NCBI GenBank assembly: GCA_036149055.1
Contig: JAYZQJ010000268.1
Span: forward strand, 10,904 to 74,903
Direction: 5' to 3'
From: Myxococcota bacterium
GTDB taxonomy: Bacteria > Myxococcota_A > Polyangia > Polyangiales > Sandaracinaceae
DNA length: 64,000 bases
The position numbers and the translations under genes are program-made. The notes below the pieces were generated by a model. The model ran no database searches, was not told the DNA's origin, and worked only from the letters and a program-made list of their open reading frames with translations. Numbering within the stretch: position 1 is the first letter of the stretch; every line of letters starts with the position of its first letter. Below are positions 1-64,000 of the stretch, one piece after another.

Positions 1-247
1 GTCGGAGGAGGACCGCGCCACGGTCGACCGCGCGCGGAAGATCCAGAAGTACCTCAGCCAGCCGTTCTTCGTCGCCGAGCAGTTCACCGGCATGAAGGGC
101 AAGTACGTCACCCTCGAAGAGACCATCAGCGGCTTCGAGGAGATCCTCAGCGGCGCCCTCGACGACATCCCCGAGCAGGCTTTCATCTACAAGGGGAACA
201 TCGAAGAGGTGAAGGCGGCGGCCGCGAAGATGAAGAAGGAGGGCTGA
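1..247 (+). CDS. atpD: ATP synthase F1 beta subunit, C-terminal part (5'-truncated by window edge)
   Basis: Frame from nt 2 reads [30 protein letters not shown]...[17 protein letters not shown]; stop TGA 245-247; atpC follows. Confidence 0.97.
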
Positions 248-251
248 GGCC

Positions 252-671
252 ATGGCCGAAGCCGAGCTCCTCAGGCTCGAGATCGCGACCCCGGTGGGCC
301 TCGCGCTCCAGACGGAGTGCGAGTCGATCGCCGCGCCCAGCGTGGAGGGCGAGTTCGGGGTCTACCCGGGCCACCTCCCGCTCCTCGCGGCGCTGCGCTC
401 CGGCGTCGTGAAGTACGAGGTCGAGGGCCGCTCGCTGCTCGCGGCGGTGGGACCGGGCTTCGTCGAGGCGGGACCCGAGAAGGTCCTGCTCCTCACCGAC
501 GCCTTCGCCCTGCCCGAGCAGGTCGACGTCGAGTCGGTGCGCGCCGAGCTGGCGGAGGCCGAGGAGAAGCTCGACGGCCTCGACCCCGACGCGCCCCGCT
601 CCGACATGGAAGAGCTGCAGCGCGAGATCGAGTGGGCGCACGCCCGCCTCGCGATCGCCACGCACGAGTGA
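252..671 (+). CDS. atpC: ATP synthase F1 epsilon subunit
   Basis: LEIATP...GEFGVYPGHLPLL...GFVE motif; directly after atpD. Confidence 0.96.
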   Translation: MAEAELLRLEIATPVGLALQTECESIAAPSVEGEFGVYPGHLPLLAALRSGVVKYEVEGRSLLAAVGPGFVEAGPEKVLLLTDAFALPEQVDVESVRAELAEAEEKLDGLDPDAPRSDMEELQREIEWAHARLAIATHE

Positions 672-676
672 GATGG

Positions 677-697
677 CCTGCCCCTCTCAGGGGCAGG
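677..697. terminator. Hairpin between convergent genes
   Basis: CCTGCCCCT-CTC-AGGGGCAGG, overlapping the stop of the opposite gene; no U tract. Confidence 0.45.
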
Positions 698-2183
698 TCG
701 AGGGGTTGACGCCCGGGACCGTCACCGCGACGGTCTCGCCTCCGGCGTCGGCGCGCCAGGCCTGGATCACGTCCGGGAACGACACCGGCGCGCCGTCGAC
801 CTCGACCCGCACGTCGTAGGTGTGCGGCCCGTCGCTCAGGGTCTCGTGCTTCGCGCACGCGGGCCCGTAGACGCCGGGCGCGCGCTCGATCTCCGCCGCC
901 TCGTTGGCGGTGCTCGAGAGATCGGCGAGGGCGACGAGCCGCTCGGAGACGAGCTCGGCGAACAGCGCGAGATCCAGCCGCACGTCGCCGCGCTCCGGGA
1001 CGGTGAAGCCGCGCTCGACCATGCCGCCGCCGATGAGGCTGTCGGTCAGCCCCATCCGCAGGATGAAGGGCGTGGTGACGTGGTTCTCCACCACGTAGTC
1101 GTTCGACGTGCAGCGGTACCCGTCGGGCGAGCCGGTTCGCGCGTGCCAGGCGAGGCAGCTCTCGTCGAGCGCCGGCGCCCACATCGCCGTCTTGGCGGCG
1201 TCGTCCGCCCGCAGGAACGCCTCGGCCGTGCAGAGCGAGCCCTCGGTGCAGAGGGTGGTGCGGGAGAAGTCGAGGCGGTCCAGCCCCACGCCGAAGATGG
1301 AGTCGATCAGGCCGAAGACCCGGAGGGGGCAGCCGCTCGCGTCGCAGGCGCCGTTGTGGGCGCGCAGGGTCGCCGCCACCCGATCGAGGTTGTGGATGAC
1401 CCCAGCGCCCCCCGCCGAAGCTCCGGCGAGCACGACCTCGTCGGCGTCGTCGAGGTCGGGCAGGGTCTCCGCGCCCGCCATCACCGGACCGGCCTCGCCG
1501 CGCAGCGAGGACACCACCGCGTCGATGATGGAGGCGCCGTTGAAGGCGGCGCGGTAGCGCACGGGCGTGCCCTCGGTCGGGTGGGTCCCCTCGACCTCGA
1601 TCGCGGGCTGGCGTCCGGTCCAGAGATCGGAGCTGCAGTAGTGGACGAAGACGTGGTTCCAGCCCTGGAACGGGTTGGCGGGCTGGTCCGCGAGGATCCC
1701 GGTCGCCCGGGTGCCGCGCTCCGGCGCGAAGCGCGAGCTGAGCTTGTCGGCGGCGAAGTTGGTGCCCACGCTGCACCACCGCTGCGCGCAGGCGTCCGCG
1801 CTCGAGCACGCGCCGCCGCCCTGGAGCTGGATGACCCAGCGGTCGGCCGCCGAGGGCCGGGTGGCCCGGCGCACGTACATCACCGCGCCCGTGCCGTCCG
1901 CGCACCGCGCCTCCGGGAAGGCGTCCAGATCGAGGTCGACGCGGACGAGGTCCATCCCCGCCGCGGTGGCGCCGGCCCCGCCCGAGCGCGTGCACGAGGC
2001 CAGGGCCTCGTCGATCGGCGCCGCCTCCGCGCCCCCGTCCGGGACGGCCGCGTCGTCGAGGGCCGCGTCCAGCGCGGGCGCCGCGTCGCCCCCCGCGTCC
2101 GCCGGTCCCCCGGCGTCGAGCTCTGCCCCTCCGTCGCACGCGACCAAGGCCGCGAGCGCCGCTCCCCACCAGACGCTTCTCAT
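687..2183 (-). CDS. Pectinacetylesterase/Notum-family hydrolase, lipoprotein
   Basis: Lipobox LVAC; ARCADGT, LQGGGAC, WNHVFVHYCSSD, nucleophile elbow GASAGG. Confidence 0.85.
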   Translation of the reverse strand: MRSVWWGAALAALVACDGGAELDAGGPADAGGDAAPALDAALDDAAVPDGGAEAAPIDEALASCTRSGGAGATAAGMDLVRVDLDLDAFPEARCADGTGAVMYVRRATRPSAADRWVIQLQGGGACSSADACAQRWCSVGTNFAADKLSSRFAPERGTRATGILADQPANPFQGWNHVFVHYCSSDLWTGRQPAIEVEGTHPTEGTPVRYRAAFNGASIIDAVVSSLRGEAGPVMAGAETLPDLDDADEVVLAGASAGGAGVIHNLDRVAATLRAHNGACDASGCPLRVFGLIDSIFGVGLDRLDFSRTTLCTEGSLCTAEAFLRADDAAKTAMWAPALDESCLAWHARTGSPDGYRCTSNDYVVENHVTTPFILRMGLTDSLIGGGMVERGFTVPERGDVRLDLALFAELVSERLVALADLSSTANEAAEIERAPGVYGPACAKHETLSDGPHTYDVRVEVDGAPVSFPDVIQAWRADAGGETVAVTVPGVNPSTCP

Positions 2184-2254
2184 CCCCCGAGGGTACGGGA
2201 GACTCCCCGCCGAGACAGCTTTTCCCCGAGCGCGGAGCGTGCTTAACCTCCCCC

Positions 2255-3124
2255 ATGCGCCTGCTGTGGGTCGCCGCTCTCCTGCTCTCGGGCTGCCTCG
2301 GGCGAGAGGGTCCGGAGCTTCCGCCCGATGTGGGCATGAGTCACCAGGCCCGTCCGGCCAGCGCCGGCTCGGAGCGGCGCGCGCCGCCCGAGAACGAGGA
2401 GCCGGTCGAGATCGGGACGCCGGTCTGGGCCAACTACCACGACACCGGGTTCTTCTTTCACGGCGTGGTCGTCGAGCGGCGCGAGGACGAGCACCGCGTG
2501 ATCTACGACGACGGCGGGAGCGAGTGGCTCCAGGCCACCGCGCTGCGCCCCGACGCGCTCGGCGAGGAGGCCCGGGTCCACGTGCGCCGCGGCTACCAGG
2601 ACGAGTTCCTCGAGGCGACCGTGCTCCGCCGGCTCGGCGACGCGATCTACGTGCACGCCGCCTCGGGCGAGGCCCGCTGGACCGCCCTCCCCCACGTCCG
2701 CTTCGCCGGCGGCGCCCCGTCGGTCCCGGTCCCGGGCGACGCGCCTCCCGACGCCCCGGCGACGGAAGGCCTCGAGATCGGCGCCCGGGTGCTCGTGAAC
2801 TACCAGCACCAGGGCCTCCGCTTCGTCGGCACGGTGACCGCGCTCGGCGACGACGGTCGCTACCACGTGGTCTACCTCGACGGCGAGAGCGGCTGGGTGG
2901 CGGCTCGCGATCTGACGCCCGAGCAGATCGGCGAAGGCGACGTGGTGCACGTGCGCCGCAGCTGGGAGCCGGCGGAGTGGGTGCGCGGCCGGGTGTCGCG
3001 GCGGGTGGGCCCGGCGCTCCGGGTGGAGCTCGACGACGGCGGCGTCGCCTGGACGGCGCTCCTGCGGGTGCGCCTGCCCGAGGCCGCGCCCGCGCCGGCC
3101 GCCGAGCCCGCCCCGGAAGAGTGA
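2255..3124 (+). CDS. Lipoprotein with four Tudor/Agenet-like beta-barrel domains
   Basis: Lipobox LSGC; duplicated unit IG.xVxxNY...G.V...V.YxDGxSxW followed by VHVRR...WTALxxVR. Confidence 0.7.
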   Translation: MRLLWVAALLLSGCLGREGPELPPDVGMSHQARPASAGSERRAPPENEEPVEIGTPVWANYHDTGFFFHGVVVERREDEHRVIYDDGGSEWLQATALRPDALGEEARVHVRRGYQDEFLEATVLRRLGDAIYVHAASGEARWTALPHVRFAGGAPSVPVPGDAPPDAPATEGLEIGARVLVNYQHQGLRFVGTVTALGDDGRYHVVYLDGESGWVAARDLTPEQIGEGDVVHVRRSWEPAEWVRGRVSRRVGPALRVELDDGGVAWTALLRVRLPEAAPAPAAEPAPEE

Positions 3125-3172
3125 CGCTCTCTGCCTCAAGGATCCGGCCCGGCCGCCGATGATCGGGTCACG

Positions 3173-3565
3173 ATGATCGCCTCGGCCACGGACCCCGCCG
3201 CCGCACCGCGCGTGCTCCTCGTGGACGACGACGAGCACGTGGTCCACGCGCTGACCCGGCTGCTCGGCCGGGCGGGCTGGGAGGTCCGCTCGTCGGCGCG
3301 GGCGTTCGGGGTGCTGAACCTGGTGGCGGAGTACAAGCCCCACGTGATCGTGCTCGACGTCGTCATGCCGGGGCTCGACGGCGGGCAGCTCACCGAGCTG
3401 CTCCGCAGCGACCCCGAGCTCGCCGACACCCGGGTGGTGCTGCACTCCGGCATGGACCCGGCCGAGCTCGAGCAGCGCGCTCAGCTCGTGGCCGCCGACG
3501 GCTTCGTCTCCAAGGGCGGCCGCCCCGCCGATCTGCTCGAGACCCTGCGCCGCTTCGCGGCGTGA
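3173..3565 (+). CDS. Single-domain response regulator
   Basis: VLLVDDD, IVLDVVMPGLDG, FVSK. Confidence 0.92.
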   Translation: MIASATDPAAAPRVLLVDDDEHVVHALTRLLGRAGWEVRSSARAFGVLNLVAEYKPHVIVLDVVMPGLDGGQLTELLRSDPELADTRVVLHSGMDPAELEQRAQLVAADGFVSKGGRPADLLETLRRFAA

Positions 3566-3578
3566 GCCGCGCCCCGGG

Positions 3579-4049
3579 TCACTCGCAGACGCGCTCCTCC
3601 GGCCCGCAGGCGCCGGCCCCGTCGCACTCGCGGCAGCCGCAGGTCTCGGGGATCGAGACCGGCTCGAGCTCCACGACGATCGCGCCGCCGGCGTCCTCGA
3701 GGCGAGTCAGCGTGCAGCCGTAGAGCAGCACGCCGCAGGACGCGTCCCGCACGAGCGCCGAGAGCGCCCAGCGCCCGGACGGCGTCTCTCCGATCGCCCG
3801 GCCCATGCCCTCGGCGATGGGAAAGCTCTGCACGTGGGCCAGGGTGCCGCTCGGCGCGGACGCCGCCGCCTCGGCCGCGGTGGGACACTCGCCGAGCTCC
3901 TTGCGCACGAGCCGCACCTCGACCCGCTCGGCCTCGATCGGGAGCGCCGGCCCGCCGTCCGCGGCCCTGGGGGGCCGAAGCTCCACCGTGAGCGTCTCCT
4001 CGGTGGCGCAGCCGGCCAGCAGGAGCGTGAGCAGCAGCGCGGCTCTCAT
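3579..4049 (-). CDS. Hypothetical lipoprotein with Cys-rich C-terminus
   Basis: MRAALLLTLLLAGC lipobox; ATG 4049 overlaps the upstream gene stop. Confidence 0.75.
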   Translation of the reverse strand: MRAALLLTLLLAGCATEETLTVELRPPRAADGGPALPIEAERVEVRLVRKELGECPTAAEAAASAPSGTLAHVQSFPIAEGMGRAIGETPSGRWALSALVRDASCGVLLYGCTLTRLEDAGGAIVVELEPVSIPETCGCRECDGAGACGPEERVCE

Positions 4050-4786
4050 CGGATCCCCGGCGCGTCGAGCAGGTAGCGGGTGCCGGTGGCGCTCAGGGCG
4101 ATCGCGACCGCGACCCCGACGACCACCAGGCCGACCCCCACCCAGAACCACGGGCTCTCGATCGCGGGCGTGTCCTCGCCGGCCGTCGCCTCGGGGGTCG
4201 GCCCCGGCTCCGGCTCCGGCTCGGGCGGCGGCGCGGCGCGGCCCGCCTGCGCGACCAGGTTGCCGTGGGCGTCGAGGGCGCGCACCTCGATCGGGCGGGC
4301 CTCGGCCGGCGGATCGACCTCGCGCGCCTCGCCGTCCCACGAGAGCGTCCGCTCGAAGCCCGCGCCGCGCACCTCGAGCACGCGGACCAGGCCGTCGGGC
4401 GCGTCGGCCACCCTCACCCCGATCGGGGCGTCGTCGCCGCTGATCTCCAGGACCACCCGGGCGGCGCGGGTCGGGCGCGCGTCGATCGCGAGCGTCTCCG
4501 GCAGCGCCAGCGAGGGATCGAGGGCGAGCGCGAAGCGCGCGTGACGGTCCGCGGCGCCGGTCGAGCCGAGCGCGGCCAGCTCCGCGAGCCGGAGGTGCAC
4601 CCGCGCGAGCCCGGGCGGCGCCAGGCGACCGCTCTCGAGCGCCGCCCGGTAGAGCCGCTCGGCGTCCTCGTGCCGGCCCTCCTCGAAGGCGGCCTCGGCC
4701 TCCCCGATCGGATCGGCCTGCGCGGCCCCGAGGGCGGCGGGCGCGGCGGTGAGGCAGAGCGCGAGGAGCGCGGTGGCTACTCGCAA
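4046..4786 (-). CDS. Secreted TPR-like protein with C-terminal TM anchor
   Basis: Signal-like N-terminus from TTG 4786; helical TPR-like segment; ESPWFWVGVGLVVVG anchor typical of myxobacteria. Confidence 0.7.
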   Translation of the reverse strand: MRVATALLALCLTAAPAALGAAQADPIGEAEAAFEEGRHEDAERLYRAALESGRLAPPGLARVHLRLAELAALGSTGAADRHARFALALDPSLALPETLAIDARPTRAARVVLEISGDDAPIGVRVADAPDGLVRVLEVRGAGFERTLSWDGEAREVDPPAEARPIEVRALDAHGNLVAQAGRAAPPPEPEPEPGPTPEATAGEDTPAIESPWFWVGVGLVVVGVAVAIALSATGTRYLLDAPGIR

Positions 4787-4965
4787 CGCCCCTGGACGCA
4801 GCGCTGGGCGCTGCTGCAGTCGTTGGCGTGCCGGCACTGCTGACAGCGCTGCATCACGCAGTGCTCTCCCTCGCGGCAGTTGTCCTGCTGCTCGCAGTGG
4901 GGGTAGCCGGGGCCACAGCCGATCGCCGCGGTCAGAAACACGAGAGCCGAGATCCATCGTCGCAC
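4777..4965 (-). CDS. Small Cys-rich lipoprotein (62 aa)
   Basis: GTG start after GGAGG; MRRWISALVFLTAAIGC-GPGYPHCEQQDNCREGEHCVMQRCQQCRHANDCSSAQRCVQGRCE; seen only as the tail of a long ORF in the track. Confidence 0.7.
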   Translation of the reverse strand: MRRWISALVFLTAAIGCGPGYPHCEQQDNCREGEHCVMQRCQQCRHANDCSSAQRCVQGRCE

Positions 4966-5000
4966 GTCCACCTCCGGAGGCCGGCGGATGCTACCGCGCC

Positions 5001-5975
5001 TCACGGTTTCAGGACCACCTTCCCCGTGACCTTTCGGTCGGCGAGATCGCGGAGCGCCTGGGCGCCGTCGGCGAGCGGGTAGGCCTTCGAGACCAGAGGC
5101 GACAGCTCGCCCGCCGCGACCCACTGCCCGATCTGGCGGAGCTGCGCGGTCGCCGCCTTCGGCTCGCGGGCCAGGAACGCGCCCCAGAAGACGCCGACCA
5201 CCGCGCAGCCCTTGAGCAGCGTGAGGTTGAGCGGCACCGAGGGGATGTCGCCGGCCGCGAAGCCGACGACGAGGAAGCGCCCGTTCCACGCGGTCGCGCG
5301 GAGCGCCGGCTCCGAGTAGGGGCCGCCCACCGGATCGACCACCACGTCGGCGCCGCCCCCGGTGAGCTCCTTCGCGCGCTTCTTGAGGTCCTCGCGGGAG
5401 TAGTCGATCACCTCGTCGGCGCCGATCGACTTGCAGACCTCGAGCTTCTCCGGGCTCGACGCCGCGGCGACGATCTTGCCCGCGCCCATGCGCTTCGCCA
5501 CCTCGATGGCGGCGGTCCCGACGCCCCCCGCGGCCCCGAGCACGAGCACGGTCTCGCCCTCGGCGAGCTTCGCGCGGTCCTGGTAGGCGTGCACCATCGT
5601 GCCGTAGGTCGTGGTGGTCGCCGCCGCGACGTCGTAGGAGACGCCCTCCGGCATCGGCAGCACCCGGTCCTCGCCGATGAGCATCAGCTCCGCGAAGCCG
5701 CCCCAGATGCCGAGCGCGACCACGTCGTCGCCGGGCTTCACCCGGGTCACGCCCTCGCCGACCGCGCGGACCACGCCCGCGACCTCGCCGCCCGGAGAGA
5801 ACGGCGGCTCGGGTTTGAACTGGTAGAGCCCCTGGATGATGAGCAGGTCGGGGAAGTTCACCCCGGCGGCCTTCACCTCGACGAGGACCTGCCCCTTGCC
5901 CACCTGGGGATCGGGGACCTCCTGATAGGCGAGCTTCTCCGGCCCGCCGAGCTCGTTCATCACCAGCGCCTTCAT
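5001..5975 (-). CDS. NADPH:quinone oxidoreductase (MDR/zeta-crystallin family)
   Basis: AAGVNFPD, PFSPGGEVAG, GAAGGVG, GKVVL. Confidence 0.93.
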   Translation of the reverse strand: MKALVMNELGGPEKLAYQEVPDPQVGKGQVLVEVKAAGVNFPDLLIIQGLYQFKPEPPFSPGGEVAGVVRAVGEGVTRVKPGDDVVALGIWGGFAELMLIGEDRVLPMPEGVSYDVAAATTTTYGTMVHAYQDRAKLAEGETVLVLGAAGGVGTAAIEVAKRMGAGKIVAAASSPEKLEVCKSIGADEVIDYSREDLKKRAKELTGGGADVVVDPVGGPYSEPALRATAWNGRFLVVGFAAGDIPSVPLNLTLLKGCAVVGVFWGAFLAREPKAATAQLRQIGQWVAAGELSPLVSKAYPLADGAQALRDLADRKVTGKVVLKP

Positions 5976-5984
5976 GGGCGCGCA

Positions 5985-7025
5985 TCATAGACGAAGGCGG
6001 CGGCTCGCGCGCCGCGTCCACCGCTCCTCGACCTCGCGGAGCCGCCAGCCGTCGTCGCTCCGCGGCGCCTCGGTCGCGATCACCGTCACCTCGCCCGAGG
6101 GCGGCTCGACGATCACGCGCCCATCGAAGACCAGGATCCGCTCGGCGGGGGTCTCGACCGACACCAGGTCCGCCCCGTCGATCCCGCCGAGCGCCCCGCT
6201 CGCGTCGAGGGTGGGCGGCGCGCGGAGCGAGGGCGGCGCGAGGGCCCCGTCTCCCCCGCGCACGACCGAGCGCGAGCGGGCGTCGTCGCTCGTCGCGGTG
6301 GCCACCGCCCACAGCCCGGCGCCCTCGAGGTCGGGCACGACGAAGCGCCAGGCGCCGGGCGCGAAGAGGAGGAGGCGCCCGTCGACGCTGACCCCGGGCA
6401 CGCCCACCACCGCGTCGAGCCCGGCCGGAGGCGCCGGCGCGACGACCTCCACCTCGCGCACCGCCGCGGATTCCTCCAGCCGGGCCGCGCCGCGCTCGCC
6501 GGGCGCGAGCGTGATCGGCTCCGCGATCGCGAAGCCCGACGGCGTGACCTCCTCCCCGTCGATCGTCTCGAGCTGCGCGAAGATCGTGATCTCGCCGGCC
6601 GGCACGGTGAGCTCGCAGCCTCCTTCGCAGGGCACCGGGAGCGCGGCGGCGTCGAGCGCGAGCGGGCCGGCGAGACCGACGTGCACGCGATCGGCCGCGC
6701 CGGGGACCGAGACCTCGACGGTCGCGGTCGGAGGCGTCGTGAGCGTCCGGAGGGGCACGGTGAGCGCCGCCGCCTCGAAGCCGACCCAGCGCTCGGCGCG
6801 GAAGCCCTCCGCCTCCACCCGGACCACGTCACGCGCCGAGAGCCGCACGAAGCCGTCCGCGTCGGTGCGCGCCTCGTCCACCCGAGCGCCCTCGATCGGA
6901 ACGCCGTCGGCGTCGACGACGTGCACCTCGAGGTGCTCGCCCGGCGCGCCCCGGGTGCCGCCGCCCTCGATCGGAGCCGAGGTCGACGCGCAGCCGACCA
7001 AGGAGAGCACCATCATCCACCGCAT
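5985..7025 (-). CDS. Hypothetical lipoprotein with carboxypeptidase-regulatory-like beta domain
   Basis: MRWMMVLSLVGC lipobox; VVDADGVPIEGARV...TDADG. Confidence 0.65.
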   Translation of the reverse strand: MRWMMVLSLVGCASTSAPIEGGGTRGAPGEHLEVHVVDADGVPIEGARVDEARTDADGFVRLSARDVVRVEAEGFRAERWVGFEAAALTVPLRTLTTPPTATVEVSVPGAADRVHVGLAGPLALDAAALPVPCEGGCELTVPAGEITIFAQLETIDGEEVTPSGFAIAEPITLAPGERGAARLEESAAVREVEVVAPAPPAGLDAVVGVPGVSVDGRLLLFAPGAWRFVVPDLEGAGLWAVATATSDDARSRSVVRGGDGALAPPSLRAPPTLDASGALGGIDGADLVSVETPAERILVFDGRVIVEPPSGEVTVIATEAPRSDDGWRLREVEERWTRRASRRLRL

Positions 7026-7044
7026 CGCTGGCATCCTACTCCCC

Positions 7045-9393
7045 GTGACGACGTCGAGCGCGCCGCCGATCTTGACGCCCCTGGTCGGGCGCGCCGGGCT
7101 GCTGTCCGAGGTCCGCGCCTGCGCCGCGCGGCTGGTGACGCTGACCGGTCCCCCCGGCGTGGGCAAGACGCGGCTCGCGCGCGAGCTCTTCGAGGGGCGC
7201 GGAGAGGGCGCCACCTGGGTCGACCTCGGCGGCGCCGTCGCCGAGGACGAGGTCCAGGCGCGGGTCGCCGACGGGCTCGGCCTCCGCCCCAGCTGGCTCG
7301 AGCCGGTGGATCTCGTCGACGAGCTCGGCTGGGCCATCGAAGGGCGCGGCGAGACCTGGGTCGTGCTCGACGAGGCCGAGTCCTGCGTCGACGCGCTCCG
7401 CCGCGTGCTGCCCCGCTGGCTCGCGCTCGCGCCCGAGCTGCGCGCGCTCGTGACCAGCCGGGAGCGGCTGGGGGTGGCCGACGAGGCGCTCTTCGACGTC
7501 CCGCCGCTCGAGCCCGACGAGGCGGTCGCGCTGCTCCGGGCCAGGAGCGGCCTCGAGACCGGCCTCGAGCCGCTGGCGGCGGCCCTCGACGGAGTCCCGC
7601 TCGCGCTCGAGATCGCGGCCGCGCGCCTGACCCTGCTCTCGCCCGACGCCGCCGCCGAGCGCCTGCCTTCGCTGCTCGACGTGCTGACGGCCCGCGGCGG
7701 CCGCGCGCGCGGGTCGCTCCGGGACACCCTGCAGGGCGCCTGGCTCGCCCTCGATCCGGAGGACCAGCGCGCGCTCGCCCGCTGCGGCGTCTTCGCCGGC
7801 CCGTTCACGGTCGACGCGGCGGAGGCGGTCGTCGGCGAGGGCGCGCTCGACGCGCTCCAGCGCCTCCGCGATCGCTCGCTGGTCGCGCGGCGCGGCGAGC
7901 GCCTCCAGCTCTACGCCCCGATCCGCAGCTTCGCCCGGGAGCAGGACGCGGGCGACGGCGCCGATCGCCACGCCGCCTACTTCGAGGCGCGCGCCGAGCG
8001 GCTCGACGTCTCCTCGCTCGACGAGCTGCGGGCCGCGCACGCCCACCGTCCTTCGCGGCCCCTCGCCCTCGCGCTCGCGCGCCTGCTCGTCCGCCGTGGG
8101 CCGCCCACGGAGGCGCTCGACGCCCTCGAAGATCACGACGGACCGGTCGTCGACGCGCTCCGCGGCCGGGCGCTCGAGACCCTCGGCCGGATCGACGACG
8201 CGGCCGCCGCCTTCGCCCGCGCCGGGGACCTCGCCGCCCTCGCCAGCGCCGATCTCGCCCGCGGGCGGATCGAGGAGGCCCGCGCTCACGCCCAGCGCGC
8301 GGCCCTGGCCTCGCCCGGAGACCCGCAGGCGCTCCGGGCGCGCGCGCTGGTCGCCCACGCAGAGGGGCGCCTCCCCGACGCCCGGGCCGACTACGGCGCG
8401 GCGCTCGATCGGGCGGCGCCCGGGAGCCGCGAGGCCGCGCGGCTGCGGGCCGACGTCGCCACCGTGCACCTCCAGCAGCGCCGCCTCGCCGAGGCCCGCG
8501 AGGGTCTCGAGGCGGCCATCGCGGCGCTCGACCCGGACGACGCCCCCGTCCCGCTCGCGCTCGCCGAGGGCAACCTCGCGATCCTGCTGCAGGAGCTCGG
8601 TGAGCTCGACCGCGCCGAGGCCCTCTTCCAGCAGGGGATCGCGCGCCTTCGCGAGGTCGGGCACCTCCTCTTCACCGCGCACCTCGTCGCCTACGCGGGC
8701 GCGCTGGCCCACGAGCGCGGAGACACCGGCGTCGCCGCCGAGCGGTACCGCGCCGCGCTCTCCAGCCTGCGCCGGATCGGGGACGCTCGGCTCGTCGCGG
8801 TCACCGCGAGCGCGTTCGGCGCCCTCGAGTGCGCGCGGGGACGGGCCGAGGCCGCCGACGAGCGCTTCGAAGAGGCCGCGCGCGCGGCGGCGGAGATCGG
8901 CGACCCGGGCGTGGCGCGCACCCTCGCCTTGCATCGCCTGCAGCGACGCCTCCTCGAGAGGGGCGACGTCCACGCCGAGGTGAGCGAGGCGCTCGACGCG
9001 CTCGACGACGACGTGACGCGCCGCTCGGACGACGCGCGCCTCGCCGTCCGCCTCCTCCGCGGCGCCCTCGGGCACGGCGCCATCGTGCTCACGCCCTCGG
9101 CTCATCGCCTCACGCTCCCCGACGGCGCGGCCGTCGACCTCGGCACCCGCGAGCTGCTCTGGCGTCTCGTCGACGCCTTCGCCGAGGCTCGCCTCGCGCG
9201 CCCCGGCGCCCCCCTCGACGTGCCGCAGCTCATCGAGGCGGGGTGGCCGGGAGAGAAGGTCCTGGCCGAGGCGGCGCCGAACCGCGTCAAAGTCGCGCTC
9301 TCCACGCTGCGCAAGCTCGGCCTCCGTCCCTGGATCCTGCGCGGGGACGGAGGGTGGTTCCTCGATCCCTCCGTCCCGCTGCGCCGCGCCTGA
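7045..9393 (+). CDS. STAND/NB-ARC-type ATPase with TPRs and probable C-terminal winged HTH
   Basis: Walker A GPPGVGKT, Walker B VVLDEAE, LVTSRERL, LDGVPLALEIAA; TPR helices; C-terminal GWPGEKV...NRVKVALSTLRKLGL. Confidence 0.85.
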   Translation: MTTSSAPPILTPLVGRAGLLSEVRACAARLVTLTGPPGVGKTRLARELFEGRGEGATWVDLGGAVAEDEVQARVADGLGLRPSWLEPVDLVDELGWAIEGRGETWVVLDEAESCVDALRRVLPRWLALAPELRALVTSRERLGVADEALFDVPPLEPDEAVALLRARSGLETGLEPLAAALDGVPLALEIAAARLTLLSPDAAAERLPSLLDVLTARGGRARGSLRDTLQGAWLALDPEDQRALARCGVFAGPFTVDAAEAVVGEGALDALQRLRDRSLVARRGERLQLYAPIRSFAREQDAGDGADRHAAYFEARAERLDVSSLDELRAAHAHRPSRPLALALARLLVRRGPPTEALDALEDHDGPVVDALRGRALETLGRIDDAAAAFARAGDLAALASADLARGRIEEARAHAQRAALASPGDPQALRARALVAHAEGRLPDARADYGAALDRAAPGSREAARLRADVATVHLQQRRLAEAREGLEAAIAALDPDDAPVPLALAEGNLAILLQELGELDRAEALFQQGIARLREVGHLLFTAHLVAYAGALAHERGDTGVAAERYRAALSSLRRIGDARLVAVTASAFGALECARGRAEAADERFEEAARAAAEIGDPGVARTLALHRLQRRLLERGDVHAEVSEALDALDDDVTRRSDDARLAVRLLRGALGHGAIVLTPSAHRLTLPDGAAVDLGTRELLWRLVDAFAEARLARPGAPLDVPQLIEAGWPGEKVLAEAAPNRVKVALSTLRKLGLRPWILRGDGGWFLDPSVPLRRA

Positions 9394-9399
9394 CGGCGG

Positions 9400-11808
9400 T
9401 CAGAAGGCGTCCGGGCATCCGTCGAAGCCGGCGGGGAGCGGCTGCTCCTCGGTCGACGCGTCGATGGAGCGGAGGAACGCGATGAGGTCCGCGCGCTGGG
9501 CGGCCACGTCGCCGGTGGTCAGGAACACCGGGTTGGCGGCGCGGAGGTGATCCTCGAAGCGCGGGTCGCTCAGCAGCGCCTCGAGCGACGCCGCCTGGCC
9601 GTGGTGGAGGTAGGGCGCGCCGACGTTCAGGCCGTAGAGCGAGGGCACGTTGTAGCCGCCCTCCCCCTGCGCCCGCGCCCCGGTGGCTCGCACCTCCACC
9701 GCGTCCGGACCGAAGGTACCCACGTCGCGGAGCACGCAGGCGACCTGAGGCGGCGCCAGGCTCTCCCCGGTCGCGCTCGCGCCTGCGGGCTGCGGGGCGA
9801 TCTGGAGCGAGTGCGCGTTCCACCCCGCGGGCCACGCGTCCGGCGCGGTGAACGGCTCGGCGGCGAGCGCGGCGTTGGTCTCGCTCGACGGGTCCCAGTA
9901 GCGCCGCGACGCGGTCCAGCCGGCCCCACCGTGGCACGCGACGCAACCGCCGTTGTTCTCGCTCGCGCTCGGCATGCCGAAGAGGGCCGCGCCCCGCGCC
10001 ACCGCGTCGGAGTCGAGGAAGCGCCGCCCGCGCGGCGGCTCCACGGTGCGCACCCAGGCCTCGATCGCCTCCCAGTCGCCGTCGGTACAGTTGTCGGGCG
10101 CGCTGGCGAGCTCCTCGATCGGCTGCGCCAGGTTCCCGGGCAGGTCGACCTGCGTCTCGCCGGGGCCGCACTCACCGTTCACCACCGCGCCGCGCCCACC
10201 GCTCACGCCGCGGGTGTTGCGCTCGAAGTCGTGCATCTCGTCGAAGATGCCGGTCCAGTTGAAGACGCGCTGCACCTGCGGCCCGTCGCCGTGGGAGAAG
10301 GAGCCGTCGAGGCTCGTGGTCTGACGCGGCCCGGCCGGGAAGCGCCAGGTGACGTTGTCGGTGAGCCCGCCCGGGTGACAGCTGCCGCAGCTGGACCACG
10401 CGTTGTCGCTCCAGCGGCCGCGGCCGGTGAAGAAGAAGCGCGCGCCCCGGGCGATCTCGGCCGCCTCGGCTCCGGTGGAGGGCGCGGTCGACTCCACTGT
10501 GGTCGAGAGCGCCTGCATCGAGAGATCGATCACCCCGAGCCGACGGCTGAGCCAGCAGTTCACGTAGGCGCGCGGGCCGTCGTGAGCGGTGGTGATCCCG
10601 GTCGGCGTGAGGCAGCCCGCGTCCGCGCCCGGCGGCGCCGCGTTGACGTCGATCTGCAGGTTGAGGGTGGAGCCGACGGTCGTGCGATCGGTCTCGCGAT
10701 CGAAGACCACGCGCTGCACCGCGTCGGCCCCGCGGCTGAGCGCGTAGCCGATGCCGCCGCTCTCGCCGATGAAGGCGAGGTCGATGGTGTCGGCGAGGAA
10801 GAGCTTCGAGTCGGCCTCGCCGTCCCGCACGAGGCGGGCGAGGTTCACGCTCCCCGTCGCCTCGCGGAGCTCGCTGCGCGTCTCGATGTCGGCCACGTAC
10901 ACGACCGGCTGCACGTTCAGGTTGAAGCGCACCGGCGCGGCGGGCGAGACGCTGATCGAGGTGACGTAGATCCGGCCGTCCTGGATGGTCACGCTCGAGA
11001 GCTGGTTCGGCGAGGTCATCACCGACTCGCCGCCCTCGGGCGCGAAGCCGCTGTCGATCGGAGACAGGGTGATCGGTCCGTCCGGCTCGAGATCACTGGT
11101 GCGGTAGACGCGGACCAGCCCCGTCCGGCTCGTGTCGGCCCCCTCGCCGTCCTCGGTGGGCAGCCCGAACAGCTCGGGCACGAACACCAGCTCGTCGGCG
11201 TCGTCGGCGTCGCCGTCGTTCGTGACCGCGAGCGCGTAGGGGTTCTCCGGCGGGTCGATGCTGCCGGTGCGGACCATCGAGGCGGTGTCGACCACGCCCA
11301 CGCTGCCCTCGGCGTGCTCCGCCACGAAGAGAGTGGCGCCGGTGGGCGAGAGCGCGAGCCCGGTGGGCTCGGAGCCGACCTCCACCGTGGCGGTGACGCT
11401 CGGGGCGGCGGCCAGGCCCTCGATCCGGACCACCGTCGCGTCGCCGCGGTTGGCCACGAACGCGGTGTCGCCGTCGGGGTGGATCACCACCGACGACGGG
11501 CGCGCACCGGTCTCGATCCGGGCCACGCGCTCGTTCGTCGCGGTGTCGAAGACCGAGATCGAGCCGTCGCCCGGGTTGACCATCACCACCCGCGCGTCGT
11601 CGTCGGTGATCGCGATGGTGCTCGAGCGCGACGGGCGCGCCAGCACGCGGACCTCCGGCGGCCCGCCGTCGTCGCCTCCCGGGCCGGTGTCGGCCTCCGG
11701 GGGCGCGCCCGAGTCGTCGATCCCGGCGTCGGCGGCCGGGGAGCCGTCGCAGCCCGCGAGCAGCGCGAGGGCGGCGAGCAACAGCCTCGTGTTCTTCAGT
11801 CCAAGCAT
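9400..11808 (-). CDS. YncE-type beta-propeller plus di-heme cytochrome c peroxidase-like lipoprotein
   Basis: Lipobox LAGC; propeller repeats; heme motifs CGSCH and CVACH; VPSL..L..APYLHHG. Confidence 0.85.
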   Translation of the reverse strand: MLGLKNTRLLLAALALLAGCDGSPAADAGIDDSGAPPEADTGPGGDDGGPPEVRVLARPSRSSTIAITDDDARVVMVNPGDGSISVFDTATNERVARIETGARPSSVVIHPDGDTAFVANRGDATVVRIEGLAAAPSVTATVEVGSEPTGLALSPTGATLFVAEHAEGSVGVVDTASMVRTGSIDPPENPYALAVTNDGDADDADELVFVPELFGLPTEDGEGADTSRTGLVRVYRTSDLEPDGPITLSPIDSGFAPEGGESVMTSPNQLSSVTIQDGRIYVTSISVSPAAPVRFNLNVQPVVYVADIETRSELREATGSVNLARLVRDGEADSKLFLADTIDLAFIGESGGIGYALSRGADAVQRVVFDRETDRTTVGSTLNLQIDVNAAPPGADAGCLTPTGITTAHDGPRAYVNCWLSRRLGVIDLSMQALSTTVESTAPSTGAEAAEIARGARFFFTGRGRWSDNAWSSCGSCHPGGLTDNVTWRFPAGPRQTTSLDGSFSHGDGPQVQRVFNWTGIFDEMHDFERNTRGVSGGRGAVVNGECGPGETQVDLPGNLAQPIEELASAPDNCTDGDWEAIEAWVRTVEPPRGRRFLDSDAVARGAALFGMPSASENNGGCVACHGGAGWTASRRYWDPSSETNAALAAEPFTAPDAWPAGWNAHSLQIAPQPAGASATGESLAPPQVACVLRDVGTFGPDAVEVRATGARAQGEGGYNVPSLYGLNVGAPYLHHGQAASLEALLSDPRFEDHLRAANPVFLTTGDVAAQRADLIAFLRSIDASTEEQPLPAGFDGCPDAF

Positions 11809-11850
11809 GGGTCCTCCGCGCCTGAAGCTGCGAGGCGGCCCCACCCTTCG

Positions 11851-11862
11851 CGAGTTAACTCG
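11851..11862. promoter_or_regulatory. Palindromic operator candidate between divergent genes
   Basis: Perfect palindrome CGAGTTAACTCG followed by a second GTTAA half-site. Confidence 0.4.
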
Positions 11863-11890
11863 GGTTAAACGTGGGGTACCATCGAGCGCG

Positions 11891-12952
11891 ATGAGCCAAC
11901 CGACCCCGCCCGCCAACACCAAGGAAGTCTCCGACCGCCACCGGTTCGACCTGCCGCGCCTGCGGGCGTGGATGGACGACGAGCTGGAGAACGTGGGCGA
12001 GTCGCTCACGGTTCGGAAATTCCGCGGCGGACAGTCCAACCCCACGTTCTGGGTCTCGGACGGGACCAGCGCCTACGTGCTGCGCAAGAAGCCCCCGGGC
12101 ACCCTGCTGCCGAGCGCCCACCAGGTGGAGCGCGAGTACCGCGTGCTGCACGCGCTGCAGAACACCGAGGTCCCGGTCGCGCGGGTGTACGCCCTCTGCG
12201 ACGACGAGGCGGTGATCGGCACGCCGTTCTATCTGATGGAGCACGTGCAGGGCCGGATCTTCTGGAACGTGCAGCTCCCGGAGCTGACGCCGCGCCATCG
12301 GACCGCGATCTACGACGAGCTCGCCCGGGTGCTCGCCCACATCCACTCGGTGAAGCTCGACGCGGTCGGGCTGTCCGACTACGGCAAGCGCGGCGGCTAC
12401 GTCGAGCGCCAGCTCTCGCGCTGGTCGGCCCAGTACGAGCAGAGCGCCACCCAGACCGTGCCGGCGATGGACGCGCTGATCGAGTGGCTGCCCCGGAACC
12501 TGCCGGCGCACGACGAGACGACCCTCTGCCACGGCGACTACCGGCTCGACAACTTGATCTTCCACCCCGAGGAGCCGCGATGCCTCGCGGTCATCGACTG
12601 GGAGCTGTCGACCCTGGGTCACCCGATCGCCGACCTCGCCTACACCTGCATGCTCTACGACATCCAGATGCCGCGGGTGGGCGGGCTGCTGGGGGTGGAC
12701 TTCGCGCAGAGCGGCATCCCGAGCGAGGCCGACTTCGTGGCGCGCTATTGCGAGCTGACCGGCCGCGACGGCGTCGAGGACTGGTCGTACTTCAAGGCGT
12801 TCGGGCTCTTCCGGCTCGCCGCGATCGCGCAGGGCGTCTACGCGCGCAGCCAGCAGGGCAACGCCAGCAGCGACGACGCCGCGATGTACGGCGCGGCGGT
12901 GGGGCACCTCGCGACCATCGCGTGTCGGCTCGTCGGCTTGTCGCCCGGCTGA
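11891..12952 (+). CDS. Phosphotransferase family protein (APH/ACAD10-11 N-terminal like)
   Basis: GGQSNPT, SAHQVEREYRV, HGDYRLDN, VIDWELSTLGHP. Confidence 0.92.
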   Translation: MSQPTPPANTKEVSDRHRFDLPRLRAWMDDELENVGESLTVRKFRGGQSNPTFWVSDGTSAYVLRKKPPGTLLPSAHQVEREYRVLHALQNTEVPVARVYALCDDEAVIGTPFYLMEHVQGRIFWNVQLPELTPRHRTAIYDELARVLAHIHSVKLDAVGLSDYGKRGGYVERQLSRWSAQYEQSATQTVPAMDALIEWLPRNLPAHDETTLCHGDYRLDNLIFHPEEPRCLAVIDWELSTLGHPIADLAYTCMLYDIQMPRVGGLLGVDFAQSGIPSEADFVARYCELTGRDGVEDWSYFKAFGLFRLAAIAQGVYARSQQGNASSDDAAMYGAAVGHLATIACRLVGLSPG

Positions 12953-12990
12953 CTGGACGCGGACGCGCCGTCCCCTTAGAACGATAGGCG

Positions 12991-14388
12991 GTGAGCACAC
13001 GACGACTGCGCCGGGCCCTGGCGGGCGTGGCGCTGGTGCTCCCGGTCATCGGCGGCCTGGTCGGGCTCGCGTATGCGATCCCGCTCCTCGTGAAGGACGC
13101 CGCCAAGCAGGGCCCCCTCGCGGCCACGGGCACCGCAGCCCGCGCCCTGCCCCGGGACACCGGCGCCGATCGCGCCCCCACCGTGGGAGAGACCTACCCT
13201 CACGGACGAACTCAATCTCCGCTGACGACCGCGGTGGCCGCACGGCTGCGCGCGATCGCCGCGCGCGGCGAACGGAACCCGCGCGTGTTCAGCAAGGTCG
13301 GCGCGTCGGCCACGGTCAACCGCAACTACCTGCGCTGCTTCGCCGGCGACGACGTCGACCTGGCCGGGCGCGAGCACCTGCGCGAGACCCTGGAGCACTT
13401 CCGGGCCGGTGAGCCCGACCCCTTCCGCCGGGTGAGCGACTCGGCCACCGTCGGCTGGCACGCGGGGCGCGCGGTGTGGGGGCGGCCGGCGCCGATCAAC
13501 CTGGAGATCCGGCACGCCGATCCACGCTTCGCGGTGGTGATGTACGGCACCAACGACATCGAGCTGGGCCGGCCCGAGCAGTACGCCGAGCTGCTGCTGC
13601 GCCTCGTGCACATGATCGAGCGCCGCGGCGTCGTCCCGATCCTCTCGACCATCATGCCGCGCGACGACGACCCGGAGGCGGACGAGGTGGTCGCGCTCTA
13701 CAACGCCGTCGTGCGAGGCGTCGCGCAGTGGCGGCGCCTGCCGATGATCGACTATCACCGCGCGCTGTCCCGGCTGCCCGACCACGGCCTCGCGTCCGAC
13801 CGACTGCACCCGAACGTGCACTTCGTGGATGGCGATCCTCGGGGCTGCGACTTCACGCCGCTCGGGCTCACGCACGGCTACAACATCCGGAACCTCATCA
13901 CGCTCGAGGCGCTCGACCGCAGCCGCCGCGTGCTGCTCGAGGGGGAGCCCCCGCCGGACCGCCCGGCGACGGCGCCCACCGGCCGCGGCACCTTCGCCGA
14001 CCCGATCGCCGCCGCGCTCCCGTTCGCGCACGCCAGCGACACCCGCCGGGCCGCCCAGGACGCGGTGGACGACTACCCCGGCTGCGACGCCGACCAGGAC
14101 GAGAGCGGCCCCGAGGTCGTCTATCGCGTGGCGCTCGACGAGCCGGCCGAGATCACGGCGATGGTCGTCACCGAGGGCCGCGCCGACGTCGACCTGCACG
14201 TGATGACCCCGTCGGACGGCGACCCCACCTGCGCCGCTCGCGCCGACGGCATGCTCACCGTCGACCTCGACGCGGGCGAGCATTTCTTCGTCGTCGACAC
14301 CTTCGTCGACAACGACGGCGACGCGCACGCGGGCGAGTACCTCTTCGTCGCCGCCCGCACCGACCGCCCGAGCGATCCTTCGGAGTGA
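12991..14388 (+). CDS. SGNH/GDSL-like hydrolase with C-terminal PPC-like domain
   Basis: KVGASAT, MYGTND, DRLHPN; C-terminal SGPEVVY...DVDLH...VVDT; N-terminal TM. Confidence 0.75.
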   Translation: MSTRRLRRALAGVALVLPVIGGLVGLAYAIPLLVKDAAKQGPLAATGTAARALPRDTGADRAPTVGETYPHGRTQSPLTTAVAARLRAIAARGERNPRVFSKVGASATVNRNYLRCFAGDDVDLAGREHLRETLEHFRAGEPDPFRRVSDSATVGWHAGRAVWGRPAPINLEIRHADPRFAVVMYGTNDIELGRPEQYAELLLRLVHMIERRGVVPILSTIMPRDDDPEADEVVALYNAVVRGVAQWRRLPMIDYHRALSRLPDHGLASDRLHPNVHFVDGDPRGCDFTPLGLTHGYNIRNLITLEALDRSRRVLLEGEPPPDRPATAPTGRGTFADPIAAALPFAHASDTRRAAQDAVDDYPGCDADQDESGPEVVYRVALDEPAEITAMVVTEGRADVDLHVMTPSDGDPTCAARADGMLTVDLDAGEHFFVVDTFVDNDGDAHAGEYLFVAARTDRPSDPSE

Positions 14389-14398
14389 CCCCCCTCGG

Positions 14399-14416
14399 GG
14401 GTGGCGGCCGCCACCC
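14399..14416. repeat. 18-bp perfect palindrome upstream of the transposase (REP-like)
   Basis: GGGTGGCGGCCGCCACCC. Confidence 0.5.
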
Positions 14417-14528
14417 GTCCGCCCGCCACTCCGCCGATCCGCCGCCGTAAGTCCGCGAGATCACATGCGCGGGGTTCCGGAACGCGGCTTGCTCAGCCTA
14501 CCGGCGTGCTCGCCGGGGGGACAGGAGG

Positions 14529-15755
14529 GTGACCGCGCCGCTGATGCAGGCGCGGGGGACGTACGCGCTGACCACGCGCTGCGCGTTCCGGAAGCTGCTG
14601 CTGACGCCGCACACGCCGCTGCTGCGCCAGGGCCTCGGCTACGCGATGGCGCGGGCGGCCCGCAAAACCGGCGTCGTGGTCAATCACGTCTCGGTCGTCC
14701 CGAACCACATGCACAACGTGGTGACGGCCACGAGGAAGAACCTGCCCACGTTCAAGCGTCTGTTCGTCGGCGAGGCGGCCAAGTTCGTCAAGGCCTACCT
14801 CGAGGCCCACGGCTTCGAGGGCCCGGAGCACGTCTTCCGGCGTACCCATCAGATGCGCCTGGTCAACGCGGCGTCGCAGCTCGTCTTGATCCACTACGGC
14901 GACATCCAGCCGGTGAAGGACGGCCTCGTCGAGCGGGTCGAGGAGCACCCGTGCCTCCGGACGGATCCGTGGATGCTGAAGGGGCACGCGATGGAGTTCC
15001 GGCGGCCGGACCTCTACTTCGACCCGGACACGAACCCGGAGGTCGAGCGGCTCGAGATCGGGACCACGCCGCGGCTCGCCGGCGAGCTGGGAACCCGGCG
15101 GGCGGTGGTGCACCTCGAGCAGGCACGGCGGAGGGCCGAGGGCGCGTACCGACGGGAGCGGCGAGCGCCGGTGCTCGGCGTGGAGCGCATGAAGGCGCAG
15201 CATCCGTGGGCGGAGCCCGCGTCCCCGCGCAAGCGCCGCCGCGGCATCATCCCGAGCTTCAGGGTGATCGACGACACCGCGCTGGAAATCCACTGCGCCA
15301 AGGAGACGCGGGGCTTTCGGGCGAGGCACCGCGAGGCCCTCGAGGCGCTCCGCGCTGGCGATCGCGACGTCGTCTTCCCGGCGGGCTCGTACCTCGTGGA
15401 GGCCTGCTACGGCCTGGACGTGGAGGCGCCCGATCACGAGTCGGTGCTGGCGTCGGACGACACCTACGACGACCTCCCGGGGCCGGCATCGCGGGAGGAC
15501 CTCCGAGCGATCAGCGAGCTCCTGCGCAACATCGCCGGCGCGGCGGACACGGACGACTCCCTCGCCGACCGGGTACGTGAGGGAGCCGACGCCTGCGTGG
15601 GCCAGCGCGAGTCACGCCGGGTCCAGGTCGAGGTCAGCGAAGAGCAGCCCTCGCAGAAGCTGGTCCCGCTCCGCGGCGACCACGCGCCGGCGTCGTCCTC
15701 CGAACGTGATGCCCGCGACCCGGACCGGCCCCCGGACGAACCCGGCCACAGCTAG
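14529..15755 (+). mobile_element. REP-associated tyrosine transposase-like (Y1 HUH) protein
   Basis: TYALTTRC N-terminus, HUH motif NHMH, HYGDIQPVKDGLVE matching the Y..NPV.AGLV motif, C-terminal VVFPAGSY. Confidence 0.75.
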
Positions 15756-16017
15756 GTCGCTGCGCGGCTCGACGACGGCTCGGGCCGCGCAGAGGTGCGC
15801 CCGCCGTGAGGGCTCGTTCGGAGGAATCCGCTCTGACTGAACGCAGGTGGATCGTATTCGCGGTGGCTGGCGTCGGATGGGCGCCCGCTCGGCGCCGGGG
15901 GGCCGCGCTCAGCGCGATCGACGCGGCTGCGGGGCCTGGGGGCCGTCGGCAGCCGGGCAAAGACGGGCAGCGAGTGACAGCAGCTGGGGCTGTCGGGCCA
16001 CGCTGCGCGGCGCGCGG

Positions 16018-16404
16018 TCAAATCTCGGCGCGCGGGCCCGCGATCACGATGCGGTAGCCCTCGGGGCCCTCGAGCCAGAGCTCGCGCTGGCCAGCGTTCG
16101 GGTTGTGGAGCGGGCCGTCGAGTACGGTCGCGGCGGCGTCTTCGACGCGCGCGAGGAGGGCGTCGAATTCGTCGGTGGCGAACCACAGGAGCACGCCGTT
16201 GCCGCGGGACGGGTCGGCCTCGTCGCCGAGGTGGGGATGCTCGTGCGTGTCCCAGCGGTGGAGCTGCGCGACGAGGGCGTCGCCGTCCATCAGCATCTCG
16301 TACTCGTCTCCGCCGTGGCCCGAGGTGAGGCCGAGCACGCGCTGGAACCAACGCGAGGCGGCTCTCACGTCGCGCACCACGATCATCGGCTGAGGCTGCA
16401 TCAT
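16018..16404 (-). CDS. VOC/glyoxalase family protein
   Basis: VRDVRAASRWFQRVLG; RELWLEGPEGYRIV. Confidence 0.88.
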   Translation of the reverse strand: MMQPQPMIVVRDVRAASRWFQRVLGLTSGHGGDEYEMLMDGDALVAQLHRWDTHEHPHLGDEADPSRGNGVLLWFATDEFDALLARVEDAAATVLDGPLHNPNAGQRELWLEGPEGYRIVIAGPRAEI

Positions 16405-16530
16405 CGTCGCGTCTCCGAGGCTTGTGGGGATACCGCCGGCGATGGTACTGCCGGGGGCGTTCTCGAGCCCGATCGCGTGGCGTCCGGGCGGCCCGACCGC
16501 TCACCCATCTACCACGGAGCAGCAACGAAC

Positions 16531-17799
16531 ATGGACCCCCTCGACGAGAAGCGAAACGGCTACTCACTCGCCGATGTCGCCGAGATCATGAACCAGATGA
16601 GCGTGCTCGAGACCGAGCACGGTGAGCCCGGTTACCGCGCGCCGTTCCAGCAGTTCCTGCGCTCCAAGGGGCTCACCGAGGAGACCTGGGCCCACGTCTA
16701 CAACGACTGGCACCAGACCTGGGAGGCGGACCCCGCGCTCGCGGCCAAGTTCCACACCTACATGGCCCAGGTCCGGCAGCGCCAGATGCTGAGCCAGCAG
16801 CCCAACGTGTCCGGGGAGTCGATGGGCGGCGTGTCGCTCGAGGCATACGCGAAGATCAGCGCGCAGATCCAGACCGGCGCGGTGGTCGAGCAGCTCGTCG
16901 CCGCCGAAGGCCTGAGCATGGACCAGTGGCAGGCCGGGCAGGCCGCCTGGGTGGAGCGCATGGGGCAGTGCAGCCCGACCGATCCGATCATCGTGCAGTT
17001 CGGGCAGCTCTATCAGAAGTGGTCGCCCAACCATCAGGCCTCGATGGAGGCGGCGACCGAGCGCATCCTCGCCGACCACGCCGACCAGGAGGGTCGCGGC
17101 GGGGGGATGAGCAAGGCCCTCGACATGGACAACGCGCCCGAGTTCTTCGATCACGCGGACGTCCGGGTGCGCGCCCGCGGCGTCCGGGAGATGATCCGGA
17201 TCTGGGAGCTCAACTGGGACGACCGCGACGCGCGCATGCAGCAGCTCACGCAGCGGGCGTGCGACGAGGCGGTGCGCATCCTCCAGCACGGGGCGGGCGA
17301 GGATCGGCCCGGGCTCGTGCCCCTCGCCGAGCCGCCGGACGGCGTCGACATCCACCGCTGGTCCGCGATGGTCGAGCAGGAGCAGACGCAGCAGGACACG
17401 TCGGATCTCGTCTACGGCTCGCTCAAGGATCTCGCGGGCGAGAAGTTCATGTCGCCGGCGCAGAACGACGCGGCGAAGGCCGCGGTCCAGCAGGCGATCG
17501 CGCGCCTCGAGCCACGCGCGCGCAAGGTCGAGGAGCTCTTCGGTCAGGTCAGCGACGAGCTGAAGCGCACGCAGGTGCGCCAGCTGATCGACGACTATCG
17601 CGAGACGCTCGAGGGCATGCGAGAGGCGCTCGGCGACTGGGAGCACACCGGCCCCGAGGCCGCCCCGCCCACCGCGACCGCGCCGTCCGCGCCCGCCCCG
17701 GCCTCCGCGCTCGCTACGCCGGAGCCCGAGAACGGCCTGATCGCGCTGCTGAAGTCACTGCCGATCATCGGCAACCTGCTGCGCATGCTCGGCCTCTGA
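16531..17799 (+). CDS. Hypothetical protein with duplicated N-terminal helical domain
   Basis: Strong GC3 bias; two related units GYSLADVAEI...GLTEETW and GVSLEAYAKI...GLSMDQW. Confidence 0.75.
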   Translation: MDPLDEKRNGYSLADVAEIMNQMSVLETEHGEPGYRAPFQQFLRSKGLTEETWAHVYNDWHQTWEADPALAAKFHTYMAQVRQRQMLSQQPNVSGESMGGVSLEAYAKISAQIQTGAVVEQLVAAEGLSMDQWQAGQAAWVERMGQCSPTDPIIVQFGQLYQKWSPNHQASMEAATERILADHADQEGRGGGMSKALDMDNAPEFFDHADVRVRARGVREMIRIWELNWDDRDARMQQLTQRACDEAVRILQHGAGEDRPGLVPLAEPPDGVDIHRWSAMVEQEQTQQDTSDLVYGSLKDLAGEKFMSPAQNDAAKAAVQQAIARLEPRARKVEELFGQVSDELKRTQVRQLIDDYRETLEGMREALGDWEHTGPEAAPPTATAPSAPAPASALATPEPENGLIALLKSLPIIGNLLRMLGL

Positions 17800-17807
17800 C
17801 GTGAAGA

Positions 17808-17841
17808 CGCCCGCACCTCCGACTCGTCGGAGGCGCGGGCG
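17808..17841. terminator. Long hairpin between convergent genes
   Basis: CGCCCGCACCTCCGAC-TC-GTCGGAGGCGCGGGCG. Confidence 0.6.
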
Positions 17842-17861
17842 CTCGCTTCGCCAGCCGTCGT

Positions 17862-18671
17862 TCAGGCGGGGAAGGTGACCACGAAGCAGCCCCCGACGCG
17901 GCCCGGGCGGCTCGCGGGGAGGGACGACTTCTCGATCGTGACGTCGCCACCGTGAGCGCGGATCAGGTCGCGCGCGACCGAGAGGCCCAGGCCGGTGCCG
18001 CGGCGATCCTTCGGCTCGTAGAGTCGGTTGAACGCGTTGTCGGCGTCCTGCTGGCTCCACCCGTCGCCGTCGTCCTCGACTCGCAGCACGAAGTGCTCGC
18101 CCTCGTCCTCGAAGCTGACGCGCACCTTCGAGCGCGCGCCGCGGCGGGACTGGCCGATGAGCTCGCTGAGCGCCTCGTCGGCGCGCACTCCGTCGAGGCT
18201 GGCGGTGACGCCGGGCTCGACCTCGACCTCGACCTCGACGCTGCGCCGCGGGTCGACGCGGTCGAGCTTCTGGACGACGTCGTTGACGATCCGGGCGAGC
18301 TCGATCTCGCCGCGGTCGAGCATCAGGCCACCGGAGTCGAGCTCGGCGGCGGTGGAGAGCACGTCGGCCATGCGCCGCAGGCGGCCGAGGCCGCGCTCGG
18401 CGAGCTCGAACATGCGCTTCTGTGCGGGATCGAGCTGCGCGGCGAGGTCCTCCTGGATCTCGTCGAGCGCGCCCGAGAGGAGCCCGAGCGGGCTGCGGAT
18501 GTCGTGCGCGAGGCGCGACAGCAGCACGTGCGGGATCTTCTCTTCCGACTCGGGGTGCACGGCGGCGGGGTCACCCACCGACGCGCCCGTCTCTTCTCGC
18601 CGCCGAGTCGGCGGCCTCTCCGACGCGCTCGTCATGGCCGCCTGCCTCCTCGGTTCCGTGGAGCCTTCCAT
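17862..18671 (-). CDS. Cytoplasmic histidine kinase without evident sensor domain
   Basis: H-box LAHDIRSPL, VEDDGDG, GTGLGLSV; start overlaps the activator stop. Confidence 0.88.
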   Translation of the reverse strand: MEGSTEPRRQAAMTSASERPPTRRREETGASVGDPAAVHPESEEKIPHVLLSRLAHDIRSPLGLLSGALDEIQEDLAAQLDPAQKRMFELAERGLGRLRRMADVLSTAAELDSGGLMLDRGEIELARIVNDVVQKLDRVDPRRSVEVEVEVEPGVTASLDGVRADEALSELIGQSRRGARSKVRVSFEDEGEHFVLRVEDDGDGWSQQDADNAFNRLYEPKDRRGTGLGLSVARDLIRAHGGDVTIEKSSLPASRPGRVGGCFVVTFPA

Positions 18672-20155
18672 CAGGAGTCTTCCTTCTCGTAGCGCTCGAG
18701 CTTGCGGTACAGCGTCCGTCGGTCGAGACCGAGGATGCGTGCCGCGCGCGACTTGTTGCCCTCGACGAGGGAGAGCACGCGGTGGATGTACCGCTTCTCG
18801 AGCTCGTGCATCGTGAGCAGCTCCTGGGGATCCTCCGCGTCCATCACGAAGCGGCTCGCCTTGTAGGCGCGCACGTTCTCCGGGAGGTCCTCCACCGTGA
18901 GCTTGTCGAAGCGGGTGAGCGCGACGGCGCGCTCCACGCAGTTCTCGAGCTCGCGCACGTTGCCCGGCCAGTCGTAGGCCATGAGCTTCTTCGCCGTGGG
19001 CGTCGCGATGCCGTCCACGTCCTTGTGGAAGCGGCCGCCGAAGCGCTCGACGAAGGCCTGCGCGAGCAGGAGGATGTCGCCGCCGCGCTCCCGGAGCGGG
19101 GGCACCGGCACGCGCACGACGTTGATGCGGTAGTAGAGGTCCTCGCGGAACTCGCCCCGCTTGATCTCGGCCTCGAGGTCCCGGTTCGTCGCCGCGATCA
19201 CGCGCGCGTCGAAGGGGATCTCGTCGTTCGAGCCGACCGGGCGCACCTTCCGCTCCTGCAGGGCGCGCAGCAGCTTGGGCTGCACCTCCATCGGGAGCTC
19301 GCCGATCTCGTCGAGGAAGAGCGTGCCGCCGTTGGCGCGCGAGAAGAGACCCTCGCGCTGCCCCTTCGCGTCGGTGAAGGCGCCCTTCGCGTGACCGAAG
19401 AGCTCCGACTCGATGAGGGTGGCGGGCACCGCCGCGCAGTTGATGGCCACGAAGGGCTCGTCCGCGCGGACGCTGCGCTCGTGGATCGCCTTGGCGACCA
19501 GCTCCTTACCGGTGCCGGACTCGCCGGTGATGAGCACCGACGCGTCGGTCTCGCTCAGGCGGTCGACCAGATCGTAGACCTTGCGCATCGCGCTCGACTT
19601 GCCGATGAGCTTCTCGAAGCCCCGCGACTCCTCGACCGCGCTCCGCAGGCGACGGACCTCGTCACGCAGGCGGTGATGCTGCACGCCGCGGGAGACCGTC
19701 AGCGCGAGCAGCTTCATGTCGATCGGCTTGGTGATGAAGTCGTACGCGCCGACGCGGATCGCGCCGACCGCCTTCTCCATCGTGCCGTGACCGGTGACGA
19801 GGACGACCGGCAGGTCGGGCTTGGTGCCGACGATGCGCTCGCACAGCTCCAGGCCGCCCATGTCGTCCATGAGCAGGTCCGTCAGGACCAGGTCGTAGGT
19901 CGTGTCCTGCACGGTATCGAGGGCGTCCTTGGCACGCGTGTACCACTCGACCTCGAAGCCGTGCTTCTCGAGACCCGCTGCGATGAGCTCGCACGTCGAC
20001 TGATCGTCGTCCACGACGAGGACGCGACCGTTGCCCTTGACCGTCGACGTGCGATCGGGGCGATCGTCGTCCCGGTCGTCCGCCCCGGGGGGCATCGGCG
20101 ACGAGTGGGCTCGTCCCTCGTCGAAGCTCATGGGGGCCGGCATTGCACCGCTCAT
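18671..20155 (-). CDS. Sigma54-dependent response regulator (REC-AAA+-Fis HTH; NtrC/AtoC family)
   Basis: VLVVDDD, GESGTGKE, GAFTDA, FLDEIGE, WPGNVRELEN, NKSRAARILGLDRRTLYRK. Confidence 0.95.
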   Translation of the reverse strand: MSGAMPAPMSFDEGRAHSSPMPPGADDRDDDRPDRTSTVKGNGRVLVVDDDQSTCELIAAGLEKHGFEVEWYTRAKDALDTVQDTTYDLVLTDLLMDDMGGLELCERIVGTKPDLPVVLVTGHGTMEKAVGAIRVGAYDFITKPIDMKLLALTVSRGVQHHRLRDEVRRLRSAVEESRGFEKLIGKSSAMRKVYDLVDRLSETDASVLITGESGTGKELVAKAIHERSVRADEPFVAINCAAVPATLIESELFGHAKGAFTDAKGQREGLFSRANGGTLFLDEIGELPMEVQPKLLRALQERKVRPVGSNDEIPFDARVIAATNRDLEAEIKRGEFREDLYYRINVVRVPVPPLRERGGDILLLAQAFVERFGGRFHKDVDGIATPTAKKLMAYDWPGNVRELENCVERAVALTRFDKLTVEDLPENVRAYKASRFVMDAEDPQELLTMHELEKRYIHRVLSLVEGNKSRAARILGLDRRTLYRKLERYEKEDS

Positions 20156-20196
20156 TCTCTCTCCTCCTCCTTCGGAATCCTCTTCGGCTCTGATCA

Positions 20197-21573
<1,377 letters not shown>

Positions 21574-21602
21574 CGCTTCGCTCCTCACGTCTGCCCCGTG
21601 AC

Positions 21603-21618
21603 CGCAAGGTGCGTGCCG
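21603..21618 (-). promoter_or_regulatory. Sigma54 -24/-12 promoter for gdhA operon
   Basis: Minus strand CGGCACGCACCTTGCG, exact GG-N10-GC. Confidence 0.8.
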
Positions 21619-21739
21619 TGACGAAATGGAAGGCAACGGGGCGCATTTCCCCGTGAATCCTGCGCAGCGCGCTGGGGCATGATGCCACAGGGTGTCGCAA
21701 CGCACCGCGCCGGGGCCTGCCAGGCGCCGGCGTGGCCGG

Positions 21740-21755
21740 TGGCGCATCGGTTGCG
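21740..21755 (+). promoter_or_regulatory. Sigma54 -24/-12 promoter for the USP gene
   Basis: TGGCGCATCGGTTGCG, exact GG-N10-GC. Confidence 0.7.
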
Positions 21756-21768
21756 ACGTGTAGGACGC

Positions 21769-22446
21769 ATGACCACCCATGTAGACCCGCGACGGCCCCA
21801 CGTAATCCTCGTGGGGACCGACTTCACCGACGCGTCCAAGCTCGCGGTCAGGCAGGCCTGGCACCTGGCGACCCAGCGCACCGACGCGCAGCTCCACGTG
21901 GCCCACGTGGCCGACGACGACCGCGGGCTGCGCCGGAAGACGGACGCGCTGCTCCACCGGGACGCGCTGCTGCGCGAGCTGCCCGCCAAGGTGCGGAACC
22001 ACGCGATCCAGCAGGCGCAGGCCGCGAGCCTCGCGCCGCTGCATCAGGCGTTGGGCGTGCACGTGCGGCTGGGCGACCCCGTCGACGGGCTGCTGCAGCT
22101 CGCCGCCGACCTCGACGCGGCGATGCTCGTCGTCGGCAGCCACGCCAAGACCGGGCTCGACCGCTTCCTGGGCTCCGTGTCGAACGCGCTGGTGAAGGCC
22201 GGCAAGCTGCCGGTGCTCGTCAGCCGCCCCCGGGATCTCGAGGCCATGGCCAAGAGCGCGCAGCTCGAGCCGCCCTGCCCCGACTGCGTCGACACCCGGC
22301 ACGTCACGGCGGGCGCCGAGTGGTGGTGTGAGGTGCACGCCCGCCCGCACGTCCCGACCCACGTCTACTCGTCGACCCAGCGCGTCGACTTCGCCAAGCC
22401 GGCCGCCGACTTCGAGGGCGCGCTGCGCCCGGCTTCGAACGCCTGA
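21769..22446 (+). CDS. Universal stress protein with C-terminal CxxC...CxxH extension
   Basis: ILVGTDFTDAS, LVVGSHAKTGLDRFLGSVS, PVLV; CPDC...WWCEVH. Confidence 0.9.
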   Translation: MTTHVDPRRPHVILVGTDFTDASKLAVRQAWHLATQRTDAQLHVAHVADDDRGLRRKTDALLHRDALLRELPAKVRNHAIQQAQAASLAPLHQALGVHVRLGDPVDGLLQLAADLDAAMLVVGSHAKTGLDRFLGSVSNALVKAGKLPVLVSRPRDLEAMAKSAQLEPPCPDCVDTRHVTAGAEWWCEVHARPHVPTHVYSSTQRVDFAKPAADFEGALRPASNA

Positions 22447-22460
22447 GCCGGCGGCGCCGA

Positions 22461-24536
22461 TCAGCGCCGCGCGCCCAGGGCGTCGAGCGACTCCCAGTCG
22501 CCCGCCGGGTCCGTCGCGGCGACCAGAGACACGCGCAGGCACGCTCGCGAGGGCCCCACGAGCACGTGGGCTCCGTCCACCGCGCCGTGGGCCACGCGCT
22601 CGGCGTGCAGGCGCTTGAGGGCCTGCCGCACCTGCGCGATCGCGCGATCCCGGGAGCCTCGGCCGAGCTCGCCGAGTGGCCGACCGCTCGGGTGCTCGAG
22701 GACGACGAGCCCGCGCTCGTCGTCGATGGCGTAGATGGCCTGCAGGAAAGGCCCGTCGGCGCGAGCGAAGGCGCGGAGGCGCTCCCGGGTCTCCGCGTCG
22801 GCGTCGAGCAGCTCCACCCGCCGGTCGAGCAGCTCGTCCTTCGCGAGCCGCGTCCCCGCCGGCCCGTCGCCGAGCACCCGGTAGCGATCGGTCTCGTGCA
22901 TGGGAGCCGGCGGCTCGGTGGTCACGCGCGGCGCCGCGCTCGTCTCCGGCGGCAGCTCGACGTCGCCCCACGGCAGGTCGCGCATCCGATCGAGCACCTC
23001 TCCCGCCGAGTCGGGCCGATCCCGCGTCTCCTTCTGCAGGAGCGTGGCGATGAGGTCGTCGAAGGCGTCGCCGAGCCACGGCGCGACCTCGCTCGGCGCG
23101 GGCGGGGTCATCTCGAGGTGCTGGCTCACGAAGTCCGGGCCGGGGAACGGCAGGCGGCCGGTGAGGCAGCGGAAGAGGATGACCCCGAAGGCGTAGAGAT
23201 CGGTCGACGCGTCGGGACGGCGGCTGCCCGTGATCTGCTCGGGCGACATGTAGGCCAGCGTGCCCATGAGCGCGCCGGTGAGGGTGGCGCCGAGGTCGGT
23301 GAGGTGGGCGACGCCGAAGTCGCCGAGCTTCACGTCGCCGCCCTCCGCGAAGAACACGTTCGCGGGCTTGATGTCGCGGTGCACCACCCCGCGGCGATGC
23401 ACCGCCTCGAGCGCCGCGAGGACGGCGCGCCCCATCAGCGCGGTCTGCGGCGGCGAGTACGCCCGCGGCGCCTCGTCGGGCCCGATCAGCCGGTCGGCCA
23501 GGGTCCCGCCCGCCATGTGCTCCATGACCAGGAAGGGGCCGTCCGGGTTGAACTCGAAGACCTTCACGACGTTCGGGTGCGAGATGCCGGCGGCCACCCG
23601 GGCCTCGCGGGCGAAGCGCACGAAGGCGTCGCGCCCCGCCGCTCCGCCCCCGACGTTGAGCACCTTCACGGCGACCTCGCGATCGTGGAAGGCGTCGTGC
23701 GCGAGCAGCACCCGGCCGGTGGCGCCGGCGCCGAGGGGCCGCAGCACCCGGTAGCGCCCCGCCAGCAGGCGGTCGCCCTGCTCCTTGCCGACGAGCGCGG
23801 CCACGCCCCGGCGGTCGCCGAACTCGCGCTCGAGGAACTCCGGCACCGTGACCGGGAGATCCGGCTCGAGCTCTCGCTGGAGCACACGGAGCGCGTCGAG
23901 CCGGCTGCCCGCCGCCTCGTCGAGCCCCATCGCGGCGAAGCAGGCGATCATCAAGCGCAGCGCCGGGCGCTCGTGGGTGGGATCTTCGCTCGCGCTCTGA
24001 AGCGCGCGGACGGCGTGATCCCAGCGGCCGAACTGCGCGAGGATCCGCCCGAGCGCGAGCGCGGTCTCGGCGTCCTCGGGATCCTCGCGGAGGCGACGCT
24101 CGTAGAGCATGCCGGCCTGTCGCGGCTGACCGAGCGCGAGGCGGCAGCGGGCGGCGTCCCGGTATTCGCTCGCCTGCTCGTAGAGCGACGCCGCCGCCTC
24201 CGCCTCGCCCGCCGCCTCCCGCAGCCGCGCCGCGTCGAGCACCAGCCCCTTCGACTCCGCGTGCACCGCGGCCCGCACCGCCTGCTCCGGGTGGTCCTCG
24301 AGCAGGTGCAACAGCCGGCCGCAGGCGTCGCGATCCTGCGCCGACAGCGCGTGGCGATAGGCCTGCGCGAGCAGCCCGCTCTGCTCCGCGATGGCGATGG
24401 CCTCGTCCCACTTCCAGACGGCCGCGTAGAGCTCCGCCGCGCGCCCCGGCTCCCCGTGGGCCACGAGCAGGTCCGCCGCCTCCTGGTGCCGCCCGTCCTT
24501 CACCAGGCGCTCGATCCGGCTCTCCAGGTCCTGCAT
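22461..24536 (-). CDS. TPR-containing Hanks-type Ser/Thr protein kinase
   Basis: LGAGATGRV, VAVK, HRDIKPAN, DFG, YMSPE, DLYAFG; N-terminal helical repeats; degenerate kinase-like C-terminus. Confidence 0.92.
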   Translation of the reverse strand: MQDLESRIERLVKDGRHQEAADLLVAHGEPGRAAELYAAVWKWDEAIAIAEQSGLLAQAYRHALSAQDRDACGRLLHLLEDHPEQAVRAAVHAESKGLVLDAARLREAAGEAEAAASLYEQASEYRDAARCRLALGQPRQAGMLYERRLREDPEDAETALALGRILAQFGRWDHAVRALQSASEDPTHERPALRLMIACFAAMGLDEAAGSRLDALRVLQRELEPDLPVTVPEFLEREFGDRRGVAALVGKEQGDRLLAGRYRVLRPLGAGATGRVLLAHDAFHDREVAVKVLNVGGGAAGRDAFVRFAREARVAAGISHPNVVKVFEFNPDGPFLVMEHMAGGTLADRLIGPDEAPRAYSPPQTALMGRAVLAALEAVHRRGVVHRDIKPANVFFAEGGDVKLGDFGVAHLTDLGATLTGALMGTLAYMSPEQITGSRRPDASTDLYAFGVILFRCLTGRLPFPGPDFVSQHLEMTPPAPSEVAPWLGDAFDDLIATLLQKETRDRPDSAGEVLDRMRDLPWGDVELPPETSAAPRVTTEPPAPMHETDRYRVLGDGPAGTRLAKDELLDRRVELLDADAETRERLRAFARADGPFLQAIYAIDDERGLVVLEHPSGRPLGELGRGSRDRAIAQVRQALKRLHAERVAHGAVDGAHVLVGPSRACLRVSLVAATDPAGDWESLDALGARR

Positions 24537-24581
24537 TCGGCCGAGAGCCTACCGCGATCCGAGCCACCGTTCTGGAACACC

Positions 24582-24752
24582 GGGACGGAGTTTCCTTGTT
24601 TCCGAGCGCCTCTCACGTGCTCGAACCGGCCCGCGCAGGGCCCGTCCAGGCCCTCCGAGGCGCCCGGGACCGGTGTGGGCCCCCTCCGGGCGGCCCCTCG
24701 AGGGCGAGTCGGGAACTGAGCACGCGATTGGGCAACAAGGAAACTCCGTCCC
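24582..24752. mobile_element. Non-coding element bounded by perfect 19-bp inverted repeats (REPIN/MITE-like)
   Basis: GGGACGGAGTTTCCTTGTT (24582-24600) and AACAAGGAAACTCCGTCCC (24734-24752); inner partial IR CGTGCTC/GAGCACG. Confidence 0.65.
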
Positions 24753-24809
24753 CAGGTCCTGGGTTGGGGACCGGCGGCCGGGGGGCGGGGTTCGGGTAGA
24801 CTGCGCGGC

Positions 24810-26177
24810 GTGAGCCGCTTCCCTGGACCGCGCGGGCGCTTCGGCGTGCGCAACCTCGTGCGCTTCGTGCGCGATCAGCTCGGCTTCCTCCGCGAGATGA
24901 CCGATCGCCACGGCGACGTCGTCGAGATGCGCATGCTCGGGCGGCCGTGGATCCTCGTCAATCACCCTGACGACGTCGAGCGGGTGCTGGTGAAGGAGCA
25001 CGCGAAGCTGGAGCGCGACGAGTACGCGTCGGTCCTCGAGCGGGCCCTCGGCAAGGGGCTGCTCACCTCGGACGGCGAGCTGTGGAAGCGGCAGCGACGG
25101 CTCGCGGCCCGCGCGTTCACGCCCAAGCGGATCCGCGGCTACGGCGACCGCATGGTCGAGGTGACCGCCGCCAGCCTCGAGCGCTGGCGCGACGGCGAGG
25201 TGATCGATCTGCACGCCGAGATGAGCCGCGTGACCATGGAGGTGGTGGCCGACGCGCTCTTCGGGGTTGGCGTGAGCCCGCGCGACGTGGACACGGTCCG
25301 CGACTCCATGGAGGAGATCAACGCGTTCTTCGCCAACAGCCCCGAGGCGCTGATGCGACTGCCTCCCCGGGTGCCGACGCCTCGCAACCGCCGGATGAGC
25401 GCGGCCATCGCCGCGATCGACGCGCTGCTCTTCCGGATCATCGAGGAGCGGCGGCGCGATCCCGAGGAGCGAGACGATCTGCTCGGCGCGCTCCTCGCGG
25501 CCCGCGACGACGACGGCAGCGCGATGGACGACGCGCAGCTGCGGGACGAGTGCGTGACCCTCTTCCTGGCCGGGCACGAGACCACCGCGCTCGCGCTCGC
25601 GCACGTCTTCTTCCTGCTCAGCAAGCACCCCGCGGTCGGGCGCCGGATGCAGGCCGAGATCGACGGCGCCCTCGGCGGCCGCCGCGCGCGGAGCGACGAC
25701 GCCAAGGCGCTGCCTTACACCCGCCAGGTGATCGAGGAGGCGATGCGCCTCTACCCGCCCGCCTGGATCACGGGCCGCGCGGTCGCCGAGCCGATCACGC
25801 TGCGGGGGCGCGAGATCCCGGTGGGCGCGCAGCTGGTGGTGAGCCAGTGGATCGTGCACCGCGATCCGCGCTGGTGGGACGACCCCGAAGGGTTCGACCC
25901 GGACCGCTTCGCGCCCGGCGCCGCCAAGGAGCGCCCGCGCTTCGCCTACTTCCCGTTCGGCGGCGGCCCCCGCGTCTGCATCGGCAACCACTTCGCGATG
26001 CTCGAGGCGATCCTGCTGACCGCCACCATCGCGCAGCGCTACCGCCTCGACCTGGTGCCGGGCGAGCGCCTCGAATTCGACCCGTCGGTCACCCTGCGCC
26101 CGGTCCGGCACGTCCGCACTCGGCTCGTCGCCCGGGCACCGCTGGAGCGACCGGGCGACCGCGAGGCTGCGGAGTGA
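24810..26177 (+). CDS. Cytochrome P450
   Basis: AGHETT, EAMR (ExxR), PDRF, FGGGPRVCIG. Confidence 0.96.
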   Translation: MSRFPGPRGRFGVRNLVRFVRDQLGFLREMTDRHGDVVEMRMLGRPWILVNHPDDVERVLVKEHAKLERDEYASVLERALGKGLLTSDGELWKRQRRLAARAFTPKRIRGYGDRMVEVTAASLERWRDGEVIDLHAEMSRVTMEVVADALFGVGVSPRDVDTVRDSMEEINAFFANSPEALMRLPPRVPTPRNRRMSAAIAAIDALLFRIIEERRRDPEERDDLLGALLAARDDDGSAMDDAQLRDECVTLFLAGHETTALALAHVFFLLSKHPAVGRRMQAEIDGALGGRRARSDDAKALPYTRQVIEEAMRLYPPAWITGRAVAEPITLRGREIPVGAQLVVSQWIVHRDPRWWDDPEGFDPDRFAPGAAKERPRFAYFPFGGGPRVCIGNHFAMLEAILLTATIAQRYRLDLVPGERLEFDPSVTLRPVRHVRTRLVARAPLERPGDREAAE

Positions 26178-26238
26178 CTATCGCCAGAATAGCAAAAGGC
26201 TATTGGTCTCAGCCAAAGCAGCCTCTCAGGCTATGGTC

Positions 26239-26892
26239 ATGCGCACCCTCCTGCTCTCGCTTCTCCTGCTGACCGCGTGCTCCACCTCCCACGGGGGCGC
26301 GCTCGACGCGGCGTCCACGACCGACGCCGCGCTGCCCTCGGACGCCGGACCGCCCCCGACTCCGACGCGCTGTGAGACGACCTGCGACGCGCGCCGCACC
26401 GACATCGGCGGCTGCCCCGTCGAGGACTGCCAGGCGCGCTGCGCCGAGACCACGGACCGCTCGTTCGACGCGTTCGCGACCTGCGTGATCAGCGATCCCC
26501 TCTGCTTCCAGACCCTCGACGACTGCGTGCACGGCGCGCTCTACCCGGCGCCGGTGCCGACCCCGGTCACGTTCCGCGGGTCCGACCTCCTCGCGCACGA
26601 GGGTCGGACGGTGCACCTGCTCTTCCGCGCGGACTTCGCCATCGAGCGCGCGACCGCCGAGATCCGCGACGGCGCCTTCGAGGTCACCCTCACCCCCGAG
26701 GTCCCGGGCTACGGGGTCATCACGGCGCTCGCCTACGTCGACGTCGACGGCGACGAGGTCTGCACGGCCGGCGTCGACCGCACCGCGTACCTGATGCCCG
26801 AGCGCAGCGGCACCTTCGACGCCCCCGCCTGGACGGTCACGCTCCGCGGCCCGGTCGAGGCCTCCGTCGAGGGCCACTGCGGCGAGCTCTGA
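26239..26892 (+). CDS. Hypothetical Cys-rich lipoprotein
   Basis: MRTLLLSLLLLTAC lipobox. Confidence 0.75.
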   Translation: MRTLLLSLLLLTACSTSHGGALDAASTTDAALPSDAGPPPTPTRCETTCDARRTDIGGCPVEDCQARCAETTDRSFDAFATCVISDPLCFQTLDDCVHGALYPAPVPTPVTFRGSDLLAHEGRTVHLLFRADFAIERATAEIRDGAFEVTLTPEVPGYGVITALAYVDVDGDEVCTAGVDRTAYLMPERSGTFDAPAWTVTLRGPVEASVEGHCGEL

Positions 26893-26918
26893 GCCAGGCA
26901 CCGCCCCGCCGAGCGGAC

Positions 26919-27491
26919 TCAACTCTGCCCGAGCATGGAGCGGGCCACGTCGAGGAGGACCTCCGCGAGGCGCTCCCCGCGGACCTCGACCACGTCGTCG
27001 AGCAGATAGGCGCCTTCGATCGCGGTGAGCAGCACGGTCACCACCTCGGCGAGCCTCTCGCGTGGCACGTCGGCGGTCTCGTGGGCGAGCCGCTCGATGC
27101 CGGCCTCGAGGATCGCCCGGTAGCGCTCCCGCAGCCGCGCGCGGACCCCCGGCTCGGTCCGGGCGAGCGCGAAGAGCTCTCGAAAGACGGGGGCCGCCGC
27201 GAGGACCTCCTCGTCGCAGAGGCTGACCCGCAGCGTCGCCTCGAGCGACGGCTCCCCCGCGCGCGCCTGGGCGCGCTCCATCGCCTCGTCGCACGCCGCG
27301 AAGTGATGGTCGACCAGCCCCACGAGCAGCGCCTCGCGTGACGGGTAGTGGTACTGGACGTTGCTCAGCGCCAGCCCCGCCCGCGTCGCGACCTGCCGCA
27401 TGGTGAGCCCCGCCGCCCCCCGCTCGCGGAGCACCTCCAGGGCCGCGCCCGCGATCCGGGCCGGCGTGCTCTGCGCGGAGGGACGAGTCAT
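26919..27491 (-). CDS. TetR family regulator
   Basis: LTMRQVATRAGLALSNVQYHYPSREALL. Confidence 0.93.
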   Translation of the reverse strand: MTRPSAQSTPARIAGAALEVLRERGAAGLTMRQVATRAGLALSNVQYHYPSREALLVGLVDHHFAACDEAMERAQARAGEPSLEATLRVSLCDEEVLAAAPVFRELFALARTEPGVRARLRERYRAILEAGIERLAHETADVPRERLAEVVTVLLTAIEGAYLLDDVVEVRGERLAEVLLDVARSMLGQS

Positions 27492-27501
27492 CGCTTGACG
27501 C

Positions 27502-27544
27502 CTTAGGTCACACGACCTAAGCCAGCAATAGGTCACGTGACCTA
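27502..27544. promoter_or_regulatory. Two tandem TetR operators
   Basis: CTTAGGTC-ACAC-GACCTAAG (27502-27521) and perfect TAGGTCACGTGACCTA (27529-27544) between divergent tetR and MDR genes. Confidence 0.85.
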
Positions 27545-27568
27545 CTCGAATCCAGCAAGGAACCAACG

Positions 27569-28522
27569 ATGACCGCAACGATGCGTGGGCTCGTCCTCGA
27601 CTCCTCCCGCGGGTGGGCTCCCACCCTCCGCACCGATCTCGCGCGGCCCACCACGGGCCCCGGCGAGGTCCTCGTCCGCGTCACCCACGCGGGCGTCTTC
27701 GGGCACGACTTCGAGCTGGCGAAGCGCTGGCTCGGGCGCCTGCTGGGTCGCGTCCAGGGCGCACGCGGCGAGGTGCGCACCGGGCTCGACTTCGCGGGCG
27801 TGGTGCAGACCGGGGGCGAGCGCTTCCGGGAGGGCGCGCGGGTCATGGGCTACGTCGACATGGTCTCGGGCTACAAGCCGCACGCCGACTACCTCGCGAT
27901 CCCCGAGGCCTATCTCACGCACGCCCCCGAGGGCGTCGACCCGGCCCACGCGGCCGCCCTCCCGATGAGCGCCCAGACCGCGCTGGTGGCGCTCCGCGAG
28001 ATCGCCGCCGTCGGCCCGGGGCAGCGCGTGCTCGTGCTCGGCGCGTCGGGCGGAGTCGGGGTGATGGCGGTTCAGATCGCGCGTCTCCTCGGCGCCGGGG
28101 TGACCGCGGTGGCCTCGCCGCCGCATCACGCGCTGCTCACCGAGCTCGGCGCGGAGGAGTGCGTCGACTATCGGACCACCCGGCTCGAGGCGATGCAGGG
28201 CCCCTACGACGCGGTGCTCGACTTCTCGGCGACCGCGCGCCTATCCCAGGTCCGCCACCTCCTCGGTCCCGCCGGCGTCTTCATCCCCGCAGACCCCATG
28301 CGGAACCTCTCCGACATCGTCTGCTCCCGCCGCGCGAAGTGGCTGATGGTCGACCGGGGCGACGCCGCGCTCCTCGACCAGATCGCCGCCTGGGCCGCGC
28401 GCGGCGAGCTCCGCCCGATCGTGAGCGAGGTCTTCGACCTCTCGGAGTGGCCGCGCGCCGTCGCACGCAGCCACGAGCGCGGGACCGCGGGCCGGCTCGT
28501 GCTCCGCCTCGGCGAGGGGTGA
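27569..28522 (+). CDS. NAD(P)-dependent MDR-family dehydrogenase/reductase
   Basis: GLDFAGVV, GASGGVG, VDY. Confidence 0.9.
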   Translation: MTATMRGLVLDSSRGWAPTLRTDLARPTTGPGEVLVRVTHAGVFGHDFELAKRWLGRLLGRVQGARGEVRTGLDFAGVVQTGGERFREGARVMGYVDMVSGYKPHADYLAIPEAYLTHAPEGVDPAHAAALPMSAQTALVALREIAAVGPGQRVLVLGASGGVGVMAVQIARLLGAGVTAVASPPHHALLTELGAEECVDYRTTRLEAMQGPYDAVLDFSATARLSQVRHLLGPAGVFIPADPMRNLSDIVCSRRAKWLMVDRGDAALLDQIAAWAARGELRPIVSEVFDLSEWPRAVARSHERGTAGRLVLRLGEG

Positions 28523-28532
28523 AGAAACCGCG

Positions 28533-29236
28533 TCAGCCTCCGCAGCTGCCTCCGGTGCACTCGAACGTCAGGTCGCAGACGGGCCCGTCGCCGCAGCGAC
28601 ACTCCCCGGCGACGCAGGAGTCGGCGGAGGGTGTGCAGCGGGTGCCGCAGAGGCCGCAGTTGTCGAAGTCGGTCTGGACGTCGACGCAGCCCGAGGCGCA
28701 GCAGGTCTGACCTTCGGCGCAGGGGCCGGTGCCGGGCGCGGTCGAGCAGTCGCACCGACCGGCCTCGTCGCAGACGTCGGCGCGCGAGGGATCGATCCCG
28801 TCGCAGCCGGCGCAGCATTCGGCGGACTCGTCGATCCGGCCGTTGCAGTCGTTGTCGCGGCCGTCGCACAGCTCGGGCGCGCCGGGCACGCTCCCGCCGA
28901 AGGGCGGGCGCACGTCGGCGCGGGTGTCGTCGCAGTCGCAGGTGGTGAGGTCGTCGCCCTCGCGGCAGGCCTCCACTCCGTCACCGTCGTTGTCACCGCA
29001 GGACTGGTCGCGGCCGTCACAGTTCTGGTCCATGCGGTCGCCGCAGATCTCGATCTGCAGCGCGCACCCCGCGTCGCCGCCCGGCGGCGGGCTGCCGTCG
29101 GGCCCCGGGGGCGGCGAGCCGTCCGGGCCCGGCGTGGTCGAGCCGTCCATGCCGGGCGTCACCGCGCCGTCCGCCGGATCCTCGCCGCCGTCGCAGCCGA
29201 CGGCGAGGAGCGCGATCGCGAGCGTGAGCCGCGCGA

Positions 29237-29240
<4 letters not shown>
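28533..29240 (-). CDS. Cys-rich lipoprotein with MopE-like putative metal-binding repeats
   Basis: Lipobox AVGC; PGPDGSPP repeats; EICGDRMDQNCDG, PGAPELCDGRDNDCNGRIDE; CVDVQTDFDNCGLCG. Confidence 0.8.
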
Positions 29241-30859
<1,619 letters not shown>

Positions 30860-30950
30860 TCGATCCTCCAAGAGAGCCAGAGTACCGATCGGAGCCGCTC
30901 GGAAGAAGACCGCCCGCGCTTTTCCTCCCCCCTTGACCGCGGGGCCTCGA

Positions 30951-31940
30951 ATGTCGGACACGACTCCGGTGCTCGACCTCGACCTCTACGAACGCATCCG
31001 CCTCCGTTCGAAGCCGCCGGTGCAGCGGCTGATCGCCGACTGGTACCTGCGCTTCGACTACCGAAAGCTCGACCTCCGGGTCGAGGGGCTCGAGCGCATC
31101 CCGCCGCGTCCGGTGGTCTACGCGATGAACCACACGGACAACTTCAACTACTGGCCCTTCCAGTACTACCTGCACCGCGAGCGCGAGCGCTACACCGCGA
31201 CCTGGGTGAAGGGGAAGAACTGGGAGGACGTGGCGACCGCGACGTTCATGCGGCTCACCAACAACATCCCGATCGCCTCCCGCGGCTACCTGATCACCCG
31301 CGACTTCATCGACGTGATGGGTCGGCGCCCCGAGCCGGAGGAATACCGGGCGCTGCGCAACGCGGTGGACGAGGACCGCCCGGTCGTCGGCCCGGTCCCC
31401 GACGCGGTCCTGGAGCGGCCCCGCGCCATGATGGGCCGGCCCTTCGATCCGAGCCGCGAGCGCTGGCCGAGCGCGCTCCGGGCGCTGCTCGCCGAGATGA
31501 ACCGGCGCTTCGTGCGGCTCAACGAGCAGGCCCACTGGATGGGCCTCGACATCCTCGTCTTCCCGCAGGGCACCCGCTCGGTGCGGCTCTCGCGCGGCCA
31601 CATCGGGCTGGCGGAGCTGGTGCTGCACCTCGGCGCGACCCTGGTGCCGGTCGGCTGCAGCGGCTGCGACCTCGTCTACCCGGGGCGCTCGATGCGCTCG
31701 AAGCCGGGCACCGTGACCTACCGGATCGGCGAGCCCATGTACCCGGACGACTTCGCGGACGTCGCCCCGCGGGAGCCCTTCGAGCCCTTCACCCCCGAGG
31801 CGGAGAACCGCCATCGGGAGGCCTTCCAGGAGGTCGTCGATCGGGTGATGGAGCGGATCGACGGGCTCGTCGACGAGCGGCACCGCTACACCGCCGACCT
31901 CGAGAGCGACGGCACCACCGGGACCGACCGCTTCGTGTAA
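30951..31940 (+). CDS. Lysophospholipid acyltransferase family protein
   Basis: NHTDNFN (variant of NHxxxxD), VFPQGTRS, LVPVG. Confidence 0.8.
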   Translation: MSDTTPVLDLDLYERIRLRSKPPVQRLIADWYLRFDYRKLDLRVEGLERIPPRPVVYAMNHTDNFNYWPFQYYLHRERERYTATWVKGKNWEDVATATFMRLTNNIPIASRGYLITRDFIDVMGRRPEPEEYRALRNAVDEDRPVVGPVPDAVLERPRAMMGRPFDPSRERWPSALRALLAEMNRRFVRLNEQAHWMGLDILVFPQGTRSVRLSRGHIGLAELVLHLGATLVPVGCSGCDLVYPGRSMRSKPGTVTYRIGEPMYPDDFADVAPREPFEPFTPEAENRHREAFQEVVDRVMERIDGLVDERHRYTADLESDGTTGTDRFV

Positions 31941-32032
31941 GGCCTATCGATGACCCAGGGCCGGGACGTTCACAGACCTACGAAGAAGACGTAGACCTCT
32001 GGGTCGGGGAGGCGCCACGGAGAGGCGCGAAC

Positions 32033-32410
32033 ATGGAACGACCCACCGCCGAAGCGATCCTGGCCGAGATGGCGCTGAGCTCCATCGAGGACCACCCCCT
32101 CGAGCACGCGTGCCTGCGCGTGCGGGCCGAAGACGTGATGCGCATCCTCCAGCGCTGGCAGCAGTCCGGCTGGTGGGAGACCGACGGGCTCGGCTTCCTC
32201 ACCCTCGGTCAGCCGACCACCCGAGGTCTGCCGCACCTCCGGGCGCTGGTCGCCGGCCAGCCGGTAGCCGAGGAGCCCGCGGGCGAGATCGTGATCGACG
32301 TCGAGGACGACGATCCGCGGGAGGCGCGGCGGAGCGAGAGCGGGACCCGCCTGCGCGCGGTCCGCGAGGACGCCCTCGAGCTCGAGCTGGACGACTTCGA
32401 GGTCGGCTGA
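32033..32410 (+). CDS. Hypothetical protein
   Basis: GGAGAGG upstream of ATG; GC3-biased 125-aa ORF. Confidence 0.6.
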   Translation: MERPTAEAILAEMALSSIEDHPLEHACLRVRAEDVMRILQRWQQSGWWETDGLGFLTLGQPTTRGLPHLRALVAGQPVAEEPAGEIVIDVEDDDPREARRSESGTRLRAVREDALELELDDFEVG

Positions 32411-32598
32411 GCTTCTTGGAGGGTTTGGTGCAAACCCTCCCCCCATTGGGCAAAGCGCCAATGGGGCCCCCCTCCCGACTCCGTCGGGGTCTCGCGCGCG
32501 TCGCGCGCTGGCCCCGCGACCCCAGCGGCGGGGCGCTGGGGGCCCTGCGGCTCGCGCTCGCGCTGCGCGCTCGCTGGCCGCCCGCTGCCGCGGGATCG
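32408..32598 (+). repeat. Multi-hairpin dispersed repeat, copy 1
   Basis: Near-identical to 63811-63997 except a middle hairpin; begins at the TGA of the upstream gene. Confidence 0.9.
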
Positions 32599-32903
32599 GA
32601 CGACTCGAGTGGCGCGTGCGCCGACCTCTCTGCGCTCGTCGTCTGCCGTCGTCTCGGGTCAGTGTCGTGGAAGCGGGCGCGGGTGCGGCGCCATTGTTTG
32701 CCACCTCTTGACCTCTCGGGGGCCGACGCGGCCGAAGAAGATCGGCGTCACCACGTAGCCGGGGCTCCGGGTCCCCGCCCAGCCGTCGTGGGTGCCGCGG
32801 CCCTCGGCGTCGGTGAGGAGCACGAGGGGGCGACGCGACGCACCTCGCGTCGACAGCGGAGCGGCCCGGATGTTCCGCCGCGACGCTGCTATGGTCCGCC
32901 GCG

Positions 32904-33605
32904 ATGAGCGAAGAGGATCCCCTCCGCGGCCTCCAGGAGCGGCTCGGACACGTGTTCGAGCGGCGCGAGCACCTCGAGGACGCGGTCACCCACCGGTCGT
33001 TCGTGAACGAGCGCCCCCACATCGCGCGCACCGACAACGAGCGCATGGAGTTCCTCGGGGACGCCATCCTCGACCTGGCCGCGTCCTGCCTGCTCTGGGA
33101 GCGCTTCCCGGAGGCGCGGGAGGGGGAGCTGTCGCGGCGCCGCGCGGACCTCGTGTGCGAGCGCTCGCTGGCCGACATCGCCGGCGAGCTGGAGCTCGGG
33201 GCCTGCCTCCGGCTGGGCAAGGGCGAGGAGAAGAGCGGCGGGCGGGACAAGCCCCGGCTGCTCGCGAGCGCGCTCGAGGCGGCGGTGGCCGCCATCTACC
33301 TCGACGCGGGCGAGCAGGAGGCGATCACCATCGCGCGCGGCCTGCTCGCGCCCCGGGTCGACGCGATCGAGCCGGGGGAGCGGGACTACAAGAGCCGCCT
33401 CCAGGAGGTGCTGCAGCGCGGGGGCAACCCGCCGCCCACCTACGCCCTGCTCGAGACCGAGGGGCCCGACCACGAGCGCGTCTTCCGGGTGGCGGTGCTG
33501 CTCGAGGAGCGGGAGCTCGCGCGGGGCGAGGGCCGGTCGAAGGCGCGGGCCGAGCAGCTCGCCGCGAAGGGCGCGCTCGCCGACCTCGAGGCCGAAGAGG
33601 GCTGA
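32904..33605 (+). CDS. rnc: Ribonuclease III
   Basis: THRS, NERMEFLGDAIL, dsRBD DYKSRLQE...GRSKARAEQLAA. Confidence 0.97.
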   Translation: MSEEDPLRGLQERLGHVFERREHLEDAVTHRSFVNERPHIARTDNERMEFLGDAILDLAASCLLWERFPEAREGELSRRRADLVCERSLADIAGELELGACLRLGKGEEKSGGRDKPRLLASALEAAVAAIYLDAGEQEAITIARGLLAPRVDAIEPGERDYKSRLQEVLQRGGNPPPTYALLETEGPDHERVFRVAVLLEERELARGEGRSKARAEQLAAKGALADLEAEEG

Positions 33606-33671
33606 CCCGAATTCGGGCGGGAAACGTCGCCGGTCCCCTGCTATATGCCTCGGCCGGGAAGCAGGAGAGCG

Positions 33672-35444
33672 ATGCAGGACAAGGAGCTACTGACCCTGCC
33701 CCAGGCCCTCGAGCGGGCTGCGGGGCGCACCGGCTACGGCTTCACCTTCGTGAAGGACGACCTGAGCGAAGAGGAGCACCCGTGGTCCTCGCTGCTCGAG
33801 GAGGCGAAGGCCCTCGCGGTCGCGCTGGCCGACCAGGGGATGAAGAAGGGCGACCACGTCGCGCTCATCCTCCCGGAGGCGGGCGACTTCGTGCCGCTCT
33901 TCCTCGCGGTGGTCCAGGGCGGCGGCGTGCCCGTCCCGCTCTACCCGCCGATGGGCATGGGCCAGCTCGGGGGCTACCTCGATCACTGCAAGCACATCGT
34001 CAGCGCGTCGCGCGCGAAGCTGCTGGTGACCAACCGCCAGATCAAGGCGGTCATCGGCAAGGTGCACGACTCGGCGCCCGAGCTGCAGAAGATCCTGCTC
34101 CGCACCGACCTCGTCGGCGACGCGAGCCTCTGGAAGGATCCCGGGCTCACCCTCGACGACACCTGCTTCCTGCAGTTCACCAGCGGCTCGACCAACAAGC
34201 CCAAGGGCGTGGTCGTCACCCACGGCAACCTCGCGCACAACGCCTGGGCGATCATGCGGGAGGGCCTCGACTCGAACGACGAGGACCGCGGCGTCAGCTG
34301 GCTGCCGCTCTTCCACGACATGGGCCTGATCGGCTTCGTCATCGCGCCGATCCATCACCGCGTGCCGGTGAGCTTCATGTCGCCGATGACCTTCCTGAAG
34401 CGGCCGGCGAGCTGGCTCGAGATCCTGAGCAAGCACCGCGGGACGATCACCTACGGGCCGAACTTCAGCTACGCGATCACCGCCAAGCGGGTGCGCGACC
34501 GCGACCTCGAGGGCATCGACCTGAGCGCGGTGCGGGTGGCCGGCTGCGGCGCCGAGCCCATCCAGGCCGAGACGCTCCGCGCCTTCGCCGATCGCTTCGG
34601 CAAGGTCGGCTTCCGCGAGGGCGCGTTCGTGCCGAGCTACGGCATGGCCGAGTACACCTTGGCCATCGCGTTCTCGACCGGCGTGCCGACCGATCGCGTC
34701 GACGCCGAGAAGCTCTGGAGCGCGGGCGAGGCGGTGCCGGCGAGCGATGACGCGCCCAGCAGCGAGGTCGTCGAGATCGTGCACTGCGGCAAGGCCTTCG
34801 ACGGGCACGGCATCCGCATCGTCGACGTCGAGAGCCGCGAGGTGCTCCCGGACCGCAAGGTCGGCGAGATCGAGGTCAGCGGGCCCAGCGTGATGCAGGG
34901 CTACTACGACCGCCCCGAGGCGACGCGCATCACCGTCGGCCGCGACGGCTGGATGCGCACCGGCGACCTCGGCTACCTGTCGGACGGCAACGTCTACATC
35001 TGCGGCCGCGCCAAGGACGTCATCATCGTCAACGGCAAGAACTACTACCCGCAGGATCTCGAGTGGGCCGGCTCCGAGGTGCAGGGGGTGCGCGCGGGCA
35101 ACGTCGTCGCCTTCCCGACCTACCGCGAGGGCCTCGGCCGCGAGGCGGTCGTCGTGCTGGCGGAGAGCAAGCTCGCCGAGGGCCGGGACGAGCTCGCCCG
35201 GAACGTGAAGGCCGAGATCGCCAAGCAGACCGGGCTGACCGTCGACGAGGTCATCGTCGTCGACGCCGGCACCATCCCCAAGACCTCGAGCGGCAAGCTG
35301 CAGCGTCGCAAGGCGCGCACCCAGTTCGAGGAGGGCAAGCTCCAGAAGCGCGAGGACGAGAGCGCGCTCAAGGTCGCCGGGCGGCTGGTGGAGAGCCAGC
35401 TCGCCCACCTCAAGCTCGGCATCTTCGGGAAGAACAAGAAGTAG
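33672..35444 (+). CDS. Fatty acyl-AMP ligase
   Basis: LQFTSGSTNKPKGV, SWLPLFHDMGLIG, SYGMAE, RTGDLG, NYYPQDLE, PKTSSGK. Confidence 0.92.
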   Translation: MQDKELLTLPQALERAAGRTGYGFTFVKDDLSEEEHPWSSLLEEAKALAVALADQGMKKGDHVALILPEAGDFVPLFLAVVQGGGVPVPLYPPMGMGQLGGYLDHCKHIVSASRAKLLVTNRQIKAVIGKVHDSAPELQKILLRTDLVGDASLWKDPGLTLDDTCFLQFTSGSTNKPKGVVVTHGNLAHNAWAIMREGLDSNDEDRGVSWLPLFHDMGLIGFVIAPIHHRVPVSFMSPMTFLKRPASWLEILSKHRGTITYGPNFSYAITAKRVRDRDLEGIDLSAVRVAGCGAEPIQAETLRAFADRFGKVGFREGAFVPSYGMAEYTLAIAFSTGVPTDRVDAEKLWSAGEAVPASDDAPSSEVVEIVHCGKAFDGHGIRIVDVESREVLPDRKVGEIEVSGPSVMQGYYDRPEATRITVGRDGWMRTGDLGYLSDGNVYICGRAKDVIIVNGKNYYPQDLEWAGSEVQGVRAGNVVAFPTYREGLGREAVVVLAESKLAEGRDELARNVKAEIAKQTGLTVDEVIVVDAGTIPKTSSGKLQRRKARTQFEEGKLQKREDESALKVAGRLVESQLAHLKLGIFGKNKK

Positions 35445-35450
35445 CCCGCC

Positions 35451-36779
35451 ATGCGCGCGCGGGGGTGGGTCACGGCGGCGCTTCTGGGGAGCCTGGCGCT
35501 CCCCGGCGTGGCCCACGCCGGCAACGGGGACGGCATCCTCGTCGGCAACGAGGCGGCGATGACCGGCGGCGCGGTCAGCGCGGTGGTCCGGGACGGGAGC
35601 GGCACCTGGTACAACCCCGCCGGCCTCGCGTCGATCGACCGGGGCGCGGTCGACGTGAACGGCAGCGCGCTGATGGTGCGGGCCGCCGAGGAGGGCGGGC
35701 TGATCTCGTCGACGACCGGCGAGGCGAACGACGGCGGTTACCTCGAGCTGCTGTCGATCCCGAGCGCGGCCACCATCGCGCGGCTCCTCGAGCCCGGCGT
35801 CGCGATCGCGTTCGGCATCTTCGCCCCGCGCTTCGGCAGCCACACGACCCGCACCGGCCTCGACGCCGACAGCGGCCCCAACCGGGCGCGCTGGACGCTC
35901 AGCAGCTCCGAGTTCCGCGCCACCTATCACGCGGGCGGGGCGCTCGGGCTGCGCATCTCCGATCAGCTCCGCTTCGGGGTGAGCCTGTTCGGCGTCTACC
36001 GCGAGAGCTCGAGCAGCTTCCAGAGCTCGGGCGCGTTCGAGCTCGGCGACGGGCGCACCCGGGTCCGCTCGCAGGGCGGCATCGTCCAGGTCCGGAGCTT
36101 CGGGGTCGAGCTGGGGCTCGGCGTGCAGTGGGAGCCGCACCCCGGCGTCATCATCGGCCTCACCGGCCGGAGCCCGGGCCTCGAGCTGATCACCCAGATC
36201 CGCGCCACCGAGACCGCGCTCGACCTGACGGTGAGCGACGGCGCGCCCGACATGCTCGACTTCCGCCCCGAGGACGCCGAGACGCTCGACCCGGCGTTCA
36301 CCGTGCTGACCACCGGGCGCTTCAACCTCTCCTTCGCCCACCGCTTCGACCGCGGCTGGGTCGCGGCGGAGCTCGACGTGCAGCTGCCGCGCGAGCTCGA
36401 GCCCCTGCCGCGGCGGCGGTTCGTCTGGAACGTGCGCGCCGGCGGACGCTACGAGGTCGACGAGCGCCTCGGCATCGGCGCGGGCTTCTTCACCGATCTC
36501 TCGGAGGGCGAGCCGATCGAGGGGCTGGGCCAGACCCAGGTCGACTTCGTGGGCTGGACGGCGGGCTTCGAGTACCGCACCCCGCACACGCTGGGCGAGG
36601 AGGAGGACGCCTCGACGCTGGTGTTCAGCACCACCGCCGCCCTCCGCTACGCCATCGGCTGGGGCCAGGTCGGCGGGCTCCGCTTCGACCCCAACAACGG
36701 CACCGCGCGCGAGACGTTCCCGGTCGGGACCACCATTCACGAGCTCGGCCTGCACATCGGCTCGGCGCTGTACTTCTAA
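35451..36779 (+). CDS. OmpP1/FadL-like outer-membrane beta-barrel
   Basis: Signal peptide; AMTGGA...WYNPAGLA; C-terminal aromatic YF. Confidence 0.75.
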   Translation: MRARGWVTAALLGSLALPGVAHAGNGDGILVGNEAAMTGGAVSAVVRDGSGTWYNPAGLASIDRGAVDVNGSALMVRAAEEGGLISSTTGEANDGGYLELLSIPSAATIARLLEPGVAIAFGIFAPRFGSHTTRTGLDADSGPNRARWTLSSSEFRATYHAGGALGLRISDQLRFGVSLFGVYRESSSSFQSSGAFELGDGRTRVRSQGGIVQVRSFGVELGLGVQWEPHPGVIIGLTGRSPGLELITQIRATETALDLTVSDGAPDMLDFRPEDAETLDPAFTVLTTGRFNLSFAHRFDRGWVAAELDVQLPRELEPLPRRRFVWNVRAGGRYEVDERLGIGAGFFTDLSEGEPIEGLGQTQVDFVGWTAGFEYRTPHTLGEEEDASTLVFSTTAALRYAIGWGQVGGLRFDPNNGTARETFPVGTTIHELGLHIGSALYF

Positions 36780-36811
36780 AGCCCGGGCCACGATCGGCCG
36801 ATGAGGGGGTC

Positions 36812-37345
36812 GTGAAGAAGATCCTCGTCGGTGCGCTCGTGGGGCTCGCGGCCGGGCTCCCGGGCGGGTGGTTCGGCAACGTCCACTTCGCGCAGGGGCT
36901 CGGGCTGGACGGCGACGAGATCGAGGCCCGGGTGCTCGAGGAGCGCCGCGAGGACGAGCGGCTCGTGCTGATGCTCCAGGCGGAGGACGAGACGATCCTC
37001 GCGACGTTCAGCGAGCGGCCGGACGACGTGGCCCAGCTGGTCGACCCGGGCGACTCGGTCACGATCTTCGTGCGGGCGGACAGCCCGTTCGCGGACGACG
37101 TGCCGATCCTCTCGGTGCGGAGGGGAGAGGGGCGCGGCTCGAGCGAGGGCTCGGCGGAGGCGGAGGCCGAGACCGAAGCCACGACCGAAGCCGAGGCCGA
37201 GACCGAAGCCGAAGCCGAAGCCGAGGCCGAGACCGAGACCGAAGCCGAGACCGAGGCCGAGTCCGAGGCCGAGTCCGAGGCCGAGTCCGGAGGCGAGGCG
37301 GAGGGCGGGGACGCGGCGCCGCTCTTGACCCGCGGGCGGACTTGA
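36812..37345 (+). CDS. Membrane-anchored protein with acidic (EA/ET)n tail
   Basis: N-terminal TM; tandem GAGGCC/GAGACC/GAAGCC repeats at about 37158-37300. Confidence 0.7.
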   Translation: MKKILVGALVGLAAGLPGGWFGNVHFAQGLGLDGDEIEARVLEERREDERLVLMLQAEDETILATFSERPDDVAQLVDPGDSVTIFVRADSPFADDVPILSVRRGEGRGSSEGSAEAEAETEATTEAEAETEAEAEAEAETETEAETEAESEAESEAESGGEAEGGDAAPLLTRGRT

Positions 37346-37359
37346 CCCAATCCACGCGG

Positions 37360-38604
37360 GTGACGCTGGAGCACACGCGAGACCTCGACACCCGCCTCCT
37401 CGACGTGGCGCGCGAGGTGAGAGTGCTCAGCTCGCTGAGCTGGCCCGAGGGGACCGTCCGGAAGTTCCTCATCTCGTGGCGGCGCGGGCAGCCGACGCTG
37501 CCGGAGGTCACCCCGACCCCGCGCGACCTCGGCCCGATCCGGGCGGAGCTGGAGGCGATCGTCGCCGCGGCGGATCCGGCGGATCCGATGCAGGTCTTCG
37601 TCGCGCGGACCGCCGACAGCTACGCGACCGCGGCCCGGATGCTGGGCGCCGTCGGCACGCCGGAGATGACCGAGTGCTCGCGGCTGCTGTACGGGGCGCC
37701 CGACGACCTGATGCCCGGGAGCGAGCTGTCGCACCGGCGCGCGGCGGAGCTCCTGCTCCAGAACACCGAGAACCTGGTCGCGGCCGGGGTCATCCCGGAG
37801 TCCGAGCGGACCTGCCCGGCGGAGGAGGCGGCCGCCCGGATGCGCGACGCCTTCGACTCGTTCTTCGGGCCCGACGCGCCGTCGGTGGAGATCGATCCCG
37901 ACCTCGCCTCCAAGGCCGCGGCCGGATCCCGCCGGGTGCGCATCCGCGGCACCACCACCTTCAGCGAGCTCGACGTGGCGCAGCTCATCGAGCACGAGGG
38001 CTTCGTGCACACCGCGACCGCGCTGAACGGGCGGGCCCAGCCAAACCTCGCGTGCATGGCGCTCAGCGCGCCGCGGACCACCGCGACCCAGGAGGGGATC
38101 GCGACCCTCGCCGAGCTGACGACCCGGGCCATCGACATCGCGCGCCTCCGCCGGCTGGCGCTCCGCACCGTGGCCATCCACATGGCCCTGGAGGGCGCCG
38201 ACTACCTCGAGGTGTTCCGCTTCTTCCTCGAAGAGGGCCAGTCCGAGGCCGAGAGCGCGCGCTCCGCGATGCGGGTGTTCCGCGGCGGCGACGTGCGCGG
38301 GCGGGTCGTCTTCACCAAGGACGTCGTCTACCTCTGCGGCCTCATCGCCGTGCACACTTTCTTGCGCAAGGCCATCGCCGAGAGCCGCCCTCACCTCGTG
38401 CGCCGCCTCTTCGCCGGCCGCCTCGCCCTCCCCGACGTCTTCCTGCTCGACGGCGCCTTCGCCCGCGGCGACGTCGCCGAGCCCCGCTACGTCCCGCACT
38501 GGGCCACCGACCTGCACCGGCTCGCCGCCTACCTCGCCTTCAGCGCGATCGTGAACCGGGTGGATCTCGGCACGGTCGAGCTCGAGCGCCTCCTCGCCGA
38601 GTAG
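37360..38604 (+). CDS. QEGLA-motif (DUF1704/MATCAP-like) metallopeptidase
   Basis: HEGFVH (HExxxH), TQEGIA, RVFRG, FTKDVVY. Confidence 0.85.
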   Translation: MTLEHTRDLDTRLLDVAREVRVLSSLSWPEGTVRKFLISWRRGQPTLPEVTPTPRDLGPIRAELEAIVAAADPADPMQVFVARTADSYATAARMLGAVGTPEMTECSRLLYGAPDDLMPGSELSHRRAAELLLQNTENLVAAGVIPESERTCPAEEAAARMRDAFDSFFGPDAPSVEIDPDLASKAAAGSRRVRIRGTTTFSELDVAQLIEHEGFVHTATALNGRAQPNLACMALSAPRTTATQEGIATLAELTTRAIDIARLRRLALRTVAIHMALEGADYLEVFRFFLEEGQSEAESARSAMRVFRGGDVRGRVVFTKDVVYLCGLIAVHTFLRKAIAESRPHLVRRLFAGRLALPDVFLLDGAFARGDVAEPRYVPHWATDLHRLAAYLAFSAIVNRVDLGTVELERLLAE

Positions 38605-38656
38605 ATCGTCACTGGCGGTCCGAGAGCTCGGGGCCAATGATCCGGTCTCTCGCCGC

Positions 38657-39838
38657 ATGAGCACCGCCCGCCCGAAGGACCGCCTGATCACGGTCCCGTT
38701 CGTCCTCGCCTTCGTCGTCAACCTCCTCCAGGGGCTGGCGCTCCACGGCTACCTGCACCTGCCGGGCTTCCTCGCCGACCTGGGCGCCGCCGAGGCCACC
38801 ATCGGCTTCGTCTTCGGCATCATGAGCGGGGCGGCCATCTTCATCCGGCCCTTCGCCGGGCGGATCATGGACGCCTGGGGTCGCCGTCCGGTGTTCCTCG
38901 CCGGCGGGGTGGCGCACCTCGCGGCCTGCGCGCTCTACCTCACCGTGCACGACGTCGGCCCCTGGCTGGTGGCGGTGCGCGTGCTGCAGGGCTTCGCCGA
39001 GGGCGCGATCTTCAGCGCCCTGTTCACCTACGCCGCCGACATCGTGCCCGCCTCCCGCCGCACCGAGGGCATGGGGCTCTTCGGCGTGTCCGGCATGCTC
39101 CCGATCTCGCTCGGCGGCCTGATGGGCGACGCGGTCCTGGCTCGGGCCGGCTACCGCGAGCTCTTCCTGGTGAGCGTCGCCATCGCCACCGTGGCCCTGC
39201 TCGCGTCGCTCCCCCTCGCCGAGCCCGAGCGCCCGCGCGGCGGTCCCCGGGGCGAGGGCTTCTTCGCCGCGCTGCGCCAGCGAGACCTGGTCTCGATCTG
39301 GTTCGTGGGCTCGGCGTTCGCGACCGCGCTCGCCGCCGCGTTCGTGTTCCTCAAGCGCTTCGTCGAGGAGGAGCAGATCGGGTCGGTGGGCCTCTTCTTC
39401 TCCACCTACGCGGCGGCGGCGATCCTGCTGCGCGTGTTCTTCGGCTGGCTGCCCGACCGCGTGGGACCGAAGCGGGTCTTCTTCCCGTCGATGCTCGGCA
39501 TCGCGTTCGCGATGGCGGCGATGGGCCTGGCGCGCTCCGATCTCCACATCGCGATCGCCGGGGTGCTCGCGGGGATCGGCCACGGCTACGCGTTCCCGAT
39601 CCTCAGCGCGATGGTGGTCGACCGCGCCAACCCGGCGGACCGCGGCTCGGCGGTCTCGCTCTTCACCGCCATCTTCGACGCCGGCATCTTCGCGGGCGGC
39701 CCCGCGCTCGGCGTGATCGCGGAGTCGGCGGGGTTCCGGGCGATGTACTTCGTGGCCGCCGCGCTCCCCCTCGCGGGGGCCGTGGTGTTCTGGCTCTGGG
39801 ACGCGCGCGTCGAGCCCACCGCGTCGGCCGCGGAGTGA
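38657..39838 (+). CDS. MFS transporter
   Basis: About 12 hydrophobic segments; GRIMDAWGRR and LPDRVGPKR. Confidence 0.92.
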   Translation: MSTARPKDRLITVPFVLAFVVNLLQGLALHGYLHLPGFLADLGAAEATIGFVFGIMSGAAIFIRPFAGRIMDAWGRRPVFLAGGVAHLAACALYLTVHDVGPWLVAVRVLQGFAEGAIFSALFTYAADIVPASRRTEGMGLFGVSGMLPISLGGLMGDAVLARAGYRELFLVSVAIATVALLASLPLAEPERPRGGPRGEGFFAALRQRDLVSIWFVGSAFATALAAAFVFLKRFVEEEQIGSVGLFFSTYAAAAILLRVFFGWLPDRVGPKRVFFPSMLGIAFAMAAMGLARSDLHIAIAGVLAGIGHGYAFPILSAMVVDRANPADRGSAVSLFTAIFDAGIFAGGPALGVIAESAGFRAMYFVAAALPLAGAVVFWLWDARVEPTASAAE

Positions 39839-39841
39839 CGG

Positions 39842-40060
39842 CTATCCGAGCAGCAGCCGGGACTTCGCGAAGCGCGCGGTGACCCCGATCAGGCCGGGGC
39901 GCTGGGCGATGTGCTCGAGCACGTCGAGCGCGGCGCGCTGGTCGAGCCCGTCGGGGTCTCGATCCAGGTCCTCGAGCGCGGCGTCGACGGTCGAGCGCGC
40001 GGCGCCTTCGCCGACGGTGCTCGAGAGGAGCGCGACCAGCCGGTCGCGGAGCGCGCTCAT
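39842..40060 (-). CDS. Small helical hypothetical protein coupled to the response regulator
   Basis: MSALRDRLVALLSSTVG...; ATGA overlap with the upstream gene. Confidence 0.7.
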   Translation of the reverse strand: MSALRDRLVALLSSTVGEGAARSTVDAALEDLDRDPDGLDQRAALDVLEHIAQRPGLIGVTARFAKSRLLLG

Positions 40061-40515
40061 CGCCCGTTCCCGTTCCCTTCGTGCGAGGGCGTGTCGCGGC
40101 GGACCCGGAAGCCCGAGCGGCGGATCTGGTGCATCTGCGCGCCGCGCTCCGCGAGCGCGAAGGCGATCGCGTCGATCAGCTCGCCGATCGGGCGGGTCTT
40201 GCGCACGGCGAAGGAGACCGCGCGCTGCTCCGCGAGCGGGAGCCGATCGCTCCCCGACCAGACGCCGATGGCGGCCTCGGGGTCGATCTGACGGATCCGC
40301 TCGATCAGCTCGAAGCCGTCCATGCCCGGCATCTCGAGGTCCGCCACGATCAGGTCGTAGCGCTCGCCGATCCGCAGCCGGGACACGGCGTCGAAGCCCC
40401 CATCCGCGACGACCACCTCCACCGCGAGCCGGCGCCGGAGCACCCGGCTCCCGGTGCGGCGCATCAGCGGGTCGTCGTCGACCAACAGCACTCGAATGGG
40501 CTCGTCTCGCGTCAC
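40057..40515 (-). CDS. Response regulator (receiver domain)
   Basis: VLLVDDD, ADLEMPGMDG. Confidence 0.9.
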   Translation of the reverse strand: MTRDEPIRVLLVDDDPLMRRTGSRVLRRRLAVEVVVADGGFDAVSRLRIGERYDLIVADLEMPGMDGFELIERIRQIDPEAAIGVWSGSDRLPLAEQRAVSFAVRKTRPIGELIDAIAFALAERGAQMHQIRRSGFRVRRDTPSHEGNGNGR

Positions 40516-40566
40516 TTCGTGTCCTCCGTGGAGGCCGCCGCACCAGGCGCCCTCGACGCAGTCCTT

Positions 40567-40699
40567 TTCACCCCGCGTGCCAACGCCCGAAACGCGCGCG
40601 CCGACGGTCCGGGAGCCCGCCGCGTCTCGCTGCGAGACACTCGGGCCCCGGCGGGGCCGTCTCGACGTGAGACGGCGCCTCTGCGTCTCGTCGCGAGAC
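40567..40699 (-). promoter_or_regulatory. Probable sigma54 promoter with three upstream palindromic activator sites
   Basis: Minus TTGGCACGCGGGGTGAA (GG-N10-GA); GTCTCG-N3-YGAGAC at 40624, 40659, 40685. Confidence 0.65.
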
Positions 40700-40702
40700 G
40701 GA

Positions 40703-42112
40703 TCAGCGGCGCGCGATCAGCATCTTCAGGACGCCGCGCGCGTCCACCAGCGCCTCGAAGGTGAGCCCCGGCAGCGCGGCGACGTCGAAGCTCCGCGGGA
40801 GCTTGAGCACGACCGGCCCGTCGAACGCGTCGAGCAAGCCGCGGACGTCCATGTCGAGATCGTCGAGGTCGATGGCCTCGCGGTCGTAGGCGCGACCGCC
40901 CCACGGCGGATCGATCACGAGCAGGTCCGCGCGGCGGCTCCGCACCACGTCGAGCGCGTCGCCGACCACCGGCTCGACCCGGTCGGCGACCCCGTAGATC
41001 GCGGCGTTGTGCGCGGTCATGGCCACCCGCTCCGGATCGGCGTCCACCGCGACGACCCGCTCGACGCCCGGCTGACGGGCGTAGGCGATCGCGAGGCCGC
41101 CGACCCCGCAGGTCGCGTCGAGCACCACGCCGCGCGCCCCCTCGGCGATGCGGTCGGCGAGCGCCTCGGGGGTCAGGCTGTAGAGCCCCTCGTCGTCGAC
41201 GCGCACGCCCCGCTCCCAGCGCGAGAACAGCCGGCGGCGGCGGGCCGCCCGGGGCTCGCGCAGCGGCGCGCGGCGGCCCCGTCGCACGGGAGGATCGGTG
41301 CGCACCCGGAGCTCGCCGCCCCCGACCGCGAGGCCGTCGAGGTGGGTGAGGAGCCAGCGGGCGCGCGCCGCCGTGACCTCGGCGCCGGGCGACTCCCAGA
41401 GCGCGGGGTCGACGAAGTCGGGGCCCTCGATCCACACCCGCGTCCGCGCCGGATCCGGGGCCGCGCGGAGCCGCTCGAGCACCTCCGCCGCCGCGCCCTC
41501 GTCCCCGTGCGCCGCCTCGCGCAGGGCCCACGCGATCCGGGCCAGCTCCAGCCCCTCGGCGGCCGCGGCCTCGTCCGGGGCGCCCTCGACGCTCGGCGCG
41601 TCGAGCGCGGTCCAGCCCTCGGCCCGCGCGCGGTCCATGCGCAGCCCGACCCCCCGACCCTCCTGCGCACGCCAGGCGCCCGGCGGCAGGCCCCCGAAGG
41701 TCGGCCCCACGTGGAGCGCCACGTCGACCGTCTCGTCGAGGTAGCGGTCCACGTCGCGCCGCTTCGCGCCCAGCTTGCCGAGGGCCCGGTCGAGCCGGAC
41801 GTCGCGCGAGACCTCCCGCAGCAGCGCCCGGCGGGTCTCCTGGCGCCGGACCCACCGCCCGTCCGGCGGCTCGGGCGCGGCGAGCTCGCCCAGCGGCGCG
41901 AGCACGAGCGAGCGGGTCCCCCAGGCGAGCACCCGGGGCCGGGCGGGGTGGTCGGCCAGCGCCTCGAAGCCCGCGCGCTCGGCCGCCAGTCGCGCCTCGC
42001 CGTGCTCGAGGGCGACGACCCCGCCCTTCCCTCTCCACGCCGCGCGCGCGACCCCGGGAGGCAGGGGCAGGTCCGCGGGCGTCCAGGGCCCGTGCGCTCG
42101 GTGCTCGTCCAT
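40703..42112 (-). CDS. TGS1-like (RNA cap guanine-N2) SAM methyltransferase with N-terminal extension
   Basis: RRLFSRWERGVRVDDEGLYSLTPE, VLDATCGVGG, HNAAIYGVADRV, IDPPWGG, LKLPR. Confidence 0.8.
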   Translation of the reverse strand: MDEHRAHGPWTPADLPLPPGVARAAWRGKGGVVALEHGEARLAAERAGFEALADHPARPRVLAWGTRSLVLAPLGELAAPEPPDGRWVRRQETRRALLREVSRDVRLDRALGKLGAKRRDVDRYLDETVDVALHVGPTFGGLPPGAWRAQEGRGVGLRMDRARAEGWTALDAPSVEGAPDEAAAAEGLELARIAWALREAAHGDEGAAAEVLERLRAAPDPARTRVWIEGPDFVDPALWESPGAEVTAARARWLLTHLDGLAVGGGELRVRTDPPVRRGRRAPLREPRAARRRRLFSRWERGVRVDDEGLYSLTPEALADRIAEGARGVVLDATCGVGGLAIAYARQPGVERVVAVDADPERVAMTAHNAAIYGVADRVEPVVGDALDVVRSRRADLLVIDPPWGGRAYDREAIDLDDLDMDVRGLLDAFDGPVVLKLPRSFDVAALPGLTFEALVDARGVLKMLIARR

Positions 42113-42193
42113 TTCCGGTCGGTTTCCGTGCGGATTGGCCCCGAATGTCTATAGTTCCAGCCGCCGGCGCAACCGCGCCGAGGAGGTCCCGCC

Positions 42194-43150
42194 CTGGTTT
42201 GGCTTTCGTCCATCTCCGCCGTCGCGGTCGGATTCGTCGTGCTCGTCTGGGCCGCCGACCGCTTCGTCCTGGGGGCGGCGGCCGCCGCGCGAAACTTCGG
42301 GGTCTCCACGCTGATCATCGGGCTGACGATCGTCGGCTTCGGGACCTCGGCGCCGGAGTTCCTGGTCTCGGCGATCGCCGCGGCGACCGAGGGCAGCGAC
42401 CTCTGCGTGGGCAACGCGCTCGGCTCGAACATCACCAACGTCTCCCTCGTGCTCGGCGCCTCGGCGCTGGTGGCCCCGATGGCGGTGCGCGGCACGGTCC
42501 TGCGGCGCGAGCTGCCGATCCTGGTGGGCTGCATGCTGCTCGCCACCGTGCTGATGCTCGACGGGGATCTCGGCGTGCTCGACGGCGCCATCCTCGCGAG
42601 CGCCCTGCTCGGCATGATGGGCTGGGTGGTCTGGCTCGGGCTCAAGTCGGACGAGCCCGACGAGATCGAGGGCGAGATCCCGGAGGGGATGTCGACCTGG
42701 AGCGCGCTCTTCTGGGTCGTGGTCGGGCTCGCCCTCCTGCTCGGCAGCTCTCGGCTGCTGGTGTGGGGTGCCGTTCAGCTCGCCGAGCAGCTGGCGGTGC
42801 CGGAGCTGGTCATCGGCCTCTCGGTGGTCGCCATCGGCACGAGCCTGCCCGAGCTGGCCGCGAGCGTCATGGCGGCCCGGCGCGGCGAGCACGACCTCGC
42901 GGTCGGCAACGTGATCGGCTCCAACATGTTCAACACCCTCGGCGTGCTCGCGCTGCCCGGGCTCATCGCCCCGGGGCCGGTCCCGCTGGCGGTGCTGCGG
43001 CGCGATCTCCCGGCCATGTTCGGGGTGACGCTGCTCCTCTTCATGATGACCAAGTTCTTCCTCCGCCCGAGCCACGTGTCGCGCCTCGAGGGGGCCGTGC
43101 TGGTCGCCGCCTTCGTCGCCTACCTGGGCGCCGTCGCCCTGACCACGTGA
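42194..43150 (+). CDS. Ca2+/Na+ antiporter (YrbG-like)
   Basis: Alpha repeats GTSAPE...GNALGSN and GTSLPE...GNVIGSN; probable CTG start at 42194 (GTG 42239 alternative). Confidence 0.92.
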   Translation: MVWLSSISAVAVGFVVLVWAADRFVLGAAAAARNFGVSTLIIGLTIVGFGTSAPEFLVSAIAAATEGSDLCVGNALGSNITNVSLVLGASALVAPMAVRGTVLRRELPILVGCMLLATVLMLDGDLGVLDGAILASALLGMMGWVVWLGLKSDEPDEIEGEIPEGMSTWSALFWVVVGLALLLGSSRLLVWGAVQLAEQLAVPELVIGLSVVAIGTSLPELAASVMAARRGEHDLAVGNVIGSNMFNTLGVLALPGLIAPGPVPLAVLRRDLPAMFGVTLLLFMMTKFFLRPSHVSRLEGAVLVAAFVAYLGAVALTT

Positions 43151-43154
43151 GCCC

Positions 43155-43358
43155 GTGACGCTCGACGAGGCGGTGGACGCGGCGCTGGCCGAGGCCGGGC
43201 TCGATCGGGAGCTCCGACCGGAGATCGTGTCGATGCTGCACACGCCGCGCGAGCGGTGGCTGCCCTGCTGCGGGGGGTTCTGCGATCCGTGCGTCGCCAC
43301 CCTGGCCGGGGTGGTGGAGCGGGCGCGTTCGCTTTGTGACGCGGGCCGGAAGCGGTAA
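43155..43358 (+). CDS. Small Cys-motif protein (oxidoreductase-like CCxxxCxxCV)
   Basis: CCGGFCDPCV. Confidence 0.7.
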   Translation: MTLDEAVDAALAEAGLDRELRPEIVSMLHTPRERWLPCCGGFCDPCVATLAGVVERARSLCDAGRKR

Positions 43359-43391
43359 CCTCTGCCGACCCGTTCGCCGTATGGACGTTCG

Positions 43392-43970
43392 ATGCTTCGC
43401 GTCACTTCCCTTCTGATCCTCGCCGCGACCCTCTTCGCCTGCGCCCCCGACCAGCCGGTCGCGCGCCTGGCCCCCGATCCGAGGGCCCCCGGTCCGGCCG
43501 CCGAGGTCGTCGAGGACCGCGGGCCGCTCTACTCGCCCTGGGTCGTGCGGGTCTCGGACGAGCGGGCGCGCTTCTCGGAGATCTCCTTCAAGGACGTCGG
43601 CATGATGAGCGTCCCGGAGGCGGAGCGCGCCGACGTCTACGAGGCGATCGCGGAGTCCCTGGCGGTGGAGCTCGGGCACGACGAGGCCCTCTCGCTCCCC
43701 GGCGAGGTGCACTACTCGGAGGCGATGAGCGACCCGAGCAACCACCTCTCGTGCGCGGCCCGCCACGTCTACGTCGATCTCTGGGACGGGACCGCGCCGT
43801 CGCGCTGGGGCTACTCGCTCTGGTCCGGCTGCGGCGACGAGGACCAGTTCGCCTGGCGCGAGATCGCGCGCCCCCGCGACTCCGACGCCGCCATCGCCTC
43901 GCTCACCCGCAGCATCGCCAGCTCCCTCCGCGACGCGGTCCGCACCGGCTGTTACACCCGCCAGTGTTGA
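43392..43970 (+). CDS. Hypothetical lipoprotein
   Basis: Lipobox LFAC; GC3 bias. Confidence 0.75.
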   Translation: MLRVTSLLILAATLFACAPDQPVARLAPDPRAPGPAAEVVEDRGPLYSPWVVRVSDERARFSEISFKDVGMMSVPEAERADVYEAIAESLAVELGHDEALSLPGEVHYSEAMSDPSNHLSCAARHVYVDLWDGTAPSRWGYSLWSGCGDEDQFAWREIARPRDSDAAIASLTRSIASSLRDAVRTGCYTRQC

Positions 43971-43985
43971 ATTCCGCGAGGCGGC

Positions 43986-44585
43986 TCACCGCCCCGGGAG
44001 CGCCCAGGGATCGAGCACTTCGCTCCAGACCTCGGTCACGCTGGCCCGCGGCGCGCGGTCGACGAACGGATCGACGACCTCGCTCCAGAGCACGGTGATC
44101 GGCTCGGAGCGCTCGGGCGGGGGATCGTCGGCGAAGGGGTCGACGATCTCGTCGGCGAGCGCGAGCACCACGTCCTCGTCCCAGGCGCGGCGCCGGCGCT
44201 CCGCCCCCGCGTCGATCCGGCCGAGCACGTCGGCGCTGAGCCGCGCGAGGCGGTCGCGCAGGGTGCGGGGCTGCCGGATCCGGTCGGAGGTCCAGGCGAC
44301 CTGGCCGGCCGACTCGTAGCGGAGGACCCACCGGTCCGGGCGGGAGAAGGCGATGGTGAGCCGGCCGGCGGCGGACGGGGCCCGCGCGTCGGTCATGCGG
44401 ATCACCGTGCGGTCGGTGGCGCGGGAGATGGCGCGGAGGAGCGCGCTCTGGTTCACCCGCGTCGGCCCGGGATCCACGATGACCACCAGCAGCTCGGTGG
44501 ACGGCTGCGCGCGCGCCGCTCCGCTCTGGGCCGAGGCGGCGGCGGGAACCAACCCGAGGGCGATCACGAGGAGGGCGCGCGTCAC
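43986..44585 (-). CDS. Hypothetical secreted protein with three W..E(I/V)(V/L)DP(F/W)-like C-terminal repeats
   Basis: Signal peptide ending ASA-Q; DEIVDPF, WSEVVDPF, WSEVLDPW. Confidence 0.65.
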   Translation of the reverse strand: MTRALLVIALGLVPAAASAQSGAARAQPSTELLVVIVDPGPTRVNQSALLRAISRATDRTVIRMTDARAPSAAGRLTIAFSRPDRWVLRYESAGQVAWTSDRIRQPRTLRDRLARLSADVLGRIDAGAERRRRAWDEDVVLALADEIVDPFADDPPPERSEPITVLWSEVVDPFVDRAPRASVTEVWSEVLDPWALPGR

Positions 44586-44694
44586 CCCGCGAGCGTACCG
44601 CGTCGAGGCGGCATCTTCACCCGGTGGCCGAGCGGTCGCGCCGTACCTACCTTCGGGGAAGACGCGGGGAGGGGCGGACGTTGGATGGACCGAG

Positions 44695-45885
44695 GTGAGT
44701 GACGCGGAGGGCATCCTCGGGGTCGAGACCACCCCGGCGAACCGGGTCCGGGCGGCCGCGGCGTTCCCGCCGCTCCTGGGCGCGGTGGCGATGGTCGTCG
44801 GCGCCGCGAGCTGGCCGGCGCCCTTCCCGGCCGCCGTCCTGCTCGCCGTGGGGCTCGTGTTCCTCTTCTCCCTCTGCGCGGCCTCGCTCGCGCTGGCCCC
44901 GCTGCTCTCGCCCCTGCTCCGGCGGCGCGAGGAGGGGACCCTGGACGCGTTCGTCGACCACGAGCGGGTGCTGATCGGCGACTCGGTCCGGCTGCGCACC
45001 GACGACCTCGCCGTGGCCTGGATGCCGAAGCCCAGCCAGGTGGAGATCGTGGCCCGCGGCGGCGACGAGCACCTCGTGTCGGTCTCGGGCCCCGAGGCCG
45101 GCGAGCGCCTGGTCCGCCGGCTCCGCGCGGTGGCGCCGCGGACCCGGAGCTACCCGGTCTCCCTCGGCACCGGCGGCGGGCGCGTCGTGCGGGCGATGGC
45201 CGCCGGGGTGGTGATGGTCGGCGCGTCGCTGTTCCTGCTCGCCGGGCCCGAGGCGGTGCCGGTGCTCCTCGGCGGGGCCGCGCTCGGCGCGCTCCTCGGC
45301 CACGGCCGCGGCGCGCTCCGCTTCGGCGCCGACGGCGTGCACGTCGAGGGCCGCTTCCGCTCGCGCTACGTGCCCTACCGCGACATCGCCCGGGTCGAGC
45401 TGGGCAACACCTCCGGCGCCACCACCTGGCTCACCCTCCGCACGCTCACCGGGCGGATCTCGCTGGGCAGCTTCCTCCCCACCCAGCGGGCGCGCCTCGT
45501 CGCCGCCCTGCTCGAGGAGGGGGTCGCGATGGTGCGCTGCGGCGCGGAGGCGGGCGCGCACGTCGCCGAGCTCGACCCGACCGAGGCGGACCCGGTGGCC
45601 TGGACCGATCGGCTGCGGCACGTGCTCGAGACCCAGGACTACCGCGCGGTCGCGGTCGACGCGGGGCGCCTGCTCGCGCTCCTGCGCAACCCGGCGGCGG
45701 AGCCTCGCCAGCGGGTCGCCGCGGCCCTCGCGCTCCGGCACACCGAGGGCGGCCTCGCCAGGATCCGGGTCGCCGCCGACGTGAGCACCGACCCGGAGGT
45801 GCAGCGCGCGCTCTCGGCGCTCGCCGAGGAGCACGTGGCGCACGAGGCGATGACGGACCTCGTCCGCCGCTTCGGCGTCGCCTGA
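44695..45885 (+). CDS. Hypothetical membrane protein (PH-like segments, HEAT-like C-terminus)
   Basis: Four hydrophobic segments; RVAAALAL...RIRVAA. Confidence 0.65.
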   Translation: MSDAEGILGVETTPANRVRAAAAFPPLLGAVAMVVGAASWPAPFPAAVLLAVGLVFLFSLCAASLALAPLLSPLLRRREEGTLDAFVDHERVLIGDSVRLRTDDLAVAWMPKPSQVEIVARGGDEHLVSVSGPEAGERLVRRLRAVAPRTRSYPVSLGTGGGRVVRAMAAGVVMVGASLFLLAGPEAVPVLLGGAALGALLGHGRGALRFGADGVHVEGRFRSRYVPYRDIARVELGNTSGATTWLTLRTLTGRISLGSFLPTQRARLVAALLEEGVAMVRCGAEAGAHVAELDPTEADPVAWTDRLRHVLETQDYRAVAVDAGRLLALLRNPAAEPRQRVAAALALRHTEGGLARIRVAADVSTDPEVQRALSALAEEHVAHEAMTDLVRRFGVA

Positions 45886-45948
45886 TCGTCGCACTTGCCC
45901 TCGCCGCGGCGGACTCCGTATGTTGGCCCGGATCGGGAGGAACCCACG

Positions 45949-47073
45949 ATGATCCGGCGCCTTCTCGGCCTTTCGGCCTTCGCTTTCGCTCTCACCCTCG
46001 CCGCTGGCGCGGTCGCCCAGTCCGACGAGGACCGGGCGCGCGCCCGCGAGCAGTTCGGCCTCGGGGTCGAGCGCTACGAGGGCGGCAACTACCAGGGCGC
46101 CCTCGAGGCGTTCCAGGAGGCCTATCGGCTCGCGCCGCACCCGACGGTGCGCGTGAACATGGCCAACTGCTACGAGCACCTCGACCGCCCGCTCGAGGCG
46201 ATGCACCACTTCGAGCGCTTCCTCGCCGAGGCCGACGGCGCGTCCCGCCAGCAGCGCCGCGAGGTCCAGGCCGCGATCCGGCGGCTCGAGGGCCAGCTCG
46301 GTCAGCTCCGGCTCGCGATCGCGCCGGACGGCGCGCGGGTCGTGATCGACAACGCCGAGACCCGCGTGGCGCCGATCCTGGAGCCGGTCCGCCTGGTCGC
46401 CGGGACCCATCACCTGACGGTGCGCCTCGACGGCTACCGCACCGAGCACCGCGAGATCGAGGTGGCGGGCGGCTCCGACGAGCGGATCTCGATCCGCCTG
46501 GAGCGCGGCGAGGACGAGCCGGCCGCGGTCGCCGAGGCCCCCGCGGGCGCGGGTGACGCCGAGGGCGCGACCGCGGAGACCGGCGATCCCGCCGCGGCCA
46601 CCGACGCGGAGCTCGAGGCGACCGCCGAGGTCGACGATCCCGTGCTGGACGAGGCGCCGGCCAGCGACGGCGGCGGCTTCGAGCTGCGGCTGACCACGCC
46701 CGTGATCGTCGCCGGCAGCGTCACCGCCGCGTTCACCGTGGGCGCGATCGTCACCGGAGTCCTCGCCCTCACCGCCAACTCGAGCTTCGAGGACGCGGTC
46801 TCCCGCAGCAACGATCCGTCCCTCTCCCAGGCCGAGCGCAACATGGCCCGCCAGGAGGGGCTCGACGCGGCCGGGCTCGCGAACACGGCGAGCGTCCTCA
46901 CCGACGTCTTCATCATCGGCGCGGTGGCGGGGGCCGCGGCGACCGCGTTCTTCGTGATCATCGAGGGCCTCGACGGCGGTCAGGAGGACACGCTGGCCGA
47001 GGGGCTCGAGCTCCGGGTGGCGCCCAGCGTCGGGCGCACCGGCGGTGGGGCGACGCTGTTGGGCCGCTTCTGA
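45949..47073 (+). CDS. TPR + PEGA domain membrane protein
   Basis: Signal peptide; ALEAFQEAYRLAP; PDGARVVID...GTHHLTVRLDGY; two C-terminal TMs. Confidence 0.85.
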   Translation: MIRRLLGLSAFAFALTLAAGAVAQSDEDRARAREQFGLGVERYEGGNYQGALEAFQEAYRLAPHPTVRVNMANCYEHLDRPLEAMHHFERFLAEADGASRQQRREVQAAIRRLEGQLGQLRLAIAPDGARVVIDNAETRVAPILEPVRLVAGTHHLTVRLDGYRTEHREIEVAGGSDERISIRLERGEDEPAAVAEAPAGAGDAEGATAETGDPAAATDAELEATAEVDDPVLDEAPASDGGGFELRLTTPVIVAGSVTAAFTVGAIVTGVLALTANSSFEDAVSRSNDPSLSQAERNMARQEGLDAAGLANTASVLTDVFIIGAVAGAAATAFFVIIEGLDGGQEDTLAEGLELRVAPSVGRTGGGATLLGRF

Positions 47074-47095
47074 GCGGCCCGCGGGGGGGAATGGG

Positions 47096-48847
47096 ATGTA
47101 CAGACAGCTTTCTTGCTTCACGATCGCGCTGGCGCTCGCCGGCTGCAGCGCGCTGATCAACCCGGACGACGGCCGCCTCGGCGGCGAGGGCGACGCGGGC
47201 ACGGCCCGGCTGGACGCGGGCCGCGGGGACGGCGGCGACCCGACCGACGCCGGCGACCCGACCGGCGACGGGGGCACCGACGACGACGCGGGGCCGACGT
47301 GCCCGCCGAGCTGCGACGACGGCGTCGCCTGCACGGTGGACGCGTGCGTGGACGGGGCCTGCGCGAGCACGCCCGACGACGGCGCGTGCCCTGGCGGGGA
47401 GCGCTGCAGCCCGGTCCTGGGCTGCGTGCCGGTCCGGTGCTCGCGAGACGCCGAGTGCGACGACGGAGTCTTCTGCAACGGCGCCGAGGCGTGCGACGAG
47501 GACGCGCCGGGCACCGGCTGCCTCCCGGGCGAGCCGATCGTCTGTGACGACGGCGCCTCCTGCACCGCCGACCGCTGCGACGAGGACGCCGATCGCTGCG
47601 TCGCCACCCCGGACGACTCGGCCTGCGGCGACGCGGTCGACTGCACCGTCGATCGCTGCGACCCGAGCGCCTCGGACGGGCCGACCGGCTGCGTCTCGGT
47701 CCCGGACGACGGCCTGTGCGCCGGCGACTACTGCACGGTCGGGCGGCGCTGCAGCGCGACCGCGGGCTGCGTGGGCGGCGGCGAGCGCGACTGCCGCGAC
47801 GGCAACCCGTGCACCGCCGACAGCTGCGACGAGGTCGGCGACATGTGCGTCTCGACCCTCCGCGATCAGGACGGCGACGGGTTCGGCGCCGCCTCGATCG
47901 TCAGCGGCGGCACGGTCGTCATGTGCGGCGGCCCCGACTGCGACGACATGAACGCCGACAAGTACCCGGGCGCGCCGGAGCTGTGCAACGGCATCGACGA
48001 CAACTGCGATGGCGTCATCGACGAGGGCTGCTCCGCCACCCCGGACGACTGCGGCTCGGCGCAGCAGATCATGGTCGGCCCGTCGGGGACCGGGACGGTG
48101 ACCGGCAGCCTCGGCGGCTTCGCCGACGACTACCAGGCCAACGCCATCTGTCGCCCCGCCAGCGGCGGGCGGGACGCGGTGTACTTCATCGACGTGCCCC
48201 GCGGCGCCCACGACGTGACCATCGACACCATCGGCTCGACCGCGGACACCGTCCTCGCGGTCGGCTTCAGCTGCGACGCGCGCGGCTTCCAGACGCTCTG
48301 CAACGACGACTACGACCGGCGCGTCGGCACCGACAGCCGGGTGTGGCTCCACCGCGTCGGGAGCTCGACCACCACGACGCGCGTCTACATCCTGGTCGAC
48401 GGCTACGACTCGGGCGCGACCGGGAGCTACACGCTCAACGTGCGCGTCGAGGGCCCGGCGGTCGACGGCTGCTCCGCCCCTGGCGGCCCGTTCGACATCA
48501 GCGGCGGCGGCTCGCTGGTGGGCTTCCAGACCAACTTCGTGGGCAACCAGCGCGGGACCTGCACCCCCGGCGCCTTCAACGCGCCGGAGGCGGTCCTGCA
48601 GCTCACCGCGCCCTCGAGCGGCAGCGTGCGCTTCGAGGCCTACAGCGCCGACTTCACGCCCGACCTCTACCTCCGCCGCCGCGCCTGCGACGGCTCGGGG
48701 GCGAGCGAGCTCGACTGCGTCAACGGATCGAGCGTGGGCGGAGGCATCTCGGGCGCGACCCTGAGCGAGTCGGTCACCCCCGGAGAGCGCCTCTGGCTCT
48801 TCGTGGACGGGGGTCGGACCGGCTACGCGCTCTACTACGAGCCCTGA
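47096..48847 (+). CDS. Cys-rich lipoprotein (CDDGxxCTxDxC repeats, MopE-like motif, PPC-like domains)
   Basis: Lipobox LAGC; several CDDG..CT.D.C repeats; PGAPELCNGIDDNCDG. Confidence 0.85.
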   Translation: MYRQLSCFTIALALAGCSALINPDDGRLGGEGDAGTARLDAGRGDGGDPTDAGDPTGDGGTDDDAGPTCPPSCDDGVACTVDACVDGACASTPDDGACPGGERCSPVLGCVPVRCSRDAECDDGVFCNGAEACDEDAPGTGCLPGEPIVCDDGASCTADRCDEDADRCVATPDDSACGDAVDCTVDRCDPSASDGPTGCVSVPDDGLCAGDYCTVGRRCSATAGCVGGGERDCRDGNPCTADSCDEVGDMCVSTLRDQDGDGFGAASIVSGGTVVMCGGPDCDDMNADKYPGAPELCNGIDDNCDGVIDEGCSATPDDCGSAQQIMVGPSGTGTVTGSLGGFADDYQANAICRPASGGRDAVYFIDVPRGAHDVTIDTIGSTADTVLAVGFSCDARGFQTLCNDDYDRRVGTDSRVWLHRVGSSTTTTRVYILVDGYDSGATGSYTLNVRVEGPAVDGCSAPGGPFDISGGGSLVGFQTNFVGNQRGTCTPGAFNAPEAVLQLTAPSSGSVRFEAYSADFTPDLYLRRRACDGSGASELDCVNGSSVGGGISGATLSESVTPGERLWLFVDGGRTGYALYYEP

Positions 48848-49080
48848 GGGCGATCGCGCCTGCGATCCTCGAAAATTCGCCTGAGAGCCCCGGGAGAGCC
48901 CCCATTTGGGGTGAAAATTGACGAATTCCCCTCGTCTGAGCCGAATTCCCGTTGCTTTCCCCGAATTGCTGCGCAGAATCGCGCCCCGATAGCGAGGGCG
49001 TCAGTCGGCGTCCGAAGCCAATCAGATCCGAAAGAACACGGACCCCAGAGAGGGCTCCGAGTCGACAAAAGGGAGACGCC

Positions 49081-49419
49081 ATGGCGAGCAAGACGACGGC
49101 AGTCAAGGATGCGATGACCAAGACCCAGCTCTACAAGGAGATCGCGGAGAACACCGGGGTCGCGAAGAAGGACGTGCAGGCCGTGTTCGACGAGCTGTCG
49201 AACGTGATCGACCGTCACGTGCGCAAGCGCGGCGCGGGCACCTTCACCCTCCCGGGCCTCCTCAAGATCAAGACCGTGAAGAAGCCGGCCCAGAAGGCGC
49301 GCAAGGGCGTGCCGAACCCGTTCCGTCCGGGCGAGACCATGGACGTGGCGGCGAAGCCGGCGACCACCAAGGTCAAGGTCCAGCCCCTCAAGAAGCTCAA
49401 GGAGATGGCGCTCAAGTGA
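49081..49419 (+). CDS. HU-family DNA-binding protein (HU-like subtype)
   Basis: MTKTQL..IAE.TG..KKDV; FTLPG; ARKGVPNPFRPGE; AAKPA. Confidence 0.92.
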   Translation: MASKTTAVKDAMTKTQLYKEIAENTGVAKKDVQAVFDELSNVIDRHVRKRGAGTFTLPGLLKIKTVKKPAQKARKGVPNPFRPGETMDVAAKPATTKVKVQPLKKLKEMALK

Positions 49420-49450
49420 GCGACCCTCTCCGCTGATCTTTCAGCGGGCA

Positions 49451-49493
49451 AAAAGAAGAAGGGCACCCGCCGCGAGGCAGGTGCCCTTTCTTC
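49451..49493. terminator. Bidirectional intrinsic terminator
   Basis: AAAAGAAGAAGGGCACCCGCC-GCGA-GGCAGGTGCCCTTTCTTC between convergent genes. Confidence 0.8.
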
Positions 49494-49510
49494 GTTCCGT
49501 CGGGTGTGGG

Positions 49511-50815
49511 TCAGACCTCGAAGTCGCCCGCCTCGAGCAGCTCGTGGATGCGGTAGAGGAAGCCGTTGGCCTCGACGCCGTCGACCACGCGGTGATCGTA
49601 GCTGAGCGCCATGAACATCACCGGGTGGATGACCATCGCGTCCACGCCGTCCTGCTCGACGACGACGACGCGCTTCTTGATCTCGCCCATGCGCAGGATG
49701 CCGACGTTCGGCTGGCTGATGATCGCGCCGCCGACGAGGTTGCCCTTGCGGCCGGGGTTCGAGATCGTGAAGGTCTTCCCGCTCAGGTCGTCGGGCGTGA
49801 GCTTGCCGTCGCGGGCCTTCTCCGCCACCTCGCCGATCGCGCGGGCGAGGCCGCGCACGCTCAGCTCGTCGGCGTGCTTGATGACCGGCACCACGAGGCC
49901 GTCGTCGGTCTCGACGGCGATCCCGAGGTTGATCTCCTTCAGCAGCGCGGTGCTCTCGTCGAGGACCCGGGCGTTCATCGCGCGGTGCTCGCGCAGCGCC
50001 CGACAGGTCGCCGCGGCGACGAAGGCGAGGTGCGAGAGGTTGATGCCCTCGGCGCGGAGCGCCTTCTTGTGCTGCTCGCGGAGCTGGTTGGTCGCGTGGA
50101 TGTCGGTCTCGGCGAAGGTGACCACGTGAGGCGAGGTCAGCTTCGAGTAGACCATGTGGTCGGCGATGATCCGGCGGCGCCGGCTCCACGGCACCACCTC
50201 GTCGCCGGGCCGCTCCTGGAACGGCGGGACGCGGAAGCTGCCGCTCTCGAACTTCATGCCGGTCTGGCCGCCCGAGGCGCGCGCGGGGGCCTGACGGGGC
50301 GCGGGGGGCACGTCGGCGCGCCGGGCGGGCTGCGCGGCCGGCTGCGCGGGGGCCTCGGCCTTCGTGCCTCCGCCCGCCGCCTTCATCACGTCCTCGCGGG
50401 TGATGCGGCCGTGCTCTCCGGTGCCCTGCACCGCGCCGAGATCCACGTCGTGCTCGCGGGCGAGCTTGCGCACCGACGGAGTCGCCGCGGGCGGCTCGGC
50501 CGGCTCCTTGGCCGGCTCGGCGGCGGGCTCGGGGGACGGAGCGGCCTGCGCCTCACCGCCGCCCGCGCTCGCCTCGGCGTTCGCGTCGATCGTGCAGAGC
50601 TCCGCCCCGACCGAGATCGTCTCGCCGGTCTGGGCGAGGATCTTCGTGACGACGCCGTCTTCGGGCGCCGGGATCTCGGTGTCCGTCTTGTCGGTCAGGA
50701 TCGTGACGAGGGGCTGGTCGCGTGAGACCTTCTCGCCTTCCTTCACGAGCCAGTCGCCGATCTCTCCCTCGACGATGCTCTCGCCGAGCTGAGGCATGGT
50801 CACCGTGGTCGCCAT
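49511..50815 (-). CDS. 2-oxoacid dehydrogenase E2 dihydrolipoamide acyltransferase (SucB-like)
   Basis: MPQLGESIVEG, lipoyl TDK, ATPSVRKLARE, catalytic DHRVVDG. Confidence 0.94.
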   Translation of the reverse strand: MATTVTMPQLGESIVEGEIGDWLVKEGEKVSRDQPLVTILTDKTDTEIPAPEDGVVTKILAQTGETISVGAELCTIDANAEASAGGGEAQAAPSPEPAAEPAKEPAEPPAATPSVRKLAREHDVDLGAVQGTGEHGRITREDVMKAAGGGTKAEAPAQPAAQPARRADVPPAPRQAPARASGGQTGMKFESGSFRVPPFQERPGDEVVPWSRRRRIIADHMVYSKLTSPHVVTFAETDIHATNQLREQHKKALRAEGINLSHLAFVAAATCRALREHRAMNARVLDESTALLKEINLGIAVETDDGLVVPVIKHADELSVRGLARAIGEVAEKARDGKLTPDDLSGKTFTISNPGRKGNLVGGAIISQPNVGILRMGEIKKRVVVVEQDGVDAMVIHPVMFMALSYDHRVVDGVEANGFLYRIHELLEAGDFEV

Positions 50816-50954
50816 CGCTAGAGTCCTCCAGAGCGGATGCGGATGTGAGGCGCGGTATCGCGCAAAAAGCCGTGGGGCTCAAGTACGGAACCTTCCGTGG
50901 CGCGAGGCGTCCCGCTTTGCAAGCGCATCAGTACGTCACAGAGTGAGGCAGCCC

Positions 50955-51128
50955 ATGGCGAATCTGGAAGAAGAGGCCTTCAAGCGGGACCGTCGGTTCC
51001 TGTGGCGGCTGGTGCTGGTCCTGGTGGTCGGCGCCATGGCCGGCGTCTGGATGTTCGCCGAGCTGACCGGCGAGCGCGTGGCCGGCTGCGCCGCGGAGAG
51101 CTTCGGCGGGGTCACCGGCGCTCGCTGA
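50955..51128 (+). CDS. Small single-TM protein
   Basis: GAGG RBS; MANLEEEAFKRDRRFLWRLVLVLVVG. Confidence 0.65.
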   Translation: MANLEEEAFKRDRRFLWRLVLVLVVGAMAGVWMFAELTGERVAGCAAESFGGVTGAR

Positions 51129-51216
51129 ACGGCCGCAAAGCGGTCGATCTGGGCCGGCGGCCGGGGTAGAGTCCCGCCGCACGCGCCCACGGCGCGCCCT
51201 TCGAACCGGAGCCGAG

Positions 51217-51543
51217 ATGCTGAAGCAGCTGGACAAGGAAGACCGTCTTCGCCTGATGAAGTTCGTGTGCTCGTTCGCCTGGGCGGACCTCCAGATCGCC
51301 GAGAGCGAGGTGAAGATGGTCCAGAAGCTCGTGCGGAAGCTGAAGCTCGACGACGACGAGAAGAAGCAGGTCGAGCAGTGGCTCGAGCTGCCGCCGACCG
51401 CCGAAGAGCTCGACCCGACGCAGATCCCGCAGGAGCACCGCGCCCTCTTCCTCACCACGGTCCGCGAGATGATCGAGGTGGACGGCGACATCGCCGAGGA
51501 AGAGGTCGAGAACTTCGAGCTCCTCGAGCAGCTGCTCACCTGA
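51217..51543 (+). CDS. TerB-family protein
   Basis: FAWADLQIAESE and IEVDGDIAEEE paired motifs. Confidence 0.85.
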   Translation: MLKQLDKEDRLRLMKFVCSFAWADLQIAESEVKMVQKLVRKLKLDDDEKKQVEQWLELPPTAEELDPTQIPQEHRALFLTTVREMIEVDGDIAEEEVENFELLEQLLT

Positions 51544-51558
51544 CCCCGCGAGCTGCGG

Positions 51559-53424
51559 TTGGGCTGGGACGCCGAGCTCGCGATCGCCGCCGGGCGCATC
51601 GATCTCCTGATCGAGGGCGTCCGGGAGGCGCGGGGCATCGCGGCGCGCAGGTTCGCGCGCGACGCCCTCGCGCGCGGCCTGATGAACGCGGACCCCGGCG
51701 CGGTCTCGGAGGCGGATCGCGCGGCGGCCCTGAGCCTGAAGGTCGATCCCTCGACCGTCGCCGCCGCCTCGGCGCCGCGGCTGCCGCACGCGGTGGCCGT
51801 GCCCCTGGTCGCGCGCGATCGCGGGGTCGGGTTCGTCCGACAGGTGCACGTCGCCTTCGACCCGGTCGGGCTCTGGGTGGACGAGGGCTGGCTCGACCCG
51901 ACGGCCCGCCGCGCGCTCGGCGACGCCCTCGCCGCCGCCGCCCGGGTCGCCTCGCCGCCGCGCGAGCTCGAGCAGTACCGGCTGGTGGCCGCGCAGCCGG
52001 CCGCGCTCCGTCGCTCCCGGGTGGACGGCCCCTCCCTGGCGGCGGCCGCGCTCGCCTCGGCGGTCTCGCTCTGGACCGAGCGCCCGGTCCGCGACGACAC
52101 CGTGGTCACCGGCGCGGTCCGGGGCGACGCGGTGCTGCCGGTGGGCGAGATGGGGGCCAAGGTCGAGGCGGCGGCGGCGCACGGGGCCACCCCGATCCTG
52201 GTGCCCGCGGGTGACGCCGCCGAGGCGCGCCGTCGCGCGGGCGAGGGCCTCGCGGTGGTCCCGATCGACGGGGTCGAGGCGCTCCTCGCCGAGGCGCTCG
52301 CGCCGGCCGAGGCGCGCGTCCACCCGGACCGGGCGATGGACGAGGCCCGGCGGGTCTTCTCGAGCGGGTGGCGCGGCTACCGCTGGCCCACCGTGCGCGA
52401 GACCCTGTCGCGCCTCGGCGGCACCCTGCCCGAGGGCCGGCTCGACCTGCGCGTGGAGGCCCTGACCCGGCTCGCCGCCGCGCACCGCCACCTCGGCGAC
52501 CCGGCGGGCAGCCTGGATCTGTTGCGCGAGGCGGAGGCGATCGCGGGGTCCGAGGAGGGCCGCGCCGCGGTGCCCGACGCGCCGCTGACCTACCTCTTCC
52601 AGCACATGGCGATGACGCACCGGCAGCTCTGCCGCTTCGAGGAGGCGACCGAGAGCGCGGCCCGCAGCGTGGCGATCGCGCGGACGGCCCGGCTCCGCGG
52701 GGAGCTGATCAAGGCGCTCGGCTGCGCGGGCCTGGTCGCGATGTCGGAGGCGCGCACCGCGGACGCGATCGCGGCCTTCGGGGAGTCGCTCGAGGTGGCC
52801 GAGCGCCACGACCCCACCCGGAACGCCCGGACGCGCGCCTACCTGATCGAGGCCCACGCGGCCGCCGGCGACGAGGAGGGCGCGCGGACCCAGGCCGAGG
52901 CCGCGCTCGCCGCGCTGCGGGACGCGGGCGAGGACGGCGGCTCGCGCGAGAGCTGGGTGCGCACGAGCTGGGCCGGGGCGCTGCTCGCGCTCCGCCGCCC
53001 CGACGAGGCGATCGCCGCCCTCGACGTGCCCGCGGTCCGGGCCAGCCTCGAGGAGGAGCCCCTCCCCGGCCTGCTCGCCCGCCGCCACCTCGGGGTGGCC
53101 CTCGCGGAGGGGGCGCGCCCCGAGCACGGCTTCGAGATCCTCGCCGCGTCCCCGGTCGTGCACGGGCGCGCGCTCGAGCCGCATCTGTCCTTCCTCGCCC
53201 ACCTGAACGTGTTGTTCGAGGCCCGGGCGCGCCTGGCCCGAGGCGCCTGGAGCCGGGACGTCGAGGGGCGGGCCGCCCGCGCGCTCACCCACGTCCCGCG
53301 GCACGGGCGGGTGGAGGCGTTCCTCGGCGCGGCGCTCGGAGAGGTCCGCGCACAGCTCGAGGCCGGGGCCCCCGATCTCGACCGGCTCGACGCGCTGCTC
53401 ACTCGCTGCGCGCGCCTCGGTTGA
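51559..53424 (+). CDS. Lon (S16) protease domain fused to TPR array, no AAA+ domain
   Basis: VDGPS (Ser codon 52033), PVRDDTVVTGAV, VLPVGEMGAK (Lys codon 52159), ILVP; helical TPR-like C-terminal two-thirds; start uncertain. Confidence 0.8.
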   Translation: MGWDAELAIAAGRIDLLIEGVREARGIAARRFARDALARGLMNADPGAVSEADRAAALSLKVDPSTVAAASAPRLPHAVAVPLVARDRGVGFVRQVHVAFDPVGLWVDEGWLDPTARRALGDALAAAARVASPPRELEQYRLVAAQPAALRRSRVDGPSLAAAALASAVSLWTERPVRDDTVVTGAVRGDAVLPVGEMGAKVEAAAAHGATPILVPAGDAAEARRRAGEGLAVVPIDGVEALLAEALAPAEARVHPDRAMDEARRVFSSGWRGYRWPTVRETLSRLGGTLPEGRLDLRVEALTRLAAAHRHLGDPAGSLDLLREAEAIAGSEEGRAAVPDAPLTYLFQHMAMTHRQLCRFEEATESAARSVAIARTARLRGELIKALGCAGLVAMSEARTADAIAAFGESLEVAERHDPTRNARTRAYLIEAHAAAGDEEGARTQAEAALAALRDAGEDGGSRESWVRTSWAGALLALRRPDEAIAALDVPAVRASLEEEPLPGLLARRHLGVALAEGARPEHGFEILAASPVVHGRALEPHLSFLAHLNVLFEARARLARGAWSRDVEGRAARALTHVPRHGRVEAFLGAALGEVRAQLEAGAPDLDRLDALLTRCARLG

Positions 53425-53458
53425 CTCCACCGCCTCCCGCGAAGAGGATGCCCCGCGC

Positions 53459-54220
53459 GTGGCCCTGCCCCCTGCCGAGCCCCTGTTCGCGCACCTCAGC
53501 GCGCTGAAGGAGGCCGAGGATCCGACGGATCCCCGGCACGCGGCGCGCTGGCGCGCGGTCTCCGAGTGGCTGGAGGCGGCGTTCCCGGGCGAGCGCGACG
53601 GGCTGGCCGACGCCCGCCAGGAGGCGCTCTTCAGCCTGGTGCGCCACGTGCCCCACATGCGGGCCGAGGCCCCGCTGCAGTGCGCCAAGTGGGTCGCGAC
53701 CATCGTGCGGCGCAAGCGGGTCGACGCCCTGCGCGCCCGCAAGAACGATCCGCTGCTCGAGGGCATGAAGCACGAGCCGAGGACCCCGGGGCCGCCGCTC
53801 GTCGACCGGCTGGAGTCCGAGGACGCGCGGGTCCTGCCGCCGGGCGCGCTCGAGCAGCTGGTCGAGACCGCGCTCGAGCACGTGCATCGGGCGCTCGAGG
53901 ACGAGATCAAGAGCGCGAGCCGGCGCAACCTGCGGCGGACCCAGGCGCAGGCGACCCTGCTGCGCGTGGTGTGCGGCTGGGACGCGGACGAGATCGCCGA
54001 GGTCCTCGAGGCGGGCGAGCCCATCGGCAAGGACCGCCTCTACAAGTGGGTCGAGCGGGGCCGGGCGCCGGCGCTCCTCGGCCTGGAGCGCTGGGCCGCC
54101 GCCGACGAGGAGGCGCGCGACGTGATCGCGGTGATCCGCGAGCTGGTCGAGGAGCGCCGCGCGGACGCCGGGAAGCCGCGCCCGGATCGGCGACGCGATC
54201 GCCCCGAGGAGCCCTCGTGA
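53459..54220 (+). CDS. Divergent ECF-type sigma70 factor
   Basis: Region 2-like ADARQEALFSL...KWVATIVRRKRVDALR; region 4-like LLRVVCGWDADEIAEVL...LYKWVERGR. Confidence 0.75.
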   Translation: MALPPAEPLFAHLSALKEAEDPTDPRHAARWRAVSEWLEAAFPGERDGLADARQEALFSLVRHVPHMRAEAPLQCAKWVATIVRRKRVDALRARKNDPLLEGMKHEPRTPGPPLVDRLESEDARVLPPGALEQLVETALEHVHRALEDEIKSASRRNLRRTQAQATLLRVVCGWDADEIAEVLEAGEPIGKDRLYKWVERGRAPALLGLERWAAADEEARDVIAVIRELVEERRADAGKPRPDRRRDRPEEPS

Positions 54221-54450
54221 GGCACGAGATCACAGGTTTTTCGAAGGTTCGACGTCTCTTTTTCGCCGAAAGCGTCAGTAGGGTCGGATCCCCCCCGTCT
54301 CGGTGCGTGTGGCGGCCGGGCCCCGCGGCGATCGGTCGAGATCCGCGGGTCGGGATCCTCTCCCCCCCTCCGCCACCGATGGAGCCGAGCACGACCGACG
54401 CGAACAGCGCCCCCTCGGCGGGGCGGAGGGACGACGGGAGCAGACGATGA
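54217..54450 (+). CDS. Possible 77-aa ORF coupled at both ends
   Basis: GTGA overlap with the sigma stop and ATGA overlap with the next start; atypical codon use. Confidence 0.45.
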   Translation: MRHEITGFSKVRRLFFAESVSRVGSPPSRCVWRPGPAAIGRDPRVGILSPPPPPMEPSTTDANSAPSAGRRDDGSRR

Positions 54451-55271
54451 CCGATGCGTTGATTCGAGGGTGGCGGGAGCGGGCCGAGCGCGCGGCGGGC
54501 TGGTCGTCCGGGGCGGACCCGGAGCCGGTGCTCGAGGCGCTGGCGATGACGGTGGCCCTGGAGCTCACCGGGGCGCTCACCGCGGTCCCGAGCGCGGAGC
54601 GGGACGCGCTGCGCAAGCTCGGGCAGCGGGCCCTCCTCAACGTGGGCGGCCGCGATCTCGACGAGGACGAGCTCGAGGCGCTGCGCCTCGCCGCGTCGAT
54701 CGCGCGGGACGGGCTGCGCGCGCTCTCGGGGCGGCCCCTGCCCGACGAGCGCGAGCTCGGGGGCGAGGCGCGGGCGACCCTCCCGGTCGGCGACCTGCGC
54801 CGCCTGCTCGACGGCGCGCTCGACGGCTTCGCCGCGGGAGCGCTCGCGATGCGGGCCCGGCGATCGCCGGCGGCGGTGCGCGAGCTGCGGGCGATGCTCG
54901 GCCTCCACGCGCCCTCCTACGCCGAGACCGGGGCGCGCACGCTGTCGCTCGCGGCGGCGGAGGCGGCGCGGGTGCTCGACCCGGCCGAGGGTCACCCGAT
55001 CGGCGCGCTCGACGCCGTCGGCGCCGAGGCGATCCTGTTCGAGGGCCCGGTCGACCCCGCGCACGAGCGGCGGATCGCCGTCTACGCCGAAGATCCGTCG
55101 CCGCTCCGGCTGGTGGCCGAGGGGCTCACCACCGAGGACGTGCGCGAGGGATACTGGATCGGCCGCGTCGCCGACGGCCTCGAGCGGCTCGAAGCGGTGC
55201 TGCACGTCGGAGAGGCCACGCACGCGTGGCCGCTCGATCTGAGCTTGGCGTCTCCGAGGGCGCCCGAGTAG
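54447..55271 (+). CDS. Putative soluble anti-sigma factor
   Basis: LRRLLDGALDGFAAGALAMRARRSPAAVREL resembles a zinc-less anti-sigma domain; LSLAAA linker; beta-rich C-terminus. Confidence 0.55.
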   Translation: MTDALIRGWRERAERAAGWSSGADPEPVLEALAMTVALELTGALTAVPSAERDALRKLGQRALLNVGGRDLDEDELEALRLAASIARDGLRALSGRPLPDERELGGEARATLPVGDLRRLLDGALDGFAAGALAMRARRSPAAVRELRAMLGLHAPSYAETGARTLSLAAAEAARVLDPAEGHPIGALDAVGAEAILFEGPVDPAHERRIAVYAEDPSPLRLVAEGLTTEDVREGYWIGRVADGLERLEAVLHVGEATHAWPLDLSLASPRAPE

Positions 55272-55290
55272 TCTTCCGAGAGGGGTCCCA

Positions 55291-55722
55291 ATGTCATCGC
55301 GTCTCGAACAATTGTGCCTCGACAAGGGGCTCCGTATGACCGAGCAGCGCCGGGTGATCGCCCGGGTGCTCTCCGACTCGACCGACCACCCGGACGTGGA
55401 GACGGTGTACCAGCGCGCGTCGGAGATAGACTCGGGGATCGGGCTCGCGACCGTCTACCGCACGCTGCGGCTCTTCGAGGAGGCGAACATCCTCGAGCGG
55501 CACGACTTCGGCGACGGGCGGGCGCGCTACGAGGAGGCCCCCGAGGAGCACCACGATCACCTGATCGACGTGCAGAGCGGCGACGTGGTCGAGTTCACCA
55601 ACGAGGCCATCGAGAAGCTGCAGAAGAAGGTCGCCGAGGAGCTCGGCTACCGCCTGGTCGATCATCGCCTCGAGCTCTACGGCGTGAAGATCGACTCGAA
55701 GAAGAGCAAGAAGAAGAAGTAG
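55291..55722 (+). CDS. fur: Fur-family transcriptional regulator
   Basis: MTEQR, DHPD, ATVYRTL, HHDHLID. Confidence 0.93.
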   Translation: MSSRLEQLCLDKGLRMTEQRRVIARVLSDSTDHPDVETVYQRASEIDSGIGLATVYRTLRLFEEANILERHDFGDGRARYEEAPEEHHDHLIDVQSGDVVEFTNEAIEKLQKKVAEELGYRLVDHRLELYGVKIDSKKSKKKK

Positions 55723-55729
55723 GCCGGCC

Positions 55730-56863
<1,134 letters not shown>

Positions 56864-56869
56864 GCCGGG

Positions 56870-57774
56870 TCAGAAGAAGGCGAAGGTCCGGACCTCGAGG
56901 CTCCGCCGGGGCGGGGCGTCCGGCGGCGCGAGCGGGTTCTCGAACGAGGCGTGCGGGGTCACCCCGACGCGGGCCGGGTCGCTGTCGTACACCACGAACA
57001 CGATGGCCTCGTCGCGCCGGAGCTCGGGGAACCAGCGCCAGCGCTGCGCCGGGTGGTGAGCGAGCTGGTAGATCGAGCCGACGCGATCGGCGTGGCGCCG
57101 CTCGCAGAAGACGAGATCCTCGCGGCGGACTGAAGATGCGGCAAGTATTGCCGCAGCTTCCACGCGCGTGAGCGCGTGAGATGGGGTGGGAGCCCGAGCC
57201 GGCTTCGCCGGTCGGGCGGGAGGGGGCGCATGCCCCCTCCGGAAACCGAGCCGGCCTCGCAGAGCGTCAGCGGGTCGCGCGCGATCGGCTCGTGGGTGGG
57301 GCGCCAGACCTGCACGATCGCGAAGCGGCGCGGGAGGAGCGCCTCGGCTTCGTCCGGGAGCGCGTGCCGGAGCCGATCCGGGCCCGACGTGTCGGTGTAG
57401 TCGTTGTGCGCGATGCGCACCGGCTCGCGCAGCTGCGCCGCCTCCCGCTCCGCGTCGTCGCCGCTCCGGCGGGTCCGGTCGAAGAGCTCGACCCGCGCGG
57501 CCCCGGTGACGCGCTTCACCAGCGCCTTCACCTCGGGCGCGTAGACCGCGTCGAGCTCGGCCTCGTCGGCGAAGTCGCGCACCGCGGTCGGGCAGGCGAC
57601 CCGCGCGAAGCCCTCTCGCGCCAGCGTCGCGCCCTCGCAGGGCCGGATCTCCACCTCGTGCGCCTCGAGCTCGCCTTCGTAGCTGCGCAGCCGTCCCCCG
57701 GGGCCGTGGGTCGCGACCACCCGGATCCCTTCGCCCGGGACCGCGAACTGGAGCGTGGCCCGGACGACGCTCAC
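56870..57774 (-). pseudogene. CmcJ/NvfI/AsaB-family oxidoreductase disrupted by a 116-nt insertion
   Basis: 5' frame: FDRTRR, AHNDYT, VQVWRP, DPLTLC; 3' frame: RWRWFP, YDS, TPHASF, RRSLEVR; removing 57131-57246 gives one 789-nt ORF. Confidence 0.85.
57131..57246 (-). mobile_element. 116-nt four-hairpin non-autonomous insertion
   Basis: Interrupts CEAGSV|RREDL; flanked by duplicated AC/GT; four consecutive hairpins. Confidence 0.8.
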
Positions 57775-58712
57775 CGCTCGTCCCCGGCGAGGATGCGGCG
57801 GTAACTGTCGTAGCGCGCCGGGTCGATCTCGCCGCGCTCCAGCGCCTCGCGCACCGCGCAGCCGGGCTCGTGCACGTGGGCGCAGTCGGGGAAGCGGCAG
57901 GCGCCGAGGAACGGGCGCATCTCCGGGAAACACGCGGGCAGCTCGCGCGCCGGCAGCTCGAAGGAGGCGAGCTCGCGGATGCCGGGCGTGTCGGCGACCC
58001 AGCCGCCGCCCTCGAGCGGGTGCAGCTCGGCCACCCGGGTCGTGTGCCGGCCCTTGTCGAGGGTGTCGCTGATCGCGCCGATGGCCTTTCCGAGCCCGGG
58101 CTCGAGCGCGTTCAGCAGGCTGCTCTTGCCGACGCCCGAGGGCCCGACGAAGGCGCTGACCCCGCCGCGCAGGCGCTCGCGGAGCGGCTCGATCCCCTCG
58201 CCGGTCAGCGCGCTCGTGTAGGTCACCGGGTAGCCGAGGGCGGCGTACGGGGCGAACACCTCCTCGGCGCGGTCGCGCTCCACCTGATCGATCTTGTTCG
58301 CGACGATGACCGCGTCGAGCCCGTCGAGCTCGGCGACCACCAGGAACCGGTCGAGCAGCCGGGGGTTCGGCGGCGGGCTGGCGCACGCGAAGACGAGCGC
58401 GAGCCAGTCGAGGTTCGCCACCATCACGTGCTCTTTGTAGCGCCCCCGGCCGCCGGGCTGACGGCGCGCGAAGCGGTTGTCCCGCTCCTCCACCGCCTCG
58501 ATCACGCCCTCCCCCTCCGCGTCCGGCAGGAGCGTGACCTGGACGCGGTCGCCGATGACGACGAGGTCGGTGCGCGCCTTCTTCTCTTTCTTGAGGCGAC
58601 CGCGGAGCGAGCAGTGGATCACCCCCTGCTCGGTGAGCACCCAGTGCTGCCCGCTCTGACTCCTGAGCACTCGACCGGAGAGCCACGTCATGCGCGCGGT
58701 CGGAGATGCCAC
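57771..58712 (-). CDS. rsgA: Ribosome small subunit-dependent GTPase A
   Basis: NKID, GPSGVGKSS, GRHTT, DTPG, CRFPDCAHVHEPGC; start may be ATG 58691. Confidence 0.96.
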   Translation of the reverse strand: MASPTARMTWLSGRVLRSQSGQHWVLTEQGVIHCSLRGRLKKEKKARTDLVVIGDRVQVTLLPDAEGEGVIEAVEERDNRFARRQPGGRGRYKEHVMVANLDWLALVFACASPPPNPRLLDRFLVVAELDGLDAVIVANKIDQVERDRAEEVFAPYAALGYPVTYTSALTGEGIEPLRERLRGGVSAFVGPSGVGKSSLLNALEPGLGKAIGAISDTLDKGRHTTRVAELHPLEGGGWVADTPGIRELASFELPARELPACFPEMRPFLGACRFPDCAHVHEPGCAVREALERGEIDPARYDSYRRILAGDER

Positions 58713-58797
58713 GGATTCCGCCCCGCGTCACGCGTCCCGGACGCCCCTCCTTCGGCTCGGACTTCTGCGGGGAGGGGTCCGGGTCTACCCTGAGCGC

Positions 58798-59760
58798 ATG
58801 GACCTCGATCGCATGCTGTCCATGTGTCGGCGCGATCAGTGGAGCGTCGACGACCTCGACTGGGACGTGACGCCGCGTCCGCTGCCGCGGGAGCACGAGG
58901 TCGCCGTCTGCCAGTACTTCACCGACATGAGCGGCATCGAGCTGCTCGCGGGCGAGCTCTTCGCGGTGCAGCGCGCGCAGACCGACGACCCGGTGCTGAA
59001 GGAGATCTTCACCACCTTCATCGAGGACGAGCGGCGCCACTCGGAGGTCGCCCGGCGCCTGGCCGCGCACTACGACGTGCACGGCTACCAGACGTACCGG
59101 CTCAACCCGCACCTCGAGCGCTTTCGCGCGCCCTTCGTCGAGGCGGTGCATCACCTGCCGCCCGACATCGCGAGCGCCTACATCACCACCGGCGAGCTGC
59201 TGCTCGACGTGGCGCTGCTGCGCTCGCTCGACGACTTCGTCGACGACGAGATGAGCCACCGCGCGATGCGCCTCATCAACCGCGACGAGTCGCGCCACAT
59301 CGCCGTCGACTACCACATGGTCGAGTTCTACGCGTCGGAGGGCTACGACGCGTGGCTGGAGTCCCGGCCGGACCGGCCCCTCCGGGAGCGCGCCCGCTCC
59401 CTCTTCGTGCTCGCGGTGATGCTCTGGCACGCCGGGCCGTTCTTCCGTGACGTCTTCTTCGCGCCGATGGATCTGACCGACCCCGGCGGCCGCCGCCTCT
59501 TCGAGGCCTTCAAGCGCATCCAGCTGCTCGGGGAGCGGCCGGGGGTGGGCGACCGCCCGTTCGCCAAGTTCATCCGGACCCTGCAGGCGGCGTTCAACGA
59601 TCCCATCGTGGGCGCGATCTTCGGGCCGCTGCTGCAGCGCGTGATCGGCCTCGACCCGCGGGTCATCAACCGGCTGTACACCGAGGAGGACGTGCGCCGG
59701 TACAGCGCGATGAGCTTCGACGAGATGGCCCAGGAGGCGCTCGCGGTGAAGTACCAGTAG
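58798..59760 (+). CDS. Ferritin-like di-iron protein
   Basis: QWSVDDLDW; two DExRH motifs (DERRH, DESRH). Confidence 0.85.
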   Translation: MDLDRMLSMCRRDQWSVDDLDWDVTPRPLPREHEVAVCQYFTDMSGIELLAGELFAVQRAQTDDPVLKEIFTTFIEDERRHSEVARRLAAHYDVHGYQTYRLNPHLERFRAPFVEAVHHLPPDIASAYITTGELLLDVALLRSLDDFVDDEMSHRAMRLINRDESRHIAVDYHMVEFYASEGYDAWLESRPDRPLRERARSLFVLAVMLWHAGPFFRDVFFAPMDLTDPGGRRLFEAFKRIQLLGERPGVGDRPFAKFIRTLQAAFNDPIVGAIFGPLLQRVIGLDPRVINRLYTEEDVRRYSAMSFDEMAQEALAVKYQ

Positions 59761-59786
59761 GCGCGCGGAGCTGCTATCCCGTCGGC

Positions 59787-60197
59787 ATGGGCTTCGACTA
59801 CGCGTTCTTCGCGCTGCTGTTCGCCGTCGCCACCACCCTCGCGCCCGCCGACGCGCGCGAGGTGACCCTGGTCAACTCGGCCCACCCCGACCAGAGCCTC
59901 GTCTGGGTCCGCGGAGACGACGCCCGCTGGGCGCTGACCGTGAACGGGCGCGAGGTCGGCCACTTCCGCCGCGACGGATCCACCGTCGTGCACGAGACGG
60001 GGCAGGGCGAGCCCGACCGCTTCCCGATCGCGTCCCTGCTCGACCCCGCAGCGCTCCGCCCGGACGCGCGGCGCGTCCCGGCTCGAGGCGACTTCGCGCC
60101 GGCCGTGATCTCGATCGAGCGCGAGGTGGGGGTGACGCGCCTGAGCGACGCGAGCCGCGCGCTGCTCTACGTGCCGCTCCTGCTCCAGTCGCGCTGA
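59787..60197 (+). CDS. Hypothetical secreted protein
   Basis: Signal peptide ending ADA; GC3 bias. Confidence 0.65.
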   Translation: MGFDYAFFALLFAVATTLAPADAREVTLVNSAHPDQSLVWVRGDDARWALTVNGREVGHFRRDGSTVVHETGQGEPDRFPIASLLDPAALRPDARRVPARGDFAPAVISIEREVGVTRLSDASRALLYVPLLLQSR

Positions 60198-60211
60198 TCC
60201 GGCGACGCCGA

Positions 60212-62359
60212 TCAGGCGACCAGGGCGATCTGGGGCTCGGCCTCGGGGCGACCTAGCAAGAAACCTTGCACCATGTCGCAGCCGACGCTCTTCAGGAACC
60301 GGAGCTGCGCCTCGGTCTCGACGCCTTCGGCGAGCACCTCCATGCCCATCCGGTGGCCGAGCGCGATCACCGCCTCGGCGATGGTCCCCTCCGCGTCGCC
60401 CTCGAGGGTCTGGACGAACACGCGGTCGATCTTCAGGCGGCTGACCGCGAAGCGCTGCAGGTAGGCGAGCGAGGAGTAGCCGGTGCCGAAGTCGTCGATC
60501 GCGATCGGCACGCCCTCGCGCTTCAGCGCCTCGAGGGTGACGTTGGTGCGCTCGGTGTCGCGCATGAGGATGCTCTCGGTGATCTCGAGCTCGAGCGCGG
60601 AGGGCTCGATGCCGTGCTCGTCGAGCGCGCGGCGGACGCTCCCCACCAGGTCGTCGCGCTCGAAGTCCTGACCGCTGACGTTGACCGCCATGCGCACGTG
60701 GCCCGGCAGCCCGCGGCGGCGCCACTCGGCGAGCTGGCGACACGACTCGCGCAGCACCCAGCGGCCGACCTGCGTCACCAGGCCCATGTCCTCGAGCAGC
60801 GGGATGAAGGTGCCGGGGGAGACCCGGGTCCCGTCGAGGCGCGTCCAGCGCAGGAGCGCCTCGTAGCCGCAGAGCTCGGGCCCGGGGAGCGCGAACTGCG
60901 GCTGATAGACGAGCGAGAAGCGCTCCTCCGCCACCGCGTCCCGCAGCTCGTTCTCGAGCGCGATGCGCGCCACCCCGGGGCGCTCGCTCCTCTGCCGCGG
61001 GCGCGCGAGGCGGTTCCGGCCGCTCCGCTTGGCGTCGTACATCGCCATGTCGGCCTGCCGCAGCAGGTCGTCGAGGGTCGCCTGCTCGCCCGCCTCCTTC
61101 ACGACCACGCCGACGCTGCAGGTCACGCGCACCGTCGCCTGGGGCAGCTCGAAGGGCGCGCGGAGCGCGTCGAGCAGCCGCTCGGCCACGATCGACGCCT
61201 CGTCCGGCTGGTCGAGCTGCCGCAGGACGATGGCGAACTCGTCGCCGCCGAGGCGCGCCGCGGTGTCGTCGTCGCGGATGCTGGCCCGGAGCCGATCGGC
61301 CACCTTCTGGAGCAGCGCGTCGCCGGCCTCGTGCCCGAGCGAGTCGTTGACCGTCTTGAAGCGGTCGAGATCGACGTAGAGCAGGGCGGTCGCGTGCCCG
61401 CTCACGGCGGCCGCGGTCTGGGCGCGCCGCACCGCCTCGCGCAGCGTCAGCCGGTTGGCCAACCCGGTGAGCTGGTCGTAGTGCGCCAGCGACGTGAGGC
61501 GGCGCGTGTAGTGCGAGCGCTCCACCCCGAGGACCAGCGCGCGGCCGAGGCGGGGCTCGTCCTTGCCCTTGACCAGGAAGTCGTGGGCGCCGGCGCGGAT
61601 CGCCTGACGCGCGGTCGTGTCGTCGTCCATGCCGCTGAAGACGATCAGCGGCACCTGGGGCGCGACCTGCCGGAGCCGGACCACCGCGTCGAGCCCGCGG
61701 GCGTCCGGGAGCGAGAGATCGACCAGCATCGCGTCGAAGCTCGCGGAGCCGGCGACGAGCCGGGCCTCCTGCAGGCGGTGCACGACCTGGCTGCGCCAGC
61801 CGCACCGACGGAGCCGGGTCACGAGCAGGGCCGCGTCGTCGGGGTCGTCTTCGACCACCAGCGCCAGCGGGTCGACGCCGCGGCTCGCGCTCGTCTCGGC
61901 CCGGCGGCGGGTGGTGAGCTCCACCGCCCGGCGGATCACCGAGAGCAGCTCGTCGTCGTCCCAGGGCTTGGCGACGATGCCGACCGTCGACAGCTCGGCC
62001 GGCGGGCTGCGATCGAGATCGAGGTTGGGCACCCCGGTGACGACCACGAACGACACGTCCGGCTGCACGCCGGCGACGTGCTCGATCATCTCCGCGCCGC
62101 TCATCACCGGCATGCGCAGGTCAGTCACCACCGTCGAGAAGAGCCGACGCTGGCTGAGCTTGATCGCCTCGATCGGCGAGTTGGTCACCACGACCTCGAA
62201 GCCCTCGCGGCGGAACCGGCGGGCGAACGCGCGCCCGAGCGCCTCGTCGTCGTCGACGAAGAGGATGGACGGCTGCTCGGTCGCGCCCTCCACGCCCTGG
62301 GCGGTGAGGTTCTGGTCGGAGCGTCGTCGCCTCCGCGGGCGTCTGCCGGGCTCTCGCAT
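60212..62359 (-). CDS. REC-REC-GGDEF-EAL c-di-GMP enzyme
   Basis: Two receiver domains; RDDD I-site five residues before GGDEF; YEALLR; DDFGTGYSS. Confidence 0.93.
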   Translation of the reverse strand: MREPGRRPRRRRRSDQNLTAQGVEGATEQPSILFVDDDEALGRAFARRFRREGFEVVVTNSPIEAIKLSQRRLFSTVVTDLRMPVMSGAEMIEHVAGVQPDVSFVVVTGVPNLDLDRSPPAELSTVGIVAKPWDDDELLSVIRRAVELTTRRRAETSASRGVDPLALVVEDDPDDAALLVTRLRRCGWRSQVVHRLQEARLVAGSASFDAMLVDLSLPDARGLDAVVRLRQVAPQVPLIVFSGMDDDTTARQAIRAGAHDFLVKGKDEPRLGRALVLGVERSHYTRRLTSLAHYDQLTGLANRLTLREAVRRAQTAAAVSGHATALLYVDLDRFKTVNDSLGHEAGDALLQKVADRLRASIRDDDTAARLGGDEFAIVLRQLDQPDEASIVAERLLDALRAPFELPQATVRVTCSVGVVVKEAGEQATLDDLLRQADMAMYDAKRSGRNRLARPRQRSERPGVARIALENELRDAVAEERFSLVYQPQFALPGPELCGYEALLRWTRLDGTRVSPGTFIPLLEDMGLVTQVGRWVLRESCRQLAEWRRRGLPGHVRMAVNVSGQDFERDDLVGSVRRALDEHGIEPSALELEITESILMRDTERTNVTLEALKREGVPIAIDDFGTGYSSLAYLQRFAVSRLKIDRVFVQTLEGDAEGTIAEAVIALGHRMGMEVLAEGVETEAQLRFLKSVGCDMVQGFLLGRPEAEPQIALVA

Positions 62360-62391
62360 CTCCCCCGACTACGGACGATGGCCGCGTGACT

Positions 62392-63174
62392 TTAGCTGGC
62401 GCTGGCGAGATGGAAGCGCACGGCCGTGCCCTGACCGGGCGCACTCTCGATCCACAGCTCGGCGTCGTGCAGGTGCGCGATCTTGGTGGCGAAGGCGAGC
62501 CCGACCCCGAGGCCCGGGTAGCGTCCCCGGGGGTGGAGCTGCGCGAAGATCTCTCGCGCGCGCTCGGCGTGCTGAGGGTCGAAGCCGATGCCCTCGTCCC
62601 GCACCTCGATCACCCAGCGCTCCCCCTCGCGGCGCGCCTCGACCCGCACGTTGGGGGGCCGCTCCGGGTCGCGGAAGCGGAGGGAGTTCTCGAGGAGCGC
62701 GTCGATCAGCTGACGCACGAGCGCGGGATCGGCCTCGACGCGGGGGAGCTCGCCGCGGGAGACGTCGGCGCGCGCGGCGCGCTCGGCGATCAGCTCGTCC
62801 ACCAGCGATCCGAGCTCGACCGGCTGGAGCTCCGCCGGGCCGAGCCTCAGGTAGGAGACGAGCGCGTCGATCATCTCGTGCATGCGATCGGCGCCTTCGA
62901 TGACCCGCCGCATGTAGTCCAGCTGGGTCTCGTCGAGCTTGCCGTCGAGCTCCTCCTGGAGCAGCTCGCCGAAGCCGGCGATGGCCCGGAGCGGCGACCT
63001 CAGATCGTGGGAGATCACCTGCGCCAGCAGGGACAGCTCCGCCTCGCGCTCGGCGAGGGCCTCGCGCAGCTGTCGACGCTCGGCGTCGCCCGAGAGGGTG
63101 CCCGAGGAGGTCACGCTGGCCGGGGCCTCGCCCCCGAGATCTCGGTCCGGGAAGAGCTCGTAGACATTCGACAT
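62392..63174 (-). CDS. Cytoplasmic histidine kinase without evident sensor domain
   Basis: ISHDLRSPL, LLENS, VRDEGIG, GLGVGLA; start at MSNVYELF. Confidence 0.88.
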   Translation of the reverse strand: MSNVYELFPDRDLGGEAPASVTSSGTLSGDAERRQLREALAEREAELSLLAQVISHDLRSPLRAIAGFGELLQEELDGKLDETQLDYMRRVIEGADRMHEMIDALVSYLRLGPAELQPVELGSLVDELIAERAARADVSRGELPRVEADPALVRQLIDALLENSLRFRDPERPPNVRVEARREGERWVIEVRDEGIGFDPQHAERAREIFAQLHPRGRYPGLGVGLAFATKIAHLHDAELWIESAPGQGTAVRFHLASAS

Positions 63175-63291
63175 CCCGCTCGGGGCATACGGCGACACCC
63201 CTCTCGACTTGAGCGCGGCGGCGTGGGGAACATCTCCGAAATGAACCGACCGGCTCCCGCGTAGGGACCGGGCGAAGGAGCTCTCCGCCTC

Positions 63292-63813
63292 GTGACCCAG
63301 CGTTCCCCGCTCACCGTCGTCGCCCTCACGTTGCTCACCTTCGGCGTGTACGCCTACTGGTGGCTCTATCGTACCACCCGCGAGCTGCGCGAGGAGACGG
63401 ACCGGGAGGAGCTGCGGCCGGCCGTGGACGTGCTGCTGGCGGTGGTGACCGTGGGCCTCTGGGGCATCTGGGCCGGCTACCGGAACGCCAAGATCGTGCA
63501 CGAGGAGATGGAGGTGCGCGGCGAGAAGCACCTGGACCGCTCGGTGGCGGTCGGGGTCATCGCCGGCCTCGGGCTCTTCACCGGCTGGGCCTGGGTGGTG
63601 GCGATGGCCATCCTCCAGGAGGACCTGAACCGCCTCGCCGAGACCGACCTCGCCTTCGCCCCCGCCGTCCCCTACGAGACGTCCGCCTACGAGCCGGTGC
63701 GGGCCCGGGTCGCCATCCCGCGGGAGGAGGAGCCCGAGACGGTCGAGGTCCCCGCGGCCACCCCCGGCGCCGAGGTCTTCACCTCGAACGCGCCCGCCCC
63801 CGTCGTGTATTGA
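63292..63813 (+). CDS. DUF4234-like membrane protein
   Basis: RSPLTVVALTLLTFGVYAYWWLY; LQEDLNRL. Confidence 0.75.
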   Translation: MTQRSPLTVVALTLLTFGVYAYWWLYRTTRELREETDREELRPAVDVLLAVVTVGLWGIWAGYRNAKIVHEEMEVRGEKHLDRSVAVGVIAGLGLFTGWAWVVAMAILQEDLNRLAETDLAFAPAVPYETSAYEPVRARVAIPREEEPETVEVPAATPGAEVFTSNAPAPVVY

Positions 63814-63997
63814 GCTTTTTGGAGGGTTTGGTGCAAACCCTCCCCCCATTGGGCAAAGCGCCAATGGGGCCCCCCTCCCGACTCCGCCGGCGCGTCGCTC
63901 TTCGCGCTCGCGCCGCGACCCCAGCGACGGGGCGCTGGGGGCCCTGCGGCTCGCGCTCGCGCTGCGCGCTCGCTGGCCGCCCGCTGCCGCGGGATCG
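63811..63997 (+). repeat. Multi-hairpin dispersed repeat, copy 2
   Basis: Matches 32408-32598; begins at the TGA of the upstream gene. Confidence 0.9.
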
Positions 63998-64000
63998 AAC

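Follow-up and report, generated by a model that had tools for sequence, protein, structure and literature searches.

In CRISPR immunity, a protease is known to control an alternative sigma factor by acting on its anti-sigma factor; which genes that sigma factor naturally serves is poorly defined. In the type III CRISPR system CalpL/T/S, as given in the available part of its description (bioRxiv 10.1101/2024.05.08.593097), the N-terminal part of the protease CalpL binds the beta domain of the anti-sigma CalpT, which is cut between LAA and A within a weakly structured segment, and the cut uncovers an LAA degron. The Lon-TPR module described here resembles that system in its ATP-independent Lon Ser-Lys protease, its ECF-type sigma factor and its soluble anti-sigma-like protein (ORF4) with LAA in a disordered linker before a small C-terminal beta domain, and the binding of that domain by the protease is predicted in the module. 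On the other hand, CalpL carries SAVED where the module protease carries a TPR array, CalpT carries a MazF-type domain where ORF4 carries a putative zinc-anti-sigma-type domain, and the module is single-copy and chromosomal, lies outside any CRISPR context and has a predicted DNA-repair regulon. No sequence match to CalpL or CalpT was found for the module proteins. The type III-E system Csx29-Csx30-CASP-sigma, covered in the same part of that preprint, likewise combines a TPR-fused protease, a cleavable anti-sigma and a sigma factor, with cleavage proposed in the module; Csx29, however, is a cysteine protease of the CHAT type that the Cas7-11 complex activates, whereas the protease here is a Lon serine protease that has no Cas partner.

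Other systems share single features with the module. In the sections available of PMC11506125, DdvA-DdvS of Myxococcus xanthus joins a myxobacterial ECF sigma factor, a zinc anti-sigma domain, a TPR-linked protease and control of defence genes, but DdvA is a single membrane protein that has its TPR-CHAT part in the periplasm and depends on RseP, while the Lon-TPR parts are cytoplasmic and separate; the module proteins have neither a membrane segment nor a CHAT match. PprI(IrrE)-DdrO of Deinococcus, as summarized in the accessible text of PMC12288472, is a ssDNA-activated metalloprotease that cuts a repressor and turns on repair genes without LexA, a role proposed for the Lon-TPR protease, which would cut an anti-sigma and leave transcription to an alternative sigma factor. 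PafBC, DriD and other WYL activators control recA and repair genes positively and in parallel to LexA, and in Moraxellaceae join this control with anti-phage genes; in the parts available of PMC7617703 (see also PMC12392091) they act as ssDNA-binding activators with neither proteolysis nor an alternative sigma factor. The three module proteins match neither WYL activator nor IrrE/XRE families. ECF41 promoters (TGTCACA-n16-CGTC) have the same -10 CGTC and 16-nt spacer as the module promoter and a similar -35, which is GTCAGT in the module, and ECF41, in the available text of PMC3426412, carries a regulatory extension as a fusion and acts on a single neighbouring target.

Among the DNA-damage responses in the accessible sections of PMC7617703 and PMC12288472, namely repressor cleavage (LexA, DdrO), ssDNA-binding activators (PafBC, DriD, SiwR) and methylation (Ada), a set of protease, anti-sigma and alternative sigma factor is absent. 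The accessible text of the ECF classification survey PMC7826278, whose supplementary group tables may list this sigma factor or promoter, shows no Lon-TPR-linked group, and the literature searched, with most subscription papers outside its scope, gave no description of a Lon-TPR/sigma/ORF4 system. What appears to be new here is the promoter motif beneath a small ORF and its predicted repair regulon. The module adds to a known design a predicted promoter, regulon, cut site and interface, which opens every step to direct experiment and turns the connection of DNA repair with anti-phage gene control into a concrete question.

The Lon-TPR locus and its products

Three of the four tightly packed ORFs proposed in the earlier note are real genes (Table 1). 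The small coupled ORF is rejected: its codon-model score is -30.5, against +60 to +189 for five neighbouring genes, a syntenic homologue is absent in 11/11 loci, and the sigma-ORF4 gap differs widely in length among genomes. The TerB-like gene, which the same note placed 15 nt upstream, does end there (stop at 51543), but its role in the system is unsupported, since TerB is present in 103/201 genomes of the order, lies apart from the module in several families, and occurs in 40/40 genomes of family f9, of which 4 carry all three module genes. Contigs from four RNA runs of two studies, which carry neither strand, start nor level, cover pieces of the protease, sigma and ORF4 genes, one of them spanning sigma and ORF4.

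Table 1. Features of the locus (positions in the window, the whole stretch of 64,000 nt that was analysed; residues where stated)
Feature	Position	Strand	Details
TerB-like gene	51217..51543	+	108 aa; neighbour, outside the core
ORF1, Lon(S16)-TPR protease	51559..53424	+	621 aa, TTG start
Protease N-terminal helices	about residues 1-70
Protease Lon proteolytic domain	about residues 75-250		S159 codon 52033-52035, K201 codon 52159-52161
Protease TPR array	about residues 255-620
ORF2, ECF-type sigma factor	53459..54220	+	253 aa
Small ORF	54217..54450	+	non-gene; intergenic DNA holding the promoter motif
ECF-type promoter motif GTCAGT-N16-CGTC, 5' of ORF4	54274..54299	+	predicted -35 at 54274-54279, -10 at 54296-54299
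ORF4, predicted soluble anti-sigma factor	54447..55271	+	ATG at 54447, 274 aa
ORF4 helical domain	residues 1-95
ORF4 degenerate zinc-anti-sigma-type domain	about residues 113-154
ORF4 disordered linker with LAA	LAA residues 168-170; 54948-54956
ORF4 beta-sandwich domain	about residues 176-264		predicted docking partner of the protease

The Lon signature read in ORF1, the lack of an AAA+ module and its fusion to a TPR-like array were all borne out. The protein matches Lon_C (PF05362) above the cut-off (28.2 bits, E 1.7e-6), its DGPS aligns with the catalytic DGPS of Lon and K201 with the catalytic Lys, and both S159 and K201 are invariant in 80/80 aligned homologues, 42 residues apart in 78 of them and 43 in 2. 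Its structure model (pLDDT 93.5) superimposes on Lon proteolytic domains (Z 21.4, rmsd 2.6 A, 173 aligned) and on TPR arrays (Z 22.4, rmsd 5.5 A, 311 aligned), and Pfam TPR models also match. With a P-domain fold and a Ser-Lys dyad, this is a Lon S16 proteolytic domain; neither a Walker A motif nor an AAA+ module is present, the P domain alone matching Lon, and the protease is therefore not of the ATP-dependent LonA/LonB type. Pfam gives no SAVED match, the C-terminal 370 residues modelling as a TPR array, and the sole PADLOC match is a weak CARF_LON on the Lon domain (E 0.009). Three Trp are conserved in the array, Arg is not enriched among its conserved positions (12/79, against 13.8% in composition), acidic residues make up 2/79 of them (against 12.8%), and there is thin support for the array as a putative nucleic-acid sensor.

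Regions 2 and 4, recognized earlier in ORF2 as divergent, are found again: Sigma70_r2 and r4_2 match weakly and under the cut-off (region 4, E 0.028), an NCBIfam sigma match covers residues 44-184, and the family profile matches solved ECF sigma factors (E 1.8e-7, region 2). With regions 2 and 4 only, the sequence is of the ECF type, in a lineage-specific family of its own with a conserved basic C-terminal tail.

Read in the earlier note as anti-sigma-like and free of membrane segments, ORF4 indeed lacks the latter (hydropathy maximum 1.5). It carries a putative, degenerate zinc-anti-sigma-type domain; its anti-sigma profile match is weak (DdvA, E 0.27) and the zinc ligands are lost in the window's own copy. 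HxxxCxxC stands at the aligned place in 7/77 and 33/94 relatives, and zf-HC2 matches the family below the cut-off in 3/30 motif-bearing or distant members. No Pfam match was obtained for ORF4. Foldseek with its model returned noise at the whole-protein level and otherwise adaptin-ear beta sandwiches, VIA-align gave no Z >= 8 and did not list CalpT, which excludes nothing, the C-terminal domain, compared with the DUF2080 domain of CalpT in view, gave generic beta-sandwich matches (best Z 6.9), and the single ESM Atlas match, at 0.78, was uninformative. Residues 162-172 are the sole disordered stretch of the model, and within them positions 169-170 are AA in 77/77 aligned relatives, while xAA occurs in 88/94 further relatives, mostly as LAA (48) or VAA (21).

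The protease is predicted to bind the C-terminal beta domain of ORF4, as the complex prediction called for by the earlier note now indicates. Modelled with ORF4 residues 152-270 it scored 0.84, against 0.10 for the best of three controls; the 0.84 mark is reached by 116/157 solved pairs and 2/215 mismatched pairs, counts that are approximate for custom alignments. At least 51% of contacts recur between runs, the partner pLDDT is at least 74, and the best predicted contacts join protease R31/A28 to ORF4 Y213, P179, E194 and Y236, all conserved.

Co-conservation in the order, CRISPR and LexA

Co-conservation of the three genes was found among 201 genomes of the order. The protease is present in 44/201, ORF4 in 44/201 and the sigma factor in 45/201; all three occur together in 43/201 and none in 156/201, and the 4/40 genomes of family f9 that carry one carry all three. 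The sigma gene lies directly 5' of ORF4 in 42/42 genomes with both in hand, and the protease gene lies within about 4 kb of the pair in 24/42 (10 of these cases come from other families with different flanking genes, and in 3 the orientation is reversed) and is unlinked in 17/42. A FastTree tree of the protease follows taxonomy, so joint occurrence in related genomes does not count as independent support. One homologue is named from Sandaracinus amylolyticus, which can be cultured. Across 351 genomes of the phylum the ORF4 profile gave only 3 strong matches, all inside the order, and 5 weak ones, 2 of which read as anti-sigma-like ORFs adjoining ECF-like genes; the protease profile (E 1e-19), which distant Lon-TPR families would escape, matched 3/301, again all inside the order.

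The lack of CRISPR context holds beyond the locus: there is no CRISPR array in the window and no cas gene among the scanned neighbours of the module, and neither Cas1 nor Cmr2-type Cas10 was found in the 96%-complete assembly, Csm1-type Cas10 being outside the search. Loss of LexA was considered as a reason for the module and rejected, as LexA is above the cut-off in 34/34 relatives; in the window's assembly no more than an 84-residue frame covering the DNA-binding domain was found, probably because of an assembly gap.

The promoter motif and its predicted regulon

A predicted bipartite -35/-10 promoter, GTCAGT-N16-CGTC, adjoins the sigma factor's own locus. It is present in 42/42 sigma-ORF4 gaps (41 by one fixed pattern), compared with a mean of 0.13 and a maximum of 2 in shuffled gaps, and stands also 5' of second sigma copies but 5' of the protease gene itself in only 2/37 loci. 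The window's genome has 36 sites at spacer 16, whereas 35 other spacers give a mean of 6.6 and a maximum of 12. Of these sites at spacer 16, 27/36 have a co-directional gene within 200 nt downstream, against 11/62 control sites. We infer that the sigma factor reads this motif.

Predicted targets in the window's genome include recA, ssb, dnaB, recJ, radA, parAB, priA and recB-like genes; RecA-like ImuA-type, RecC, AddB and SMC-type repair genes are also among the targets named across this genome and its relatives. The motif precedes recA in 10/16 module-bearing and 0/14 module-free genomes, and radA in 8/15 and 0/11, respectively. In seven relatives, 23/58 scanned ORFs after the motif are DNA-repair, recombination or defence genes, compared with 0/24 in the module-free genome G124, which has 35 motif sites. 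The motif appears to mark a repair-gene regulon under a shared signal, as in LexA-independent DNA-damage responses. This regulon is not universal, because the four f9 carriers have no motif 5' of recA and radA and few repair genes among their sites. Of the 31 intergenic sites in the window's genome, 12 lie ahead of genes that are unnamed or unscanned and 7 ahead of REP-type transposase copies, which may have a common origin. Genome-wide density (median 2.9 per Mb in module-bearing and 1.7 in module-free genomes, 35 each) is a weak marker of the module, the ranges overlapping.

A proposed switch and its rivals

The earlier note proposed a protease-gated cytoplasmic sigma switch for stress or phage response. 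Its CalpL/T/S-like logic is supported by the co-occurrence, gene order, anti-sigma-type domain, LAA linker and predicted protease-ORF4 complex, its four-gene count and TerB role fell away, and its stress or phage response is narrowed to repair and recombination by the predicted regulon, with anti-phage genes added in relatives. The favoured reading, given moderate confidence, is a CRISPR-independent CalpL/T/S-like protease switch that likely drives a DNA-damage or foreign-DNA regulon. ORF4 would hold the sigma factor inactive; upon a DNA-damage or foreign-DNA signal, which is likely what is sensed, the protease, docked on the beta domain, would likely cut ORF4 at the conserved LAA linker, possibly in trans from a second protease molecule. 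By analogy with CalpL/CalpT, the cut would leave a C-terminal -AA tag and ClpXP would destroy the sigma-bound fragment, and the freed sigma factor would transcribe recA, ssb, dnaB, recJ, radA, priA, recB-like and other genes. Its promoter 5' of ORF4 would then remake the inhibitor and turn the response off. The signal is the least certain step, with ssDNA on the TPR array as a first guess by analogy with RecA, PprI, PafBC and DriD. The switch would run parallel to LexA and not replace it, and is likely a second DNA-damage alarm beside the classical system. A wider proposal, to which slightly less than even weight is given, is a new class of DNA-damage response, in which a Lon-TPR protease, activated by ssDNA or damage, destroys the anti-sigma factor so that a dedicated alternative sigma factor transcribes recA, repair and CRISPR/restriction genes together, as a housekeeping counterpart, and possibly the source, of CalpL/T/S-type CRISPR cascades.

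The same cascade could instead have a TPR array whose ligand is a protein or peptide of a phage or mobile element, with a mainly anti-phage output and the repair genes as support. CalpL/T/S and Csx29/30 do serve against phage (bioRxiv 10.1101/2024.05.08.593097, available part), the array resembles the peptide-binding Rap, NprR, PlcR, AimR and LGN (Z 15-22), and in relatives the motif stands 5' of genes for Cse1, Cas3-HD and a type I-G Cas protein, for DNA methylases, for a restriction-type nuclease and for an AbiEi antitoxin. Nevertheless, matches to a TPR fold are of a generic kind, recA, ssb and radA recur most constantly among the targets, and the module is single-copy, vertically inherited and surrounded here by housekeeping genes, which makes this version unlikely. 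A programme of scheduled recombination in place of a damage alarm, whether competence-like, developmental or tied to revival from dormancy, is less probable still. The streptococcal competence sigma factor also has recA, ssb and radA among its core targets, and dnaB, priA and parAB would suit replication restart or outgrowth; against it, no DNA-uptake, DprA or pilin genes are among the named targets in the window's genome and in relatives, while the ImuA-type, RecC, AddB and SMC-type repair genes are.

Slightly more doubtful than such a programme is a protease that binds ORF4 as a scaffold, or has another substrate, and makes no LAA cut, the sigma factor being freed by a PrsW-like protease or ClpXP alone. 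ORF4 residues 168-170 do lie outside the confidently placed interface, and a PrsW-family protease gene, of which the window's genome has one elsewhere, stands directly 5' of sigma in 6 genomes of 5 families and could provide a further input. The invariant Ser-Lys dyad and the absence from ORF4 of a membrane segment for an intramembrane protease speak against this version, and in CalpL-CalpT, too, the bound subunit has its active site at a distance from the cut site, in the preprint text available (bioRxiv 10.1101/2024.05.08.593097). Least probable is that the genes adjoin by descent only and a different regulator reads the motif. Motif sites do occur in module-free genomes, and E2, a small membrane gene, TerB and Fur keep the same order in close relatives; but the trio persists through moves and inversions in other families, the motif stands before ORF4 in 42/42 loci and before second sigma copies, and the protease is predicted to form a complex with ORF4.

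The three genes and their surroundings

The four packed ORFs of the earlier note are reduced to three genes, since the small ORF between the sigma gene and ORF4 fails on both codon use and conservation. The Lon signature claimed for ORF1 was borne out, with DGPS and K201 aligned with the Lon dyad and unchanged in all 80 aligned homologues, and the recognisable but divergent sigma factor is indeed an ECF type. The absence of CRISPR context was likewise confirmed, as neither an array nor a cas gene was found nearby; one low-complexity repeat in the window is not such an array. The host genome is high-GC, and the protease homologues are labelled Sandaracinaceae by their sources.

Features of the window
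Feature	Position	Basis or remark
ORF1, Lon(S16)-TPR protease	51559-53424	Lon_C above Pfam cut-off, TPR matches
ORF2, divergent ECF sigma	53459-54220	Profile searches
ORF4, predicted soluble anti-sigma factor	54447-55271	No match in family searches
57-aa membrane peptide gene	50955-51128	Family-less; kept before TerB in many relatives
Fur-family regulator, then FIST-domain gene, RsgA GTPase	55291-56863 and 57774-58640	Fur 19 nt 3' of ORF4, in this position in close relatives only
6/12-nt low-complexity repeat	37124-37321	Within a coding-like stretch

The AlphaFold model of ORF1 (mean pLDDT 93.5) comprises a short helical N-terminus, the Lon proteolytic domain (Z 21.4, rmsd 2.6 Å, 173 aligned in structure comparison) and a TPR array. 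The ORF4 model has two helical domains, one of them a three-helix domain, together with a beta sandwich; residues 162-172 are its only disordered stretch. The three-helix domain weakly matches the anti-sigma domain of Myxococcus xanthus DdvA (E 0.27). Seven of the 77 aligned members retain HxxxCxxC in this domain, as do 33 of the 94 further matches (two of these 33 weak and probably unrelated); the ligands are gone from the window's copy. In the disordered stretch, A169-A170 are invariant (77/77), preceded by a linker of free length and followed by a variable residue; xAA occupies this position in 88 of 94 further matches, LAA and VAA being the commonest two forms.

Co-occurrence and descent

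All three gene counts come from a single set of 201 genomes from the order. The protease was found by profile search in 44 (cut-off E 1e-20, chosen post hoc in the gap above ordinary Lon matches, which reach 8.6e-17 at best), the sigma factor in 45, and ORF4 in 44, excluding one weak match in genome G033 (9.4e-4). The earlier note had staked its reading on co-conservation in other genomes, and all three genes occur together in 43 of the 201 (42 of 200 without the unpublished G119), with none in 156; incomplete sets are those of G163 (82% complete), without protease, and G042 (sigma at a contig end), without ORF4. TerB, the control gene, is present in 103 of 201, and in family f9 it occurs in 40/40 genomes, with the trio in the same 4/40.

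The locus comparison covers every module-bearing genome (carrier) except G119. The sigma gene lies immediately 5' of ORF4 in all 42 genomes with both in hand, a count excluding G147, where both genes are at contig ends. Linkage of the protease varies across these 42: it is no more than about 4 kb away in 24, lies at another site in 17 and went undetected in one; of the 24 linked loci, 10 belong to other families without the E2/Fur surroundings, and three are inverted. The protease tree groups by family, and therefore carrier genomes are not independent trials; the pattern is one of vertical descent with joint loss. Neither the protease nor the ORF4 family was found outside the order when profiles were run against 301-351 phylum genomes, and the ORF4 profile matched 144 proteins among 1.84 billion representatives.

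Variation around the module was also observed. In four loci (L004-L007), a gene of 475-504 aa encoding a coiled coil, a membrane segment and a repeated extracellular-type domain, without a match in Pfam, is inserted between protease and sigma. A PrsW-family intramembrane metalloprotease gene lies directly upstream of sigma in six genomes from five families (L051, L053, L055, L057, L060, L076); ORF4 has no membrane segment. Extra sigma copies occur in mobile-looking DNA (L108, L109, L110, L111), one with a truncated ORF4 lacking LAA and beta domain and three without ORF4; two stand 3' of a sigma54-activator-like gene, and those of L108 and L109 are preceded by the promoter motif described below.

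Promoter motif and predicted regulon

Length and sequence of the sigma-ORF4 gap vary between loci; the constant element is GTCAG(T/A), 15-17 nt, CG(T/A)C, present in 42/42 (spacer 16 in 38; CGTT in one). GTCAGT-N16-CGTC has 36 sites in this genome, against a mean of 6.6 for other spacers; 31 are intergenic, and 27 are followed within 200 nt by a co-directional gene, against 11/62 control sites. At 12 sites a start codon lies 8-9 nt past the -10, as leaderless transcripts would show. GTTCA lies 3' of the ORF4 promoter's -10 in 6/42 loci, and a CTGAAC...CAG element lies downstream of the recA promoter here; by comparison with the myxobacterial box, both may be LexA boxes. LexA was found in 34/34 relatives. 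The ECF41 promoter, given as TGTCACA-n16-CGTC in PMC3426412, is equalled by the motif in -10 and spacer.

Downstream genes were inspected for 19 of the 31 intergenic sites and for one GTCAGA variant site. By target, the 31 comprise nine repair, replication or segregation genes, seven REP-type transposases (one scanned, six assigned by eye), ORF4, GxxExxY, a TetR gene, and 12 unnamed or unscanned. NCBIfam matches above cut-off are recA, ssb, dnaB, recJ, radA and priA (a second gene); others, partly below cut-off, are parA/parB, a recB-like second gene, an addB-like gene (variant site), an SNF2 helicase and a REP-type transposase. The seven REP-type tyrosine transposase copies, on contigs C116, C132, C143, C192, C198, C29 and C4, start 9-10 nt past the motif, so sigma may also induce these elements. 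The radA frame (L127, contig C51) starts 10 nt past it and has an in-frame TGA in the N-terminal zinc-finger part, either an assembly error or a real lesion.

Across genomes, the motif precedes the best recA match in 7/16 carriers by strict count, 10/16 with one relaxed position, and 0/14 non-carriers; for radA the figures are 6/15, 8/15 and 0/11. In two carriers the other recA paralogue was the locus scored, and both have the motif before their second recA-like gene; it is absent before recA and radA in the four f9 carriers. In seven carriers, 58 of 69 candidate downstream ORFs were scanned (11 dropped, mostly for sites inside genes; 13 further sites, already BLAST-named or module genes, set aside): 23 were assigned to repair, recombination or defence, 12 to other functions, and 23 were unnamed, compared with 0/24 for the first class in module-free G124. 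The first 23 include SSB, RecA-like, RecC, AddB, SMC-type, exonuclease and IrrE-like proteins, as well as Cse1, Cas3-HD, type I-G Cas, methylases, a restriction-type nuclease and AbiEi.

None of the three genes was found in G135, an 82%-complete member of the family with 22 motif sites; they are probably missing from the assembly. In G190, five GTCAGA-type sites fall within 10 kb around the module (L056, G190:C141:113000-123000), among them one 5' of the protease and another ahead of an ARPP-1 gene; for this family, a local island may be the module's main output.

Predicted complex, proposed mechanism and possible trigger

Complex prediction for the whole protease and ORF4 152-270 scored 0.84 (best control 0.10), a mark met by 116/157 solved and 2/215 mismatched pairs, rates that are only rough with the alignments used here. 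The runs agreed in at least 51% of contacts, with partner pLDDT of at least 74, and this prediction supports binding of the protease to the ORF4 beta domain. A pass may reflect resemblance to an already solved complex, for example that of the type III CRISPR protease CalpL with its anti-sigma CalpT; sequence searches with protease and ORF4 gave no match to those chains. The predicted interface sets protease residues 26-36 and 522-578 against the beta domain, and the closest contact pairs are conserved residues in both families. LAA is left unplaced, as in CalpL-CalpT, where a neighbouring subunit cuts; according to the CalpL-CalpT study (bioRxiv 10.1101/2024.05.08.593097), the cut in CalpT falls within LAAA, after the second Ala, and the LAA end thus exposed, like VAA in RseA, targets the fragment carrying sigma to cellular proteases.

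In the proposed resting state, ORF4 would engage both partners: the anti-sigma-type domain would keep sigma bound, and the beta domain would dock on the protease. The TPR array would receive the signal and activate the Ser-Lys dyad, perhaps by oligomerisation as in CalpL. Once ORF4 were cut behind LAA, its sigma-bound half would be marked for ClpXP; sigma would transcribe the regulon, and the additional ORF4 made in this way would reset the switch. The proposed cascade resembles that of CalpL/T/S, yet there is no SAVED and no CRISPR, and the module is therefore not a member of that system. Unlike DdvA/DdvS (PMC11506125), it is cytoplasmic and Lon-based, and unlike PprI-DdrO and the WYL activators it employs an alternative sigma. 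No description of the module or of a comparable ECF-sigma-run repair regulon was found in the main texts of the part of the literature covered, and its predicted role as a protease-anti-sigma-sigma DNA-damage response is potentially a new class.

The genes of the regulon suggest that the signal is DNA damage, stalled replication or incoming DNA. The main rival as trigger is a phage protein; ssDNA is our first guess because it activates RecA, PprI, PafBC, SiwR and DriD (PMC12288472 and PMC7617703), but conservation in the TPR array backs possible ssDNA sensing only thinly.
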